Both the position numbers and the translations under genes were made by a program. This document shows, in pieces, positions 1 through 64,000 of a stretch of 64,000 nucleotides of DNA. The stretch comes from Promethearchaeota archaeon. GTDB taxonomy: Archaea; Asgardarchaeota; Lokiarchaeia; Sigyniarchaeales; SOKP01. Numbering within the stretch: the first letter of the stretch is position 1; each line of letters opens with the position of its first letter. The stretch lies in contig JAEOSU010000072.1 in the NCBI GenBank assembly GCA_016840165.1, forward strand, positions 160,001 to 224,000. Direction: 5' to 3'. The notes under the pieces were generated by a model that was not told the origin of the DNA, searched no databases, and saw nothing but the letters and a program-made list of their open reading frames with translations.

Positions 1-1203
1 CAAGATTTATTTTCGGATGAATTTTTCGATTATTTATCAAATTTCAAACCAAGATTGACGATTCGCACTATTGAGGATGGAAGAGTAATATTTCCTTATG
101 AAACTATTGCTCAAGTTGAAGGCCCTTTAATCCAATGCCAATTAATCGAAACTTATATTTTAAATTGCTTTAATTTTCCAACGCTATGTGCAACAAAGGC
201 AAATCGCATGTGGCTGACTTCCGTAAAGCAACCCATACTTGAGTTTGGGTTGAGAAGAGCTCAGGGACCAAATGGAGGGTTAACGGCTAGTGAGGCTGCT
301 ATGGTTGGAGGGTGTATAGGCACCTCGAACGTATTAGCAGGAAAAATGTATGATATTCGGATAAGTGGCACTCAAGCACATTCTTGGATAATGGCATTCG
401 ATACTGAATTGGAGGCATTTAGAGCCTATGCAGAAATCTATCCCAAAAACTGTATATTACTCATCGATACTTATGATACAATTGAAGGATGTAAAAATGC
501 AGTTATCGTTGGAAAGGAATTGGAAGAAAAAGGGGAAAAGCTCGCCGGAGTTCGCATAGATTCGGGCGATCTCGCATATTTCAGCCGTCAAGTTCGAAAG
601 ATTTTAGATGATGCAGGATTGGATTATGTGAAAGTGGTTGCCTCTAATGATGTGGATGAGTACATTATCGCTGAAATCCAGAGGAATAAGGGAGCTATTG
701 ATTTTTGGGGTATTGGTACAAAATTAGCTACATGTTATGACGATCCTGCACTTGGTGGTGTGTATAAATTGGTTGAAATCAATGATGAGCCGAAGATTAA
801 AATATCGAGTAATGTGGAAAAAATGACTATTCCCTCCAAAAAGCAAGTCTATAGGGTATATAATGGTGAAGGATTCATGTCGGGAGATATAATGGAACTA
901 AGAGAAAAGGAAGATTTAGAGGAGGGATATGTCTATGATCCTCTGAATCCAATGCGCTTTTATAATCTTAAGAATCCAGCAAGAGTTGAACCTTTACTCC
1001 ATTTAAGAATGGACGAGGGTAAAATAGTAAGTGAAATGAGCGATTGGAAGAAAGCGAGGGGATGTATGGAGAAAGATATTGAACTTTTACCTGATGCGTC
1101 AAAACGGTTATTAAATCCCCAGAATTATAGAGTAAGTATTAGTCATTCGATCCATGATCTTCGGAATCATTTAATCGAAACCTATATTGGTAAAGATAAA
1201 TAA
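1..1203 (+). CDS. pncB: Nicotinate phosphoribosyltransferase (5' truncated by window edge)
   Basis: Motifs EFGLRRAQG, GTSNV, GTQAHSW, LIDTYDT, GVRIDSGD, GIGTKL, LGGVYKL. The frame is open back to base 1 (QDLFSDEFFDYL...), so the true start lies upstream of the window. Confidence 0.93.
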   Translation, partial: QDLFSDEFFDYLSNFKPRLTIRTIEDGRVIFPYETIAQVEGPLIQCQLIETYILNCFNFPTLCATKANRMWLTSVKQPILEFGLRRAQGPNGGLTASEAAMVGGCIGTSNVLAGKMYDIRISGTQAHSWIMAFDTELEAFRAYAEIYPKNCILLIDTYDTIEGCKNAVIVGKELEEKGEKLAGVRIDSGDLAYFSRQVRKILDDAGLDYVKVVASNDVDEYIIAEIQRNKGAIDFWGIGTKLATCYDDPALGGVYKLVEINDEPKIKISSNVEKMTIPSKKQVYRVYNGEGFMSGDIMELREKEDLEEGYVYDPLNPMRFYNLKNPARVEPLLHLRMDEGKIVSEMSDWKKARGCMEKDIELLPDASKRLLNPQNYRVSISHSIHDLRNHLIETYIGKDK

Positions 1204-1271
1204 CGATTAATTAATTTCTTTATGATCAACTTATTTTCTCATGAGAAAGGATTAAGTTAAGGTTAACGACT

Positions 1272-3692
1272 ATGACTGAAGAATATATTATAAAATTATC
1301 TAATACTCTTGGTATAAATCAAAGCGCTCTTTTATTTAATGAAAAACGACCATACACCTTTTTAGTAGGTGCAGGAATATCAATGGATCCTCCTTCTAAT
1401 GTTCCTTCCGCACGCATGTTTGTGAGGGAATTATTTAACTATTACGCCCCTAAAAACGAAATTGATACTCTTTCTAAATTAGAGGCACTTAGATACGAAT
1501 TCTTAGTTGAAAAAATCCAGAACTTATTTGATGAAAAACTCACATTTTTAAATTATCTGGATTGGGTAACACACCCTAATGCCAATCATTTGTTTCTCGC
1601 GCATATGATCTTGAGATATAATTTTGTAATAACTACAAATTTCGATTATTTGATTGAATTAGCAGTTAAGAGTCTACTTTTGGGTTCAGAATATAAAAAG
1701 ATCATGAGTATTATTACAAGGGATGATTACGAGAAAAATATTAGATTTAAATATCCCGTGGTTAAAATACACGGCTCGAAACGAGATTGCATTACTGGCA
1801 GATATACCGCAGATTCATTGATTACTACAATTAGTGCACTTGGTAAGGATAGGGAAAAAGGAAAAACTTTCGCAATCGAACCCTTTAAAAGAAAATTAAT
1901 TGATAGTATCACAGAAGGTCGTGATCTCATTGTTATGGGATATTCTGGTAGTGACGACTTTGATATTAGCCCAATGCTGAATGAGTTAACGACCGTTAAA
2001 CGTATTATTTGGATTGATCATAATTCTGACCCAGACATAGAAGGATATTATAAATATAAGCCTTTAGATACGTCAAAATTAAATTTAATATCAAATCTTT
2101 CGAAGTTAGACAACATACTTCTCGAACTAGCTTCGAAAAATACGATCGAGGTATTCAAAATTAAGGCTAACACCATTAACTTTGTAAAACAAAAATTAGC
2201 GAAGACATTTCATGTCTCATTGGCTAATTTAAAAGAAAACATCCCAATAACACAGAAGAGTTTTAAGGATTTCATGGAAAAATACCACTTTGATAAACCT
2301 GAATCCTTCAAATATCGCTTGGCTCATGAAATTTACAGTGATTTAGGTAATATTGAATCGGCTGAAAGAACCGCTATAACTGGGTTAGATTTGGCAACTG
2401 AGGAAAGTAATGATATTAATAAATTGTATTTTACAAATGCGTTGGGATTATTATATCTCACCAGAGGAGATATGGATAAAGCTTTAGAACAATTTAATGA
2501 AACTCTCGAATTAACACAGAGATTAGACATGTTAAATGAAAAAATCGGAGTTCTCATTAATATTGGTGAACATTATAGGAAGAAAGGAGATTTGAAAAAT
2601 GCTTTTAAATATATATTCGAAGCGGCGGATCTTGTCTCAGAAAAGACTCCTAATGTATTAAAATATTCAATATTCAATAGTCTCGGAGTCATATATAGGG
2701 CAAATGGAGATGTACCAAATTCAATAAAACATCTTGAAATGGCACTTGAAGTTTCGGAAAAAATGGGAGATCTTTTTAGAAAGTCGTCAGTCTATAACAA
2801 TTTAGCGGGAATTTATTTTTACCAAGGACGATTAGACCCTGCATTAAAAAATGCATCTGAAGCTTTGAAGATTGATGAATTATTAGGAGATTTAGATGAT
2901 ATGGCCTCAAATCTAAACACTATTGGAAATATATATAGAATGGCTGGTCATTATACACAAGCTCTTACTTATTTGGAGCGCGCATATAACATTGCAGAAA
3001 AAATTAAGAAGTTAAAAGTAAAATCCCTTGCAGCTAACTCTATTGGGGGTATTTATTTCACATTAGGAAAACTTGATTCAGCATTAAAAATGTATAACGA
3101 AGCTTATGAAATAAGGAAGATTTTAGGAGATATCTCAGGACAAGCGACGAGTTTAAATAATATCGGGTTGATATATCGCGCAAGACGAGATTATAAGACT
3201 GCAAATGAGATGTTTACACAATCAATTGAAATAGCAGAAAGGATCGGAGAGAAAACTCATTTAAGCGTACGTTATTCCAATAAAGCATCAATATTCGAGG
3301 CAAAAAGAGATTTTGAAAAAGCATTAGAGGAATACAAAAAAGCTCTAGCCATGGAACAATCACAGCAAAACTTACACGGAGTTGCAACACAACTTATGAA
3401 TATTGGAGGGATTTTGGGCGATTTAGGTCGACGTGAAGAGAGTATTCAAAACTATACTAAAGCCCTCAATATGATGGAAGATTTGAAAATAAAACCAGGG
3501 ATTGCACGAGCACTTAATAACTTGGGTTCAGTATATTATAAGTTTAATAGGGATTTTGAAAAGGCTATTCCTATATTAGAGAGAGCTCTTGAAATATATC
3601 GGGAGATCGATGACCCTCAAATGTTAAATTTAACGCAACAAAATTTAGCGCATATCAAGCAGCAGTATGAGATTCAAAAGAGAGAGAACTAA
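1272..3692 (+). CDS. SIR2-like (SIR2_2) domain fused to a C-terminal TPR array
   Basis: N-terminal FLVGAGIS, ITTNFD, VKIHGS and MGYSGSD SIR2 motifs. The C-terminal half has about 10 repeats of ~40 aa of the type xxLNNIGxIYxxxGxYxxALxxYxxALxI. Confidence 0.88.
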   Translation: MTEEYIIKLSNTLGINQSALLFNEKRPYTFLVGAGISMDPPSNVPSARMFVRELFNYYAPKNEIDTLSKLEALRYEFLVEKIQNLFDEKLTFLNYLDWVTHPNANHLFLAHMILRYNFVITTNFDYLIELAVKSLLLGSEYKKIMSIITRDDYEKNIRFKYPVVKIHGSKRDCITGRYTADSLITTISALGKDREKGKTFAIEPFKRKLIDSITEGRDLIVMGYSGSDDFDISPMLNELTTVKRIIWIDHNSDPDIEGYYKYKPLDTSKLNLISNLSKLDNILLELASKNTIEVFKIKANTINFVKQKLAKTFHVSLANLKENIPITQKSFKDFMEKYHFDKPESFKYRLAHEIYSDLGNIESAERTAITGLDLATEESNDINKLYFTNALGLLYLTRGDMDKALEQFNETLELTQRLDMLNEKIGVLINIGEHYRKKGDLKNAFKYIFEAADLVSEKTPNVLKYSIFNSLGVIYRANGDVPNSIKHLEMALEVSEKMGDLFRKSSVYNNLAGIYFYQGRLDPALKNASEALKIDELLGDLDDMASNLNTIGNIYRMAGHYTQALTYLERAYNIAEKIKKLKVKSLAANSIGGIYFTLGKLDSALKMYNEAYEIRKILGDISGQATSLNNIGLIYRARRDYKTANEMFTQSIEIAERIGEKTHLSVRYSNKASIFEAKRDFEKALEEYKKALAMEQSQQNLHGVATQLMNIGGILGDLGRREESIQNYTKALNMMEDLKIKPGIARALNNLGSVYYKFNRDFEKAIPILERALEIYREIDDPQMLNLTQQNLAHIKQQYEIQKREN

Positions 3693-3872
3693 TTAATATG
3701 AATGGGATAGAGAGGATTTTAAATTCCCCAAGTGATCTATACTGTGAATTATAGAGTGAGTATCAGTCAATCTATTTATGATCTTCGAACAAAATTTATC
3801 GATACTTATATTGGCAAAGATATATAATAAATAAATACGGTTTAGAACATTGATTGGAGGAATACAACCATT

Positions 3873-4433
3873 ATGACAGGACAAATCCCAGATAAAGTGA
3901 TTTTTAATGGTGATGTATTTGATTTGGTGGGCGTGAAAGGAGAAGGTTTATTTGAGCCATTTGATTTTGGATTAGTTCCTATTTCCCCTCATACTGCTAA
4001 CTGGCGTGGGTTTGTAAGTACTTATGAAGTATCCGAAGGTATACTTCTCCTTAAAGAATTGGAAGTCAGTATCAAGGATGAGGATCAATCATATCCAGAA
4101 ATTAATGGCATTCAACCAGAGTCCCGAAAAGAGAATTTAGTCCACTTAGATTATAAAAAGATAAATTTAAAGACTATGTATACAGGAACATTACTTATTG
4201 CTAAAGATTTTATTGATTCAATGTATGTTCATATGGGATTTCAGAGTCCCCTCTCGTTTGAAATAATTTTAGAGTTAGAATTTAAAGAGGGAAAATTGAT
4301 TAATCAAGAGAATGTATCCGACTTGATCAAAGAATATAGAGAGAAAGGTTACTCTGATGGTAAATTAGGACCTCAAGATGATGACTATATGAAATGGATT
4401 GAACGTACTTTTTCCCTTGATTATGAAATTTAG
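3873..4433 (+). CDS. Conserved-looking hypothetical protein
   Basis: 186-aa ORF preceded by a GGAGG Shine-Dalgarno-like motif. Motifs MTGQIPD, TANWRGFV and YVHMGF; function not recognised. Confidence 0.7.
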   Translation: MTGQIPDKVIFNGDVFDLVGVKGEGLFEPFDFGLVPISPHTANWRGFVSTYEVSEGILLLKELEVSIKDEDQSYPEINGIQPESRKENLVHLDYKKINLKTMYTGTLLIAKDFIDSMYVHMGFQSPLSFEIILELEFKEGKLINQENVSDLIKEYREKGYSDGKLGPQDDDYMKWIERTFSLDYEI

Positions 4434-4469
4434 AAATATTTTAAAATAAAAAAAAAATTGATTGGTATT

Positions 4470-5309
4470 TTATCCAGTTGGAGAGAAAACTCCTGCGAAG
4501 ACTAACCATGCTAAAAAGGTTTTGGAAACTAAACTGAGTATAATATATACTCTTTCACCGTATAAGTAATCTTTCCACTTACCTACTCCCTTATATTGGA
4601 GAATCATATTTATTGCAAAAGTATTAAAAAAGACCAACTCGATTATATAGATCAAATACACGAAAGTCGGAATCTCAGCTCCTTCTGATACTCCTGTATT
4701 TATGAAGTAGGCAGTAATCACGATCCACGGAACTGCTCCCGCTACCACTCCAAGATAATAAGCCGTCCATCTCACTTTTTCATTTAGTTTTCGGGTATAA
4801 ACATTGTGGAGTTCCATCATGAGACCAAACATGTTCATGAGTGCATTAGAGATAAAAATCATGAATAACGACCAGAAATCTAAGACTCCAAAAAACAAGG
4901 CAATTAGCACAATCATGATAGAACTGGAAAGCGCATATTCAAACCATCTAACTTTGTTAATTCCCTTCTTTAAGTCCCTTACGTATTTTTTATTTAAGGG
5001 ATAAGCAATAAGAAAGTGTGCGATGGCTGATAATAACAAAAATGTCCCAACGAAAGCTCCGAGAGCGGTAAACGTGAATATTACCTCAGGATTCGGTGAT
5101 AAAGTAGGTGGAGGTCCAAGATCAAATTCTAAATAAGTTGTATAAATATCAACTGAGAAATCTAAAAATGGTAAAAATCCGAAAAAGACCATAAGTAAGC
5201 CTTGAATCAAATGTAGAATCATCGCATTCCGATTAAACTTTTTTAGGTAATCAAAAGTTATATCTGATCTTGGGATTAACCATTCATCTTCATTTGTTGT
5301 AGAAGTCAT
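4470..5309 (-). CDS. Heliorhodopsin
   Basis: Seven hydrophobic helices; HLIQG (TM1 His), SAIAHF (TM2 His), RWFEYALSSSIM (TM3 counter-ion Glu), YLYGERVYIILSLVSKTFLAW (TM7 retinal Lys). Confidence 0.93.
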   Translation of the reverse strand: MTSTTNEDEWLIPRSDITFDYLKKFNRNAMILHLIQGLLMVFFGFLPFLDFSVDIYTTYLEFDLGPPPTLSPNPEVIFTFTALGAFVGTFLLLSAIAHFLIAYPLNKKYVRDLKKGINKVRWFEYALSSSIMIVLIALFFGVLDFWSLFMIFISNALMNMFGLMMELHNVYTRKLNEKVRWTAYYLGVVAGAVPWIVITAYFINTGVSEGAEIPTFVYLIYIIELVFFNTFAINMILQYKGVGKWKDYLYGERVYIILSLVSKTFLAWLVFAGVFSPTG

Positions 5310-5410
5310 ATGGATTATGGTAAAGAGATTTATTTAAGAAATTTGCATACAAATTATAAATTTAGTTTTAAATAATCTACTAGTAATAGTGATTAAGAGA
5401 ATGCGAAATT

Positions 5411-5869
5411 TTATTGAAAATAATCATTCAAGTAATTAAAAAGCTCATCTGCCTTTGAATCATTATAGACTCCGCTTTCGCGCCATAATATCTCACCTTT
5501 TTTATTTATCAAAAAAATATATATAGTCTGTTCGTTAGGAATCTTAAGTGTTCTTTTAAATTTCGATTTATTAATATAGATGGTTATTGTACGTTCACGT
5601 ACTTCCTTGCTCGGAATTCCCGCACGCATTCCTCCATCGATCACGAAGCTCATCATTTTATAGCCGCTACTTAAAGAAGGGAGCTCATAGAATTTTACTC
5701 TAGGAAATCGCTTAATGAGTCCTTCTAAGTAGGGACCCCAAGTATCCACTAAATTTTGATGCCATCTTTGAAAAGGCACCAGTAAAATGTTTAATTCTCC
5801 TTCTAAATCATAAGGGAGTTTATATCTTCTTGATTCTAAATTCTTGCCTTCTACTTCGGGAAAGAGCAT
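5411..5869 (-). CDS. Thioredoxin-like fold protein without CxxC (ATP10-like), hypothetical
   Basis: FPEVEGKNLE..LPYDL start, GGMRAGIP, and IFLINKKGEILWRESG resemble redoxin-fold beta strands; no CxxC. Confidence 0.6.
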   Translation of the reverse strand: MLFPEVEGKNLESRRYKLPYDLEGELNILLVPFQRWHQNLVDTWGPYLEGLIKRFPRVKFYELPSLSSGYKMMSFVIDGGMRAGIPSKEVRERTITIYINKSKFKRTLKIPNEQTIYIFLINKKGEILWRESGVYNDSKADELFNYLNDYFQ

Positions 5870-5995
5870 GATTTTAATGGCTTTATTTGTTTATTTTTAA
5901 ATATGTAAGTAAAAAGAAATATTAAAAAGAGCGGCTAATATTTTATTCAATTTACGGTTTTAGTCTATTATTTTAAGAAGCCAAATATTGTTAAA

Positions 5996-6838
5996 CTATG
6001 GTTTCTTAGATTGTGTCAACTTTCTCGTTTCCTTATTTACCTTGCGAAATCCTCTAATGAGTTTAAATAATGAAAAACCACGAAATGACTTCCCATTCGA
6101 TTTACAACTTGGTAGCACATATGGAATTACCTTTTTGCAACTTTCTTCAACATCAGTTGCCACATATTTCATCATTAAATCTAATTCCTCTCTAAATTCA
6201 TCTTCATCCTTCCATTCCTCTATAACGCAGGTGTTCCTCATCAAATTAGTATAAATCATTCCCGGAAAGAAAATATTGAGTTTTATATCATCTGGATTCT
6301 GGTCGAATTCCAAGGCTAAACATTTTGAAAACGCCAATACACCTCCTTTCGAAGCAGAATATATTGTCATATGTTCTAACGGACGATCAGCTCCACCTCC
6401 AGCTAAAGTGATGATTCTGCCATAACCTTGCTTTTTCATATGAGGAAGTACCGCAGAGATTGAGTTTATTACTCCAATTAAATTTGTACCGATCACTAAA
6501 TTAGCTTCCTTATTCGCAGCTTCTAGTGAAAGACAGTCAAAAGGTCCATAACTAAGATTAAAACCAGCATTCGCCACCAAAATACGGACTCCTCCAAAAG
6601 CTTCAATAGTTTTATCAACCAGATTTTGAACAGCAAGTGGATCTGAAACATCGCAAGCAATACCAATAACATTATCACCAAATTGGGCTTTCAATTCAAC
6701 TAAAGTCTGGCTTACTTTATCTTCGTTTCGTGAGCATATGGCTACTTTTGCTCCTTCTTGAAGAAATAACTTTGCTAGAGTTTTACCTATACCGCTTGTA
6801 GAACCAGTTATAATCGCGATTTCATTTTTCATTTTCAT
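5996..6838 (-). CDS. Short-chain dehydrogenase/reductase (SDR)
   Basis: TGSTSGIG Rossmann motif, LVANAG, catalytic YSASK. Confidence 0.92.
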   Translation of the reverse strand: MKMKNEIAIITGSTSGIGKTLAKLFLQEGAKVAICSRNEDKVSQTLVELKAQFGDNVIGIACDVSDPLAVQNLVDKTIEAFGGVRILVANAGFNLSYGPFDCLSLEAANKEANLVIGTNLIGVINSISAVLPHMKKQGYGRIITLAGGGADRPLEHMTIYSASKGGVLAFSKCLALEFDQNPDDIKLNIFFPGMIYTNLMRNTCVIEEWKDEDEFREELDLMMKYVATDVEESCKKVIPYVLPSCKSNGKSFRGFSLFKLIRGFRKVNKETRKLTQSKKP

Positions 6839-7242
6839 TTCTTATCCTCCATTCTTTCCTTACTTAATAGATTGATTAATGATGAAATCTATGTAAATTT
6901 GATAATTATAAAAAAAAGAAAATTATAAAATTTTTTAAAATAAATGTACTAGTATTGCTATCTTCTAATTTTAGGATTAAATCATGATCCTGTACTGAGA
7001 TAAATATTTTCTTGGTATATTTTTCTTATTTTTTCAATTTCTTATGGACCCTTTATAAATACTCTTAATGGAATGTGAGGAAAAAGGTTGATTGCCTATT
7101 TTGAAAAATTGTAAGATGAATGATAAGATTAGTTATATTAGTATTAATCGGATTTTATTTAAATAATTTAGATGCTACTTTTGTATAAAAATATACGATT
7201 TATAAAACAATCGTATTATAAAAAAATTAGAGATATAATATT

Positions 7243-8979
7243 ATGTATCATTTAGACGGAACAGATATTTTAGACGCAAAATATTATCGGAAGACTTTTA
7301 GTATTTGTCCTGAATGCATGGAACGCATTCCCGCAGTAGTAAAAGAAGACGATGATGGCAAAGTATACATGTATAAGACTTGTGATGAACACGGTGATTT
7401 TAAAGACCTAATAAGCTCTTCTGCGAAGTATTACAAATGGACTCATTATGCTAAAAAAGATAAAGACGGAAAAGTAATATGGCAATTCCAAAAGAACGGA
7501 GAGGCAAACCCCCCTGATTGCGCTTCTGAAGATCCTCGTGGATGTCCTTATAATTGTGGTCTTTGTGCAGAACATCTTTCTACTTGCTCACTTGCACTCA
7601 TCGATCTCACAAATCGCTGTAATTTCAATTGTAACTTCTGCTATGCTAATGTTGAAAAAGCGGGTTATTTGATTGAACCTTCCTTGGAAGAAATCGAGCG
7701 AATCATGGACCATTTCCGAAATAAATCGATACCTGCCGTAGCCATAATGTTTACTGGCGGAGAGCCAACCGTTCGAAAAGATTTTCCTGAAATATGTAAG
7801 ATGGCGAAAGATAAAGGATTTAAGGAGGTCATCGTAGCTACAAATGGATATGGTTTCCAAAAGAAAAATGGCGGATTAGAGTGGACTAAAAAAGTCTATG
7901 AAATGGGGCTTGATACGCTCTATTTACAATTCGATGGTATTAACAACGCGACTTATGAAAAAACGCGGGGAATTAAGAATTTAATGCCTTATAAAATGCG
8001 TGTAATCGAGAACTGCCGAAAAGTAGGGCTTTCTTCAATTAACCTTGTTGCAACTATTGCACGTGGAGTGACAGATATTGAAGTAGGGAATATAATTCAA
8101 TTTTCCCTAGATAATATTGATGTGGTACGCGGGATCACATTCCAACCAGTTTCTCTCTGCGGAAGAATTAGCGCAGAAGATATGAATGAACTAAGAATCA
8201 CTAACGCAGATGTGATCCAAGAGATTGATAATCAAACAAGTGGTAAAATTGGTATAGAAAATTCATGGTATCCTCTTACCACAATCGTTGAGTTTGGCCG
8301 AGTTATAGCCTACTTAGCAGATGTTGAGCCGATTGAGTTTACATGCCATCCTGACTGTGGATTTGCGACATATTTAGTGGTAGATCCCGATACAAACGAA
8401 ATGGTGCCAATTATGGACTATTTTGATCCTTTGAAGGTCATTGATTTTGCCAATCGATTCTGGGAAAAGATTAAACACAAAGAAAAACAACCGATTAAAT
8501 TCTTTGAAAATTTGATGGGTGATGCTGGAAAAACCTTAGATAATGGCTTAAACTTTTTAGATAAAAATCAATTGAAAGCAAGATTCTTGCTCGGTGTTCT
8601 TCAGTATATAAAGAAACCGGGAAAATTAATGGAATTATTTAGTAGACTATTAATGAACGGAGACTGGGAGAGTATCAGCTCATTTACTCATGGAACATTA
8701 CTACTCTCATCGATGCACTTTCAAGATGCGTACAATATGGACATTGAACGTACTAGAAGATGTATTGTCCATTTTGGTGTTGCAATGCCCGATGGTACCG
8801 TAAAGGAGCTCCCATTTTGTACCATGAATACACTCCATCGACCTCAAATCGAAAAACAAGTAGCGAAGAAACTTACTCAGAAAGTCAAGGAAGAGTTTGA
8901 TACGAGTTTAGGTCAAGCACGGGAAGATATTCAACAAGAAGTCGCTCAAAATGGTGGAATTAAAAAGGAGGAGATTTAA
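7243..8979 (+). CDS. tes: Radical SAM tetraether lipid synthase (Tes / GDGT-MAS, MJ0619 family)
   Basis: N-terminal CPEC...KTCDEHG; GCPYNCGLC; radical SAM CNFNCNFC; TGGEPT; YLQFDG; FTCHPDCG; MHFQDAYN..ER..RC and PFCTMN. This is the full cysteine architecture of the Tes family. Confidence 0.88.
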   Translation: MYHLDGTDILDAKYYRKTFSICPECMERIPAVVKEDDDGKVYMYKTCDEHGDFKDLISSSAKYYKWTHYAKKDKDGKVIWQFQKNGEANPPDCASEDPRGCPYNCGLCAEHLSTCSLALIDLTNRCNFNCNFCYANVEKAGYLIEPSLEEIERIMDHFRNKSIPAVAIMFTGGEPTVRKDFPEICKMAKDKGFKEVIVATNGYGFQKKNGGLEWTKKVYEMGLDTLYLQFDGINNATYEKTRGIKNLMPYKMRVIENCRKVGLSSINLVATIARGVTDIEVGNIIQFSLDNIDVVRGITFQPVSLCGRISAEDMNELRITNADVIQEIDNQTSGKIGIENSWYPLTTIVEFGRVIAYLADVEPIEFTCHPDCGFATYLVVDPDTNEMVPIMDYFDPLKVIDFANRFWEKIKHKEKQPIKFFENLMGDAGKTLDNGLNFLDKNQLKARFLLGVLQYIKKPGKLMELFSRLLMNGDWESISSFTHGTLLLSSMHFQDAYNMDIERTRRCIVHFGVAMPDGTVKELPFCTMNTLHRPQIEKQVAKKLTQKVKEEFDTSLGQAREDIQQEVAQNGGIKKEEI

Positions 8980-8981
8980 TC

Positions 8982-9269
8982 ATGTCCGATGAGATAGTGG
9001 AAACGAAAGATGGATTAAAACTACGGAAATTAGTAGAACTCAAAACCTCGACCGCAGAGGAATACCAAAAAGCTATGCTGGATCGGGTGGAATATTTCAA
9101 GGAGAAAAACCAACAAAAGAGTCAATTTAACAGCTTCATTCAAAATACTGTCGTACAAGTATTTAGTACTCTTTTAGATTTAAAAACTAAGGTGGACGAA
9201 AGCCTTGGTGAGGAAAATCTAAAAAAAGTCCATGAAGTATTAGATAGTGTTCTATTATTCGGACTTTAA
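8982..9269 (+). CDS. Small helical hypothetical protein, probably co-transcribed with tes
   Basis: Starts 2 nt after the tes stop, with a GGAGGAG SD motif inside the tes 3' end. Confidence 0.7.
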   Translation: MSDEIVETKDGLKLRKLVELKTSTAEEYQKAMLDRVEYFKEKNQQKSQFNSFIQNTVVQVFSTLLDLKTKVDESLGEENLKKVHEVLDSVLLFGL

Positions 9270-9451
9270 ACTAATTATTCGATTTTTTACCTTTTATTTT
9301 TTGAATTTTTTATTATCTTATTTTAAAAGCTAAATTTCTAATCATATTCAATTATATCATTAAGACCAAAAAGTACTTCGATATTTAAATCATAAACGCA
9401 AGGTTTAAAGCATTTTTATTGAATTTAGATCTTGAAGTATGGTGATTTGAG

Positions 9452-9961
9452 ATGGATTTAACCATCAAATTATATGGATCTTTAAAAGAAAAGTATAGAG
9501 CTTTAGCGTCTAATGGAGAGAATAATAATACTATCAAAATTAACGGTAAGAAAAATCATAGAGTCTCTGATATATTAGATAAGTTGGGTATTTCCGAATC
9601 GGAAATAAGCCATATCTTTGTAAATAGTCGATATAGTGGTATAGGCAAAGAAATCAAAGATGGGGATCGTATCGGGATCTTTCCAAAAAATATGGCTATA
9701 ATGTTCGCTGAAATTCCTAAAATCAGTGCTATCTACATCACCGTAAAGCTTTTTGCTACTTTAAGAAAATATGGGCCATCTAGATCGGTGGTAGATGTTC
9801 CCGAGGGAAGTACCATTAAGTCAATAGTTAAAAAGTATAATATCCCGAAAAAGGAAGGGAAACTTATTACACTAATTAATGGTCAACCTTGCCACGAAAA
9901 TGATTGTGTACTGCATGATGGAGATCTTGTCGCAATCTTTCCTCCAATTGGTGGCGGTTGA
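9452..9961 (+). CDS. Tandem two-domain MoaD/ThiS/SAMP-like ubiquitin-fold protein ending in GG
   Basis: Two beta-grasp repeats (TIKLYGSLKEK...IFVN...KDGDRIGIFP and TVKLFATLRKY...LING...LHDGDLVAIFPPIGGG); GGTGA SD upstream. Confidence 0.85.
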   Translation: MDLTIKLYGSLKEKYRALASNGENNNTIKINGKKNHRVSDILDKLGISESEISHIFVNSRYSGIGKEIKDGDRIGIFPKNMAIMFAEIPKISAIYITVKLFATLRKYGPSRSVVDVPEGSTIKSIVKKYNIPKKEGKLITLINGQPCHENDCVLHDGDLVAIFPPIGGG

Positions 9962-10040
9962 ACCTTTTCTCCAACTTCAAACTAAGAAATAAGATTTTTT
10001 GGAAAGTTATTTTTAAGATTATAATTTAGTTAATGATAAG

Positions 10041-11126
10041 ATGGTCTATAATATATTTACCATACCAGTAACCCTTTTTTTTATTGCAAATGGATTTGGG
10101 CAATTATATTATGGATATAAATTAAAACGTAAATATCCCGCATATCATAATTTCTATAATACAATAGCAATTTGTATATTATGGATTATTGCGGGAGTGC
10201 TATATCCATTGTTTTATGAGAGAGATTTTTTTAATGTAAGGTATTTTGAATGGCTCTCCTTTACAATTATTTGCATCTATGCCCCCCTCTTGATAATATT
10301 TATTCTTTTATATGAGTATATATTTGTTATTAAAAAAAATCCTGAAAAAAAGAAAGATCGCAATTTTGAACAATTTTTTAGTTCATTTAATGATTCAAAT
10401 ACAACTTTTTGTGAGGGAGAAGGACATTCATTTAATACTGACGTCCATAGGAAAATATTTCATTTATTACCAGCAATCTTGATTATTTTTTTATGGCTGT
10501 TTGCGATATATATCTGGGAAGGATTATGGAGTGCAGACTTATTTTGGGGCATTAGCGGACATGAGTATGGGATATTTTTAATTTTAACTGTCGGATATAC
10601 TGCAATTTTTATCTTTGCGGCATTAGATTATGTGAGACTATCATATATTTTTCAAAAAAAGAGTTTATATCATCTTATTCCTCAGGGTGTATCAAATTTA
10701 CTTATTAAGACTTTAAAAAGAGAAGAAAATTGTGAATTTACTAAACCTGTTGCTTTAATTTTGTCATTAGTACCCATCTTTTTTTGGGCTCCATTTAGTA
10801 TTTTTACAGCAGCTGCATTAATTGCGAGTTTAGGAGATGGAGCAGCCTCACTTATAGGTCTAAAATTCGGAAAGTATCATTTTCCAAAAAAAAGTACGAA
10901 AACATTAATAGGGTATTTTAGTGGATTTATCGTTTCATTTATGACTTCAGTATTTGTGTTTTGGTTATTTGAAACTTCTATTATGTGGGAAGGTATTTTG
11001 ATACTTGCTTTTGGAGGAGCTTTAGGTTTCCTTCTCGTTGATTTGATAAGTCTAAAATTTGATGATAATATCCTCAATCCGATTGTTAGTGCATTGATTA
11101 TGTTGATTATTTATATTATTATTTAA
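10041..11126 (+). CDS. CTP-dependent isoprenoid alcohol / lipid kinase (dolichol/phytol kinase family), membrane protein
   Basis: DVHRKIFH, GDGAASLIGLKFG, KTLIG and DDN motifs; multiple TM helices. Confidence 0.8.
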   Translation: MVYNIFTIPVTLFFIANGFGQLYYGYKLKRKYPAYHNFYNTIAICILWIIAGVLYPLFYERDFFNVRYFEWLSFTIICIYAPLLIIFILLYEYIFVIKKNPEKKKDRNFEQFFSSFNDSNTTFCEGEGHSFNTDVHRKIFHLLPAILIIFLWLFAIYIWEGLWSADLFWGISGHEYGIFLILTVGYTAIFIFAALDYVRLSYIFQKKSLYHLIPQGVSNLLIKTLKREENCEFTKPVALILSLVPIFFWAPFSIFTAAALIASLGDGAASLIGLKFGKYHFPKKSTKTLIGYFSGFIVSFMTSVFVFWLFETSIMWEGILILAFGGALGFLLVDLISLKFDDNILNPIVSALIMLIIYIII

Positions 11127-11143
11127 TCAACATGTTTCTTATA

Positions 11144-14077
11144 TCAGAAAAAGGAATCCATCTTCTTTATCCCTTTAATCTCTTCAAATGTAATTCCAAG
11201 CGCATCTAAGACTTGTTCAAGAGCAGATCGAAGCAATTCTTTATACTTAGGAATATCAATGTCTTGAAGTTTTGCGATTTCTATTGCTTTCGCACCAACA
11301 CTGTCCTTACTTTTAATCAATCGAATGGTATCACCTTTTTGATATTCTCTACCCGTTATATTCTGAAGTTCTATAGCAGCTCTTACATGTTGAGGCATTG
11401 TCTTAGTATAATTGCTAATTTTTTTTTGCATGGAAATGTTGATTGCATAATCTTCTAACGGAAATGCATCAGGGTTTCCTATTTTTTTCAGATTTTCACG
11501 TACAATCTGAATAATTTGCTGCTTTGCTTGTAAGAACTCACTATTATTTGTTATATTTCTTAAAATTCTGAGCATTTGATTAAAGACTTTTTTAATAAAA
11601 TCGGGTGTGTTTTTCTTTTTTGCAAGCAAGCCCTTTATATCGACATATTTAGTATCTTTATAGATTCCTACGTAATTTTTCTTTCGCTGAGAGAGTGCTA
11701 AGAATTGATATGTTTTTTCCTCTTCTAGATCCAAATCCAATTCTTTTTTGCTCCAATCGGAAATCTCTTTTAGTTGCTCTCCCGAAGGGTTTGCTAGAAA
11801 TACGCTGTCGGTATCTCCATAGAGCACTTGCACGCCTATCTCCTCAGCTTTCCGAATAGTCTGTTTAATAGAATATTGTCCAATTCCTGTGGTGCTTTCC
11901 GCTACTGGTAAACAAAATAGGGGAAAGTTTTGACTACCGAATACACCATAAGAACCGTTGATGAATACTTTAAGAGCTTGTTGGATTGTGTGATAATAAC
12001 TTCGTTGTTTCTCAGATAACGATTTATCACTTGATTTTGGTTTGAAATATTTAACTCTGATATCGCGGAAAAAACCTACAACGTAAGCAAAAATACCCAT
12101 TTTGTGGGTACATATATAATACGGCGTACCTCTTACGAGATTATCTTTATCATCATTATGGGGACATAATACTGTTTCATATGAGAGATTGTATTCTTTG
12201 ATAATTGAAGGGTATAGTGATGAAAAATCCATAACCACTACATCAAAATGGATACCAGGGACCGGAGTTACCACGTATGCTCCTTGAAATTTCTCATCAT
12301 TAGCTTTAGACATCATTAATCCTCCTTTCTTCATCTCAGAAATTTCAGATCGGCGTGGAATGAGTAAATTTTTCCTACGATGCTCAAAATAAAAAATATT
12401 TTGAATCCATGTCGAGATTTGCCTTCTAACCATTTCATGAATCGGCATTTTTGTTATGCGGCATAGGAGTATAATTAAATTCCACACTAATGAATTGTTA
12501 AACTGAGTTAATTCTAAGGTTAAAATGGAATCTTTTAAATTATACCATGAAAGTATTCCATATTTCATTTCATGGATTTCCTCTTCATGTTCATATTTCT
12601 TTTTTCCTAATAATGCAGCACTTATGGCATTTAATGAAGCACTACGATACGCTCCACTAAAGGCATACCCTGAAATACTTCGATTAAAGAAAAAATTGAA
12701 AACATCGATATGAATGCCTTTCCGTAAATCACATTCTGCTTTTGATAAGATTCCAAAACCTCTTTTCACTTGAATCGGGTTTAAATCTTTGTCTATTCTT
12801 AACTTTTCTGCACGATGATAGATATAATTCAGATCAAAATTATCTCCATTGAAAGTTATAACAACGGGATATTCCCAGAGAATTCTAAAAGTTTCAGTCA
12901 AGAGTTCTTTTTCTGAAGTGAAGAAATACAGTTCTGCATCGGATGGAAAGTCTTCATGAAGTTTCTTAAAAGTAAAACCTTCACGTTCCAAGACATATAC
13001 CCGTTTTAAGCCATCAGTTGCGACAAAGGAGACACTGATGACTTCTTGTTGCGCTAATCTTGCATCTGGAACACGGTAATCATGTTCTCCTATACTTACT
13101 TCAATATCCATGGCTAGACGCTTAACATCGGGGATAGGAGTAAGAAAGATATCTAAAAACTTTTCTGCGAATTCTATGATTTCTGGTTCTTCGTTTCCAA
13201 AGATCGCACGAAGTTCTCCAGCTAATTTTTTTGATTCTTCATTAATTTCTTCATAATCGATCTTTTGAATCTTACCTTTCTGAATACTATAAATTAACCC
13301 GGGAATTAATTGTGTATCAAAGATGTAGTTTAAATGATAGCGGATATCTGCCTCCCAAGCTTTTAAATCATTTCTCTCTAATATGCTACGAATATTTATC
13401 CCTGACCCGCCGATATCTGAAGGTGTTTTTCCATAGATTTTAGTTAAATCTACTTCTTTATCACTAAGTAAATCGTAGCGTTTTATCGATTCGAATCTAT
13501 TAAATCCAGAATATTCTACTAATTTTTTTTCTTTTTCAAAATCTCCAATTTTATCAACGAATTTAAGATTTTCCAAGATAGAAATATCAGTTTCTTTACT
13601 TAAGCAATAAGGTTCATGATTTGTAGTATCAATCCATATTTTGATATCATGCTGTTCTAAATCATAAAATTTACAGTAGGCTTTATTTTGACCACCATCG
13701 TAATCAACATCAAGAAGTAACCCTCTTTTGAGATTCTGTATAATCTCTCCTTTAGTTATAAGGTAACGAAGATACTTAGAACTTAGCGATTCTCGTTTGA
13801 CTTTTTTTAAGGTAATATCTCCTTCTTTTAAGCCGAAGTTGTATTCTTGCTTATTAAAATATAGTTTTTCAGGAACTTTAGTAGGGCTTTGTTTTGATTG
13901 AGTTTCTGATGTTGAGCTAGATGCGGTTTCTATTTCTAGCTCTTCTTCATCAATTATTAATCCTTCATCCCTAATTTCAACTTTTGGTTTAGCTTTTTTG
14001 GATTCTGGTTTATTTGGCTCCATATAGGAGAAAAGAGATTTTTGTTTTTCATCAGATTCTTTCTTTTTTTTTGCCAC
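11144..14077 (-). CDS. polB1: Family B DNA polymerase, PolB1-type
   Basis: ExoI DIEV, ExoII FNGDNFD, ExoIII YNLKD; motif A DFSSLYPS; motif B QQALKVFINGSYG; motif C YGDTDS. LLDVDYDG..KAYCKFYD N-terminal segment as in crenarchaeal PolB1. GTG start. Confidence 0.9.
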   Translation of the reverse strand: MAKKKKESDEKQKSLFSYMEPNKPESKKAKPKVEIRDEGLIIDEEELEIETASSSTSETQSKQSPTKVPEKLYFNKQEYNFGLKEGDITLKKVKRESLSSKYLRYLITKGEIIQNLKRGLLLDVDYDGGQNKAYCKFYDLEQHDIKIWIDTTNHEPYCLSKETDISILENLKFVDKIGDFEKEKKLVEYSGFNRFESIKRYDLLSDKEVDLTKIYGKTPSDIGGSGINIRSILERNDLKAWEADIRYHLNYIFDTQLIPGLIYSIQKGKIQKIDYEEINEESKKLAGELRAIFGNEEPEIIEFAEKFLDIFLTPIPDVKRLAMDIEVSIGEHDYRVPDARLAQQEVISVSFVATDGLKRVYVLEREGFTFKKLHEDFPSDAELYFFTSEKELLTETFRILWEYPVVITFNGDNFDLNYIYHRAEKLRIDKDLNPIQVKRGFGILSKAECDLRKGIHIDVFNFFFNRSISGYAFSGAYRSASLNAISAALLGKKKYEHEEEIHEMKYGILSWYNLKDSILTLELTQFNNSLVWNLIILLCRITKMPIHEMVRRQISTWIQNIFYFEHRRKNLLIPRRSEISEMKKGGLMMSKANDEKFQGAYVVTPVPGIHFDVVVMDFSSLYPSIIKEYNLSYETVLCPHNDDKDNLVRGTPYYICTHKMGIFAYVVGFFRDIRVKYFKPKSSDKSLSEKQRSYYHTIQQALKVFINGSYGVFGSQNFPLFCLPVAESTTGIGQYSIKQTIRKAEEIGVQVLYGDTDSVFLANPSGEQLKEISDWSKKELDLDLEEEKTYQFLALSQRKKNYVGIYKDTKYVDIKGLLAKKKNTPDFIKKVFNQMLRILRNITNNSEFLQAKQQIIQIVRENLKKIGNPDAFPLEDYAINISMQKKISNYTKTMPQHVRAAIELQNITGREYQKGDTIRLIKSKDSVGAKAIEIAKLQDIDIPKYKELLRSALEQVLDALGITFEEIKGIKKMDSFF

Positions 14078-14286
14078 GGCTTTAGACCCGATTTATAATA
14101 CTTTTCATTAATCTATTTATTATTATTATAATATTAATTTTAATCTCAACTATTTCGAGTTTAATATAAAAGAAATTAAAAGTATAATATGTTTCTTTAT
14201 TATCTCTAATTTATCTGAAGTAAAATTAATTAATATAGGATTGGTAATAAGAATTAGAAAGGATAAATGCATCTAATTTAAGCAAG

Positions 14287-14643
14287 TTAGCATTTACCTT
14301 GATGTTCTTCTAAAACATTGTTAATTTCTTCTAAGAGGAGTTGTTTCTCGGCAATAAAGAAGTGTAATTTACTTTTTTCTGGATGTTCACTGTAAATTGT
14401 CCCTGCGAGTTCCTTTATTTCTTCCTCAGTTGGTTGGATAAGTTCTCCATTCACATTTTCATTTAACAATAAAACAAGGTTGTCTGTTTCCAATGGTTTG
14501 ATATCATAACCATTTTTTATATTTTTATTTATTTTCACGCAAAGTTCTGCAAGATACCACACACTTTTTCCATAATCTTCTCCAGATTTATATCTCTGGT
14601 ACGCTAAGATTTCTACATCCTCTTTTGTAAACAATTTTTTCAT
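14287..14643 (-). CDS. Hypothetical protein with two DUF2934-like helical repeats
   Basis: Internal duplication EDVEILAYQRY...WYLAEL / EEIKELAGTIY...FFIAEKQL; GGAG SD upstream. Confidence 0.55.
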   Translation of the reverse strand: MKKLFTKEDVEILAYQRYKSGEDYGKSVWYLAELCVKINKNIKNGYDIKPLETDNLVLLLNENVNGELIQPTEEEIKELAGTIYSEHPEKSKLHFFIAEKQLLLEEINNVLEEHQGKC

Positions 14644-14793
14644 CCAACTCCAATAATAATTAGTATTTAATTAAACTAAAGAAAAGTAAGCATTTAATTA
14701 TTTGTATGAATATTGTTCGATGTCAAAACCACAAAATTAATAACAAATTCACTTTTAATATCATATAATTTAGCATTGAATTTTAAATCCCGA

Positions 14794-14923
14794 GCCTCCG
14801 TGGCTTAGCGGTATAGCAGCAGACACAGATTATTAATTTAATCTTGCTGTATTTGTAATCTGCAGGTCGTGGGTTCAAAAGTTTAAAATTTCGAATTTTG
14901 GACTGAAAATCCCACCGGGGGCT
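14794..14923 (+). tRNA. tRNA-Thr(UGU) with two introns (14825-14852 at position 32/33; 14880-14909 at position 59/60)
   Basis: Acceptor GCCTCCG/CGGGGGC with discriminator T; D-arm GCTT-AGCGGTA-TAGC; anticodon stem GCAGA/TCTGC with spliced loop CTTGTAA (anticodon 14854-14856); T-arm GTGGG-TTCAAAT-CCCAC. Both introns fold into bulge-helix-bulge motifs. Spliced length 72 nt, CCA not encoded. Confidence 0.92.
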
Positions 14924-15033
14924 CTTTATCATTAATTAAGTACATAGAATCATCATAGATATCATACTAATTATTTCTTATTCCAAAAATAAAAACACCT
15001 TAAATTTGATAAACTTTAAGGAGTACTTGTCTA

Positions 15034-16617
15034 ATGAATAGCGTTAATAGAATTATTTATTGTATTATCGACGATGTAAGATCGGATCAATTTTTTCAGT
15101 TAATTGAAAAAGATTGGCTACCAAATTTTAAAATATTCTATGAAGAAGGTATTTTTTCGAAAAATTGCGTTACTGATTTCCCAGCTGTCACTTATCCGAC
15201 TCATGTATCTATGATTACAGGGACACATACAGGTAATTATCAAGAAGAATTATGTCATGGAGTTCCATTATTTAATTGGATGGAACGTGCAGTTGCTCCT
15301 CCTTTTTTTCGATCTTATGATACCGTTGGGTCTGATGAGTGGATTCAAATATATAAAATGAATGAAGATATAGGTAAAAATTGCCAAACAATATTGGAAA
15401 TGATTAAGGAAGGAAATAAGGCAAGTATCCTGCAGTTTATAAATAGAGGTGCCGATTATTTTTACCCCGAAACGAAAATAAAATTAATATTTTATTATTT
15501 ACTTCTTAAAAATTCAAGAAAGGTTGAAAAATATCTCTATCGCATGAATAACATAGCTATTCAAAATTTAATAGATACTTTTAAGCATCCAAAAAAGTAT
15601 TTTGAGAGCAATGAGCCGCCTATCGCAAGTTTGCTCTGGTTTGTGTCACCAGATATTCTTTTACATTTATATGGCTCGAAATCTAAACAATATCTCCTTA
15701 ATATGAGGCATATAGATACGGTTTTTGGATTCATGCTAAAGAAACTTAAGCAAATGGGTTATTTAGATGATACAGCTATCGCGGTCGCCTCTGACCATGG
15801 AAATTACGCTGTCAAAACCTTTGGTAATCTCTCAAATTTCATTCAAAAATATAAGCTTTATAACTACCATCCCCGAAAGAATGTGAAGGGAACTATTAAC
15901 TTTACAAAGTTTGGAGGAATAGGTTTTATCAATGTAAAACCTAGAGATTGTTATTCAAAATCATATTGGAATCTTCCACAAGTAAAAGATCTAGAAATAT
16001 ATGGTCCTAAAAGAATTAATTTGCTTTCTGAACTTTTTAAAATCCAAGGCTGTGAATTAATGTACTATAAAGACGATAATAATCGTGATGATAAGGGAAT
16101 TATCCACTTAAAGAGAAAAATTAAAAATTCGGGCCAAATAATTTCAGGGTATCTGGAATATCGTAGACAAGGAAAAGATTTTCAGATAAAATACTATAAT
16201 GAAAGTCAAAATCACGATATATTTGGTTACGATAAGAATGAAAATTCCTCTAGATTGATAGATAATAAATTTCACACTCCTGAAGAATGGTTAGAAAACA
16301 CTTTTCATGTAAATTATCCTTGTTATCCGGAACTAATCTCAAGGCACTTTAAAAACCCACGTGGGGGTGATATAGTTATAAGTACTAAAGGTTCTGTGGT
16401 ATATAATATTGCACATGGAAAACAAGAAGATACAAGTCCTTATGTACATGACTTAGGGTTAAGAAATTGCTCTATTGTTCCATTACTAATTGGAGGCGCA
16501 AAAGAAATCCCTCATGAGGAAATAAAGTTCTGCAAAACCGTTGATATAGTTCCCACCTTATTAAATATGATTCATATTAAGCCACATGAAAGTACGATGG
16601 GCCATAGTGTAATTTAA
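15034..16617 (+). CDS. Alkaline phosphatase superfamily, nucleotide pyrophosphatase/phosphodiesterase-like
   Basis: IIDDVR metal ligand, FPAVTYPTH Thr nucleophile, PDILLH, ASDHG, C-terminal VDIVPTLL. Confidence 0.82.
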   Translation: MNSVNRIIYCIIDDVRSDQFFQLIEKDWLPNFKIFYEEGIFSKNCVTDFPAVTYPTHVSMITGTHTGNYQEELCHGVPLFNWMERAVAPPFFRSYDTVGSDEWIQIYKMNEDIGKNCQTILEMIKEGNKASILQFINRGADYFYPETKIKLIFYYLLLKNSRKVEKYLYRMNNIAIQNLIDTFKHPKKYFESNEPPIASLLWFVSPDILLHLYGSKSKQYLLNMRHIDTVFGFMLKKLKQMGYLDDTAIAVASDHGNYAVKTFGNLSNFIQKYKLYNYHPRKNVKGTINFTKFGGIGFINVKPRDCYSKSYWNLPQVKDLEIYGPKRINLLSELFKIQGCELMYYKDDNNRDDKGIIHLKRKIKNSGQIISGYLEYRRQGKDFQIKYYNESQNHDIFGYDKNENSSRLIDNKFHTPEEWLENTFHVNYPCYPELISRHFKNPRGGDIVISTKGSVVYNIAHGKQEDTSPYVHDLGLRNCSIVPLLIGGAKEIPHEEIKFCKTVDIVPTLLNMIHIKPHESTMGHSVI

Positions 16618-16647
16618 TTATTAATTGGAAGAAATAAAAGCTAAGGG

Positions 16648-17754
16648 TTATTTTTCTGAAAACTTTTTGGGAGGGATAAACACATCCCTCGGACCCAATC
16701 GCTCTAAATTAATTGCTTGTTCAGGGCAATGATGTGCACAAACACCACATCCAATACATTTTGTTTCATCAATTACTGCGATGTCATCAACTAAATCAAT
16801 TGCTTCTACTGGGCATTTCTGCTCACAAGTACCACAGCCAATACAATCTTCATCGGAAATTCTTGCAATATAGGAAGTTATGGTATGTAGCGGCATAACT
16901 CCTCGATAATACATCTGAAATGGCCCACAGCAGCATTTACAGCAATTACAGATCGCTTCAATATTATTTTTTGTATCTAGATGTACATGAAAGACCTTAT
17001 GGACTAAACCGTAATCCTCTGCCTCTTGAAAGATCTTTAGCGCATCTTCTTTAGAGATTTTTTGACCAAAATTCTGTTCGATAACAAACTGAGCACTTTT
17101 GTCAAAGAAAAAACAATTTTGTTTAGGTGCATTTAATTTACATGGATCATCCACTAGCTCTTTTTCAGTTCTACAATAACAATTTGAAACTGCAATATTA
17201 TCATAGTTGTTTAGTATTATTTTGATCTCTTCATATGGCATAACACTTTCAGTCCCAGGTTCAATTTGCTCTTCCACAGGTACGATTCTATCAAGAGCTG
17301 GTAAAGTTCTAAATTGTTCAATTATCGTGTCGTAATTTTTCTGAGTACCTTCTTTTAATTCTTCGAAAATTTCTTCAAAGAGATGAGCCTTTTTCCGATT
17401 TTTCTCCGTATTTCCACCTCGTAAAAATTGGTATTCAAATAAACCGGGCCACATAGGTAATAACCGATAAACCATAATACCTGTCGTTCGACTTGGAACC
17501 CCAACAATTACCCCTTGTTTCATCAGATCATTCAGTATTTCATGGATTTTGCTTAGACCTAATTTTGTTTTTTCCTTAATTTGTTCCAGATTCATAGTCT
17601 GTGTTTTAAAATTCAAAATAAATTGTGCTTGCTCTTCCGTCATGATGAGCTTTAATAATTCTATCACCGTAGAACTAATAGGCATAGGCATTTTACCAAC
17701 TTTCGCAATTGTTCTCGCGGCACGATACCATAACTTTTCAGACTGTTCTGACAT
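16648..17754 (-). CDS. Fe-S protein: N-terminal winged-helix-like region, Cys-rich core and C-terminal 2[4Fe-4S] ferredoxin domain
   Basis: CIGCGTCEQKCP and CIGCGVCAHHCP; CYCR; ICNCCKCCC. Start placed at ATG 17754 (MSEQSEK); the ORF track opens at 17790. Confidence 0.82.
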   Translation of the reverse strand: MSEQSEKLWYRAARTIAKVGKMPMPISSTVIELLKLIMTEEQAQFILNFKTQTMNLEQIKEKTKLGLSKIHEILNDLMKQGVIVGVPSRTTGIMVYRLLPMWPGLFEYQFLRGGNTEKNRKKAHLFEEIFEELKEGTQKNYDTIIEQFRTLPALDRIVPVEEQIEPGTESVMPYEEIKIILNNYDNIAVSNCYCRTEKELVDDPCKLNAPKQNCFFFDKSAQFVIEQNFGQKISKEDALKIFQEAEDYGLVHKVFHVHLDTKNNIEAICNCCKCCCGPFQMYYRGVMPLHTITSYIARISDEDCIGCGTCEQKCPVEAIDLVDDIAVIDETKCIGCGVCAHHCPEQAINLERLGPRDVFIPPKKFSEK

Positions 17755-17858
17755 TTTTCCCCAACCTTTAAATATATAGGTAAAAATCAAACAAGTATAT
17801 TATTAAAATTAGCTATTTCATAAAAAAATTGCGCAAATTCTGTTAAGGAATATACGTG

Positions 17859-18284
17859 TTATAAAGGATTCTTAACAAGGAAATAAACATCATTAGAACC
17901 GCATTTAGGACATGTAGTTTTACTGTCTTGGGTTGCTTGAGGATCCTCCCATTCATACTCGCAACTTAAACATCCATAACCTAAAAATGGCTTTTTTAAA
18001 TTAACATTTCCACCAAAAATATTGATATTTTTTCCTTCTACAAATGCTTGAGTTACTTTCTGATGAGCACTTTCTAAAATCCTAGAAAAAGTTGGTTGAG
18101 ATACACCCATTTTATCTGCAGAATCTTTTTGGGTCAATGAAACGTAATGTTTAAGTCTCATTGCTTCAAATTCGGCTACTGTAAGCACAACTGACGCTTC
18201 ATATAATGGATCTTCTATACGTCGAATGAAATAAAAATTACTCGGCGGATTTTTCACAAATCGCATTCTTGTTCTGCGTCCCAT
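17859..18284 (-). CDS. DUF134 (UPF0251) HTH protein with C-terminal zinc ribbon
   Basis: LTVAEFEAMRL..LTQKDSADKMGVSQPTFSRILESAHQK; CLSC...CPKCGS. Confidence 0.85.
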   Translation of the reverse strand: MGRRTRMRFVKNPPSNFYFIRRIEDPLYEASVVLTVAEFEAMRLKHYVSLTQKDSADKMGVSQPTFSRILESAHQKVTQAFVEGKNINIFGGNVNLKKPFLGYGCLSCEYEWEDPQATQDSKTTCPKCGSNDVYFLVKNPL

Positions 18285-18495
18285 TTAACATCAAATCAAA
18301 GTGTTATCCGATAATACCTTTTATTAATAATAATCATTCACAAATTATTATAATTTATTGCTTATAAATAAAAGGTATTTAGGACGATTTCTGGTTTATT
18401 CCGATAGAATACACCGAATAAATGCATCACATATAAAAAGCTTAAAGTCTAATTAATATCTAATTTCAATTTTAATTATAAATGAGGATATTTTC

Positions 18496-19899
18496 ATGGC
18501 AAAAACTGAGGATATGATTCAAACTTCGAAATTAAATATGGCTTCCTATGGATTTGGGAAATTATTGAATGAATTTTTGGATATGGCTTTTGTCTCTTAC
18601 TCTTTTTTCTATTACGAGCGAGCTTTAGGTTTAGAGTCCTTACTAGTCGGTTTAGGGTTCCTTATCTTTGCTGTATACAATGCGATTAACGATCCTTTAG
18701 TTGGGTATTTAACCAATCGTCCATTTAAATTTACAAAAAAATGGGGACGCAGAAAACCATGGATAATTATTGGTGGAGCATTATGGCTAACAAGTTACCT
18801 TTTAATATTTACACCACCAACAAGAGATCCAATAGGGGGTACATGGATATTATTTGCATGGTTACTTTTTTCTACGTGTATATATGATACATTCAGTTCG
18901 ATTTTTTTTGTGAATTTTTCTTCTCTATTTCCTGATAAATGGCGTTCTGTTAAGTCACGTAGATTAGCAACAGGGATTCAAACTCCTATAGGTGTCTTTG
19001 GAGTTGCTCTTGGTGCTCTTATTCCCCCATTAATTATAACTGATAATTCTAATGCTGATTTATATCTCATTCAAGCTGGTTTATTGGTTATAATTGGATT
19101 TGTTGTATTAGGGATTTCAATTCCAGGTTATAAGGAAGACCAGAGATACATCGATTCCTATCTTGCCAGTTATGATGAGGAACAGCGTGAATTAAAATTC
19201 TTCAAATCATTAAGAGAGGCACTTAAAGTAAAATCCTTTAGGGTATTCATTATCAGCTATACACTCTATAGATGTTTAGTTATTTCGATGCAAGCTTCTA
19301 TACCTTATGTCGTAGAATTCATATTGAAAGAAGTAACTTTAATTCAAACTCTATTATCAGCAGCATTTTTAGTTGGAGCGTTAATTTCTTCTCCATTATG
19401 GGCATTCATAGCACAAAAGACAAATAATAATAAAAGAACTATGTTAATCGGTAGTATATTAATGACAGTTTTTACATTTCCATTTTTCTTTTATAATACT
19501 ATAACACTAATGTTCATTGGATTCTTATTTTTTGGTTTTGGTTTAGGCAGTTATTGGACATTAATTTCAGCTGTTCTAGCTGATATAATTGATGAATCGG
19601 TGGTAAAATACGAAAAACGAGAAGAAGGCATCTATAATGGTTTTCTACAATTCTTTGGACGTCTAGGGTTATTATTTCAAGTCGTAATATTTGCGCTAGT
19701 TCATTCTCTTACTAATTTACAGGAAGGACAAGGTCATGTAGGCCAACCAGAATCCGCATTTTTCGGTGTGTTGCTTCACTTTTCCTTAATTCCAGCGATA
19801 GTAATGCTAATAGGTACGCTAATCTTTTGGAAATACTATAAACTTACTCCAGATATAGTAACTCAAAATCAATTGAAGGTAAAAGAATTAGGATTATAA
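18496..19899 (+). CDS. MFS transporter, glycoside-pentoside-hexuronide (MelB-like) family
   Basis: YNAINDPLVGYL, KWGRRKPW, ADIIDE...REEGIY; about 12 TM helices. Confidence 0.88.
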   Translation: MAKTEDMIQTSKLNMASYGFGKLLNEFLDMAFVSYSFFYYERALGLESLLVGLGFLIFAVYNAINDPLVGYLTNRPFKFTKKWGRRKPWIIIGGALWLTSYLLIFTPPTRDPIGGTWILFAWLLFSTCIYDTFSSIFFVNFSSLFPDKWRSVKSRRLATGIQTPIGVFGVALGALIPPLIITDNSNADLYLIQAGLLVIIGFVVLGISIPGYKEDQRYIDSYLASYDEEQRELKFFKSLREALKVKSFRVFIISYTLYRCLVISMQASIPYVVEFILKEVTLIQTLLSAAFLVGALISSPLWAFIAQKTNNNKRTMLIGSILMTVFTFPFFFYNTITLMFIGFLFFGFGLGSYWTLISAVLADIIDESVVKYEKREEGIYNGFLQFFGRLGLLFQVVIFALVHSLTNLQEGQGHVGQPESAFFGVLLHFSLIPAIVMLIGTLIFWKYYKLTPDIVTQNQLKVKELGL

Positions 19900-19990
19900 T
19901 CTCTAAATTTAAAAATCAAAATTTTTAACTCCTATTTTTTTTATTCAGCTTTTTCGCAATTTTAAAGTTCAAATCATCATTTGAACTCAT

Positions 19991-21169
19991 ATGAAGATTG
20001 AATACGCTGAAAGAGTAAATCGCCTTCCAAAATATATATTTGCCGCGATTGAGGAATTGAAGCTTCAAAAGAAAAAAGAAGGGATAGATATGATTTCACT
20101 TGGAATAGGAGATCCCGATCTATCTACTCCCCAATTAATCATTGATGAATTAGTTAAACAGGCAGGTGATCCTGCAAATCAAAATTATCCTTTAAGTATG
20201 GGGGAGCCAGAGTTTAGAGAAGCTGTAAAGAGATGGTATAATGTAAGATTTCATTTGGATTTCGATGTAGAAACGGAAGTTACAAATTTAATAGGAGGGA
20301 AAGAAGGAGTGGCAAATATTGCTCGAGCTTTTGTTAATCCCGGAGATATTGTAATGTGTCCCAATCCAGGATATCCTGTATACGAAAATGGGGGAACAAA
20401 ATTGAGCGATGGTGTTCCATATCGTATTCCTTTGTTGAAAGAAAATCAATTTTTGCCAAATTTCGAGGATATTGACACGAAAATATTAAAAAAAGCTAAA
20501 ATGCTCTACTTAAATTATCCAAATAACCCAACCGGTGCTATTGCACCCATAGATTTTCTTAAATCCGCAGTTGATTTTGCGGAGGATTATAATTTCTTTA
20601 TCATCTATGATAATCCATATTCTGAATTTACTTTTGGCGATTATATTGCTCCTTCTCTTTTAGAAATCGATCCCAATCATATTGAGATAAATAGTGCGTC
20701 AAAGATGTTTTGTATGACAGGATTCCGATGCGGATGGGCAGTCGGAAATGCAGAAATCATAGATGGGATACGAAAAATCAAATCTCAAATCGATTCCGGA
20801 TGTCCAATTTTCATCCAAAAAGCAGTAATAAAAGGATTAAATGAATATACATCAGAAAAGAAACCTAAAATTGTAAAGGAAAATATTGATATCTATGAAA
20901 AACGGAGGGATGTCTTGATAAAAGGATTAAAAAAAATTGGTTGGGAAACAGATTTTCCAAAAGCAACCTTTTATTTATGGACAAGGATACCCGAAAATGA
21001 AACAAGTAGTATGGAATTTGTAAAAAAACTTATCAATATAGGAGTAATTTTAACCCCCGGAGAGGGTTTTGGTGAGTATGGAGAAGGCTATGTAAGATTT
21101 GCCTTAACTCAATCAATTGACAGAATAAAAGAAGCTATAGAGCGAATTGAAAAATTAATTAATAATTAA
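19991..21169 (+). CDS. Class I/II PLP-dependent aminotransferase (LL-diaminopimelate aminotransferase-like)
   Basis: LGIGDPD, GGKEG, LNYPNNPTG, DNPY, SASKMFCMTGFRCG (PLP Lys), PGEGFGEYGEGYVRFAL. Confidence 0.88.
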   Translation: MKIEYAERVNRLPKYIFAAIEELKLQKKKEGIDMISLGIGDPDLSTPQLIIDELVKQAGDPANQNYPLSMGEPEFREAVKRWYNVRFHLDFDVETEVTNLIGGKEGVANIARAFVNPGDIVMCPNPGYPVYENGGTKLSDGVPYRIPLLKENQFLPNFEDIDTKILKKAKMLYLNYPNNPTGAIAPIDFLKSAVDFAEDYNFFIIYDNPYSEFTFGDYIAPSLLEIDPNHIEINSASKMFCMTGFRCGWAVGNAEIIDGIRKIKSQIDSGCPIFIQKAVIKGLNEYTSEKKPKIVKENIDIYEKRRDVLIKGLKKIGWETDFPKATFYLWTRIPENETSSMEFVKKLINIGVILTPGEGFGEYGEGYVRFALTQSIDRIKEAIERIEKLINN

Positions 21170-21186
21170 AATAAAAAAAATAAGAA

Positions 21187-21429
21187 TTATTTTGAAAGAT
21201 TATCATATTTTTTCCTCAGATAAGCCATTTTCATATCATCCTCATTTTCTAAATCTGAAGCGTCCAAAAACATCATTAATGGAGCATTATCTGAGTTCCA
21301 GTCCTTATAATAGTCTAGAATCATCTCTGGATCGATTTTTCTAGAGAATTCTTTATTCGTACTTGTCACCTCCTTTTGTTTTATTAAACTCTCACATAGA
21401 AAATCCAATCCTATTTCTCCCTCTTTCAA
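21187..21429 (-). CDS. Small hypothetical protein (start uncertain)
   Basis: 80-aa ORF with TTG start that fills the gap and converges on the aminotransferase; no recognisable motif. Confidence 0.5.
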   Translation of the reverse strand: MKEGEIGLDFLCESLIKQKEVTSTNKEFSRKIDPEMILDYYKDWNSDNAPLMMFLDASDLENEDDMKMAYLRKKYDNLSK

Positions 21430-21510
21430 TTAATTGTGAAAATATTATGGTAAGAGAACAAATCCCAAAAAATTAAAAGAAAAAGGCAGAAAAAAGGATT
21501 TATTCTCCCT

Positions 21511-21577
21511 TCATAATACTACACAAATTGGGATGAAGGCTCTCTTATAGCCTACCCATGTAGTTGTAGTATTATGA
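21511..21577. other. Intergenic long hairpin (candidate structured RNA / leader element)
   Basis: Perfect 13-bp inverted repeat TCATAATACTACA / TGTAGTATTATGA enclosing TGGG/CCCA and AGGCT/AGCCT inner stems around a 7-nt loop. Confidence 0.6.
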
Positions 21578-21791
21578 TGTGAAAATTTCATTATAATCAA
21601 ATTATGTATTGAAAAAGAAGTGTTAACGATCCCTTTTAAGATTTCCCATTTTGATCCCATCATAAAAGAAAATCTTAACATAGTTCTTATAACATTTAAT
21701 TGGATGGATTTTCATAATTTTTTAAATTAATTCTTCGTTTAATTAATTGAACAATAATTACATTCAATGAGAGTAAGGGGATAATAAAGGA

Positions 21792-23111
21792 ATGGATAAA
21801 AAGATTGTACTCATTGGGGCAGGTTCTACCTCATTTGGTCCAAATATGTTCTCAGATTTATATTTAAGTGATATTTTAGAAGGTTGCGAAGTTATGTTAA
21901 ATGATATCGATAAAAGCAAGCTAGATATGATGTATGATTTGCTGCTTATCGAAAATGAGCGAAGTGAAGAGAAATTTATCCTTAACAAGACTCTAAACCG
22001 TGAAGAGGCTCTAAAAGGAGCAGATTTCATAATCAATTCAATTGAAGTAGGGGATCGTATGAAACTATGGAGGCAAGATTATGAGATTCCAAGAAAACAT
22101 GGCTCTACTCAGGTTTTAGGAGAGAATGGAGGACCAGGAGGTATCTTTCATACTTTTCGCATCCTTCCTCACATTATAGAAATCGTTAAAGATGTTGAAA
22201 GGATATGCCCGAATGCGTTTTTCATTAATTTTTCAAATCCAATGTCTCGTGTATGTTTGGGAATTAAACGAGCAGTGAATATTAACTTTATTGGTTTATG
22301 TCATGAAATTCATTCACTTGAACACCATATACCGCTTTTATTGAACAAAAAGCTAAATGAAATTAAAATGGTTGTTGCGGGATTGAATCATTTTGGATTT
22401 TTATTAAGTTTGGAAGAAAAGTTGTCAGGTCAGAATTTGCTACCAGACTTTAATCGGAATGCTACGAATTACTTTAAGAAAAAAGAAGATAGATTTGAAT
22501 TTTCACAATTAACTTTCGAGGTGTATGAACGATTTGGTTATTTTCCACATGCCGGTGATAATCATATGGGAGAGTATTTACAATTTGCTGAAGAATTTAC
22601 CAAGACTCAGGATATGGTTGATTGGATAAATCATACTGATCATCAAAATCAAAGCATATTCAAGCGTGCCTTGAGATATCATAAAAAATTGATTAAAAAC
22701 AAATATCCGCGAAAAGGATTCTTAAGTAAATTCCCATCAGGAGAGAGGGCAATACCTATAATAGAGACAATCCTAACAGACAAGAATAGCTATGAGAATT
22801 CCGTTAATATTCCAAATGATGGTATTATTACTAACCTTCCTCAAGATCTCATCGTAGAAGTGCCATGTATCGTAAGTAAGGAGGGTGTGAAAGGTGTAAA
22901 ACTTGGAAATATACCTAAAAATATCGCAGCACTTTTAAGAATTGAAGCAACTATTCAGGATTTGTGTGTAGAGGCCGTACTAAAGAAATCTAAGGATTTA
23001 GCTATGGCTGCTATAGCACTTGATCCTAATGTGGGCAGTTTCAAGAAAGCAGAAATCATTTTTAAAGAGATGACTCAACTTCAAAAGGATTTTTTACCTG
23101 CTTTTAATTAA
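21792..23111 (+). CDS. Glycoside hydrolase family 4 (NAD+/Mn2+-dependent, alpha-galactosidase MelA-like)
   Basis: LIGAGST, ALKGADFII, GENGGPGG, NFSNPM, GLCH, GLNHF, VEVPC. Confidence 0.9.
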   Translation: MDKKIVLIGAGSTSFGPNMFSDLYLSDILEGCEVMLNDIDKSKLDMMYDLLLIENERSEEKFILNKTLNREEALKGADFIINSIEVGDRMKLWRQDYEIPRKHGSTQVLGENGGPGGIFHTFRILPHIIEIVKDVERICPNAFFINFSNPMSRVCLGIKRAVNINFIGLCHEIHSLEHHIPLLLNKKLNEIKMVVAGLNHFGFLLSLEEKLSGQNLLPDFNRNATNYFKKKEDRFEFSQLTFEVYERFGYFPHAGDNHMGEYLQFAEEFTKTQDMVDWINHTDHQNQSIFKRALRYHKKLIKNKYPRKGFLSKFPSGERAIPIIETILTDKNSYENSVNIPNDGIITNLPQDLIVEVPCIVSKEGVKGVKLGNIPKNIAALLRIEATIQDLCVEAVLKKSKDLAMAAIALDPNVGSFKKAEIIFKEMTQLQKDFLPAFN

Positions 23112-23257
23112 TCATTTTTTACTAGTAAATTATCATTTTTGCTAGTATTAAATATAGAATTATTTATATTCAATAAAATAGAGATGATATTATGATCTAA
23201 ATTGATCATAAATATAAAGAGATAGATTTTTTAAATATTATCATTATATAATAGCTT

Positions 23258-24199
23258 ATGAAATCTAATGGGAGAGAGATTTCAGAGGGAAAAATAGAAA
23301 AAGCCACTGAATTATTATGGAGAGTTTGGTGGTTTTGTTTTTATTTACTTATTGTACCTTCTTTAATTGCGGTAATTGGATTTTATATCTTTAACTTTTT
23401 GATTAAAGATGTTTATATTTCTTCTGGATTTGCTGTGTTAAGTTTTATGTTTTCAATACTACTATTTTATAAACCATTTGATAAATATCGAAAAAAATCC
23501 TTTTTTCTTAATAGATTAAATAATCCGACCGCAAGAATTCATATATTATATTTGGTATCAATTTTATCTTTAATAGTAACACCTATTTTTGTTTATATTA
23601 CTCCCGAAGATTATTATTTCGAATTACTCCCATTGATTTCTTATATTATTCTTTATAATATCATATATCTCTATTTTTATTTTAAGCCGATTGATTATTT
23701 TGATATTTCAGAAAGGGCATTTAAGTATCATGGAAGATTCGTTGATTCTTTCAAGAAATTTTACAACATTATACTTGTTGTAAATTTTATTTTTCATATA
23801 ATATTTCTCTCGTATACCTTTGATACCAAATATTCGTGGTTATTTGCGCTTATAGCGGATATAATCTTTTATTTCATCTCACTTTCATCAACTAGAAAAG
23901 TAAGAAGAAATATTTCAAAAAAAATTGAGAGTAAGCAACCAATTACTTTAGAACTTAATCAATATAAGCAGAAATTTTCAATATTAGTTATTAGCCTTGT
24001 TTTTGCATTGATAATCCAAATGCCGTTTGTTGTTATACTCGTATTTAGCTTAATGGGACATATCTTCTCAAATTTCGAAATTTTTAATGCAGCTTTGTTT
24101 TCTATCGCACTCTTGTTATTTTACTTAAAAATTAGGGTTTATTTTAGCATTTACCATCATAAAAACAAAAAACAACGGGAGTTGGATATAATTGAATGA
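23258..24199 (+). CDS. Polytopic membrane protein (about 8 TM), hypothetical
   Basis: Pairs of hydrophobic helices separated by basic loops; overlaps the next ORF by 8 nt. Confidence 0.75.
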   Translation: MKSNGREISEGKIEKATELLWRVWWFCFYLLIVPSLIAVIGFYIFNFLIKDVYISSGFAVLSFMFSILLFYKPFDKYRKKSFFLNRLNNPTARIHILYLVSILSLIVTPIFVYITPEDYYFELLPLISYIILYNIIYLYFYFKPIDYFDISERAFKYHGRFVDSFKKFYNIILVVNFIFHIIFLSYTFDTKYSWLFALIADIIFYFISLSSTRKVRRNISKKIESKQPITLELNQYKQKFSILVISLVFALIIQMPFVVILVFSLMGHIFSNFEIFNAALFSIALLLFYLKIRVYFSIYHHKNKKQRELDIIE

Positions 24200-27100
24200 A
24201 GAAATAATTGAAGATCCAAAAATGCGTAAGTGGCAGATCGCAAATATGATCTTATCATTGTTTTTTATATTCATTACTATTCTATTCTCCTATTTAATTG
24301 AATATCCTATAATTATCCTTATAATTATCCCTATAATTATTATCATTACATATTATGAGCAAAAAGCTAATGTAAGTCCAACTAAGTACAGTAGATTTAT
24401 ATATATCCTCAGTATAGTGATAGTGCTCGGAACTATCAATTTCTGGATCATTCCAAGTTTTATTGATTTTTATCCATTTAACATTCAAGTTATTGTATTT
24501 TGTATTAGTTTTTACCTTCTTTTGCAATATTTTATTCGCTATGAATATTTTAAAAAAGAAAGTGTTATAATTGCCCAACATATCTTAAGTTATCTCACTT
24601 TTATAGTTATTGCTTATTCATTCTTTCCTATCTTAAGTTTTGAGTTTTCTAGCATCTCAAATGAATCTGCAGCTCTGACTTTAAACGTCTTAGCTCATAT
24701 TTTAATTAATCTTTTGGTTCTATTAAGCTCATTATATTATCTTTACCTTCGTCATCTAAAAATGAAATCATCAAAAGTGTTTAATCTTATTTTATTAACT
24801 ATTTTTTTGCTAATTGAGTTAAATTTCTATGCCATAATCAATTTATTGAATTTTTATCGTATAGATTATGGTTCATTTATTCAATTTTTATTCATAGGTT
24901 TAAATTTAATCCCAATTATTTTCTTGGGATATGTACTGGTTAATTTCATATTAGGTATAATACCGGAACAAGTTGAAAAGAAATTGAGCTATATTTTACT
25001 TTGGATAATTTTAAGTTTATCAAGTTTTTCGATAATTTTTGTTTTCTACACTTCATTTCAAATAGTTTTAATCACTATTTTAATATTTTCAGTCATTTCT
25101 CAACTTTTATTAACAATAGGATGGAAATTTACCTATATTTCTGAAATCTCCTTAAGGAAGTTGAGAATAATTATCCTATATGCGATCTATTTAGATCTTT
25201 TTGTTTTGACATTTACTCCTTTTTTTGACTTGCTTCAAATGATTAATTTTGAATACCCAATTTTATTTTCAATTTATTTCTCGCTACTTATAATTGCCAT
25301 AATTCATAATATTTGCTACAGCCAATTTCGTATTTCTAAATTATTTCTCTTTTCATTAAATGTTCTTTCATTATTATTTACTACCTTATTGATATTTCTG
25401 TTTTGCATGTTCTTCACATCAGGAACTTATTATAGCTTGATAATTCCTGTTCTTTTTTCATGTCTCTTTCTATTTATAGCACTTTTCTATATAAAAAGCA
25501 TAGTAAAAAGCAAGATTTTGTTGAATAAGTTAATTTTTTATAATTTATATATCGTCTCGGCACTCATTACGTCGATACCTTATTTTATTACTTTTGAGAT
25601 GGTCAAATTGGGATATACAGTTGATTTTCTCTCGCCATTTAATTTTTCACTCTACATTCTCTATTTCATTCTAGCACTATTGTACATTTTTTCAAGAAAT
25701 CTAAGTTTTAAAGAAGATAGCAGAGATTTACTTCTCAAAATCCAAGTGGGAATTGAAGTGTTAATCGCCTTTACAACTATTTTCTATTATCCTTATCTCT
25801 TGCTTAGAGGGACCACATATCAATTTATATTACCAATATTGTTTACATCCGCCTTTGCATTCCTTCCTCTATTCTTTTCCTATAAAAAAAGGTTCTTTCC
25901 GAAAATAGTTAATAAATACACCATCATTTTTAATGTACTAATTTTATGGGGGTGTATAATTTCATTACCCTCGTTTGTGGCAATGGAATTAACATTACTT
26001 GGCTTTGTTGTGGATTTATATCTCGTTGTCTTGATAACTGGAATTATAGTCTTTGCATTTCTATTATTCCTAAATAATGTTGCCAAATATTTGAGTCTCA
26101 CATCAAGAACAATTGAAATCATAAAAATGTTTCAACTCATTAACTGGATGATTGTTTGTGTTCTATCGAGTTGGCAAGTGTTTCTTTTTATAGATGGATT
26201 GTTCCATGTGATACTTCTTCCAGAAATTAGCATTGCCATATCGGTTATCTTCTTTTTACTAATAAATCTCATTAATTTACCGTTATTAGAAAGTTTCAAG
26301 CAAATTGTATTTGAAAATAGAAAAAGTAGATATGATTACTATAAGATTTACAAAATTTATGAATATAACAAGAATGTCATTTACTTTGGTTTGATCTTTG
26401 CCATTTCTTTCTTAATAAGTTTATTGCCTCGACAATTTGGTTTGTATTCAATTATCTTTATAGAAGAATCATTCATTTTTCCCTTATTGATTCAAATTGC
26501 TATTCTAACGTTGTTTAGTTTATTACTAATGCACATAAAAATATCCTCCTTTAAAATTGAATTTGTAAAAGTCAAGTTAATCCTAGAGATGATATGCTGG
26601 TTTTGTTTAAAGATAATTATTTGCTTATTTGTGATATTGTTTTCAGTACAAATCTCTGTAATTAATCGAATATTTTTGGGAGTATTGGTTTTTTCAATCT
26701 TAAGCCCCATTAGTGTATACTATCTCAATGAAAAATTTATCATTTTAGAGCCATCGATAAAAAGGATGAAACAAGGAATTCTTGCTTTATTTTTGGTTTC
26801 TATTATAAGCTTCTTTGCCGAATTTTATTGGCTTCTTTATTTTGAATTGGCTATAATTGCGATTGATCAATTATATCTTATAATAAATTCTCTATTTATT
26901 GTTTATTTGTATCTTAATTTTACTACGATCCATTACAAGCATATTATAGAGGAGGAAAAAAGCATAAGCCTCTATAAATTCTTTGGGATAAATATTTTGC
27001 TTTTAAGCTCGGTGATCTTGATTAATTCTATCTTCTTTCTTTTTTTCTTAATTCTTTTATATTCATTGATTCTATACAATAGGAATCGAAGTATTATATT

Positions 27101-30100
27101 TCGCTTAATCATGTATTTAGCTCTTTCAATATTTTGTTTCAATGAATTTATTATCAATTTTGATTCAATCAACTTTTTGAAAACATATTCTGTCAATGAA
27201 TATGGGTTGGTACCTTTCTTAGGATTAGCCTCAATAATGTCTGTTTTAACGTTTTCAATTATTATTAATTCTCGAGGTGAGAATTTTATTGAAAGTCGCT
27301 TATTATATGTTTTAATTTCTTTATTTTCCTACATATCCTTCATAACTTTTACTTCTATTGCACAAATTTATAGCGTCTCACTTTCCGCTTCAGTTCTTCT
27401 GTTATTCTTAGGAATTACTTTACATCTTCAGAGTAATGCAAAATCTAAGTGGTATATAGGTTTATCGATTCTTGTCCTCATTTTTGATTTTGTTTTATTT
27501 CTTTCTGAGACCATATTTTTTACAGGAATTCTCTTTCAAACCTCAAAAACAATATTGAGTTATACTTTAGCCTTCAGTATAACAGAAATTCTGCTAGTAT
27601 TAATTTTCAAATCTAGCTCTGGAAAATTAAGAAAATACTCCTTTTATGGAGCTTTTGGATTATTATTAGCGACTTTACCAACATTTACTTATTTTTTTCT
27701 AATTTCCTTATTTGCTCTTCCATTGTTTGAGCCAATTATCTTTATTATTTCAGTTGATGTTTTCATCTTAGTTTTTTACCTCTCAATCGCGACATATCAG
27801 AAGCAAATATCTTGGCAAGTGTGGAGAACAGGATGGTGGTTATGGATTCTTTGTCCTGTAGCAAATTTTTATATTATTTATGAAAGTCTTGCTGGGATCG
27901 ATCTCTTCACGAGTTCGTTATCTTTCTTTGGTTTATTCAATATTAATGGGTCATTTATAGTTGCTTTAATGATTTGTATAGTGATTTCATTGCCTTTTTG
28001 GTATTCATGGATTAAAAAACATTTCTCTGAAACCTTATTTATTGTCTGGGGTTTAAGCTTATTTGCTTTGTATTGGTTAAGCCAAAATATCTTTGCAAGC
28101 AATATCTTTTTTACTAATTTCTTGTTTGTGGTATTTGCGGTATTTTTACTTATTCCAATATTGTTTTGGATGAAACTGTGGAAATTATTCTCAATATCCT
28201 GGGCTATTTTTTCAATTACCGTAATCAGCTTTTTAATTATTTTATTTAATGCGTTAGGTTTTCTAATTGAGATGAATTATTCGCTCAATATTATTATCTC
28301 TGGCGGCTTCCTCCTCATTGCTTCATTTTTTCCGACCTTACGAGCCCAAAAAAGTTTAATTCTAATTTTTTCTTACGCTATCGTCATAATTGGGACTTTT
28401 CTTTCCGTATTTTATATAAATTATTTCATTTTCCTAAACATTTTCATCGCTTTAGCTATGTCTTTAATAATCATAGGAGCAAGTCTCTTTACTTCTCGAA
28501 TCTTCAAACTTAATCAGTTTATATTTAATACAGTTATCTCAATAGCACTGATTTCTGGTTTATCTTTACTCACATATAGTACTTTTAGTTTAATACCTAA
28601 TTTTGAGTTGGGAGCTCTGTTCTTAACAATGACGGTGGGTGGTCTTTCATTTTTTGTTTTTAATCATTTTAAGATGTTATTAGGAATCAACAAAATAATT
28701 CCCCTAGCAATTCTTTCCCTTGGGCTTTCATTGAGTTTATCCTCTTTTGTTCTTGCATTTTTACCTGGAACTATCTTCTTAGCCGCTACGGTTTTTATTT
28801 CGATAAATATAGCTTTCTTTTATTTCGTTTTATATGAATTGAGATATGTACTATTATATCTGATTCCTATTCCGATTAGCACCTTCTTTCTTGAATTTAT
28901 TGGATTAATTGAGATCTTTCGACCACTTATAGTTTTTATATTAATCGCCTTGATGCTTTATACCACTTCTTTTCAACTAATTTTAAACATATTAAACCCA
29001 GCTAAATCAAAAAGTGTAGATATCGAATATAAAGGATTATTGAAAATCTATAATGACCAGAAGCGAATTAGAGTAATCAATTTTAGTGCTTTAGTATTAA
29101 ATAGTACTTATTTCTCACTTTTTATAACTCTTATAAGCCCATTGTCTCTTTTATATCAAATCTTAGAATTCCTTATAGTATGGTCTGTTTTAATCCTATT
29201 TAGCTTAAGATACTTTAGAAAATGGAATTTAGATAAAGAATTCATTGATCTAGCATCAATTATTTTTAAATTTTCTTCTATAATTGCTGTATTATTATAT
29301 TTTGAATTGGCATTTTTAGTTTTTGGTATCTTGTTGGAATATTTCTTGTTAGAGCTCCAAATTTGCATTTTAATGAGTTTAATTTTCTATTTCCTTCTTA
29401 GTCTGTTAGATATATATGTTATAAAGAGAGGCCATCGCCATCTTATGCATCTTTTTAATATTGCTGACTATATTTTGATCACAATATTCTTAATTGCATT
29501 TCTAAATCAATTTCTCTTTATTAATACTAATCTCTTGCTATTAATTATTATTTTAATATTATTAATGCAGTTTTATACTAATTATGGAATTTTTAGCTTT
29601 TTAAAGGATTTCGAAAGCCTCGAGAAGACTAAATTAGAAAATATGAAAGAGATTGGTAAGAATATAATTACAAATTTACTATTTCTCGCGATTAGCCTTT
29701 ATGGAGCAAATTTTATCACAAATATGATTCAACAAACATATCCTACAATAAGTATAATTTCTCTCCTTTCATCATATATTATGATATTCTCTATTTTTAT
29801 GTACATCTTTAATATGGTATTCAAAACCAAATATCAAAGAGTTTTAACTAGCTCTTTTTTTATTACTTTTCAAATTCTATTAGCAATTTTCTGGATATCA
29901 TTATTTAGTTTTCTTGATTTACTTACATTATATAGCTTTGCATTATTACTGATTATTGAAACGATATTTACATTTTATTCGGTAAATTTAATAGATAAAT
30001 TACTAAGTGGAAAGATAAAGGAAAATCTTAAGCCTAAAATATACGTCATTTTATCTCTTTTAGTGTATTTTGAATTTTCATTTTTAGTATTCAGCATTGC

Positions 30101-31814
30101 TGTAAATTATTTAGATGTATATGGAAGTCTACTTAGTTCACAGATTGCATTATTCATCCTTTCTTTGTTTGAAATAGAACGTATGAAAACAAGAATCATG
30201 CTAATAATTCGATTAATGAGTTACTTTACCATCTCTTTGATGTTATTAGTGATATTAAGCCAATTTTTTATGATTAATCTTAGTTTATTGTATCTAGGTC
30301 TTGCGATATTTACCCTTATGCAGTTTTATAGTAATTATTTATATTATAAGATTAGGAAGGAGATAAAACCTGGAAAAGAATCAATATTTTTAAAATGGAA
30401 AAAATATAGACAAAGAGTTTTAGGAATTAGTTTTTACATTTTATTAATTGTTTACACTACACAGGTTCTTATAGTCATGGGAATGGAATTTCAGCTAATT
30501 TTATTTATTGATAGCTTGATTGCGCATATTTTAATGCTCGGAGATAGTTATTTATTCAAGTTTTTAGGTAAGTATGCTAATATTTTCGTTTTAATCACGT
30601 GGGGATCAATATTTGGCTTTTCATTCCTATATTTTATCACTTGGATCACGATATTCTCGTATTTAATCATTCCAGTTATTATTTTGTTATTATTACTCGA
30701 AATTACGTATTTAAACTTGATAATTCCTTATTCGAAAGTAATTAGAATTGATAAAAATAAGATCAAAAAATTTATTCTATATCTATACTATCTTAATTTT
30801 GTTAGCTGGCCCCTATTTTACATAAATCTTAACATTATACAAGCATTTAACGTGATTCTTTTATCCTTAGGAATATTATCGCTTGAGTTATTAATAGATA
30901 AGAGAATTAAAACAATACCTGATAAAATAAGGAAATGGTTGATTGAAATTGATATAATTTGTTTTGGAGCAATTCTATCCTTGGATATATTTCTCTTCTT
31001 AGAATTTTATGTAGCTCCTAACTTTTCGTTAAATATAAGCTTGGCTTTATTGGTTTTTATGCTTTTCATGGGATATGTAATAAAACCTCTAAAGAGAAAA
31101 AAAATAATCTCCTTCTTATACTGGACATCGATCTTTATTTTATTGAGTTTAATAACCTATAATTTAACCATTTCAGGATTTAGCTGGGGTTTTCTGATTT
31201 TTGGGATCATTTTGTATCCCTTCATCTTTATGTTGGAAGAGTTAAAAATCTTCATCGCAAACCTCGTAACTTTTATAAAAACCTCATTTATTAAGATCAA
31301 AAATGCGATTATTACACTGTATTATAGTACATTGAACTTCATAAAAAGAAATTTCAAATATGTGAAAATTTTGATAAGTCTTGGAATAGGGATATTAATC
31401 GGTCTTACATTCTCTGAATTCGGACTTGGAGTATTAAATATTTACCATTCCGTATTATTAACTCTTGCTATATTTGGTATGTTATTTGGTTTAATTCCTA
31501 GTAAGAAGGTTTCCGATCCGGATGATGTTTTTGAGCAGAAAATGAAACGCTTTATAACTATTTGGATAAGTACCTCTTTATTTATATACGTACTGCTATT
31601 ACCCTATATTGAATCATTTTTATATTCTTTAATACTTATGACCTCATCAATACTGGGGTTGAGTGCGATAGTTCTAATTTTTATTTACCGAAAGGAGAAG
31701 AAACAAAAAATTTCCATAAAGTGGCGCTTTTATACAACAATTATTTCGATAATATTAGTCATAATATGGATAATCCTGATTGTGTTCTGGTATTTTACTG
31801 AAGTACGAATTTGA
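24192..31814 (+). CDS. Giant (2540 aa) polytopic membrane protein, unknown function
   Basis: 7.6-kb uninterrupted ORF in AT-rich DNA, composed almost entirely of hydrophobic helices with Lys/Arg-rich short loops. TTG start with GGAG upstream (alternative ATG at 24222). Confidence 0.85.
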   Translation: MNEEIIEDPKMRKWQIANMILSLFFIFITILFSYLIEYPIIILIIIPIIIIITYYEQKANVSPTKYSRFIYILSIVIVLGTINFWIIPSFIDFYPFNIQVIVFCISFYLLLQYFIRYEYFKKESVIIAQHILSYLTFIVIAYSFFPILSFEFSSISNESAALTLNVLAHILINLLVLLSSLYYLYLRHLKMKSSKVFNLILLTIFLLIELNFYAIINLLNFYRIDYGSFIQFLFIGLNLIPIIFLGYVLVNFILGIIPEQVEKKLSYILLWIILSLSSFSIIFVFYTSFQIVLITILIFSVISQLLLTIGWKFTYISEISLRKLRIIILYAIYLDLFVLTFTPFFDLLQMINFEYPILFSIYFSLLIIAIIHNICYSQFRISKLFLFSLNVLSLLFTTLLIFLFCMFFTSGTYYSLIIPVLFSCLFLFIALFYIKSIVKSKILLNKLIFYNLYIVSALITSIPYFITFEMVKLGYTVDFLSPFNFSLYILYFILALLYIFSRNLSFKEDSRDLLLKIQVGIEVLIAFTTIFYYPYLLLRGTTYQFILPILFTSAFAFLPLFFSYKKRFFPKIVNKYTIIFNVLILWGCIISLPSFVAMELTLLGFVVDLYLVVLITGIIVFAFLLFLNNVAKYLSLTSRTIEIIKMFQLINWMIVCVLSSWQVFLFIDGLFHVILLPEISIAISVIFFLLINLINLPLLESFKQIVFENRKSRYDYYKIYKIYEYNKNVIYFGLIFAISFLISLLPRQFGLYSIIFIEESFIFPLLIQIAILTLFSLLLMHIKISSFKIEFVKVKLILEMICWFCLKIIICLFVILFSVQISVINRIFLGVLVFSILSPISVYYLNEKFIILEPSIKRMKQGILALFLVSIISFFAEFYWLLYFELAIIAIDQLYLIINSLFIVYLYLNFTTIHYKHIIEEEKSISLYKFFGINILLLSSVILINSIFFLFFLILLYSLILYNRNRSIIFRLIMYLALSIFCFNEFIINFDSINFLKTYSVNEYGLVPFLGLASIMSVLTFSIIINSRGENFIESRLLYVLISLFSYISFITFTSIAQIYSVSLSASVLLLFLGITLHLQSNAKSKWYIGLSILVLIFDFVLFLSETIFFTGILFQTSKTILSYTLAFSITEILLVLIFKSSSGKLRKYSFYGAFGLLLATLPTFTYFFLISLFALPLFEPIIFIISVDVFILVFYLSIATYQKQISWQVWRTGWWLWILCPVANFYIIYESLAGIDLFTSSLSFFGLFNINGSFIVALMICIVISLPFWYSWIKKHFSETLFIVWGLSLFALYWLSQNIFASNIFFTNFLFVVFAVFLLIPILFWMKLWKLFSISWAIFSITVISFLIILFNALGFLIEMNYSLNIIISGGFLLIASFFPTLRAQKSLILIFSYAIVIIGTFLSVFYINYFIFLNIFIALAMSLIIIGASLFTSRIFKLNQFIFNTVISIALISGLSLLTYSTFSLIPNFELGALFLTMTVGGLSFFVFNHFKMLLGINKIIPLAILSLGLSLSLSSFVLAFLPGTIFLAATVFISINIAFFYFVLYELRYVLLYLIPIPISTFFLEFIGLIEIFRPLIVFILIALMLYTTSFQLILNILNPAKSKSVDIEYKGLLKIYNDQKRIRVINFSALVLNSTYFSLFITLISPLSLLYQILEFLIVWSVLILFSLRYFRKWNLDKEFIDLASIIFKFSSIIAVLLYFELAFLVFGILLEYFLLELQICILMSLIFYFLLSLLDIYVIKRGHRHLMHLFNIADYILITIFLIAFLNQFLFINTNLLLLIIILILLMQFYTNYGIFSFLKDFESLEKTKLENMKEIGKNIITNLLFLAISLYGANFITNMIQQTYPTISIISLLSSYIMIFSIFMYIFNMVFKTKYQRVLTSSFFITFQILLAIFWISLFSFLDLLTLYSFALLLIIETIFTFYSVNLIDKLLSGKIKENLKPKIYVILSLLVYFEFSFLVFSIAVNYLDVYGSLLSSQIALFILSLFEIERMKTRIMLIIRLMSYFTISLMLLVILSQFFMINLSLLYLGLAIFTLMQFYSNYLYYKIRKEIKPGKESIFLKWKKYRQRVLGISFYILLIVYTTQVLIVMGMEFQLILFIDSLIAHILMLGDSYLFKFLGKYANIFVLITWGSIFGFSFLYFITWITIFSYLIIPVIILLLLLEITYLNLIIPYSKVIRIDKNKIKKFILYLYYLNFVSWPLFYINLNIIQAFNVILLSLGILSLELLIDKRIKTIPDKIRKWLIEIDIICFGAILSLDIFLFLEFYVAPNFSLNISLALLVFMLFMGYVIKPLKRKKIISFLYWTSIFILLSLITYNLTISGFSWGFLIFGIILYPFIFMLEELKIFIANLVTFIKTSFIKIKNAIITLYYSTLNFIKRNFKYVKILISLGIGILIGLTFSEFGLGVLNIYHSVLLTLAIFGMLFGLIPSKKVSDPDDVFEQKMKRFITIWISTSLFIYVLLLPYIESFLYSLILMTSSILGLSAIVLIFIYRKEKKQKISIKWRFYTTIISIILVIIWIILIVFWYFTEVRI

Positions 31815-31881
31815 ACTATACTAAATGAGATAATAATTTAAGGTTAGATTATTTCATAATATAGATAGAAAAAACGAGAAG

Positions 31882-32034
31882 TTATTTAAGATTCTTTTCT
31901 TTCCACTTATTTAAATATTCCCTAAAATCATTTTCATCAAGACCAAGCGCATTTTTTTTGGTTTTAGGTTCTATTTTTGATGGAAATTTTTTAAATCCAA
32001 GACTCCAATCATAATAGGAGATTGCTTTAGACAT
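31882..32034 (-). CDS. Possible 50-aa small protein not in the ORF track (MSKAISYYDWSLGFKKFPSKIEPKTKKNALGLDENDFREYLNKWKEKNLK)
   Basis: Read by hand: ATG at 32034, TAA ending at 31882, in otherwise empty intergenic space; composition looks protein-like. Confidence 0.4.
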   Translation of the reverse strand: MSKAISYYDWSLGFKKFPSKIEPKTKKNALGLDENDFREYLNKWKEKNLK

Positions 32035-32211
32035 AATAAAAAAGTACATATAAGAGAAAATAAATTACTACAGACTGGAAATTTTCTAATAATTCTAATA
32101 TGATCTTTGTTCCTTCTTCCATGTTTACAAAAGTGAAAATCTTTTTCTAAAAATTAATAAGCTTAGGACAAAAATTTTACTGCATACTATTTCTAATAAA
32201 TGTGAAAATAT

Positions 32212-32751
32212 ATGGAAGAGGAAAAACCTAAATTAAATGTAAAGGATTGGATTATTATCAGCACGACGATGATTGGCGTAAATCTAACTATTCTTGCGCT
32301 TATATGGCAGTTCCCTCCAGAAGGGATTTATTCTGCAACCTTATTTTTGATGCTATCGTTTATTTTATTTATCAATAGTGTATCAGCAAATTCGAAGGCA
32401 AATTTTGAAGTTCAATCAGGTAATTCTTCTAAACAAAAAATATTAAAGTTCGTTTCATTCGCGGAATATTCATTTGGGCTTGGATTTACGTTTATAATTA
32501 TTGGATTCTCAATTTTAAGCTACAAGTACCTCCAAGATTTCGTTGGTCAGGATAATATCATGGTTCTAATTATTCCAGCAGCGTTTCTTGTGACAGCATG
32601 GATTATGATAATCATCTATAATGCAATTAATTATTCAGGAAAAGCTCTAAAGGGGATAAGAAGTTTAAAACGTAATTTATGGATGATCATGGAATTTATT
32701 TGTTTAATTATGATTATTCTCGATTTCTTAAACCTTTTCACAATCCCATAA
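32212..32751 (+). CDS. Membrane protein (about 5 TM), hypothetical
   Basis: 179-aa ORF with five hydrophobic segments. Confidence 0.75.
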   Translation: MEEEKPKLNVKDWIIISTTMIGVNLTILALIWQFPPEGIYSATLFLMLSFILFINSVSANSKANFEVQSGNSSKQKILKFVSFAEYSFGLGFTFIIIGFSILSYKYLQDFVGQDNIMVLIIPAAFLVTAWIMIIIYNAINYSGKALKGIRSLKRNLWMIMEFICLIMIILDFLNLFTIP

Positions 32752-33223
32752 ATCTTTTTTTCTTTATTATAACTCGATATTTAGTAATAAGAAATAGATT
32801 AGAACTAATAATAATAAATAAGGAGGATAAAGGCCGAGAAGATGCAAATGAAAACCGAAAGGTATTCATTGCATAAGTATAGTAAGTCTTTACTTGCGTA
32901 AAGGGTTTTCAATGCATTTTCTTCAATCGAAAGTTTGATTCGAGAACCAATCATTCAATTGCTTATCCGAAGATAATGCCTACCTCCCGAGGGAAGTGAG
33001 ACAAGCGCTAAATTAATATACTCGGAAGTATATTTTTTAGCAACAATACATTGCGTTTACTATACAACTTCTCGTTATTCATACGGTAAAGTATGAACAA
33101 TATATATATTGAAAAGGACATATTTAAATGAACCTATTAACGGGTTATTATACATTTATGTCGCTGGTTTCGGTTTTTCATTTTTTTTAGTCGGAATCAG
33201 CGAAGAATTAAAGATGATTTTTA

Positions 33224-35635
33224 TCATTCACTTAGGAAACAGGATAAATTTTTCTGAATGAACTTGTGATTATCTTTATCATTCAAGAATTCGTCTAATT
33301 CGGGAAATTTTATAGGAAACAGGTTTTCGAATGCTCTCTTAAGGATTTCAACGTACTTTTTCGTATCATAATGATGTCGTTTTTCATCATAGAGATCCAA
33401 GAGGATGACTTTTCTTTCTGGAAAGGCCGGATCTGCGCCAGCATCGAGGATGATATAGCGTACATTTTTCCCAGCCGATGTAACAACCCCAGAATTTTCC
33501 AATTGTCTTGCTGCAACAGCTTGATATGAATTTACTTTATATTTTGATGGTTTTCGAGAGATTCTTTGGCGAATGGTGAGATCCTCCTTCGAAAGATTAC
33601 CTTTTTTAATTCGATCCACATACTTATAGAATAATTCTTTAGCTTGGGGAATTCTTCTTTTGAATTCTTCGACCGATATTGCCCCTTTAAATACATCAAT
33701 AAACGAATATTGAGCATCTTTTACTATTTTTGGAATATCTCTCCGTCGAACCTCTATGCCTCGTACCTTGATCTCATTGTTGCTTTTAATCCCCCAGTAG
33801 TGACTCAATGCCGGAACATCCGGCTCTGCTCGAGAGGGTAAGAACACAATAACATTAAATCTTCCATCCCAGCTCATGGGAATTTTAGTCTCTTCAGTGA
33901 TTTGTTGAGCGAGCTTTTTCGTTACTTTTTCAAACTCTTCTGGACTTCTATTTTCCATATCCTGAAGCCACATGGAGTCAACAATCCCGTGAATTACTTT
34001 GCAGCCAAATTGTTTTGCAATCTCGGCAGAGCGCATAAGAAATTCACGAGCAAATGCACAAACTGTTTGATGGGCTTCTATTTTGCCGAAACGCGCATTT
34101 TTAAATCCTAGATATCCAAAACTAACCACTAAAACCCACTTTAACGCTATATCCGTGAACTTATATCGCATCTCTCCGGTTTTTCTTACATGTTCTTTAC
34201 ATTTTAGCCGTTTATTCAAGGGAAGGCTAATTGATTTCGATATGATTCCTTGTCGTTTGGTACAGATGTGAAAATCTAAACCTGGAACTTTTATTCCTGT
34301 TTTGTCGTCTTTGCAGCACTGACAGTTAATCGTTTCCGAAGAGATGTTATAATTGGCCATTAATGAAGGATACATTGAGGAAAAGTCCAATTCTACAACT
34401 TGATCAAAAATACCGATTTGTGGCTCAAAAATGTGACCGCCTCGATCACTTCGAATAAGATCCAAACCACTATTAAACTCTTCGGGGCTTTTTTTAAAAG
34501 GGGGAATCAAATGCTCTAGCTTATATGCATAATAATACTGGATTGACTGAAGTGCGCCTCCAATTGTGATACGACTTAGCCTTTGTAGGGAAACACGGGA
34601 AATACGAGCCACTTCAATGACACCAGGTATATTTCCTTCCGTAAAATGAAGGCTGGCATATGAGTTAGTATCCAAGTGAAATCGGCCCGAGAAATAGACT
34701 TGTGTTTTTGAGCGCCTTCGTATAATGCCATAGGACATATAGTGATCGGAACTTCCAGAGAGCTTGAAGATACAATCTGCTAATGGGGTTTTGTCTCGAG
34801 AAAAATATAATTCTTTTTTTATACGATGAACTGATGCTCTTGCCGCTAGATAAGGAAATAAAAACTCATCTCCTTTTTGAGTAAGGATAATGTCAGGATC
34901 CAGTTTCTCAACTACAAGGGAGAGCTCTTTTATATTTTCCGCCTCATCACCATTATTAATAACGATCTTTCTTTTTTTATAGCCATCTGCCCGAGGGACG
35001 TTATCTTCGTCGTTTTCAACGATACTTATTTCGGCAAAAGCCATTGGATCGTCATAATAATATCTGATTCCTCTTTGCTGCACCTTTACATCCAGCCAAA
35101 TCGCTTTTAGAGGAGGGAGATCATAAAATAGTTGCTCATTATCATCGTTAAGAGTAAGGGAAAGTAAGTTCATGATCTCAACTCCGGTTTTCTTATCTTT
35201 CTTTATTTCTACCTTGAATTCACAGAGCGAGATTGGAAACAAATCTTTGACATAATAATACATCTGAGCAATGGGTAGGTCGATATTATAGAGGATGAAA
35301 AGCCCTATTTCATCGACCATTCGAATTACTTTTTTGAAAGCAGAAGGTTTTATTACAGAAATCCCAAGTAGTTTAGTTTTCTTATGATCTTCTAGTTTTA
35401 CATACTTCTCACAGATTCGCACCGACTTTACGTCATGGTTTTGTGCCAGACTGTGCTTAAAGCGCTGTAAATCTTTTCCAGCATTTCTTCTCGGGACCGC
35501 AAAAAACTCTGGAGAAAAGGAATCATGAATCCGCACAATCTTTTGTGTACTAAGTGTCTTTATCCAAAGGATTACTCCTTCACTACAAGTTGAGACATCT
35601 AAAAGCCAACCGGCAAAATTTTGTTCTTTGGACAC
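33224..35635 (-). CDS. polB2: Family B DNA polymerase, PolB2 (Dpo2) group
   Basis: Motif A LDFSSMYPS; motif B LKWVLVVSFGYLG; variant motif C HGIVDS; FGKIEAH; eroded exonuclease motifs; CQCC insert. GTG start 1 nt after the stop of the upstream small gene. Confidence 0.88.
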   Translation of the reverse strand: MSKEQNFAGWLLDVSTCSEGVILWIKTLSTQKIVRIHDSFSPEFFAVPRRNAGKDLQRFKHSLAQNHDVKSVRICEKYVKLEDHKKTKLLGISVIKPSAFKKVIRMVDEIGLFILYNIDLPIAQMYYYVKDLFPISLCEFKVEIKKDKKTGVEIMNLLSLTLNDDNEQLFYDLPPLKAIWLDVKVQQRGIRYYYDDPMAFAEISIVENDEDNVPRADGYKKRKIVINNGDEAENIKELSLVVEKLDPDIILTQKGDEFLFPYLAARASVHRIKKELYFSRDKTPLADCIFKLSGSSDHYMSYGIIRRRSKTQVYFSGRFHLDTNSYASLHFTEGNIPGVIEVARISRVSLQRLSRITIGGALQSIQYYYAYKLEHLIPPFKKSPEEFNSGLDLIRSDRGGHIFEPQIGIFDQVVELDFSSMYPSLMANYNISSETINCQCCKDDKTGIKVPGLDFHICTKRQGIISKSISLPLNKRLKCKEHVRKTGEMRYKFTDIALKWVLVVSFGYLGFKNARFGKIEAHQTVCAFAREFLMRSAEIAKQFGCKVIHGIVDSMWLQDMENRSPEEFEKVTKKLAQQITEETKIPMSWDGRFNVIVFLPSRAEPDVPALSHYWGIKSNNEIKVRGIEVRRRDIPKIVKDAQYSFIDVFKGAISVEEFKRRIPQAKELFYKYVDRIKKGNLSKEDLTIRQRISRKPSKYKVNSYQAVAARQLENSGVVTSAGKNVRYIILDAGADPAFPERKVILLDLYDEKRHHYDTKKYVEILKRAFENLFPIKFPELDEFLNDKDNHKFIQKNLSCFLSE

Positions 35636-35636
35636 C

Positions 35637-35909
35637 TTAATTTTTCTCTTTGATGATTTGCTCTAATTCATCGACTCGCGCTTCCAAAAACTCGATTTTT
35701 TTCTCTTGTTCAATAGCATAAGAAATAAAAAGGATTTCAGAAAGCATTGGGCGCGCTCCCAAGCTGCCAGCATCCGCATGAATCCGAGCATAATTCATCA
35801 ATTTGTCAAAAACTTTTTGATCTTCCGGTCTGAGCGCCCGTTTATAATCCTTCCAGCTCTCTATTTCATGTTCCAAGGCTGGTCGAAAAGCAGGTACAGT
35901 TCTTCCCAT
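35637..35909 (-). CDS. Small alpha-helical PolB2-associated protein (arCOG07300-like)
   Basis: MGRTVPAFR..EIESWKDYKRALR.ED...FD.L...AR.HA signature; stop 1 nt before the polB2 start. Start placed at ATG 35909. Confidence 0.8.
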   Translation of the reverse strand: MGRTVPAFRPALEHEIESWKDYKRALRPEDQKVFDKLMNYARIHADAGSLGARPMLSEILFISYAIEQEKKIEFLEARVDELEQIIKEKN

Positions 35910-36059
35910 AAAAACCCCACATAACAAAATCAGGGATCACATTAAAAAAACAATACATCGTAAATTTTTTGATTTTCATTTAAATGGATAATATAAGCAT
36001 AAATAGATCATTGACGTTGTAAGTAGTAAAAAAGAAAAATAATATCGATATAATAAAAA

Positions 36060-37031
36060 ATGACCTATAAAATAATTGATAGTTTGTGCTACGTACCGAC
36101 CGAAGAAGTGGTTGTGGATCTTATAGTATCGTTGCCTCCACAAATGTCTCGCTATTTGAAAGATGTTTTTGGTCCACGAGTTGCCCCTATATTGGGTATT
36201 AGTGCTGAAGAGCTTTATAGTATGAAATCAACACTGACAGTACCAGAATTAAAAGCAACATTAAAGCAATTCATGCCAAATATAAAGAGATTGGCCATGA
36301 ATGTTGAGGATTTCGTTGAACAACTTAATAAGATGGGGGTCGAAAAAGCAGTTATTTTTAATCTTGATGAACAAACCCCAAGTGGAATCGCAGGTCTCCC
36401 AAACGATTATTATGCTGATATTGTAAAACAATATCCTGAAAAGTTCATCGGGTTTGCGGGAATCGATCCGCTTAAAAAAATGAATGCCGTGAGAGAAATA
36501 AGTCGATGTTATGATATAGGTCTTAGAGGCATAGCAGTTCGTCCTTTTATGTTTGGTATTCCCCCTCATGATGCCAAAATGTATCCTTTGTATTCGAAAT
36601 GTGTGGAACTAGATATCCCAGTTTGGTTCCATCTTTCTATCAATTATTCAACTAATTCAATGGACGTCGAAAAACCGATAAATTTAGATATTGTAGCGCA
36701 AGACTTTCCTGAATTAAAGATGATTGCGGGCCATGGAGGCTGGCCTTGGGTGAGTGAATTAGTTGCAGTTGCATGGAAAAATCCTAACATTTACATTGAC
36801 ATTGCATCTTATCTTCCCCGTTATCTTGGAATGCAAGGAACTGGTTGGGAATCTCTTATTCATTATGGTAATACTGTACTCCAAGACAAAATTTTGTTTG
36901 GATCTACATGGCTCTTCATGGGAACCACTATTAAAAAGCTTGCTGATGGCATTATGGACCTTCCTCTTAAAGAAGAAGTGAAGAGAAAATGGTTATACCA
37001 TAATGCGGCAAGACTTTTAGGAATTGAATAA
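36060..37031 (+). CDS. Amidohydrolase family 2 (TIM barrel) protein
   Basis: YPEKFIGFAGIDP, YPLYSKCVELDIPVWFH, AGHGGWPW, NIYIDIAS, KILFGS, NAARLL. Confidence 0.88.
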   Translation: MTYKIIDSLCYVPTEEVVVDLIVSLPPQMSRYLKDVFGPRVAPILGISAEELYSMKSTLTVPELKATLKQFMPNIKRLAMNVEDFVEQLNKMGVEKAVIFNLDEQTPSGIAGLPNDYYADIVKQYPEKFIGFAGIDPLKKMNAVREISRCYDIGLRGIAVRPFMFGIPPHDAKMYPLYSKCVELDIPVWFHLSINYSTNSMDVEKPINLDIVAQDFPELKMIAGHGGWPWVSELVAVAWKNPNIYIDIASYLPRYLGMQGTGWESLIHYGNTVLQDKILFGSTWLFMGTTIKKLADGIMDLPLKEEVKRKWLYHNAARLLGIE

Positions 37032-37096
37032 TAATTAAAACCATACATTAATGATTAATATTTATATAAACCAATATGAGTGGGAGATATTGTTAT

Positions 37097-37522
37097 ATGT
37101 CAGTCTATTTAAAGGATCATGCTCCATGCGGAATATATTGTAAGCGATGTCCAGGCGTGAGAGCATATAACTGTAAGGGATGTCGAGAACAGAAAGGCAA
37201 GATAAAGGATTTTACTATTTGTGAAACTTATAAATGCGTTACAGAACGAGGAATCAACTTTTGCTATGAATGTGACGACTTCCCTTGTGAGAAATTACAA
37301 CCAATTGTTAATTTTGAAATTTTTATGCCCCATAATTCGAAAGTTTATAACTTACTCATGATAAAAAAACTAGGATTAGTGAAATGGAATGAGATCTGTG
37401 AGCAAAAGTCCGATTTGTATTATAAAGGACGTAAAGTTCGATATGGAGGCGATGAACTCACCTTAGAAGGAAAAGATCCGAATTTATATAAATCTAAAAA
37501 AGAGAAAAAAACAAAAGATTAA
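37097..37522 (+). CDS. DUF3795 Cys-rich metal-binding protein
   Basis: APCGIYCKRC, CKGCR, C..YKC, FCYECDDFPC. Start placed at the second ATG (ORF track: 37076). Confidence 0.82.
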   Translation: MSVYLKDHAPCGIYCKRCPGVRAYNCKGCREQKGKIKDFTICETYKCVTERGINFCYECDDFPCEKLQPIVNFEIFMPHNSKVYNLLMIKKLGLVKWNEICEQKSDLYYKGRKVRYGGDELTLEGKDPNLYKSKKEKKTKD

Positions 37523-38271
37523 AACCAACAGTCTAAAGTCAAATTTCTTAGTGGAACTTTTCCTTTTGATTGAGTAGGTTTCCACTTTACGAGTCTCTTT
37601 TCTTGGAGAAAGGGGTGTTGGATGAGTATGTATTCCGCAAATCGGTCCTTATCGTTTATTAGAACTAATACACTCCCAAAATGCGCAAGAATTTTTCCAC
37701 CTTTTGGCCTGAAAAGTGAATATTCGTTCAAAGGGGCAGTGATAAGGATTAATGGCTTATAATTTGAGAGTATGGTTTTAATCCCGTGTATTGCACGCAG
37801 CAAATCTTCGAATGTCTGCTTTTCGTAGCTTTGAAACAAGGCGGTAATCCCCGAGATCATAACCACTTTTATATGCTCCAGTTTCGCTAAGCGATTTTCG
37901 AGAAGTTCGACTATTTGATCCCATGTGAATGCACGAGCAATAAGAATATTTTCTAACGTTTTTGACGGTGATAAATTCTGCGTAACTGCGAACTTGCTTA
38001 CATTATAAGGATTAAAACGGTTATTCCCATCAATGAAGGCAATCTTATTGCCACCCCCTCCAAGTCCACCATTCAAAAAGGATTTTTGTGCAATCACTGC
38101 GGTTGTTAGAAGGATGTTGGTGGTGATCGCCTTATCTCCATATAGGAGATAAACTAAATCCTTCTGAAACCCTCCCTGTAAGAGCTCATCGAGGATTGTA
38201 TCGCCGCTTGAGAGGTGTGGTGTTTTTTTTCCTTTCTTATAAAACCCAAAACCCGAATTAAATGACATCAA
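37519..38271 (-). CDS. Inactivated RadA/RecA-like ATPase (PolB2-associated, ImuA-like)
   Basis: LSSGDTILDELLQGGF RecA-family start; Walker A degenerate (YGDKAITT); AFIDGNNRFNPY, ILIARAFTWDQ. Confidence 0.82.
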   Translation of the reverse strand: MMSFNSGFGFYKKGKKTPHLSSGDTILDELLQGGFQKDLVYLLYGDKAITTNILLTTAVIAQKSFLNGGLGGGGNKIAFIDGNNRFNPYNVSKFAVTQNLSPSKTLENILIARAFTWDQIVELLENRLAKLEHIKVVMISGITALFQSYEKQTFEDLLRAIHGIKTILSNYKPLILITAPLNEYSLFRPKGGKILAHFGSVLVLINDKDRFAEYILIQHPFLQEKRLVKWKPTQSKGKVPLRNLTLDCWF

Positions 38272-38625
38272 CTCATGTAAGGATCTGTGAAACTAAAAGT
38301 GGGTTACCCCGACAATTTTCTAAAACTTGTCTTGTGATTGTGAATTATTAGGAATATTTCTCTTTTTATGAAATGGTTTTACTCTTAAATGTAAGATAGA
38401 TTCATAGAGGGAGAGAGAGGTGATTGGAAATAAAAATAAAGAATATTATCAGATATTTGGTTTAGTGATGCTGATAAAAAGCATTACAGAGGGGATTAGA
38501 AAATTTCTATGTTTTTTTTACATTTGCTTAATTTTGTGCATTAGTGATTTACAAAAAAGAATAAATTCAACTTAAAACTTTAAATCATATCCTACCAATA
38601 ATAAATATTAACAATTTTTGAAAGA

Positions 38626-38670
38626 AATTGTTATACAAAATGTGAAAAACATTATGACAGACTTTTATAA
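38626..38670 (+). repeat. 45-nt direct repeat, copy 1 (5' leader plus first codons of acyl-CoA ligase 1)
   Basis: AATTGTTATACAAAATGTGAAAAACATTATGACAGACTTTTATAA, identical to 40480-40524. Confidence 0.9.
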
Positions 38671-40375
38671 AAACCGTGGGTGGATGGAGAATTGGGATGA
38701 GCATATCCATGACATTCCACCTGAAGAATATACAACTACATATGTTGAAATGGTCAAAAAGGCATTTAGAGAATACCCTGATAAGGCAGCTCTCGCCTAT
38801 TTGGGGGTTGAAGTAACATTTAAGGAATTAGATAATTATGCAAATCAGTTCGCTCAAATGCTATTAGAAAATGGGTTTCAAAAGGGAGACGTGGTTGGAA
38901 TAAATTTACCCAATACACCTGAATATCCAATTGCTTTATTAGGAGCTTTACGAGCTGGTTGTATCATTTCTGGGGTGTCACCTCTATTATCAGCAATTCA
39001 GATCCAATATCAAATTAATGACCTTGGTTCTGGCGGAAAGAAAGTAGCTTTAGTGACATTAGATGCAATTTTTGCGGGTCATATTACTAAGATTGCTTCC
39101 AAAATGCCTCAACTTAAATTAGTTGTAACAACGAGTGTTGCAGGATTTCTTCCGAAGATTAAACAGGTTTTAGGGAAAGCATTAGGAAAAGTTCCTAAGG
39201 GAAAAGTCACACCATTAGAAGGAAAAACAGTAATTGATTTCCATAAAGACATTTTAGGAAGGTATCCTATTGATCCTGTGGATGTGGGAGTAACACCTGA
39301 TGATATCGGTTGGATACAATACACTGGAGGCACAACTGGACCCCCTAAAGGAGCAATGTTAAGTCATAAAAATTGTGCATCCAATTTGTTAGCAATCGCT
39401 CAATGGCTCCAATGGGACTTCGGAAAAGGAGTTCTCCTCTCAGGGTTCCCAATGTATCATATTGCGGGATTAACTGTAGTAGAAGGAGCGATATATTTTG
39501 GAATGACCCAGGTATTAATCCCTAATCCTCGTGATACTGATCATATCATAAAAGAAATGAAGAAATATCGTCCTACAAATCTCGTCAATGTTCCTTCTTT
39601 ATATCAAATGCTTATTAAAAATCCTAAGTTCAAAGAATTAGATCATTCAGAATTAGGTATTTGTATCTCTGCAGCTTCTCCGTTCCCAAAAGAATCCCAA
39701 ATTCAATTAGAAAACATTATTGGTGAAGGAAAGCTGTTAGAGTTATATGGCATGACTGAATTGAGCCCTGTGGCAACCATGAATCCTAGTATAGGTGAAA
39801 AGCAACTCGGTACAGTAGGTTTACCTATTGCTAACGTAGATTTAAAGATAGTTGATCCTGATTCTGGGCAGGAAGTGCCTCTTGGAGAACCTGGAGAAAT
39901 TATGGTGAAAGGTCCATTAGTTATGCAGGGTTATTATAATAAACCTGAAGAAACTAAGAAGGCAATTGATTCGGATGGTTATATGCATACTGGAGATGTA
40001 GGTTTGATGCAGGAAGATGGATTTGTTAAGATTGTGGATAGAACCAAAGATATGATTATAGTAGGAGGATTTAAAGTATTTTCAAGTAAAGTAGAAGATA
40101 CCTTAATTAAACATCCTGCAATTGGAATGGTTGCGTTAATCGGTACTCCAAATCCAGACAGACCAGGTTCAGAGATTGTTAAAGCCTATGTCCAAATAGA
40201 TCCTGAATTTGCTTATGATGGCAATGAAGCAGCTCTTAAAGAGGATGTTATCAAATTCGCAAAGGATAATTGCGCTCCCTATGAAGTTCCTAAGGAAGTT
40301 CTGTTAGTAGAGGAACTACCTTTAACAGCAGTGGGTAAAGTGGATAAAAAGTCACTTAGACCTAAAAAGGAATAA
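38654..40375 (+). CDS. Long-chain fatty acid--CoA ligase (AMP-binding), paralog 1
   Basis: YTGGTTGPPKG, YGMTE, TGD, DRTKDMI..GG, GKVDKK. Start placed at MTDFYKNR, which both paralogs share. Confidence 0.92.
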   Translation: MTDFYKNRGWMENWDEHIHDIPPEEYTTTYVEMVKKAFREYPDKAALAYLGVEVTFKELDNYANQFAQMLLENGFQKGDVVGINLPNTPEYPIALLGALRAGCIISGVSPLLSAIQIQYQINDLGSGGKKVALVTLDAIFAGHITKIASKMPQLKLVVTTSVAGFLPKIKQVLGKALGKVPKGKVTPLEGKTVIDFHKDILGRYPIDPVDVGVTPDDIGWIQYTGGTTGPPKGAMLSHKNCASNLLAIAQWLQWDFGKGVLLSGFPMYHIAGLTVVEGAIYFGMTQVLIPNPRDTDHIIKEMKKYRPTNLVNVPSLYQMLIKNPKFKELDHSELGICISAASPFPKESQIQLENIIGEGKLLELYGMTELSPVATMNPSIGEKQLGTVGLPIANVDLKIVDPDSGQEVPLGEPGEIMVKGPLVMQGYYNKPEETKKAIDSDGYMHTGDVGLMQEDGFVKIVDRTKDMIIVGGFKVFSSKVEDTLIKHPAIGMVALIGTPNPDRPGSEIVKAYVQIDPEFAYDGNEAALKEDVIKFAKDNCAPYEVPKEVLLVEELPLTAVGKVDKKSLRPKKE

Positions 40376-40390
40376 TTCTGGTATTCAATC

Positions 40391-40408
40391 TTTTTTTTTT
40401 CTTTTTTT
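40391..40408 (+). terminator. Oligo-T archaeal terminator candidate
   Basis: T10-C-T7 tract 15 nt after the stop of ligase 1. Confidence 0.5.
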
Positions 40409-40479
40409 CATAAACCAATTTCATATAAGATAGTTATAGATTTTTAATGAAATCTAACCTATTATCTATTACAAATCTT

Positions 40480-40524
40480 AATTGTTATACAAAATGTGAA
40501 AAACATTATGACAGACTTTTATAA
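40480..40524 (+). repeat. 45-nt direct repeat, copy 2 (5' leader plus first codons of acyl-CoA ligase 2)
   Basis: Identical to 38626-38670. Confidence 0.9.
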
Positions 40525-42220
40525 GAACCGTGAATGGCGTAAAAATTGGGATGAGGGGCTTTCTGACTTAGATTCTAAGGTTTGGGAAACTTCCTATACT
40601 AGTGCTATTCGCGATACTTTTGATACGTTCCCTGATAAGATCGCTTTAGCTTATCAAGGATTAGAAATAAGCTTTGCTGACGTTGATAAATACTCCAATC
40701 AATTTGCCAATATGTTAATAGAACATGGCTTTAAGAAAGGCGATGTGGTGGGAATAAATTTAGCAAACATTCCAGAATACGTTTATGCCCTTATTGGAAC
40801 TTTAAAAGCCGGATGTATCGTATCAGGTGTAAGTCCACTTATGTCTGATGTGCAAATGCATTATCAAATTAATGATTTAGGAGCAGGAGGTAAAAATGTA
40901 GCTCTAGTAACATTGGATGCAATTTTCGAACACCGATTAACCAAAATTGCCAATAAATTACCACAACTCAAATTAGTTATAGCAACCAGTGTTATAGGAT
41001 CGTTTGATAAGGAATCAAGGGAAAAAATTAAAGCAGTTAAAGAAATTCCTAGTGGAATGGTTACCCCGTTAGAAGGAAAAGTTGTTTTAGATTTCCAAGA
41101 TGATGTTCTAACTAAATATTCCACTGATCTACCTAAAGTGGAGATAAATCCCGATGATATTGCTTTTATTCAATATACTGGAGGAACAACTGGACCGCCA
41201 AAAGGAGCTATGCTAACACACCGTAATTGTGTATCAGATCTTCTTATAGTACAAACTTGGCTTAATTGGGAGAAAGGAAAAGGAATTGCATTATCAGGAT
41301 TTCCTTTTTTTCATATTGCAGGAACTTTTTTCTTAGAAAACTGTATCTATTTAGGTTGGACGCAAGTATTAATCCCTGATCCCAGAGATGCAATGCACAT
41401 TTGCAATGAAATTAAGAAATATCAACCAACTGCCTTGGTTAACGTTCCATCATTATACCAGATATTAATAAACTTCCGCAAATTTAAACGATTAGATCAT
41501 TCAAATCTGGAAGTATGCATATCTGCTGCTTCTCCCTTCCCTGTAGAATCACAAAAAGCACTTGAGAGTATTGTGGGAGAAGGTAAACTTTTGGAAGTGT
41601 ACGGAATGACTGAAACCTCCCCTTTAACTACTATGAATCCAATGTGGGGAAAACGTAAATTAGGATCTATTGGACTACCATTATTAAATACAGAATTAAT
41701 ACTAATGGATCCAGAAACAGGTGATGTCGTCCCATTAGGTCAAGCGGGAGAAATTTGTGTTCGTGGACCGATGGTGATGAAAGGATATTATAATAAACCC
41801 GAAGAGACTAGAAAGGCTATTGATTCCGATGGTTTTATGCACACGGGTGATGTGGGGGTAATGTATGAGGATGGATACCTGAAGATTGTCGATCGAACTA
41901 AAGATATGATAATTGTTGGAGGATTCAAAGTATTTTCAGCAAAAGTTGAAGATACTTTAGTCAAACATCCTGCAGTCGGCATGGTTGCCCTTATAGGCAT
42001 TCCCAATCCAGATAGACCTGGTTCTGAAATCGTTAAAGCTTATATTCAATTAAATCCGGATTATGAATTCGATGGGGATGAGGAAGTTTTACGTGAGGAT
42101 ATACTTAATTTTGCCAAGGAGAATTGTGCTCCTTACGAAGTACCGAAGATTATTGAAATTTCTAAGGAATTACCCCTAACAACAGTAGGTAAAATTGATA
42201 AAAAGGTTCTTCGAAAATAG
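40508..42220 (+). CDS. Long-chain fatty acid--CoA ligase (AMP-binding), paralog 2
   Basis: Same motifs as paralog 1 (YTGGTTGPPKG, YGMTE, TGD, GKIDKK); colinear tandem duplicate. Confidence 0.92.
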   Translation: MTDFYKNREWRKNWDEGLSDLDSKVWETSYTSAIRDTFDTFPDKIALAYQGLEISFADVDKYSNQFANMLIEHGFKKGDVVGINLANIPEYVYALIGTLKAGCIVSGVSPLMSDVQMHYQINDLGAGGKNVALVTLDAIFEHRLTKIANKLPQLKLVIATSVIGSFDKESREKIKAVKEIPSGMVTPLEGKVVLDFQDDVLTKYSTDLPKVEINPDDIAFIQYTGGTTGPPKGAMLTHRNCVSDLLIVQTWLNWEKGKGIALSGFPFFHIAGTFFLENCIYLGWTQVLIPDPRDAMHICNEIKKYQPTALVNVPSLYQILINFRKFKRLDHSNLEVCISAASPFPVESQKALESIVGEGKLLEVYGMTETSPLTTMNPMWGKRKLGSIGLPLLNTELILMDPETGDVVPLGQAGEICVRGPMVMKGYYNKPEETRKAIDSDGFMHTGDVGVMYEDGYLKIVDRTKDMIIVGGFKVFSAKVEDTLVKHPAVGMVALIGIPNPDRPGSEIVKAYIQLNPDYEFDGDEEVLREDILNFAKENCAPYEVPKIIEISKELPLTTVGKIDKKVLRK

Positions 42221-42243
42221 AGTTCAAATTCATTTATTTTTTT

Positions 42244-42798
42244 TTAATTCTTATTATATATTTTAGAGAAACCAGGACATTTTTGCCAATCAGTCTTATA
42301 TTTACATTTTCTACATGTTTTTAGAAAGCTATAGGCATGGTATCCGTTTAAAATCACAACAATCACACCAAATATTAAAATAAATATTATTATATTGAAA
42401 ATTATATCAGCAGATAGGGTCCATATCCACCAAAATAAAAATACAGAGCCCAGTCCTATACAAAATTTTTGGAATATCTTTATTCCCTTTCTTTTAGTTA
42501 AATTTAAGGGGCTGAGAAGAAAAAAGGAAAGAAGAATTATTCCAGACACTAAAAGAGTCATAGAATCGAATAAAAGATAAATCTTAAATATATTAAATAG
42601 CAGAATACCAATTATGGCGGTCGGATATCCGATAAAACATCCAATACAAAAATGCATCGAGCCAATTTTTATTGTATGGTTCTTAAATTTTTCACAATCA
42701 GGGTGATGACTGAACAATAAAGAACCATATTTTTGAAAAAAAGTTTGCTCTAGATCTTTTGTCTTTTTGCGTAACTCATTACTACTAATTTCTGGCAT
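42244..42798 (-). CDS. Membrane protein with Cys/His metal-binding motifs (DUF2085-like)
   Basis: SHHPDC, FCIGCFIGY, four TM helices, C-terminal CRKC...CPG. Confidence 0.65.
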   Translation of the reverse strand: MPEISSNELRKKTKDLEQTFFQKYGSLLFSHHPDCEKFKNHTIKIGSMHFCIGCFIGYPTAIIGILLFNIFKIYLLFDSMTLLVSGIILLSFFLLSPLNLTKRKGIKIFQKFCIGLGSVFLFWWIWTLSADIIFNIIIFILIFGVIVVILNGYHAYSFLKTCRKCKYKTDWQKCPGFSKIYNKN

Positions 42799-42830
42799 GA
42801 TTATATCAGTGTTTTAATCACTAATAATGA

Positions 42831-43601
42831 TCATTGATTTGCATTTTTAACTTTCTCTACAATTATTGGGAAAACATCTCCAATTTTATCATGGATGACC
42901 ACATCAGCATATCTATCAATAGGTGTTTCTTGAATATTGATAATTACTAGCTTAGCTCCTAGCGATAAGGCTTTATCAGGATAACTTGCCGCAGGATAGA
43001 CTAATAAAGAACTTCCTAATACAATCATTAGATCACAGTCCTCAATCATTTTATCAGCGTTTATGAGCGTTTCAGATAACAAAGGCTCTCCAAAGAAGAT
43101 CGCGTTTGGTTTCAATAATCCATTACATACCTCACATGAAGGAGAATAATTGCCTTGTAATACTTGATTTATCATAGTAGTAATAGGAAAAACTTTATGG
43201 CATCGTATACACCTTGATTCATTTGCAGTGCCATGAAGTTCAATAATGTTTTTTGTATGGGCTTTCTGATGCAGTCCGTCAATATTTTGAGTAATAACTC
43301 CTTTTAATTTCCCCATTTTCTGTAACTTAGTTATTACCTTGTGTCCTCTGTTTGGTTTTGCACGAAAAATGTTCATACCCATTTCAAGCATAAATTTTAG
43401 GTTTTTGCTTGTATTTGCGACATAAGAATTAATACTGCCAAATTCATAGGGGTCTACTTTTTCCCATAAACCCGTGTTAGGGGATCTAAAATCAGCAATC
43501 CCCGATTCGGTACTCATGCCCGCTCCGGTTAGTATCACAATATTTTGGGCTTTTTGGATTAATTCTACAACTTTTTCGATTTTCTCTTCCAAATTACTCA
43601 T
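42831..43601 (-). CDS. cobB: NAD-dependent protein deacylase, Sir2/CobB family
   Basis: TGAGMSTESGIADFR, TQNIDGLH, ELHG, CIRC...CEVC zinc site, FFGE, GSSLLVYPAA. Confidence 0.93.
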   Translation of the reverse strand: MSNLEEKIEKVVELIQKAQNIVILTGAGMSTESGIADFRSPNTGLWEKVDPYEFGSINSYVANTSKNLKFMLEMGMNIFRAKPNRGHKVITKLQKMGKLKGVITQNIDGLHQKAHTKNIIELHGTANESRCIRCHKVFPITTMINQVLQGNYSPSCEVCNGLLKPNAIFFGEPLLSETLINADKMIEDCDLMIVLGSSLLVYPAASYPDKALSLGAKLVIINIQETPIDRYADVVIHDKIGDVFPIIVEKVKNANQ

Positions 43602-43722
43602 TTTTTATGATTCTCTAAAATAATTCTAAAATTAACTAAAAAAATAGAAAAAATATTTAATACTATTATTTTTATTTAGTGATTATAGTATAATAATATA
43701 TTTTAACTAATAAATTCTTGAA

Positions 43723-44280
43723 ATGGATACTACCATGCAAGCATTAAAGTCCTATATCTATAAGATTTGCGTTGTAGGAAATGGTGGAGTAGGAAAAACC
43801 TCAATGGTGCTACGTTATTGTGAAAATACGTTTAAAGAGAATTATATAATGACAATTGGGTCAAATTTCTCAACAAAAACTGTAAGTTTACCAGATTACC
43901 CCCAATTGCAAGTAAAACTTCAGATTTGGGATCTTGCGGGGCAGAAACATTTCAGCTTTGTACGACCTCCGTTTTATCGAGGTGCAACCGGAATAATATA
44001 TGTTTTTGATTTAACGCGAAGATCTTCTTTTGCCGATTTAAATGAATGGAAAACTGAAGTCCAGAAAGTTGTTGGACAAAAACCTGCTTTGTTAGTCGGG
44101 AATAAAATAGATATCGCAAGAGATGGAAAAAGAGAAGTCGCCTCTCAAGACGGAGAGTCCTTTAAAAATGAGATAAACGCAAAAAAATATTTTGAGACTA
44201 GTGCCAAGGAAGGAGATTCTGTCGAGCAAGTATTTAAACTGCTAACTTTAGAAATTTTAAGGAGTTCTGGAAAAATTTAG
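43723..44280 (+). CDS. Rab-like small GTPase (Ras superfamily; eukaryotic signature protein)
   Basis: G1 GNGGVGKTS, G2 TIG, G3 WDLAGQ, G4 NKID, G5 ETSAK, FYRGA; no C-terminal Cys for prenylation. Confidence 0.93.
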   Translation: MDTTMQALKSYIYKICVVGNGGVGKTSMVLRYCENTFKENYIMTIGSNFSTKTVSLPDYPQLQVKLQIWDLAGQKHFSFVRPPFYRGATGIIYVFDLTRRSSFADLNEWKTEVQKVVGQKPALLVGNKIDIARDGKREVASQDGESFKNEINAKKYFETSAKEGDSVEQVFKLLTLEILRSSGKI

Positions 44281-44392
44281 GAATTAATTAGTTATAAACA
44301 TTAAATTCTTATTATGTAATTAATTGTTAAATATTAATTAGTTTGACACTGAAATTTTTATTAAATAATTTTAGAAGTTTGTGAAATAAATC

Positions 44393-45115
44393 ATGATTGG
44401 TGGCGGACAAGTTAAATATGACCGAGCACTTACAGTTTTCTCGCCCGAGGGCCGTCTATTTCAAGTGGAATATGCATTAGAGGCTGTCCGACGGGGCACA
44501 TTAGCTGTTGCCGTGAAATCAAAAGATAGTGTGGCGCTGGCAGCACAAATTAAAATTCCCTCAAAGTTAATGGATGCGGATGAAATTGATAAATTGTTTC
44601 AAGTAGACGAACATATTGGTGTTGCAATTTCTGGATTACATGCGGATTCTCGAATGCTCATAAATTATGCTCGTGTTCAAGCACAATCTTTTCGTTTAAC
44701 TTATGATGAACCAGTTAGATTGAATATGTTGGTTAAATCTATAGCCGATATCAAGCAACAGTATACTCAATTTGGAGGCATACGTCCATTTGGGTGTGCA
44801 CTCTTCTTTATAGCTATTGATCCCGCAGGAACTCAAATTTATACGACTTCTCCAAGTGGAATTTATCGTTCCTTTAAATGTTATGCGTTGGGTAGTGGTG
44901 AAGCCTCAGCACGAGAATATCTTAAAGAGCATTATAAAGAAGGTTTAAATTATGATGAAGTAATGAATTTAACGTTAACTGCTTTAAAGGAATCTATAGA
45001 CGAAGAAGCTACCAAAGAGAACATCCGCTTAGCTTACATCAAATCAGAAGATAATTTGTTTCATATGTGCACTAAAGATGAAGTTGAGCAGCATTTAGCT
45101 AAATTAGCAGAATAA
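44393..45115 (+). CDS. psmA: Proteasome alpha subunit
   Basis: YDRALTVFSPEGRLFQVEYA, SGLHADSR, YTQFGGIRPFG. Confidence 0.95.
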   Translation: MIGGGQVKYDRALTVFSPEGRLFQVEYALEAVRRGTLAVAVKSKDSVALAAQIKIPSKLMDADEIDKLFQVDEHIGVAISGLHADSRMLINYARVQAQSFRLTYDEPVRLNMLVKSIADIKQQYTQFGGIRPFGCALFFIAIDPAGTQIYTTSPSGIYRSFKCYALGSGEASAREYLKEHYKEGLNYDEVMNLTLTALKESIDEEATKENIRLAYIKSEDNLFHMCTKDEVEQHLAKLAE

Positions 45116-45226
45116 TTGTTCTAGTTCTTACTATTTCTTTTTAATTAATCATTTTCTCTTGATTAGATTAGTTTATATAAGATACAACATCCTCTAACTC
45201 TATTTTCAAGTCCTCTATAGTTTTTT

Positions 45227-45257
45227 AAAAAGAAAAAAGAAAAAAAAGAAAAGAAAA
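45227..45257 (-). terminator. Oligo-T terminator candidate for the UPF0182 gene
   Basis: Long A-rich tract on + (U-rich on -) immediately after the stop at 45258. Confidence 0.5.
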
Positions 45258-48200
45258 TTAGGTTAAAACTACTATAATCCCAATAGTTGATGTGTATAAG
45301 ACTAAGCCATCAACAATTAAGGTCCATTGATACCTTACTAAAATATCTCCGACAGAACAATTAAGTAATCCATTAAGCCCCAGAATCTCACCTGAATTTA
45401 AATTGATGGAATCAATAATAGTAAAATTGATACCAAAATATTGAACTGGTCCGACAAAGAAACTATAAGTGCTATTTGATGTAGAATATGCGGGTGGAAC
45501 TTGTATTGAGAAATCAACACCAGATACAGCCGTAATTAAAGTTAAATTGACTTGAATGTTTTGGATCGGAGAGGCAGAATAATTGGTATTAAAATTTTCT
45601 AATTCAATTCGGAAACTAGCGGGATCTGAGGGATAGGTCATTGATTCATCTATTTTAAAATCGAAGTTAAGCGGTAATAAGCTAACTGTTATAGTTAAAT
45701 TGTTTGAGTTCTTTGTACCATAATTATTTTTTGCAATTACATAGTATTCATAAATGCCACTTGTTAAATCATTGATTTGAAGATTTCTTTGGGTTGAAGG
45801 CAGATTTTCAGCAATAAGAGTGTTGTTTTGATATACTGAGTAACTATCAGCAAAGCTTGAAGTACTCCAATTAAGAAGAAAATTTCCATCAATATCTGGA
45901 GTACCAGCAGTTGAAATAAGGGTAAAAGCACCTGGAGGAAAGTTTTCCAAATCTGAATATGCATCAAATGCATCTTTACCATATCCTACTTCTCTAGTGA
46001 AAGCTTCAACAAATCCTGCTAATTGAAGTTCTTGCAATCCTTCTACATTGCTATAGGTAGGAATATAATAGTATATCGAACCTCCTAGGGGATATATTAA
46101 AGTATTTCCATTCCGCCGATTGATAACTGTAAAAAGTTCTTGACTAGCCTCTGAAGTATAGGTATCTCTAGCTGTTTTTGGTCCAATTAATTGTTCTGTT
46201 GATGTCCTGGTGCTATAAAATATTACTTCTCCAAAATGAGTACCATGGCGTACGAAATACATACCTGCCAAAGTTCTAGCTTCTAATCCTCGATATTCAA
46301 CTAAGTCTAATCCAACATATTCTATTCCTTCACCCAAATCGGTTTCAATATAGAATAGATCTCCTTCTTCTGGCCTTTCATGAAAATCATCACCCCTTCT
46401 CCAAGTTGTTGGATTATTTACATGGTAAATATAATTTGCTTCAAGCTGTTGCTCAAACAAGTCTTCTGGATACCTTAATTGTTCGCTAAGCCAAGCGGGG
46501 GCATCTTTCCAATCATACTTCTGGATATATACTTGCCAGAGAAGATATGTAGGATCATCAGTAGATGGATTAAGTGCGGGATTTTTATAAAATTCCATCT
46601 CACCGTTAGTTACATCGATGAGACAGATGCCAAGAAATCTAAGGATGGGAAACATGGCATACGATCCTATATTAAGCGAAGTATAAATTGAAACAGCATA
46701 ATACATTTTACCATTTAAACTGTCAAATACTAGGTAAGGGTCGTTATCAATTCTTAATCCAGGGAGTAGTATTGCCGAAACTCTTTCTTTTACATTACGA
46801 TTCAATAAATAATCATGCTCTCCTTGAAATACATAACCCCATAATCCAAATCCTGCTGTATACCAAAATGCTTCTATTCCAGTAAGCATTCCATCGGGTT
46901 CACCTGTATAATTATATTTATTATTAGGAATACCGGCACCCCATTCTGTATAAAGGAGGATATCATTATCGTAAGCACCTAGTCCTCCAAAGTCTCCTTG
47001 TTGCTCTAAAAATCTCTGACTTTCGGATTCTCCAAAGAATATTGGATAATCCTCTGCCACTCCAAAAATTTCTGAGACATTTACCAATTCTCCTGATGAG
47101 GAATTTAACGCCAAAAATCCCTCAACATGATCATATAGTTCAGTATTAGTAGCAACTGAGTCACCTTCAAATTGAGATATTCTTACTGTCTTAGGAGCAA
47201 CCCAGTATTCAGTTTCATTATAATAAACTATATCTGAATCAGCAAGCCCCTCAAAGGTTGTGCCTATTTTTGCTGCAATAAATTGAACCGCATAGTCTTG
47301 ATCATACTGGCGGATCTGGTTAAGAATATCATTATCAGATGTATTTGAAGCCAATTTTGATAAAGTAAAATTTTCAATTGGTCTATCTTCAAAAATATCC
47401 AATCCAGCACAATCTGAAGTCCATTGGACTTCTCTTTGAAATTTCTTGGCCCATTGCTGATCAAACCATATTTCTGTCCTATTTAGATTAATATAAGTAC
47501 CGATACTAATGAAGAGTGGTGTGATCACTAAGATAGTAAGAATTACTCCAATAATCCCTAACTTCTTATAGTTTTGCCGTGGAATCATAAACTTCGTCGA
47601 ATCGCGTTTGTAGATTATTTTACCAAAAATATATAAAAAGGTACCCACAACAAGTAAACCTATGAATCCAAAAATGAGAGCCCAACTCTGAGTGATATTA
47701 ATTCCATCTAAAGACATTGTTGGCAACGCAAAGAAACCAAGCCCGAGAAATAAACCAATGATGATGATGATATTAGCTAAAACGTAATAGTCATTCCTTC
47801 TTAAATAGATATTTCTTGTAATATTTAGAGCTGCTCGAAAAATAAGAATTGCAAGAATGAAATTAATTATAGGGATTATTAAGTTACCATAAATAAAGAT
47901 CGTAATATAATCATTGTTAGCAGGATTAAAGATAACATTAAACGCATCGGTTAGTATTGTTGGAGAGAGCTCTAATTCGCCATTTTCAAGTAGGTAAATA
48001 ATCCATGAGAACCCTTGATTATTAGAATCTAATAAAAATCCAAATAGGTAGAATATAACAAATCCGATAGTCCACCAAAATATTGCAGACTTCAGATATG
48101 AGGGTTTCCCAAAACGAAGTTTTGTACCAATAATGCTTAATAAATTTTTATCAGGTGGTAGACACATAACTGTGCTTCCTATTAGCGCTCCAATCAATGC

Positions 48201-48458
48201 GGTCTTGTTAAAGAAAAATCTTGTTGACCAAAAGTTCAGAAGATAAATATCTATAAAATCGGAATTCGCCTTATTTTGATACAATTGTATTTGTAGGTTA
48301 ATTGGGGCAAACCAAGAAGGGATTAACCATAAAAAAATAAGTAAAAGTGCAATAGCAATAATAGGTATGGAATATATAAGGTATTTTCGTAGATGAGATT
48401 TCTTTTTCAATGGTTTATACTTAAATCTTCCGTCATTTTCAATATTCGTATTTACCAT
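45258..48458 (-). CDS. UPF0182-like membrane protein with C-terminal fibronectin type III / Ig-like extension
   Basis: About 7 N-terminal TM helices; UPF0182-type motifs RNVKERVSAILLPGLRIDNDPYLV, LRYPEDLF..Q...YHV, GNTLIYPLGGSIYYYIPTY; FN3-like LNWST..ADSYSVY...LTSGIYEYYVIAKNNYG. Confidence 0.8.
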   Translation of the reverse strand: MVNTNIENDGRFKYKPLKKKSHLRKYLIYSIPIIAIALLLIFLWLIPSWFAPINLQIQLYQNKANSDFIDIYLLNFWSTRFFFNKTALIGALIGSTVMCLPPDKNLLSIIGTKLRFGKPSYLKSAIFWWTIGFVIFYLFGFLLDSNNQGFSWIIYLLENGELELSPTILTDAFNVIFNPANNDYITIFIYGNLIIPIINFILAILIFRAALNITRNIYLRRNDYYVLANIIIIIGLFLGLGFFALPTMSLDGINITQSWALIFGFIGLLVVGTFLYIFGKIIYKRDSTKFMIPRQNYKKLGIIGVILTILVITPLFISIGTYINLNRTEIWFDQQWAKKFQREVQWTSDCAGLDIFEDRPIENFTLSKLASNTSDNDILNQIRQYDQDYAVQFIAAKIGTTFEGLADSDIVYYNETEYWVAPKTVRISQFEGDSVATNTELYDHVEGFLALNSSSGELVNVSEIFGVAEDYPIFFGESESQRFLEQQGDFGGLGAYDNDILLYTEWGAGIPNNKYNYTGEPDGMLTGIEAFWYTAGFGLWGYVFQGEHDYLLNRNVKERVSAILLPGLRIDNDPYLVFDSLNGKMYYAVSIYTSLNIGSYAMFPILRFLGICLIDVTNGEMEFYKNPALNPSTDDPTYLLWQVYIQKYDWKDAPAWLSEQLRYPEDLFEQQLEANYIYHVNNPTTWRRGDDFHERPEEGDLFYIETDLGEGIEYVGLDLVEYRGLEARTLAGMYFVRHGTHFGEVIFYSTRTSTEQLIGPKTARDTYTSEASQELFTVINRRNGNTLIYPLGGSIYYYIPTYSNVEGLQELQLAGFVEAFTREVGYGKDAFDAYSDLENFPPGAFTLISTAGTPDIDGNFLLNWSTSSFADSYSVYQNNTLIAENLPSTQRNLQINDLTSGIYEYYVIAKNNYGTKNSNNLTITVSLLPLNFDFKIDESMTYPSDPASFRIELENFNTNYSASPIQNIQVNLTLITAVSGVDFSIQVPPAYSTSNSTYSFFVGPVQYFGINFTIIDSINLNSGEILGLNGLLNCSVGDILVRYQWTLIVDGLVLYTSTIGIIVVLT

Positions 48459-48600
48459 AGAATTTCAGTTTTTTTATAATTAAAATTAAAAATCTTGACT
48501 AACATTAGATTCTATAATAGTGTTAAATTATAAAATGCTTTAATATAAGAAATAACTACCCTTATTAAGGATTTTTCTTATAATATTAACGTGAGTGATT

Positions 48601-48993
48601 ATGGCTAAAAAAAAGAAAATCAGGGAGGAATTTGATACTATTTTTAAAAGCGGAAATGAAAAGGCCATAAAGAAGATGTTAGATAAATATCCATGGTTAT
48701 TGTCTGAAGTATCGAGTGAAATGGAAAAAGATATGGGAGATCAACAGCAAGTTATCGCTGCATTAGGCGTCATGGAGGACGAGCTGGGAGGTGCAGTACC
48801 AGTTGATGAAATCGTATTTAGTTTAAAGTTAGATTTTAATATTCGGCTAAATGATGAGGAAGTGTTAGAAATTTTAAAGAATGTTGAAGAATTAGGGCTA
48901 GTAAAGCGCGATACTGATGGGTGGATACTAACTCGAGAAGGAGGAAGGATCTGTGATGAGTTTTTAAACAAGAATCTAAAAAATAATATTTAA
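48601..48993 (+). CDS. Hypothetical protein with C-terminal winged-helix-like domain
   Basis: EEVLEILKNVEELGLV...WILTREG wHTH pattern. Start placed at ATG 48601 (ORF track: GTG 48595). Confidence 0.65.
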   Translation: MAKKKKIREEFDTIFKSGNEKAIKKMLDKYPWLLSEVSSEMEKDMGDQQQVIAALGVMEDELGGAVPVDEIVFSLKLDFNIRLNDEEVLEILKNVEELGLVKRDTDGWILTREGGRICDEFLNKNLKNNI

Positions 48994-49139
48994 ATATCTA
49001 CACTAAAACTGGTTTTCAGTTTTTTAACTAGCGTATAATGGATTTAATTTAACTAAAATTATTATACTAATAAATTTATCAAATTATTGGGGCTCTAGTT
49101 TTTTTGAATTTTAAAGCTTTTTGATAAATGGTGTAAAAA

Positions 49140-52100
49140 ATGGAGGAAAAAAATAACAAAAAAGAAGATAATGATGGGCCAGATATAACAAAAGATGCTT
49201 TTTTTTCCGATATGGAGGATATGGAGGAAGAGATCGCTTCTGAAGCATTGAGTATCGTAGAACACGCTTTGTCTCTCATTCAATCAAACTTTTTTGATGA
49301 TGCAATAGAAATAATGCGTCAAGCAATCGGATTATATGAACAAATCGATAGAGAAGCTGAAATTAACGCTTTGAAAAAAAAGATAGCCGATATCTATATA
49401 ATGAAAGAACAAACATTTAAAAAAGAGGAGAGTAAAGAAATTCTTGATATGTCTACAGAAAGTATGAAGGTCATATCACCTAAAGATTCAGCTGAACTTT
49501 ACGCTAATATATTAAAGTTAATAGAAAACGCCAAACGATTGATTAGTTCTAACCAATTTGATAAAGCTTTAGATAATTTTGATGAAGCGATATTAATTTC
49601 ACAGCAGTTAAATGATGAGCCCAAAGTTGAGGAGATAAATAAATATATTGAGGATTGCTACAATAAAAAAGCGCAATTTCTACGCGAAAAAAGAAAAAAA
49701 GAGGAAGTTAAGGTTGAAAGGCAACTTACACCAGAAGAACTGAAAGCTAAAAAACTTAGAGAATTTGAGGAGGCAAAAGAACGGGAAGAAGGGATTTCCA
49801 ATGAAGCATTTGATAAGATAGGAAAAGCCTCAGATTTTGCTAAAATTCATCAATATGACGAGGCTATAGCACTATATCTTGAAGGAATTTCACTTTTTGA
49901 CCAAATCGGTTGGAATAATGAAAGTAAAAAAATCCGGGATACAATTTCATATATAGAAAAGCAAAAAGAAAAGCATATTCAAGAAATTGAGAGAGTAAAA
50001 GCTCAAGAAAAACAGAGAGAAATTTTAGAACAGCAAAAAGCAAAAGAGTTTGTGGAGTTAACAGAAAATAAGGAAGAGAGAATTACAAAAACCAAAGCGG
50101 AAAAGATTGCTCGAATAGAGGCCAAAAGACAGGAAGAACTTCTTTTTCAAAATAATATATCTGGAATGATCGATGAGGCAGAGAAATTAGCAAGACAATA
50201 TGATATTGACATGAAAAAAGCGATTAAGAAAGGAGAATTAATTGAAGAGTGCATTTATCCAGAAGTAATTGAAATTTACGAGGAAGTAAGAAACAGAGTA
50301 AATGAAAAAGGGTGGAAGGATCAAGTAGCAATCTATAGCACTCAAATTGAAAAGTATAAAGAACTATTAGAGAGAGACAATAAAATTAGAGAAATTGAAC
50401 AAGAAAAAGCAAGAAAACAAAAAGAATTTGAAGATTTACTTAGAGTTCAAAAACCTGACGTATTTAATGCTTCGCAAGCAACTCAGATTCCAGAAGTCAA
50501 GAAAGAATGGAGTGAACAGGGAGCTCAAATCAAGGAACAAATTGAATTCTTGGCCAATAAAGCAGAGCGAATGGCACGTGAATATGAATCACAATTTAAG
50601 AAAGCAATTAAAGAAGGTGATCTAACTCTTGAATCAAAATATCCAAACATTATTAATATCTATTCAAAAATTATAGCTATGGCACATGAAAAGGGATTGA
50701 GCGAAGAAGTTGCGATATATAACACTCATATAACAAAATATAGAGATTTATTAGAGAGAGAAAATAAGTTAAAAGAGATCGAGAAGAGGAAATTAGAGGA
50801 AAAAAAAATATTTGAAGATTTTCAAAAGATTAAAAAGATTGATGAGACTGAAACAGAAGTTAGAGAAAAAGTTTACCAAGCTCAGGCTAAGGCTGAAAAG
50901 GAAGAAGGGGAAATACAATTAGAGCATGAAATTGATGATTTAGTTAGTAAAGCGGAAAGAATGGCCCGTGAATATGAAGTTGGAATAAAAAAAGGAAATT
51001 TCGATTTAGAATGTCCTTATCAGCAAATCATAGAGATTTATGACGAAATCAGAAGCAAGGTTTATGCAAGTGGTTGGCAAGGAGAAGCAGAGGTATATAA
51101 GAATCAAATTAAGATATATCAAGAAAAGTTACAGAATGATATTAAATTACGTGAATTAGAAGAAGAAAAACATAAGAAGCAGTTATTATATGAGGAAGCA
51201 ATGAAGGCATCCCAGAAAGACGAATCAGGAAAATATATTGCATTAAAAATGAAAGAAGAAGAGCAAGATCAAACAGATATAATTTTCAATCAGGCTATGG
51301 ATTTGATAAATAAAACTGAAAATGAGGTAAAAAGTTATGAATTAAGCTTGAAAAAGGAAATTCTAACCATTAGTAGTCCCTATGAGAAAGCAATCAAAAA
51401 TTACGAAAATGCTAGAAAATTGCTACTTCAAATCGGATGGAAGGATGAAGCTCTAAAATTAAACGATACTATCAGTTTATATAAACAAAAGAAAGCCCGA
51501 GACGACAATTTGAGAAAAATAGAGACGGAAAAATTAAAAAAGGAGACCGTAAAAGTTCAAAAACTCAGAGAAACCGTAAAGAAGGAAATTTTTATCGAGG
51601 AAGAAAAACGAATTGAACTTCAAAAATTAAAACAGGAAAAGTCAAAAGAAGCAGATTTTGTTTTTGAATTAATTAATAGGGCAGAAAAAATGGCACAGGA
51701 ATACGAAATAAAGAAAAAAGATGATATTTTGAGCATTAAATCACCTTATCAAGAAATTATCAATACATATAAAGTTGCGCAGGAAAAATTTAAAGAGATT
51801 GGATGGACAGAACAAGCATCTCAGTTAGTAAATACTATTAACTACTATATGCAAAAAATGGATGCCGATGAAAGGTTAAGATACTTAGAGCATAAAAGAA
51901 TCAGAGAAGAAGAAGCAGAAATGAAAAAGATGAAGATTGAATCAAAATTAGCAAAGGAAGCTGAGGAGGATTTAAAAAAGCAAAAAGTAAAAGCTCTTGA
52001 AATAAAAAGGATACAACAGTTGGAATATGAAGCCAAAAAAGATCAAGCATTTACCTTTATGGATCTTGCAAAAAAAGAATTAACACAAAACCATTTTGAT

Positions 52101-53228
52101 AAAGCAATAAATTTTTACAAAGAGAGTGAAAAAATCTTTGCAGAAATCAATTGGTTAGAAGGAATAAAGATGATAAATGAATCTATAGAGATTATAAAAA
52201 GAAAAAGGGAGAAATATGAGCAAGAACAAAGATATCTTATAGAACGGGAAGAAGAAAGAAAAAAATTAGAATCAGAAATCAAACAACAAATATCTAAAGC
52301 TCAAGATCTTAAAAAAATGCAAGAAGAACAACGAAGGCAAGAATTCTTAGAGCTTCAGAAAGAAAAGGAACGAGAAAAGCAAATAGCAGATCAAGCATAC
52401 AAATTGCTCGAAGAGGGCACTAAATTGAAAAATAAGAAAAAATTTGAAGAAGCTTATGAAAAGTATATCATGGGAAGAGATCTCTTTAATAAACTTGATT
52501 GGCAACATGAAGTAAGTCGTATTAATAATGATTTACTTTTCATACTTAAAAAAGAAATGAAACAAGCTGAAAAGATTAAAAAAAATCAGGAAAAAAAGGA
52601 AGAAGAACAAAAAGAATTAGAAGTACTATTGAAAGAAGCAGACTTAAAGCAGCAGGAATTAGAACGAATTAAGAAAGAAGAGAAAAGAAAACAACGTGGA
52701 AAAATAATTGAAGAGGAGATGGAAGATGCAAATTTTATAATAAAGGACCTTAAATATAATGAGGCAATCTTAAAATTCAAACGTGTGATAAGAAAATTAG
52801 AAAAAATGGGAAATGAAAAATTGATCAAACAGATAAAAAACAAAATAGATATCTTAGAAAATGCGAGTCAAATTCCTCTTATAGCGATTGAAGATATTGA
52901 AAAAAGTGAGTATCGCAACCAATATAAATTTGCATTTAGAGCATTAGATAAAGCTCAACTATCAATTTCAAAAAACTTGTTTATGAGAGCAATTTCAGAA
53001 TTAAGTGAAGCCATCTATAATTTAGAAGAAACGAAACTTGGAGATAAATATATTCCATTACTTGAAGAAAAAATCAATATATATAAAAAAGAACTGGGAA
53101 TAGAAGAGAGTATTAAGCCAGAAAAGAAAGAACCTGTAGTCAAAACAAGTGAAGATGATTTGAGGGCAAAGATCGCCGCACGAAGAGCAGAGAGACGAAA
53201 AAAAATCAGAGAGTTGATGGAAGAATAA
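49140..53228 (+). CDS. 1362-aa helical repeat protein: TPR/MIT-like bundles joined by E/K-rich coiled-coil linkers
   Basis: Recurring units AE[KR]MAR.YE...PY..II..Y......GW.....Y...I..Y...L..D..LR..E.EK, plus shorter A..L.....FD.A...Y units; very E/K-rich linkers. Confidence 0.85.
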   Translation: MEEKNNKKEDNDGPDITKDAFFSDMEDMEEEIASEALSIVEHALSLIQSNFFDDAIEIMRQAIGLYEQIDREAEINALKKKIADIYIMKEQTFKKEESKEILDMSTESMKVISPKDSAELYANILKLIENAKRLISSNQFDKALDNFDEAILISQQLNDEPKVEEINKYIEDCYNKKAQFLREKRKKEEVKVERQLTPEELKAKKLREFEEAKEREEGISNEAFDKIGKASDFAKIHQYDEAIALYLEGISLFDQIGWNNESKKIRDTISYIEKQKEKHIQEIERVKAQEKQREILEQQKAKEFVELTENKEERITKTKAEKIARIEAKRQEELLFQNNISGMIDEAEKLARQYDIDMKKAIKKGELIEECIYPEVIEIYEEVRNRVNEKGWKDQVAIYSTQIEKYKELLERDNKIREIEQEKARKQKEFEDLLRVQKPDVFNASQATQIPEVKKEWSEQGAQIKEQIEFLANKAERMAREYESQFKKAIKEGDLTLESKYPNIINIYSKIIAMAHEKGLSEEVAIYNTHITKYRDLLERENKLKEIEKRKLEEKKIFEDFQKIKKIDETETEVREKVYQAQAKAEKEEGEIQLEHEIDDLVSKAERMAREYEVGIKKGNFDLECPYQQIIEIYDEIRSKVYASGWQGEAEVYKNQIKIYQEKLQNDIKLRELEEEKHKKQLLYEEAMKASQKDESGKYIALKMKEEEQDQTDIIFNQAMDLINKTENEVKSYELSLKKEILTISSPYEKAIKNYENARKLLLQIGWKDEALKLNDTISLYKQKKARDDNLRKIETEKLKKETVKVQKLRETVKKEIFIEEEKRIELQKLKQEKSKEADFVFELINRAEKMAQEYEIKKKDDILSIKSPYQEIINTYKVAQEKFKEIGWTEQASQLVNTINYYMQKMDADERLRYLEHKRIREEEAEMKKMKIESKLAKEAEEDLKKQKVKALEIKRIQQLEYEAKKDQAFTFMDLAKKELTQNHFDKAINFYKESEKIFAEINWLEGIKMINESIEIIKRKREKYEQEQRYLIEREEERKKLESEIKQQISKAQDLKKMQEEQRRQEFLELQKEKEREKQIADQAYKLLEEGTKLKNKKKFEEAYEKYIMGRDLFNKLDWQHEVSRINNDLLFILKKEMKQAEKIKKNQEKKEEEQKELEVLLKEADLKQQELERIKKEEKRKQRGKIIEEEMEDANFIIKDLKYNEAILKFKRVIRKLEKMGNEKLIKQIKNKIDILENASQIPLIAIEDIEKSEYRNQYKFAFRALDKAQLSISKNLFMRAISELSEAIYNLEETKLGDKYIPLLEEKINIYKKELGIEESIKPEKKEPVVKTSEDDLRAKIAARRAERRKKIRELMEE

Positions 53229-53268
53229 ACTTTTTTTAATTATAAAATAAAAAATAGAAAAGTAAGAT

Positions 53269-53484
53269 TTATATTAATTCTTCAATTTCTTTTACAATTT
53301 CTGACTCTATAATACTTGGATTTATATTCCTTTTAACTGATTCTTCAATTAGATATTCGGTTTTAATAAGATCTCTAATCCCTACTCTAATGGCTTCGCT
53401 ACGATTTGGAAATTTCTCTTCCGCAACTAACATTTCTAAAACTTTTAAATAAGATTCTGGTAAATTAACAGAAATTAGTTTCAT
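53269..53484 (-). CDS. Ribbon-helix-helix transcription factor, CdrS-like
   Basis: MKLISVNLPESYL..LE.LV....FPNRSEAIR..IRDLI; GGAG SD upstream. Confidence 0.85.
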   Translation of the reverse strand: MKLISVNLPESYLKVLEMLVAEEKFPNRSEAIRVGIRDLIKTEYLIEESVKRNINPSIIESEIVKEIEELI

Positions 53485-53787
53485 AATTTAAAACTCCATA
53501 TATTTTTAGTCATATTATGAGGGTATATATTAACATATAACAGAGGTGATATATAAAGATTTCAATGGAAAATGACCCCAAGTCTTCCGACGGAATTATT
53601 TAGACTCTTCATTACTATTTTTTAACAGACTTTATGAAAAAATTAGACATTTAAGATAATACTATTCACTATCTTACCCCTTCTGCTATTTTATTAAGAA
53701 AATATATCGAAAAATATTTATATATGGTATTATGTGTTACATATAATATATTATATATAAAATATAAAAATTAGAGTAGAGAATATT

Positions 53788-54111
53788 ATGGCTGACATTG
53801 AAGCTCAATTAAGAGAGCATCTAAAAAATGGAAAAGATTGGGAAAAGATGGAAACTCCAGTTGATGGAGTTTCGGTTGTTAAAGTACCTGCTACGAAAAC
53901 AAGACCTGCATTGCTCTTTTTAGAAGTCAATCCTATAAAAGATGATGGAAAGCCTATGAAACGTAAAGGTTTATTTGTAGGATCAAAGGAAATGCTTATA
54001 AAGTTCGGAGAGGCATTGAATGATGACAAAGTCTTTCAGTTAATCGGAGAGCTTGAAAAAATCAATCCAAAAAACTCAATGAATAGTAGTGCGAAAAAAC
54101 TAAAAATGTAA
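53788..54111 (+). CDS. Conserved-looking hypothetical protein
   Basis: 107 aa; DWEKM.TPV.GV.VVKVP...LEVNP...G.P.KRKGLF; divergent from the RHH gene. Confidence 0.7.
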   Translation: MADIEAQLREHLKNGKDWEKMETPVDGVSVVKVPATKTRPALLFLEVNPIKDDGKPMKRKGLFVGSKEMLIKFGEALNDDKVFQLIGELEKINPKNSMNSSAKKLKM

Positions 54112-54282
54112 TTTTTTCTCAATATAATTATTATCCATTATTTTTATTCCCTTAATGTAATGGTTAAGTTGCTTAGTTAAGTAAATTTAAATTCATAAAG
54201 AATTATTTTTTATTATATTAAATGATTAAATATTTAGTTAAATCAGAAAATTAAGTATACCATAAGTTTAAGGAGATATAAT

Positions 54283-54558
54283 ATGGAAGAAGATGGTAAA
54301 CATTGTATCCAATGCGGTGGAGAAACTTTTCGATTGGTACATGATGAATGGATGTCTAGAACTTTTCGCTTCGTTGAGAACGGGCAATTGAAGATGTGTG
54401 ATGGATGTGGAGCAAAATATTTAGTTTGCAAACAATGTGGCTCTTTATTCACTAGAGTTCATCCTGCTTTAGAGGCATGGGAAGTTAATCAAAAATGCCC
54501 CGCATGCGGATATGAAGACCCCGAAGTAAAAGCATGGGATGGCGTTTCAGCCCGATAA
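54283..54558 (+). CDS. Small zinc-ribbon protein (four CxxC)
   Basis: CIQC, CDGC, CKQC, CPAC; AGGAG SD upstream. Confidence 0.8.
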   Translation: MEEDGKHCIQCGGETFRLVHDEWMSRTFRFVENGQLKMCDGCGAKYLVCKQCGSLFTRVHPALEAWEVNQKCPACGYEDPEVKAWDGVSAR

Positions 54559-54791
54559 CATAAAAATCTACACCTCCAATTTCTTTTTTAATAATTAGAC
54601 TTTTGAACATAGATATAAACTTATTCTTTAAATCTTCGCAAAAAAAGGAAGATATTCACCTCTTTCCAGTAAAAATTATATCAAATAATAAATTATTGAA
54701 TAGAATTAAACAAAGATAATTAAGAAAATTTAAATTTTGAGTTAGCAAATAATGTGTTAATAGAAAAATTAATTGATTCTCATGGTAAATC

Positions 54792-55268
54792 ATGAATAAC
54801 GTAAAAATTGAGATTGCATCCCCAGAAAATATCGATTCTTTAATGAATTTAACTAAAGAATTGGTCGAAGGTCTTGGTCAAAGTTTTGAACCAAAAAGAT
54901 TTGATTGGGGAATTCGACGAAGATTATATGATCCTCTACAACGGCACGGCATTTTAATTGCGGTGGATGAAGATAATGAAAATGAGGTAGTAGGTATGAT
55001 TATTGCAGAGCTAAGAATCGATCCTTTTGGCTCTTCTGAAGGATATATAAAACAGGTTTTTCTCAAGGAAAAATATCGAGGAAAAGGGATCGGAGCGCTC
55101 CTACTTAAGAAGGCTATAGAACATTTAAAAAAGATAAAGGTAGAAAAGATAAAAGTTAATATTAAAGAGAAAGCTCAGCAAGCCGCTAATCTTTACTCAA
55201 AAATGAATTTTAAAAAAGTATATGAAGTGTTAGAATTAGATTTATCTAAGAACGCCTCAGATGATTAA
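54792..55268 (+). CDS. GNAT-family N-acetyltransferase
   Basis: VFLKEKYRGKGIGALLL (motif A), LYSKMNF; overlaps the first RFC gene by 8 nt. Confidence 0.88.
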   Translation: MNNVKIEIASPENIDSLMNLTKELVEGLGQSFEPKRFDWGIRRRLYDPLQRHGILIAVDEDNENEVVGMIIAELRIDPFGSSEGYIKQVFLKEKYRGKGIGALLLKKAIEHLKKIKVEKIKVNIKEKAQQAANLYSKMNFKKVYEVLELDLSKNASDD

Positions 55269-56247
55269 CGTGGATTACGATGAAGATCGTCCCTGGGTCG
55301 AAAAATACCGGCCTACTTCATTTGCAGAAATTGTAAGTCAAAATTTAGCCATATATAATCTTAAGAATTTCGTAGCTCGCAAAAGTATGCCTCATATGAT
55401 ATTCACTGGTCCTGCGGGTACAGGTAAGACGAGTACAGCATTAATAGTAGCAAAAGCAATTATTAAGGATGAGCTATATCACCGAAATGTTTTAGAATTA
55501 AATGCATCAGATACAGTAAGGATGTCCTATGTGAGAAATGTTATTAAATCATTTGTTGCTCAAAAAATGATTTTAGATGATAATGGTTTAAAGATTATAA
55601 TTTTAGACGAAGCAGATAATATCCCTAATCAGGTTCAACAAGCATTAAGGAGAATTATAGAAAAATACTCCGAGAACGTGAAATTTATCTTACTATGCAA
55701 TTATATTAATAAAATCATAGATCCAATCATATCTAGATGTGCTGTATTCAGATTCATCAATTTATCTAAAGAAAAAGTTATTGAGCGTTTAAAATATATT
55801 GTAGAGAAAGAAAGATTGCAAATCCCTAAAAATGTTGAAGAAAATTTTTATGAAACACTTTTTTTTATTTCGGGAGGAGATTTGAGAAAAGCAATTAATA
55901 CCTTGCAGATGGCTGTAGCGTTGGATCTAATTGAGAACTTAAATCTAAATGAATTATTGCGAATATCAGGTTTCTTAGATAAAACTACTATGACGAATTT
56001 AATTGAGACGGTTAATAAGAGAAATTTTGAGAGTGCTCGACTGCTTATTGAAGAACTGGAAAAAATTGACAGTCGAAATTTAATTCGACAAATAAATGTA
56101 AACCTAGATAAATTCAACATTCAAGAAGCGAGTTATTCCCAAATCCTATCAAACTTTGGGGATATTGACTATAAGATTAGTCAAGGAGCAGATGAAAAAC
56201 TACAACTAATAGCATTATTAGCTATTATTATGCAAAATTCAAATTAA
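55261..56247 (+). CDS. rfcS: Replication factor C small subunit (canonical)
   Basis: PWVEKYRP, GPAGTGKT, LELNASD, ILDEAD, QQALRR..EKY, SRC, GDLRKAIN. Confidence 0.95.
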   Translation: MINVDYDEDRPWVEKYRPTSFAEIVSQNLAIYNLKNFVARKSMPHMIFTGPAGTGKTSTALIVAKAIIKDELYHRNVLELNASDTVRMSYVRNVIKSFVAQKMILDDNGLKIIILDEADNIPNQVQQALRRIIEKYSENVKFILLCNYINKIIDPIISRCAVFRFINLSKEKVIERLKYIVEKERLQIPKNVEENFYETLFFISGGDLRKAINTLQMAVALDLIENLNLNELLRISGFLDKTTMTNLIETVNKRNFESARLLIEELEKIDSRNLIRQINVNLDKFNIQEASYSQILSNFGDIDYKISQGADEKLQLIALLAIIMQNSN

Positions 56248-56273
56248 ATAACCACTAAAATAAGGATTCATAC

Positions 56274-57320
56274 ATGAGCGAAGATATTCCTGTTTGGCGG
56301 ATTAAGTATTTGCCCCAAAAATTAAGTGAAATATGTGGTAGAACTGAACTAGTAGAAAGACTTTATAGGAGTGTAAAAGAAAAGAACTTCCCTCACTTAT
56401 TATTTGTAGGACCAGAAGGTAGTGGAAAAACTACAATCGCAACTCTCTTTTCTCAAGAATTTTTAGGCAAATATTTTAAAAGCAATTTTCAGAAAGTTTA
56501 TGCGGATATGCCATTAACTAGTGAGGAGTTGAAACAAGCTCGCTCTGATGCTTATGTTTCGACAAATAAAATTGGAAGTTTAGCAGGAAAGAAAATTACC
56601 ACTCCAGCCTTCATTCAGGTTAAAATAAAGCCGTTTATCGAATTAAAAGCATTAGGAGATGTCCCTTTCAAAATATTAATCGTGAAAAACTTTGAAGCAT
56701 TAGGTTCGAATCAACAAGCGTTTAGAAGGTTGATGGAGATTTATGGCAAAAATTGTCGGATGATATTAATAACCACAAAAGTATCTGCGATAATTGATCC
56801 AATTATTAGTAGATGTCAGATATTTCTAATCTCACCTCCAAATTATGAGGATTTTAACCATGAGATTCAAAAAATTATAGATCATGAAGATTTAGTGATT
56901 GAAGAGAAAGATATTAAACTAATATATAAAATAACAAATGGCAAGATTGCAGAAGCTATTGACTTATTGCAATTATCAAGCATTCCTGGAGAAAAGATTG
57001 ATGGAACCATGATATATGAAAATATAATCACTTCAAAAACAAATTTAGTTAGAAATCTATTATTAATTTGTTTGAAAGGGGATTTTCCAAAAGCAAGAGA
57101 GCTTTCAAGAAAAATTCAATCTGATTATAAATATTCTTCTCAAGAAGTATTTAATTTGATGTTAAGAGAAATGTTTAAACTCCCCTTAAGTCGTTATGCT
57201 CGAAATCATATTGTTAATTTAATTGCTGACGCTGATTACAGAGCAATTGATGGTTTAGATATAGATATTCAAATATCCAACTTATTAGCCAAATTATGTG
57301 ATTATAGTGAATTTTTATAG
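56274..57320 (+). CDS. Second, divergent replication factor C small subunit
   Basis: WRIKYLP, FPHLLFVGPEGSGKTT, QQAFRRLME, IIDPIISRC, collar region ADADYR..DG...IQI. Walker B reads LIVKNFE. Confidence 0.88.
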   Translation: MSEDIPVWRIKYLPQKLSEICGRTELVERLYRSVKEKNFPHLLFVGPEGSGKTTIATLFSQEFLGKYFKSNFQKVYADMPLTSEELKQARSDAYVSTNKIGSLAGKKITTPAFIQVKIKPFIELKALGDVPFKILIVKNFEALGSNQQAFRRLMEIYGKNCRMILITTKVSAIIDPIISRCQIFLISPPNYEDFNHEIQKIIDHEDLVIEEKDIKLIYKITNGKIAEAIDLLQLSSIPGEKIDGTMIYENIITSKTNLVRNLLLICLKGDFPKARELSRKIQSDYKYSSQEVFNLMLREMFKLPLSRYARNHIVNLIADADYRAIDGLDIDIQISNLLAKLCDYSEFL

Positions 57321-57329
57321 GTGATAAGA

Positions 57330-58688
57330 ATGAGAGATACAGTAGATCGTCCATGGGTTGAAAGATATCGTCCTCAGTCTATAAAAGATATGGCAATTCC
57401 TCAAGCAAAGGTGAGTGGTCATAGAGTAGCATTAGATGAAGAGTTAAGGATTTTTATAAAAAACTTTTTCAATGAAATCCATAGAATAAATGAAGAAAAT
57501 AAAAAAATTCGAACATATAATAGAAGTGTTGATGAGAAGAAACAAAAGAAAGAATTGACTCTTCCATCTGAAAAAGCAGCGATATTACTGGAAGGACCTC
57601 CTGGAATAGGAAAAACCTCTATTGTATATGCTTTAGCAAATGATTTAAATATGGAGGTTATTGAAACAAATGCCTCTGATACAAGAACTAGGGATGCCCT
57701 AGAATCTAAATTAAAGGAAACAGTGAAATCTAAAGGTATTATGGATTTTATTGTTCAATCTAAGGATAAAATTATTTTAATAGACGAAATTGATGGAATT
57801 TATGGCGTAACTGATAGAGGAGCCGTTCCAACCATATTGGATCTAATTGAGAATACTCAATTCCCGGTCATAATGTGCTCTAATGAATATAAGAGAAATC
57901 TCCAACCTCTATATAACAAGATCACAAAATTTGAAATAAATCCATTATCCCATGATGAAATTCTTAAAATTGTAAAGAGAATCTTAAAGAGGGAAAAGAT
58001 TAATAATTTAACTCCAGATGACTTAAATTTTATAATTGATAAAAATAACGGAGATCTACGAGGTATCATAAATGATCTCCAAGGTATATATCAAGGAGGA
58101 TTAGATGATGATAAAAAAGAAATATTAACTCAACTGCATCGAGATAGCACTGAGGAAATATTCTCACTAATCAGAGAATTATTTCAGGACGCTAAAACAC
58201 TTCAGCAAGCACGAAAAATCACAGATAAATCAGATGTTGATTATAACTTTCTCTATAAATGGATTAACGAGAACTTACCAACTTTCATAAAAAAAAATAA
58301 GGAATTAAAAAACGCATATGAGAATTTATCATTAGCCGATGAAATCTTTGGTCGAATCCGAAAAAATCAATATTGGTCGCTTTTACCCTATTTCTATGAT
58401 CTTTTCTCAGGGGGAGTGGTCTTAGCAAGGAAATATCATCCTGAAAATGAAGGCTTTAGGCGTATAAATTTTCCCCGATTCACTTCAACAGGATTCTTTT
58501 CATTATCTGTTGCAGAGCGATCTTTTGTTGAAAAGGTAAAAGAAAGATATGATATCTCAGAAGTGGAGATTATACAAAATTTTCTACCATTTTTAAGAAA
58601 ACTAACTTCAGATTCAAGGAAGTATCTTAAAATTATTAGTGATTGGTTTGATTTAGATGCAAAGGAAAAGAAATTATTGAAAAAATGA
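57330..58688 (+). CDS. rfcL: Replication factor C large subunit
   Basis: PWVERYRP, GPPGIGKT, IETNASD.R, LIDEIDG, GDLRGIINDLQ, WINEN, AYENLSLAD..FGRI...QYWSLL.Y. ATG 57330 is preceded by an AGGTGAT SD motif. Confidence 0.93.
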   Translation: MRDTVDRPWVERYRPQSIKDMAIPQAKVSGHRVALDEELRIFIKNFFNEIHRINEENKKIRTYNRSVDEKKQKKELTLPSEKAAILLEGPPGIGKTSIVYALANDLNMEVIETNASDTRTRDALESKLKETVKSKGIMDFIVQSKDKIILIDEIDGIYGVTDRGAVPTILDLIENTQFPVIMCSNEYKRNLQPLYNKITKFEINPLSHDEILKIVKRILKREKINNLTPDDLNFIIDKNNGDLRGIINDLQGIYQGGLDDDKKEILTQLHRDSTEEIFSLIRELFQDAKTLQQARKITDKSDVDYNFLYKWINENLPTFIKKNKELKNAYENLSLADEIFGRIRKNQYWSLLPYFYDLFSGGVVLARKYHPENEGFRRINFPRFTSTGFFSLSVAERSFVEKVKERYDISEVEIIQNFLPFLRKLTSDSRKYLKIISDWFDLDAKEKKLLKK

Positions 58689-58941
58689 TCTACCCATAAA
58701 TTAGTAGTTAAAATATCTAAAATTATATGAGCTTACTTTTATTTATTCATTATTTTATTTGATCCACTATTTATCTTTGCTATTCTCTGCAGCTTTATAA
58801 GTTTGGTTGTTCTAGTAAATATAATCTACAAATAATACTAAATATTTCAAGTTAATTACTATTCAAAATTACCAATTAAATTTATAAATCGATTGCAATT
58901 TCACTATCCTAATAGATTATCAATGAAAATTTATGATTTAG

Positions 58942-59625
58942 ATGTCCGAGCTAGAAGAAAAAGAATTTATTGAAGAACAAGAATCATTTATGAGTTTAAG
59001 ATCGAGATTAACCTTACAAATTGTAGGAGCCGCGTTATTTAGCGCGCTATCTATTGCGATTGGAGCTCTATTGACTCCCACTTTAACAAACTTATTAAGA
59101 ATTCCAGGATGGCAAATTGCAATTTTTGATTTAATTTCTATTGTTTGGGTTACTTGTTTCTTTTTATTTGGAGAAAAAGCAGGAATATTATGCTGCATAA
59201 TTGGAGCCCTTGGTTTAATGCCATTTGATCCTTCAGCTCCAATTGGACCGTTAATGAAGTTAGCAGCTACAGTATCTTTAATAATTGTTCCTATTTTGTT
59301 TTTAAAATTATATAAAAAGGAAGCAGGAATGAGAAAAAGCCAGAAATTGAAAAATAAACGAAATATTATTACTTATGGATTATTAGGTACTGCCCTTCGA
59401 ATCATCGTTATGGTTTTGTTAAACTTATTAGTAGGTTTAACTATTTATTCGCCATTTCTTAATACTATAACACTAGAGTTTTTGGGTCTACCTGGAGTTA
59501 CCGGTATAACGGCAATTATTATTGGAGCTCCGATAATTAATGCTTGGCAAAGTGCAATAGATTTGATAATTCCTTATATGCTTGTTTTTGGAACCAAACT
59601 TGACCAAAAGTATAAAATTTGGTAA
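58942..59625 (+). CDS. ECF transporter S-component-like membrane protein
   Basis: GAALFSALS, FDLISI...FFLFG.KAG, PIGPLMKLAA; about 6 TM helices. Confidence 0.72.
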   Translation: MSELEEKEFIEEQESFMSLRSRLTLQIVGAALFSALSIAIGALLTPTLTNLLRIPGWQIAIFDLISIVWVTCFFLFGEKAGILCCIIGALGLMPFDPSAPIGPLMKLAATVSLIIVPILFLKLYKKEAGMRKSQKLKNKRNIITYGLLGTALRIIVMVLLNLLVGLTIYSPFLNTITLEFLGLPGVTGITAIIIGAPIINAWQSAIDLIIPYMLVFGTKLDQKYKIW

Positions 59626-59738
59626 TTATTTTTATTTTTTTCTTTATTACTACCATTATTGATTTATTTTTAATCATAGCTAAAGTTATATTTAAATAGA
59701 TGACAGTTTTTCATAAATCAAAGAAAGTTTTGATTAAT

Positions 59739-61007
59739 ATGAAAATAGATAAAGAAATTCAAGATTTTTTATTAAATGATGCCTTAGAACGATTTTTAAG
59801 GTATGTTAAAATCTGGACTACTTCAGATGAAAGCTCTACTTCGATACCTTCCACTCAAAATCAATTCGAATTAGCGAATATATTAGAACAAGAATTAAGA
59901 AGTCTTGGATTAGATGATGTGATCCAAGATGATTTAGGATTTGTTTATGCTTATATCCCACCAAGTAAAGGTTATGAAGATGTTCAACCTATAGGATTTT
60001 TAGCACATTTGGATACTTCTCCTGCTGTAAGTGGTAAAGATGTACGACCCGTTATTCATAGAAATTATGATGGAAAGGACATTAAATTCCTTCAAAATAA
60101 GGATTTACGATTAACTATTAATGATTCAGCTAATTTAGAGGAATATATTGGTCTAGATATAATAACCTCACAAGGTGATACCTTACTTGGAGCTGATGAT
60201 AAAGCTGGAATTGCTGAAATTATGGCGGCCTGTGCTTGTTGGCAACAATTCTCCAATTTAAAACATGGACCAATTTTTATTTGTTTTTCACCCGATGAAG
60301 AATTAGGGAAATCTGTGATTCTTAAAGCTGATAGGAAAAGATTACCTGATATATGTTATACAATCGACGGGGGGGAAATGGGAGAATTAGAAATAGAATG
60401 TTTTGATGCTTGGCGAGCAACCATTGCTTTTAGAGGGTTGAGTTTTCATACTGGTTATGCAAAAAATAAAATGATAAATGCAGTTCATATTGCATGCAGA
60501 TTTTTTAGTGAATTACCTGAAGCAGAATCTCCAGAACATACCGAAAATAGAGAAGGCTTTTTTCATCTTTCGAAATGTCAAGGAACGGCAGAAGAAGTTT
60601 TAGCCAGTATATTAATAAGAGATTTTGATTTAAAAGAAAACCAAAGAAGGATCGATTTCCTAAAAAACCTGAAAATATTATATGAAATTCGGTATCCTGG
60701 TTTAAAAATTAATCTAAATTTCGAACACCAATACCAGAATATGCAAAAATTTATAAAAAAGAATCCTCTAATAGTTGATCTAGCAAAAAATGCTATTAAA
60801 CTTTCAGGATTAGAACCAAAAATACATATAATTAGAGGAGGCACAGATGGGGCTCAATTAAGTGCAGAAGGAATACTTACACCGAACTTATTCGCAGGAG
60901 GTATGTTAGTTCATTCAAGAAAAGAATATATCCCAACTCTTGCTTTACAGAAAGCTGCTGAAGTTATTCTTTATTTAGCAGAATTATGGACAACAGAAAA
61001 ACTTTAA
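59739..61007 (+). CDS. pepT: Peptidase T (M20B tripeptidase)
   Basis: ERFLRYV, GFLAHLDT, TLLGADDKAG, PDEE, YTIDGG, IRGGTDG, HSRKEY. Start 59739 or 59700. Confidence 0.92.
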   Translation: MKIDKEIQDFLLNDALERFLRYVKIWTTSDESSTSIPSTQNQFELANILEQELRSLGLDDVIQDDLGFVYAYIPPSKGYEDVQPIGFLAHLDTSPAVSGKDVRPVIHRNYDGKDIKFLQNKDLRLTINDSANLEEYIGLDIITSQGDTLLGADDKAGIAEIMAACACWQQFSNLKHGPIFICFSPDEELGKSVILKADRKRLPDICYTIDGGEMGELEIECFDAWRATIAFRGLSFHTGYAKNKMINAVHIACRFFSELPEAESPEHTENREGFFHLSKCQGTAEEVLASILIRDFDLKENQRRIDFLKNLKILYEIRYPGLKINLNFEHQYQNMQKFIKKNPLIVDLAKNAIKLSGLEPKIHIIRGGTDGAQLSAEGILTPNLFAGGMLVHSRKEYIPTLALQKAAEVILYLAELWTTEKL

Positions 61008-61015
61008 AAATATAA

Positions 61016-62251
61016 TTATTTTGTTTCTTTTTTCTCAATGATTTTAGTAAAATCTGTAAGTGCAAAAATAATCATACAGATGCACAATAGAACTGAAATA
61101 TATAAAAATGCCCAGAACTCTGAAAAGATATCATAAATGAATCCAAAAATAATGGATTCTGCCATACTAATAAAGCCAACTGAAAAATAATAATATCCAT
61201 AAGCCCTTCCCCTTTTATCTTTCCCAACTAGATCAGCAATATATGCACGTGAAATAGGATCTACTGCGGCCATATAGAATCCATAAAATATGTATATAAT
61301 AGTGATTAGGATGATTGAAAAAAGAGATTGAGTGATTGGAAACATTAAAATTACGCACGAGAGTAATAAGAGAGATAAGCCTGCTAAAATGACTGGTTTT
61401 CGACCAATTTTGTCTGAAAAAGATCCTGTTATCGGTGAAAAAATAGCATATACAATATTTAAAATGGCATATAATAAAGGAATAAGAAACACTAAATTGA
61501 TTGGAACAAAGTCTGCGGCTCGGATAATCAAGAAAGAAATATTTAAACTAGCAAACTCAATGACACCTAAAATTATAATTAATTTGATGAAATTTTTATC
61601 AATCTTATTATAACTAGCTTTATTGTCGTTATCAATTGGTTGCTTGACTAGTTCTTGAGACGAGACGTCTTTTACAAATAGAACGAGAACTATTGCTATG
61701 ATTCCCGGAAATATAGTAAAAAAGATAATATTTGAAAATGCCCAATTAAAAAACAGCAATATGACTGCAAGAAAAGAACCCGTTACAGCTCCTAATGTAT
61801 CCATAGCGCGATGGATTCCAAAAGATTTCCCTTTTTCCACAGCATAATAGGAAATTAAAGCATCTCGAGATGAAGTTCGCAATCCTTTACCAATCCTATC
61901 GGTTGCTTTTAGTCCTAAAACAAATTCCCATGATGGGCTAAATCCAATAAAAGGTTTAGATATATTAGACAGAGAATATCCCAAGACTACGAAGGGTTTT
62001 CTTTTATTAATTTTATCACTAATCCAGCCAGTTATCCCCTTTAAAATATTAGCAATGGCATCAGAAACTCCAGAAATTAGACCTAATACTAACCCTGTAC
62101 CACCAATTTCAAAAATAAACAAAGGGAGGATACTTTGAATTGTCTCACTTGAGATGTCCGTAAAAAAAGAAACTAATCCCATAAGAAAAACAGGGAACGA
62201 AACACCTAAAATGGTAGTTCTCCTTGAAATTAGTTTCTTACTTTCACTCAT
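61016..62251 (-). CDS. MFS transporter
   Basis: VSFFTDISSE, GWISDKINKRKP, DRIGKGLRTSSRDALI, FGIHRAMDTLGA, GSFSDKIGRK; about 12 TM helices. Confidence 0.9.
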   Translation of the reverse strand: MSESKKLISRRTTILGVSFPVFLMGLVSFFTDISSETIQSILPLFIFEIGGTGLVLGLISGVSDAIANILKGITGWISDKINKRKPFVVLGYSLSNISKPFIGFSPSWEFVLGLKATDRIGKGLRTSSRDALISYYAVEKGKSFGIHRAMDTLGAVTGSFLAVILLFFNWAFSNIIFFTIFPGIIAIVLVLFVKDVSSQELVKQPIDNDNKASYNKIDKNFIKLIIILGVIEFASLNISFLIIRAADFVPINLVFLIPLLYAILNIVYAIFSPITGSFSDKIGRKPVILAGLSLLLLSCVILMFPITQSLFSIILITIIYIFYGFYMAAVDPISRAYIADLVGKDKRGRAYGYYYFSVGFISMAESIIFGFIYDIFSEFWAFLYISVLLCICMIIFALTDFTKIIEKKETK

Positions 62252-62301
62252 AATATCTTATAATTGATAATCTTATATTCTTATTAAATAATATTGAATT
62301 T

Positions 62302-64000
62302 TTATATAGGGAGCAAGGAGTTTAAAACAGTACTAATCCCTAATACGCTAGAAATGACTGTCGCAAAAAAGAATTGAATTATATTAAAGGAGCTGAGTAT
62401 AGTCAAACTGAAACTTTTAGTATTTTCATATATATAGGTATTTTGAATGATTACTACAGTATAAACTGCATAAGTAAATATCACCGATGGAAAGAAAAAC
62501 CATGAAAAGGTTTGCGAAATAAGAAATGTCTGAATAAAGAGTGAAATGGCGATGGTCCATAAAGATTTCTTCCTTTCATTTTTAAGGAAACTAAGTTGTG
62601 GATATATGATTTTCCTGTAAAAAATTTCTATAGAAAAATAAACTGGGAATACTACTTCAGCAATAACTATCTGAATAAAACTTGAAGGCCATACAAAGGC
62701 AAATGGATAAGAGAATGTAAAAAGTGTGTAAATACCGATAAAATAAAAACTGGCGAAAAGAGCAAAAATTACATGTTTTAATCGAAATTGTGATTTTAGT
62801 AATTCTTTAAATTGAGTTAACCCAAATTTAGCTTGATCACGCTTCAGTTTATCATAATATTTTAGTGCTTTTATTAAAATATATACCACGGTAATGTTTA
62901 AGGAAGCATAAAAAATTCCAATTAGCCCAAAAAATCGCTCAAAAATTAACCAATTAAGTAAAAACATAGTTGTAAAGATGACTATTTTAGCAATTTGATA
63001 TGATTGACGTATTCGGGGATATTTTGACTGTTTATTATCCTTTTCAGTTTCAATTTTATCATTTTTATATGTAAAATATCGAGAAGTATAAGATGTTAGT
63101 AGAAGTACAATCAAAAACAATAAAAACATACAAAACAATAACGCAACATAATTGATTATAAATGTTATATGTATTGGTCCATTTATTGTCTCTGATCCAA
63201 AAAAGTATGTTTCGAACCATTTAATAGATTCAATTAAAACGATATCAGTGAAAAGCTGATGTCCTCCTCCAATTAATGGACCTGTGATTGGCAATACTGA
63301 GCAATTTGTCAATTCTTGGGCTTTTATTGCATTTTTAGTGAAATTAAGCATCTCATCTTCTATATGCATAATTACTAGAAGATTGTTAGTATTAGTGGCA
63401 TTGATGAGGTTTACAGGGATATAATCATTGTAATATTCAGTTTGAATAATTCCTATTTGCTCTGGTTCGAAGTTAACCAAGGGTGCCCAAGTAACAGTGA
63501 TATTGAATCGTGAATCGAGTGCTTGATTCATTAATACTACCATTCCACCCATAGAATGTCCTATTAAGCCAATCTGTGAGATATTCACATTAGAATAAAA
63601 TGGCATTTTTTCTAAAGTATCTAATAAATCAGAACAAGCCTGAGCGACAGCAGGTCTTTTAGTTATAGGATTTATGTCTATCACAGTACCTCCACTCTCA
63701 CCATGACCATGATAATCTAAAGAGACTAAATAAAAACCCCTCTTGGAAAATTCTATAGGAATTCGCAAATCAAAATCTCTTTGACTGCCTATACCATGAC
63801 AATAAATCAATAATGGTCTTTTATCTTGAAAATCTATCACTTTAGTTGGATAATAGAGATTAGCATAAAGTAATGAGCCAGATGATGAAAACTGAACACG
63901 TTCGTATCTACTGTAGCTTTGGAGTTTGTTTACATGAAGATAGGTAAGAGAGATTGTTAAAAAGATTATTAGAATTATGATTCTCCTAAAAAATTTTATA
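62302..64000 (-). CDS. Alpha/beta-hydrolase with N-terminal anchor and C-terminal multi-TM domain (5' truncated by window edge)
   Basis: HGIG oxyanion motif, DYHGHGES, GHSMGG nucleophile elbow, about 7 C-terminal TM helices. The frame stays open from 63840 to the window end (..IKFFRRIIILIIFLTISLTYL..). Confidence 0.85.
   Translation of the reverse strand, partial: IKFFRRIIILIIFLTISLTYLHVNKLQSYSRYERVQFSSSGSLLYANLYYPTKVIDFQDKRPLLIYCHGIGSQRDFDLRIPIEFSKRGFYLVSLDYHGHGESGGTVIDINPITKRPAVAQACSDLLDTLEKMPFYSNVNISQIGLIGHSMGGMVVLMNQALDSRFNITVTWAPLVNFEPEQIGIIQTEYYNDYIPVNLINATNTNNLLVIMHIEDEMLNFTKNAIKAQELTNCSVLPITGPLIGGGHQLFTDIVLIESIKWFETYFFGSETINGPIHITFIINYVALLFCMFLLFLIVLLLTSYTSRYFTYKNDKIETEKDNKQSKYPRIRQSYQIAKIVIFTTMFLLNWLIFERFFGLIGIFYASLNITVVYILIKALKYYDKLKRDQAKFGLTQFKELLKSQFRLKHVIFALFASFYFIGIYTLFTFSYPFAFVWPSSFIQIVIAEVVFPVYFSIEIFYRKIIYPQLSFLKNERKKSLWTIAISLFIQTFLISQTFSWFFFPSVIFTYAVYTVVIIQNTYIYENTKSFSLTILSSFNIIQFFFATVISSVLGISTVLNSLLPI

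Follow-up and report, generated by a model that had tools for sequence, protein, structure and literature searches.

In DSR2 of Bacillus subtilis, a single polypeptide joins an N-terminal SIR2_2-type NADase head with catalytic Asn and His directly to an extended sensor of alpha-helical repeats, without an intervening NTPase, and this sensor consists of a MID domain and a HEAT-like solenoid (PMC11850899). Avs5 (AVAST type 5) combines a SIR2 NADase effector with a C-terminal TPR-type sensor and carries a central STAND NTPase that drives its oligomerisation (PMC12931631). In eukaryotes, SIRim domains have been found fused to TPR-like and NACHT modules (bioRxiv 10.1101/2024.09.18.613514); the portions of this preprint considered here describe no expansion of SIR2-TPR proteins in Asgard archaea. 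Literature searches on SIR2 combined with TPR in Asgard archaea, on Asgard defence NADases and on Lokiarchaeota SIR2 yielded no description of the family analysed below.

Here we examine a SIR2-TPR gene of 806 codons plus stop in a 64,000-nt stretch of DNA (the window) from the genome of a Loki-type Asgard archaeon, G000, that is 99.7% complete (Table 1). The initial annotation proposed that its product is a minimal TPR-gated NADase, possibly co-expressed with the NAD-salvage gene pncB that precedes it. The comparative and structural evidence bears differently on the two parts of this proposal.

Table 1. Features of the SIR2-TPR locus and of the CobB gene, in coordinates of the window
Feature	Position	Strand	Evidence and remarks
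pncB, nicotinate phosphoribosyltransferase	1..1203	+	NCBIfam NF006695 (493 bits, cut-off 469), TIGR01513 (461 bits); Pfam NAPRTase N, catalytic and C domains all matched; 5' end cut by window start
pncB stop codon	1201..1203	+	
pncB/SIR2-TPR intergenic spacer, 68 nt	1204..1271	+	direct reading
SIR2-TPR gene	1272..3692	+	ORF call, Pfam; orthologs 806-816 aa
SIR2_2/SIRim-type Rossmann domain, aa 1-313	1272..2210	+	Pfam, invariant columns, AF2 model, VIA Z
Asn123 codon	1638..1640	+	
His167 codon	1770..1772	+	
Short linker, aa 314-343, one helix, without NTPase	2211..2300	+	AF2 secondary structure, motif scan
TPR superhelix, aa 344-806, 11 repeats and C-terminal cap helix	2301..3689	+	AF2, Pfam, Foldseek
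Relic copy of pncB 3' end	3746..3837	+	92-nt direct repeat with 1122-1213, tblastn
ORF186, uncharacterised accessory gene	3873..4433	+	between relic and heliorhodopsin gene
Heliorhodopsin gene	4470..5309	-	Pfam PF18761, 302 bits
CobB, 256-aa sirtuin	42831..43601	-	carries CIRC...CEVC

Architecture of the SIR2-TPR protein

The residues on which the initial annotation had relied can be read directly in the open reading frame, namely TTNFD at position 121 (with Asn123), KIHGS at 165 (with His167) and the GYSGSD loop within GYSGSDDFD at 223-231, together with a GAGIS motif at 33-37. In an alignment of 23 SIR2 domains, G33, A34, S37, N123 and D125 show no variation and conservation of H167 is 90% or higher, and in an alignment of 44 full-length relatives both Asn123 and His167 are invariant. 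Across these two alignments, GAGxS, TxNxD, HG and GYSGSDDFD vary little or not at all; the loop at 185-206 is conserved and family-specific, and is disordered in the models.

The comparison of profiles that had been suggested for this domain favours SIR2_2 over the sirtuins: Pfam SIR2_2 (PF13289) matches residues 118-239 with 28.9 bits, weakly but above the cut-off of 24.5 (relatives reach 32-50 bits), and the sirtuin profile PF02146 gave no match in the Pfam scan. A direct search of the domain sequence against PDB chains returned only noise, and the family profile produced weak matches to PDB chains, the best being the SPARSA Sir2 (E 0.0016, TTNFD aligned over TTNFD). Because these searches are weak, the assignment of the domain required a comparison of folds. 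The AF2 model of the N-terminal domain (pLDDT 87, pTM 0.90) aligns best, by VIA, with the same SPARSA Sir2 (Z 20.7, 261 residues aligned), followed by ThsA (18.0), KomC (17.8), DSR2 (17.6) and Avs5 (15.4); the defence set, including SIR2-HerA, spans Z scores from 20.7 to 15, compared with 14.3 for SIRT3 and 14.2 for FAM118B. The SIR2_2 assignment is thus based on more than the weak Pfam match, and profile, motifs and predicted fold together support membership of the domain in the defence (SIR2_2/SIRim) class. In the ESM Atlas, the clusters recovered were all generic bacterial ones of stand-alone SIR2_2 type, and tblastn found no counterpart of the domain among 50,697 phage records.

These comparisons also bear on the possibility that the protein is a deacylase or mono-ADP-ribosyltransferase that uses the TPRs to recruit proteins for sirtuin-like chemistry, as opposed to bulk hydrolysis of NAD+. 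Sirtuins use the same Asn/His Rossmann core, SIRT3 does align with the model, and TPRs are classic substrate adaptors. However, only SIR2_2, and not the Pfam sirtuin family, is matched, and the defence NADases lie 3-6 Z units above the sirtuins. Moreover, the zinc module is missing: a motif scan of the full-length protein found no CxxC, and there is a single Cys in all 806 residues, so that the absence of zinc-binding pairs noted at the outset holds, as does their presence in the housekeeping CobB encoded elsewhere in the window. With this canonical sirtuin already available to G000, we consider a deacylase or ADP-ribosyltransferase role very unlikely.

The initial annotation further stated that no STAND NTPase separates the SIR2 domain from the TPRs. 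Indeed, the linker is only 30 residues long, the protein contains no Walker A motif, and the Pfam scan detected no NTPase family. The TPR array itself is likewise evident, although the estimate of about 10 repeats was slightly low: the full-length AF2 model (pLDDT 87.9, pTM 0.77) has 23 helices over residues 344-805, which form 11 repeats, each of exactly 40 residues, and a capping helix. Pfam TPR_12 scores 259 bits, and further TPR models cover about 345-800. Ten of the 11 repeats have an Asn at repeat position 6-7, and the TPR region of the full-length alignment contains invariant Asn and Gly columns. The best Foldseek matches of this part are the TPR domains of LGN/Pins, TSK and OGT, and the predicted superhelix resembles the peptide-binding LGN/Pins type.

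Distribution of the family and of the 806-aa subfamily

The gene belongs to a very large family, comprising 577 clusters at 50% identity (E<=1e-30), all named members of which come from Asgard archaea. The cultured relative Promethearchaeum syntrophicum encodes one of them. Between 1 and 8 copies per genome are present in 23 of the 27 genomes of the host's order, and none was found among 124 other Asgard genomes sampled. The TPR arrays vary in length across the family, and between subfamilies the SIR2 domain is 50% identical, whereas identity in the TPR array drops to 30%; by this measure, the putative effector has been kept and the putative sensor diversified. Some members carry additional modules, namely an E2 ubiquitin-conjugating domain, TBP, LRR or a TIR-like domain (DUF4062).

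Within this family, the 806-aa subfamily is accessory, that is, patchy in its distribution and changing in its location. Orthologs (>55% identity) are present in three of 12 genus-mates, and the nine genomes that lack them are 85-100% complete. The orthologs of 806-816 aa, from G104, G083, G071, G135 and metagenomes, occupy four unrelated genomic contexts, the deeper ones at housekeeping loci; the locus in G071 is syntenic with a site in G000 that holds other genes. In the gene tree, the sequence from G135, a member of another genus, nests among those of the host genus. Twelve of the 13 genomes of the genus encode a sister subfamily whose members are about 1360 aa long. The presence of a 378-aa Fer4 protein near three of the family loci is regarded as a coincidence, given that this protein is one of several: it belongs to a set of multiple paralogs (28-39% identical) and occurs elsewhere too.

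At eight loci of the family (this gene, orthologs and paralogs), searches with Pfam and PADLOC detected no flanking known defence genes, the neighbours being housekeeping or unknown; this is weak negative evidence because defence islands in Asgard archaea are poorly defined. For the protein itself, the PADLOC search that had been proposed recovered weak SIR2 and TPR domain matches only, the best SIR2 model being Aga_SIR2 at 28 bits, and no defence system.

These observations are pertinent to an alternative under which the protein is a non-immune cellular switch that consumes NAD+ on sensing an endogenous protein through its TPRs, and thereby adjusts the level of NAD+ or of ADP-ribose, or modifies a target by ADP-ribosylation, in the course of ordinary Asgard physiology. 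The housekeeping neighbourhoods are in accord with this alternative, as are the LGN/Pins scaffold type of the TPRs and the E2 and TBP modules of some family members, which are suggestive of cellular pathways. Within the 806-aa orthogroup, the TPR array is 64% conserved, compared with 70% for the SIR2 domain, and its length is fixed; such near-equal conservation is unlike that of a hypervariable arms-race sensor. The nearly universal presence of the 1360-aa sister subfamily in the genus is no less compatible with a cellular role than with an immune one. Against these points stand the absence of the 806-aa subfamily in most genus-mates, its changes of locus and genus-incongruent tree, which would be unusual for a core regulator, and the fact that the nearest folds are all abortive-infection NADases. 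On balance, a cellular switch appears to us a serious possibility, albeit not a probable one.

The pncB neighbourhood and the variable spot

The initial annotation correctly placed the gene 68 nt behind a co-oriented pncB, as the position of the pncB stop codon confirms, and interpreted this arrangement as the pairing of an NADase with a salvage enzyme that would be co-expressed with it and would buffer or restore NAD+ after firing. The pncB gene is single-copy in G000, with a full frame of ~458-474 aa in the genome. The close spacing recurs in the metagenome relative L090 (67 nt; SIR2-TPR protein 85% identical to that of G000), and the order pncB, SIR2-TPR, heliorhodopsin is retained in G104, where the protein identity is 71% (as in L093). 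Conservation of the junction down to this level of divergence may reflect weak selection on it.

The synteny survey nevertheless speaks against the pairing. The SIR2-TPR gene directly follows pncB only in G000, L090 and G104/L093, that is, in one shallow clade, and the spacer widens to 197 nt in G104. In G083, G071 and G135, the ortholog is not accompanied by pncB, and neither is any of the three paralogs of G000. Conversely, no SIR2-TPR gene was found after pncB in eight other genomes with the same pncB type, and in 11 further genomes that encode both, no located SIR2 domain shares a contig with pncB. Adjacency restricted to a single clade is essentially the observation that the initial annotation itself had named as refuting the pairing.

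The biochemistry points in the same direction. A SIR2 NADase releases nicotinamide, and the substrate of PncB is nicotinate. A search for a PncA-type nicotinamidase (PF00857) found none in G000, with the control search positive in 11 of 14 reference genomes; hence nothing was detected that would link the product of a SIR2 NADase to the substrate of PncB. Taken together, these lines of evidence make functional coupling to pncB quite unlikely. The place of the SIR2-TPR gene behind pncB looks incidental, and the adjacency appears to be a chance product of the recombination-prone interval that separates pncB from the heliorhodopsin gene.

The relic downstream of the SIR2-TPR gene corresponds to the last 26 codons of pncB plus TAA and is 78% identical to the intact repeat unit; its homology to pncB becomes weaker back towards about position 3700, with a 15-nt insertion. 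By tblastn, 25 aa of the relic are 76% identical to PncB residues 375-399. An 81-nt comparison puts the identity of the relic at 80% with the pncB of G000, 86% with that of L090 and 80% with that of G104. We considered this repeat as the insertion scar of a SIR2-TPR cassette and do not uphold this as a firm interpretation, because L090, L091 and L093 share the gene order and lack the relic; it is also weakened by the relic being no closer to the pncB of its own genome than to those of L090 and G104. In addition, no bracketing repeats were found around the orthologs in G083, G071, G135 and G104, no empty site (pncB followed directly by ORF186) was found among eight pncB loci of the same type, and none of 11 examined ORF186 homologs has a pncB relic beside it.

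ORF186 matched no Pfam, NCBIfam or PADLOC family. It is present in 12 of 61 genomes of the family, often with in-frame stops, is missing in G104 and L091, and is represented in L090 by a 9-codon 5' remnant. The heliorhodopsin gene, by contrast, is 91-98% identical and unchanged in position in G104 and L090-L093, and forms a conserved border on the downstream side of the variable spot.

Proposed mechanism and comparison with known systems

A defence-class SIR2 domain with conserved Asn and His, followed directly by TPRs with no NTPase, makes a TPR-gated NADase the most economical mechanism. The architecture, the conserved motifs, the defence-type predicted fold and the patchy, shifting distribution are observed features, whereas NADase activity, ligand gating and the physiological role are inferred. 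Under this model, the superhelix of eleven LGN-like TPRs, with its Asn-lined groove, would bind a specific protein along an extended segment. Binding would then lift autoinhibition of the N-terminal SIR2 domains or bring about their oligomerisation, and the SIR2 domains would hydrolyse NAD+ to ADP-ribose and nicotinamide via Asn123 and His167, so that NAD+ would drop or an ADP-ribose-type signal would arise. This mode of action would be DSR2-like, with the TPR array in place of the HEAT-like domain and no NTPase involved. Overall, we lean, if only modestly, towards the view that the gene is an accessory member of a very large, multi-copy family of ligand-gated NADases comparable to DSR2 and that its position next to pncB is incidental.

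A broader and considerably more tentative possibility is that Loki-type Asgard archaea possess, in their SIR2-TPR proteins, an NTPase-free repertoire of innate-immune receptors, in which hundreds of subfamilies would combine one NADase effector with varied TPR sensors, and accessory members would come and go at variable spots. If so, the lineage closest to eukaryotes would possess an archaeal counterpart of the NLR-type receptor expansions. Should the proteins be ligand-gated NADases, the size of the family and its variable copy number would mark it as a major element of Asgard biology that still awaits description.

The likeness to each of the known systems is partial. The SPARSA Sir2-APAZ proteins (PDB 8y80, 8jl0, 8in8) provide both the best structural and the best sequence-profile match, but the SIR2-TPR protein and the scanned neighbouring ORFs contain no APAZ, PIWI or Argonaute, and a TPR array occupies the C-terminal part of the protein. 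Unlike ThsA of Thoeris, the protein has no SLOG or Macro domain (Pfam detects SIR2_2 and TPR only), and its neighbours, pncB, ORF186 and the heliorhodopsin gene, include no TIR-domain ThsB. Avs5 (PDB 9nc9, 9jap) shares the pairing of a SIR2 effector with a C-terminal TPR-type sensor, whereas the SIR2-TPR protein has no P-loop and only the short linker where the oligomerising STAND NTPase lies in Avs5. Like the SIRim proteins (FAM118B/SIRanc), it belongs to the half of the SIR2 superfamily formed by SIR2_2/SIRim domains; FAM118B, however, has no TPR array.

In overall design, the protein parallels DSR2 (PDB 8wyb, 8wkt, 8z18 and others), as both are single polypeptides in which a SIR2 head with the catalytic Asn and His leads straight into a helical repeat sensor. 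The SIR2 domain of DSR2 superimposes on our model with an rmsd of 3.4 over 246 residues at 18-20% identity. The two differ in that the sensor of DSR2 is of the MID and HEAT-like kind, compared with 11 canonical 40-residue TPRs here, and no PADLOC DSR model was matched by the SIR2-TPR protein at E<=0.01. Furthermore, DSR2 is bacterial and occurs in defence contexts, whereas the named members of the SIR2-TPR family are all from Asgard archaea and the gene studied here is found among housekeeping genes. If the SIR2-TPR proteins are indeed ligand-gated NADases, the one-protein sensor-effector logic of DSR2 extends to archaea, where it would be coupled to a eukaryote-like TPR sensor.

SIR2 class and repeat architecture

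The SIR2 motifs that the initial annotation had quoted were all found in the 806-residue SIR2-TPR product (GAGIS at residue 33, TTNFD at 121, KIHGS at 165 and GYSGSDDFD at 223), and the spacing and strands of the fusion and of pncB, the nicotinate phosphoribosyltransferase gene upstream, were as described. In Pfam, SIR2_2 matched residues 118-239 (28.9 bits, cut-off 24.5) and strong TPR models, such as TPR_12 with 259 bits, matched residues ~345-800. Neither CxxC nor Walker A motifs occur anywhere in the sequence, which contains a single cysteine; the zinc-binding pairs said to be missing here yet present in the CobB of the window (42831-43601, minus strand) are indeed found only in the latter, as CIRC...CEVC. 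The full-length AlphaFold2 model (pLDDT 87.9, pTM 0.77) provides the domain boundaries listed below.

Coordinates of features of the SIR2-TPR gene, its protein and associated loci
Feature	Position	Strand	Details
pncB, cut by window start	1..1203	+	NCBIfam NF006695, 493 bits; all three NAPRTase Pfam domains
True pncB 3' end, repeat copy	1122-1213
Spacer pncB/SIR2-TPR			68 nt
SIR2-TPR ORF	1272..3692	+	806 aa
Rossmann domain	residues 1-313		full-length AlphaFold2 model
Linker	between Rossmann domain and helices		30 residues; full-length AlphaFold2 model
23 helices	residues 344-805		full-length AlphaFold2 model
pncB 3' relic, repeat copy	3746-3837		stop codon in register
~378-aa 4Fe-4S proteins	window 16657-17730; L046:11060-12196; L075:6749-7888; L039; L061	- (window)

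Sequence searches alone are a weak guide to the placement of the SIR2 domain, whereas its predicted fold is clear. A single-sequence search against the PDB yielded noise, and a profile built from 23 SIR2 domains of the family had the SPARSA Sir2 protein as a hit at E 0.0016, the TTNFD motifs of the two being aligned. The model of the N-terminal domain (pLDDT 87, pTM 0.90), when compared with solved structures, ranked SPARSA Sir2 first (Z 20.7), followed by ThsA (18.0), KomC (17.8), DSR2 (17.6), Avs5 (15.4), SIR2-HerA (15.1), SIRT3 (14.3) and FAM118B (14.2), and the top Foldseek matches comprised the same set. GAGxS, Asn123, Asp125 and the GYSG loop do not vary across 23 paralogous and orthologous SIR2 domains, and His167 varies only rarely; in 44 full-length relatives neither Asn123 nor His167 varies. 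In ThsA, DSR2 and KomC this Asn and His are the NADase catalytic pair, as PDB titles that name DSR2(H171A) and KomBC(H146N) reflect. Because of the fold ranking and the conserved Asn and His, the domain is predicted to belong, intact, to the defence-type (SIR2_2/SIRim) class rather than to the sirtuin deacylases, which bears out the original assignment.

After the catalytic His lies a family-specific, highly conserved segment (TTISALGKD..GKTFAIEPFK, residues 185-206, window 1824-1889) that is disordered in both AlphaFold2 models, with pLDDT <50 at 188-199. This segment may serve as a regulatory or substrate loop.

The C-terminal part is the regular TPR array that had been proposed, although the count of about 10 requires the sole correction to what had been observed: in sequence, residues 344-805 comprise eleven repeats, each of exactly 40 residues, and a capping helix. 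The best Foldseek matches of this part are peptide-binding superhelices, namely LGN/Pins (23-25% identity), then TSK and OGT. In LGN-type TPRs, such an Asn ladder holds an extended peptide by its backbone. In SIR2-TPR, Asn occupies repeat position 6-7 in 10 of the 11 repeats, several of these Asn columns and of the Gly columns being invariant in the 44-sequence alignment, and by analogy this ladder may likewise contact an extended-peptide backbone.

Linkage to pncB and the variable interval

The distinctive claim made for this gene, a pairing of an NADase with NAD salvage, fails the adjacency test set beforehand, that is, a check of pncB-SIR2-TPR synteny beyond this genome. Direct adjacency was found in three cases only: the source genome (G000), the metagenome contig L090 (SIR2-TPR 85% and pncB 90.5% identical, gap 67 nt) and the genus-mate G104/L093 (71% and 86%, gap 197 nt). 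The heliorhodopsin gene lies downstream in all three, which form one shallow clade. Two pncB types exist in the taxonomic family; that of the window (66-86% identical) is present in nine other genomes, and in none of the eight besides G104 does a SIR2-TPR gene lie within 1.5 kb of it. In eleven further genomes where both were located, pncB and SIR2 are on different contigs. Moreover, a SIR2 NADase releases nicotinamide whereas PncB uses nicotinate, PncA being the linking enzyme, and a search for PncA/isochorismatase (PF00857) gave no match in the 99.7% complete, pncB-bearing source genome, with matches in 11 of 14 genomes as the control. Because adjacency is so restricted, the substrates do not correspond and PF00857 was not found, functional pairing of SIR2-TPR and pncB is not supported.

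The other pncB type (44-50% identical) is present in all six other genus-mates with a located pncB, and the window type is otherwise found in other genera (pncB loci of the two types: window 1-1203, L039-L041 and L049-L074). Judged from these sequences, pncB in the species group of G000 and G104 looks like a xenologous replacement.

A direct repeat of 92 nt, 78% identical, brackets the SIR2-TPR gene, its downstream copy being a relic of the pncB 3' end. The relic could be read as an insertion scar of SIR2-TPR. We did not adopt this reading because the pncB-SIR2-TPR-heliorhodopsin order in L090, L091 and L093 comes without the relic and without an intact ORF186 (the frame between relic and heliorhodopsin gene); because in L090 the apparent first nine codons of ORF186 immediately follow the SIR2-TPR stop; and because the relic, over 81 nt, is closer to the pncB of L090 (86%) than to that of G000 (80%; G104, 80%), these G000 and L090 segments being 94% identical to each other. 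Two readings remain, an old duplication deleted later in the relatives or DNA of a third lineage brought in together with ORF186. ORF186 (window 3873-4433) matches no family and has a scattered distribution (12 of 61 genomes of the taxonomic family), with in-frame stops in about half of the homologs listed. It is safe to say that the pncB-heliorhodopsin interval is a variable spot prone to recombination.

Distribution and genomic settings of the family

The SIR2-TPR gene is genuine, but it is not the only one of its kind: it belongs to a so far undescribed Asgard family. When 1.84 billion cluster representatives were searched with a profile, 577 clusters (50% identity) lay at E<=1e-30, and the number rose to 2077 with the threshold relaxed to E<=1e-10. 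The 150 best, all <1e-100, range in length from 310 to 3154 aa, and the named members are all from Asgard archaea. Among 151 Asgard genomes, the SIR2 profile matched 23 of the 27 of the order and none of the 124 outside it. The genomes matched have 1-8 copies each, the frames being 600-1374 aa long. The source genome has four copies, on contigs C54, C15, C9 and C51. One subfamily, of ~1360 aa, is carried by nearly the whole genus (12 of 13 genomes); others are accessory. Within the orthogroup, conservation of the SIR2 part (70% identity) and of the TPR part (64%) is similar. Across subfamilies, identity is 50% for the SIR2 domain but 30% for the TPR array; the effector is thus kept constant, and each subfamily has its own sensor. 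Some relatives (P0147, P0149, P0241, P0132) carry N-terminal add-ons, namely an E2 ubiquitin-conjugating domain, which is probably a real fusion (a 3-member cluster), LRRs, a TBP domain and the TIR-like DUF4062; P0124 (3154 aa) contains four matched SIR2 stretches. Our literature search found no paper describing the family; the SIRim preprint (bioRxiv 10.1101/2024.09.18.613514) has Asgard genomes in its scope and, for eukaryotes, mentions TPR-like fusions.

Of 12 genus-mates, only G104, G083 and G071 carry a full-length ortholog (>55% identity), as does G135 from a different genus; completeness is 85-100% in the nine genus-mates that lack one. In the SIR2-domain tree the orthogroup is a 100/100 clade, in which the G135 ortholog pairs with that of G071 (100/98), nested among sequences of the source genus, a placement that hints at transfer between genera. 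Only G104 shares the window neighbourhood. Elsewhere the ortholog lies among unrelated housekeeping genes: ornithine decarboxylase, an MFS transporter and a ferredoxin-domain protein in G083, UDP-glucose dehydrogenase and pyruvate:ferredoxin oxidoreductase in G071, and CoA ligases in G135. The G071 flanks (L047) are syntenic with C12:7956-11659 of the source genome, where three different genes fill the site. This variable spot extends from pyruvate:ferredoxin oxidoreductase beta to UDP-glucose dehydrogenase and holds the SIR2-TPR ortholog in G071; the genes at the C12 spot are one alpha/beta-hydrolase-like, one of 426 aa and one of 360 aa. A distribution as patchy as this, together with the changes of location, argues for an accessory, conflict-type role. 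However, the housekeeping neighbourhoods of family loci, shared by the three paralogs of the source genome, and the conservation of the TPR arrays point towards a cellular switch, regulatory rather than antiviral. PADLOC detected nothing in ten immediate neighbours and, in the window, only generic radical-SAM similarity of a tetraether-synthase-like gene.

Multi-paralog proteins of ~378 aa with a C-terminal 4Fe-4S domain lie near several SIR2-TPR loci and, in two genomes, also adjoin the second pncB type. At 28-39% identity, their presence near SIR2-TPR is probably coincidental.

Proposed action and known systems

The most economical reading, drawn by analogy, is that SIR2-TPR would be a ligand-gated NADase. 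The TPR groove would bind a specific protein, this binding would release or assemble the SIR2 heads, and the heads would then cleave NAD+. As indicated by PDB titles, the solved SIR2 relatives all act as oligomers or filaments. Because it lacks a defining feature of each, SIR2-TPR belongs to none of DSR2, Avs, Thoeris and SPARSA; the way in which it is proposed to work is nonetheless that of DSR2.
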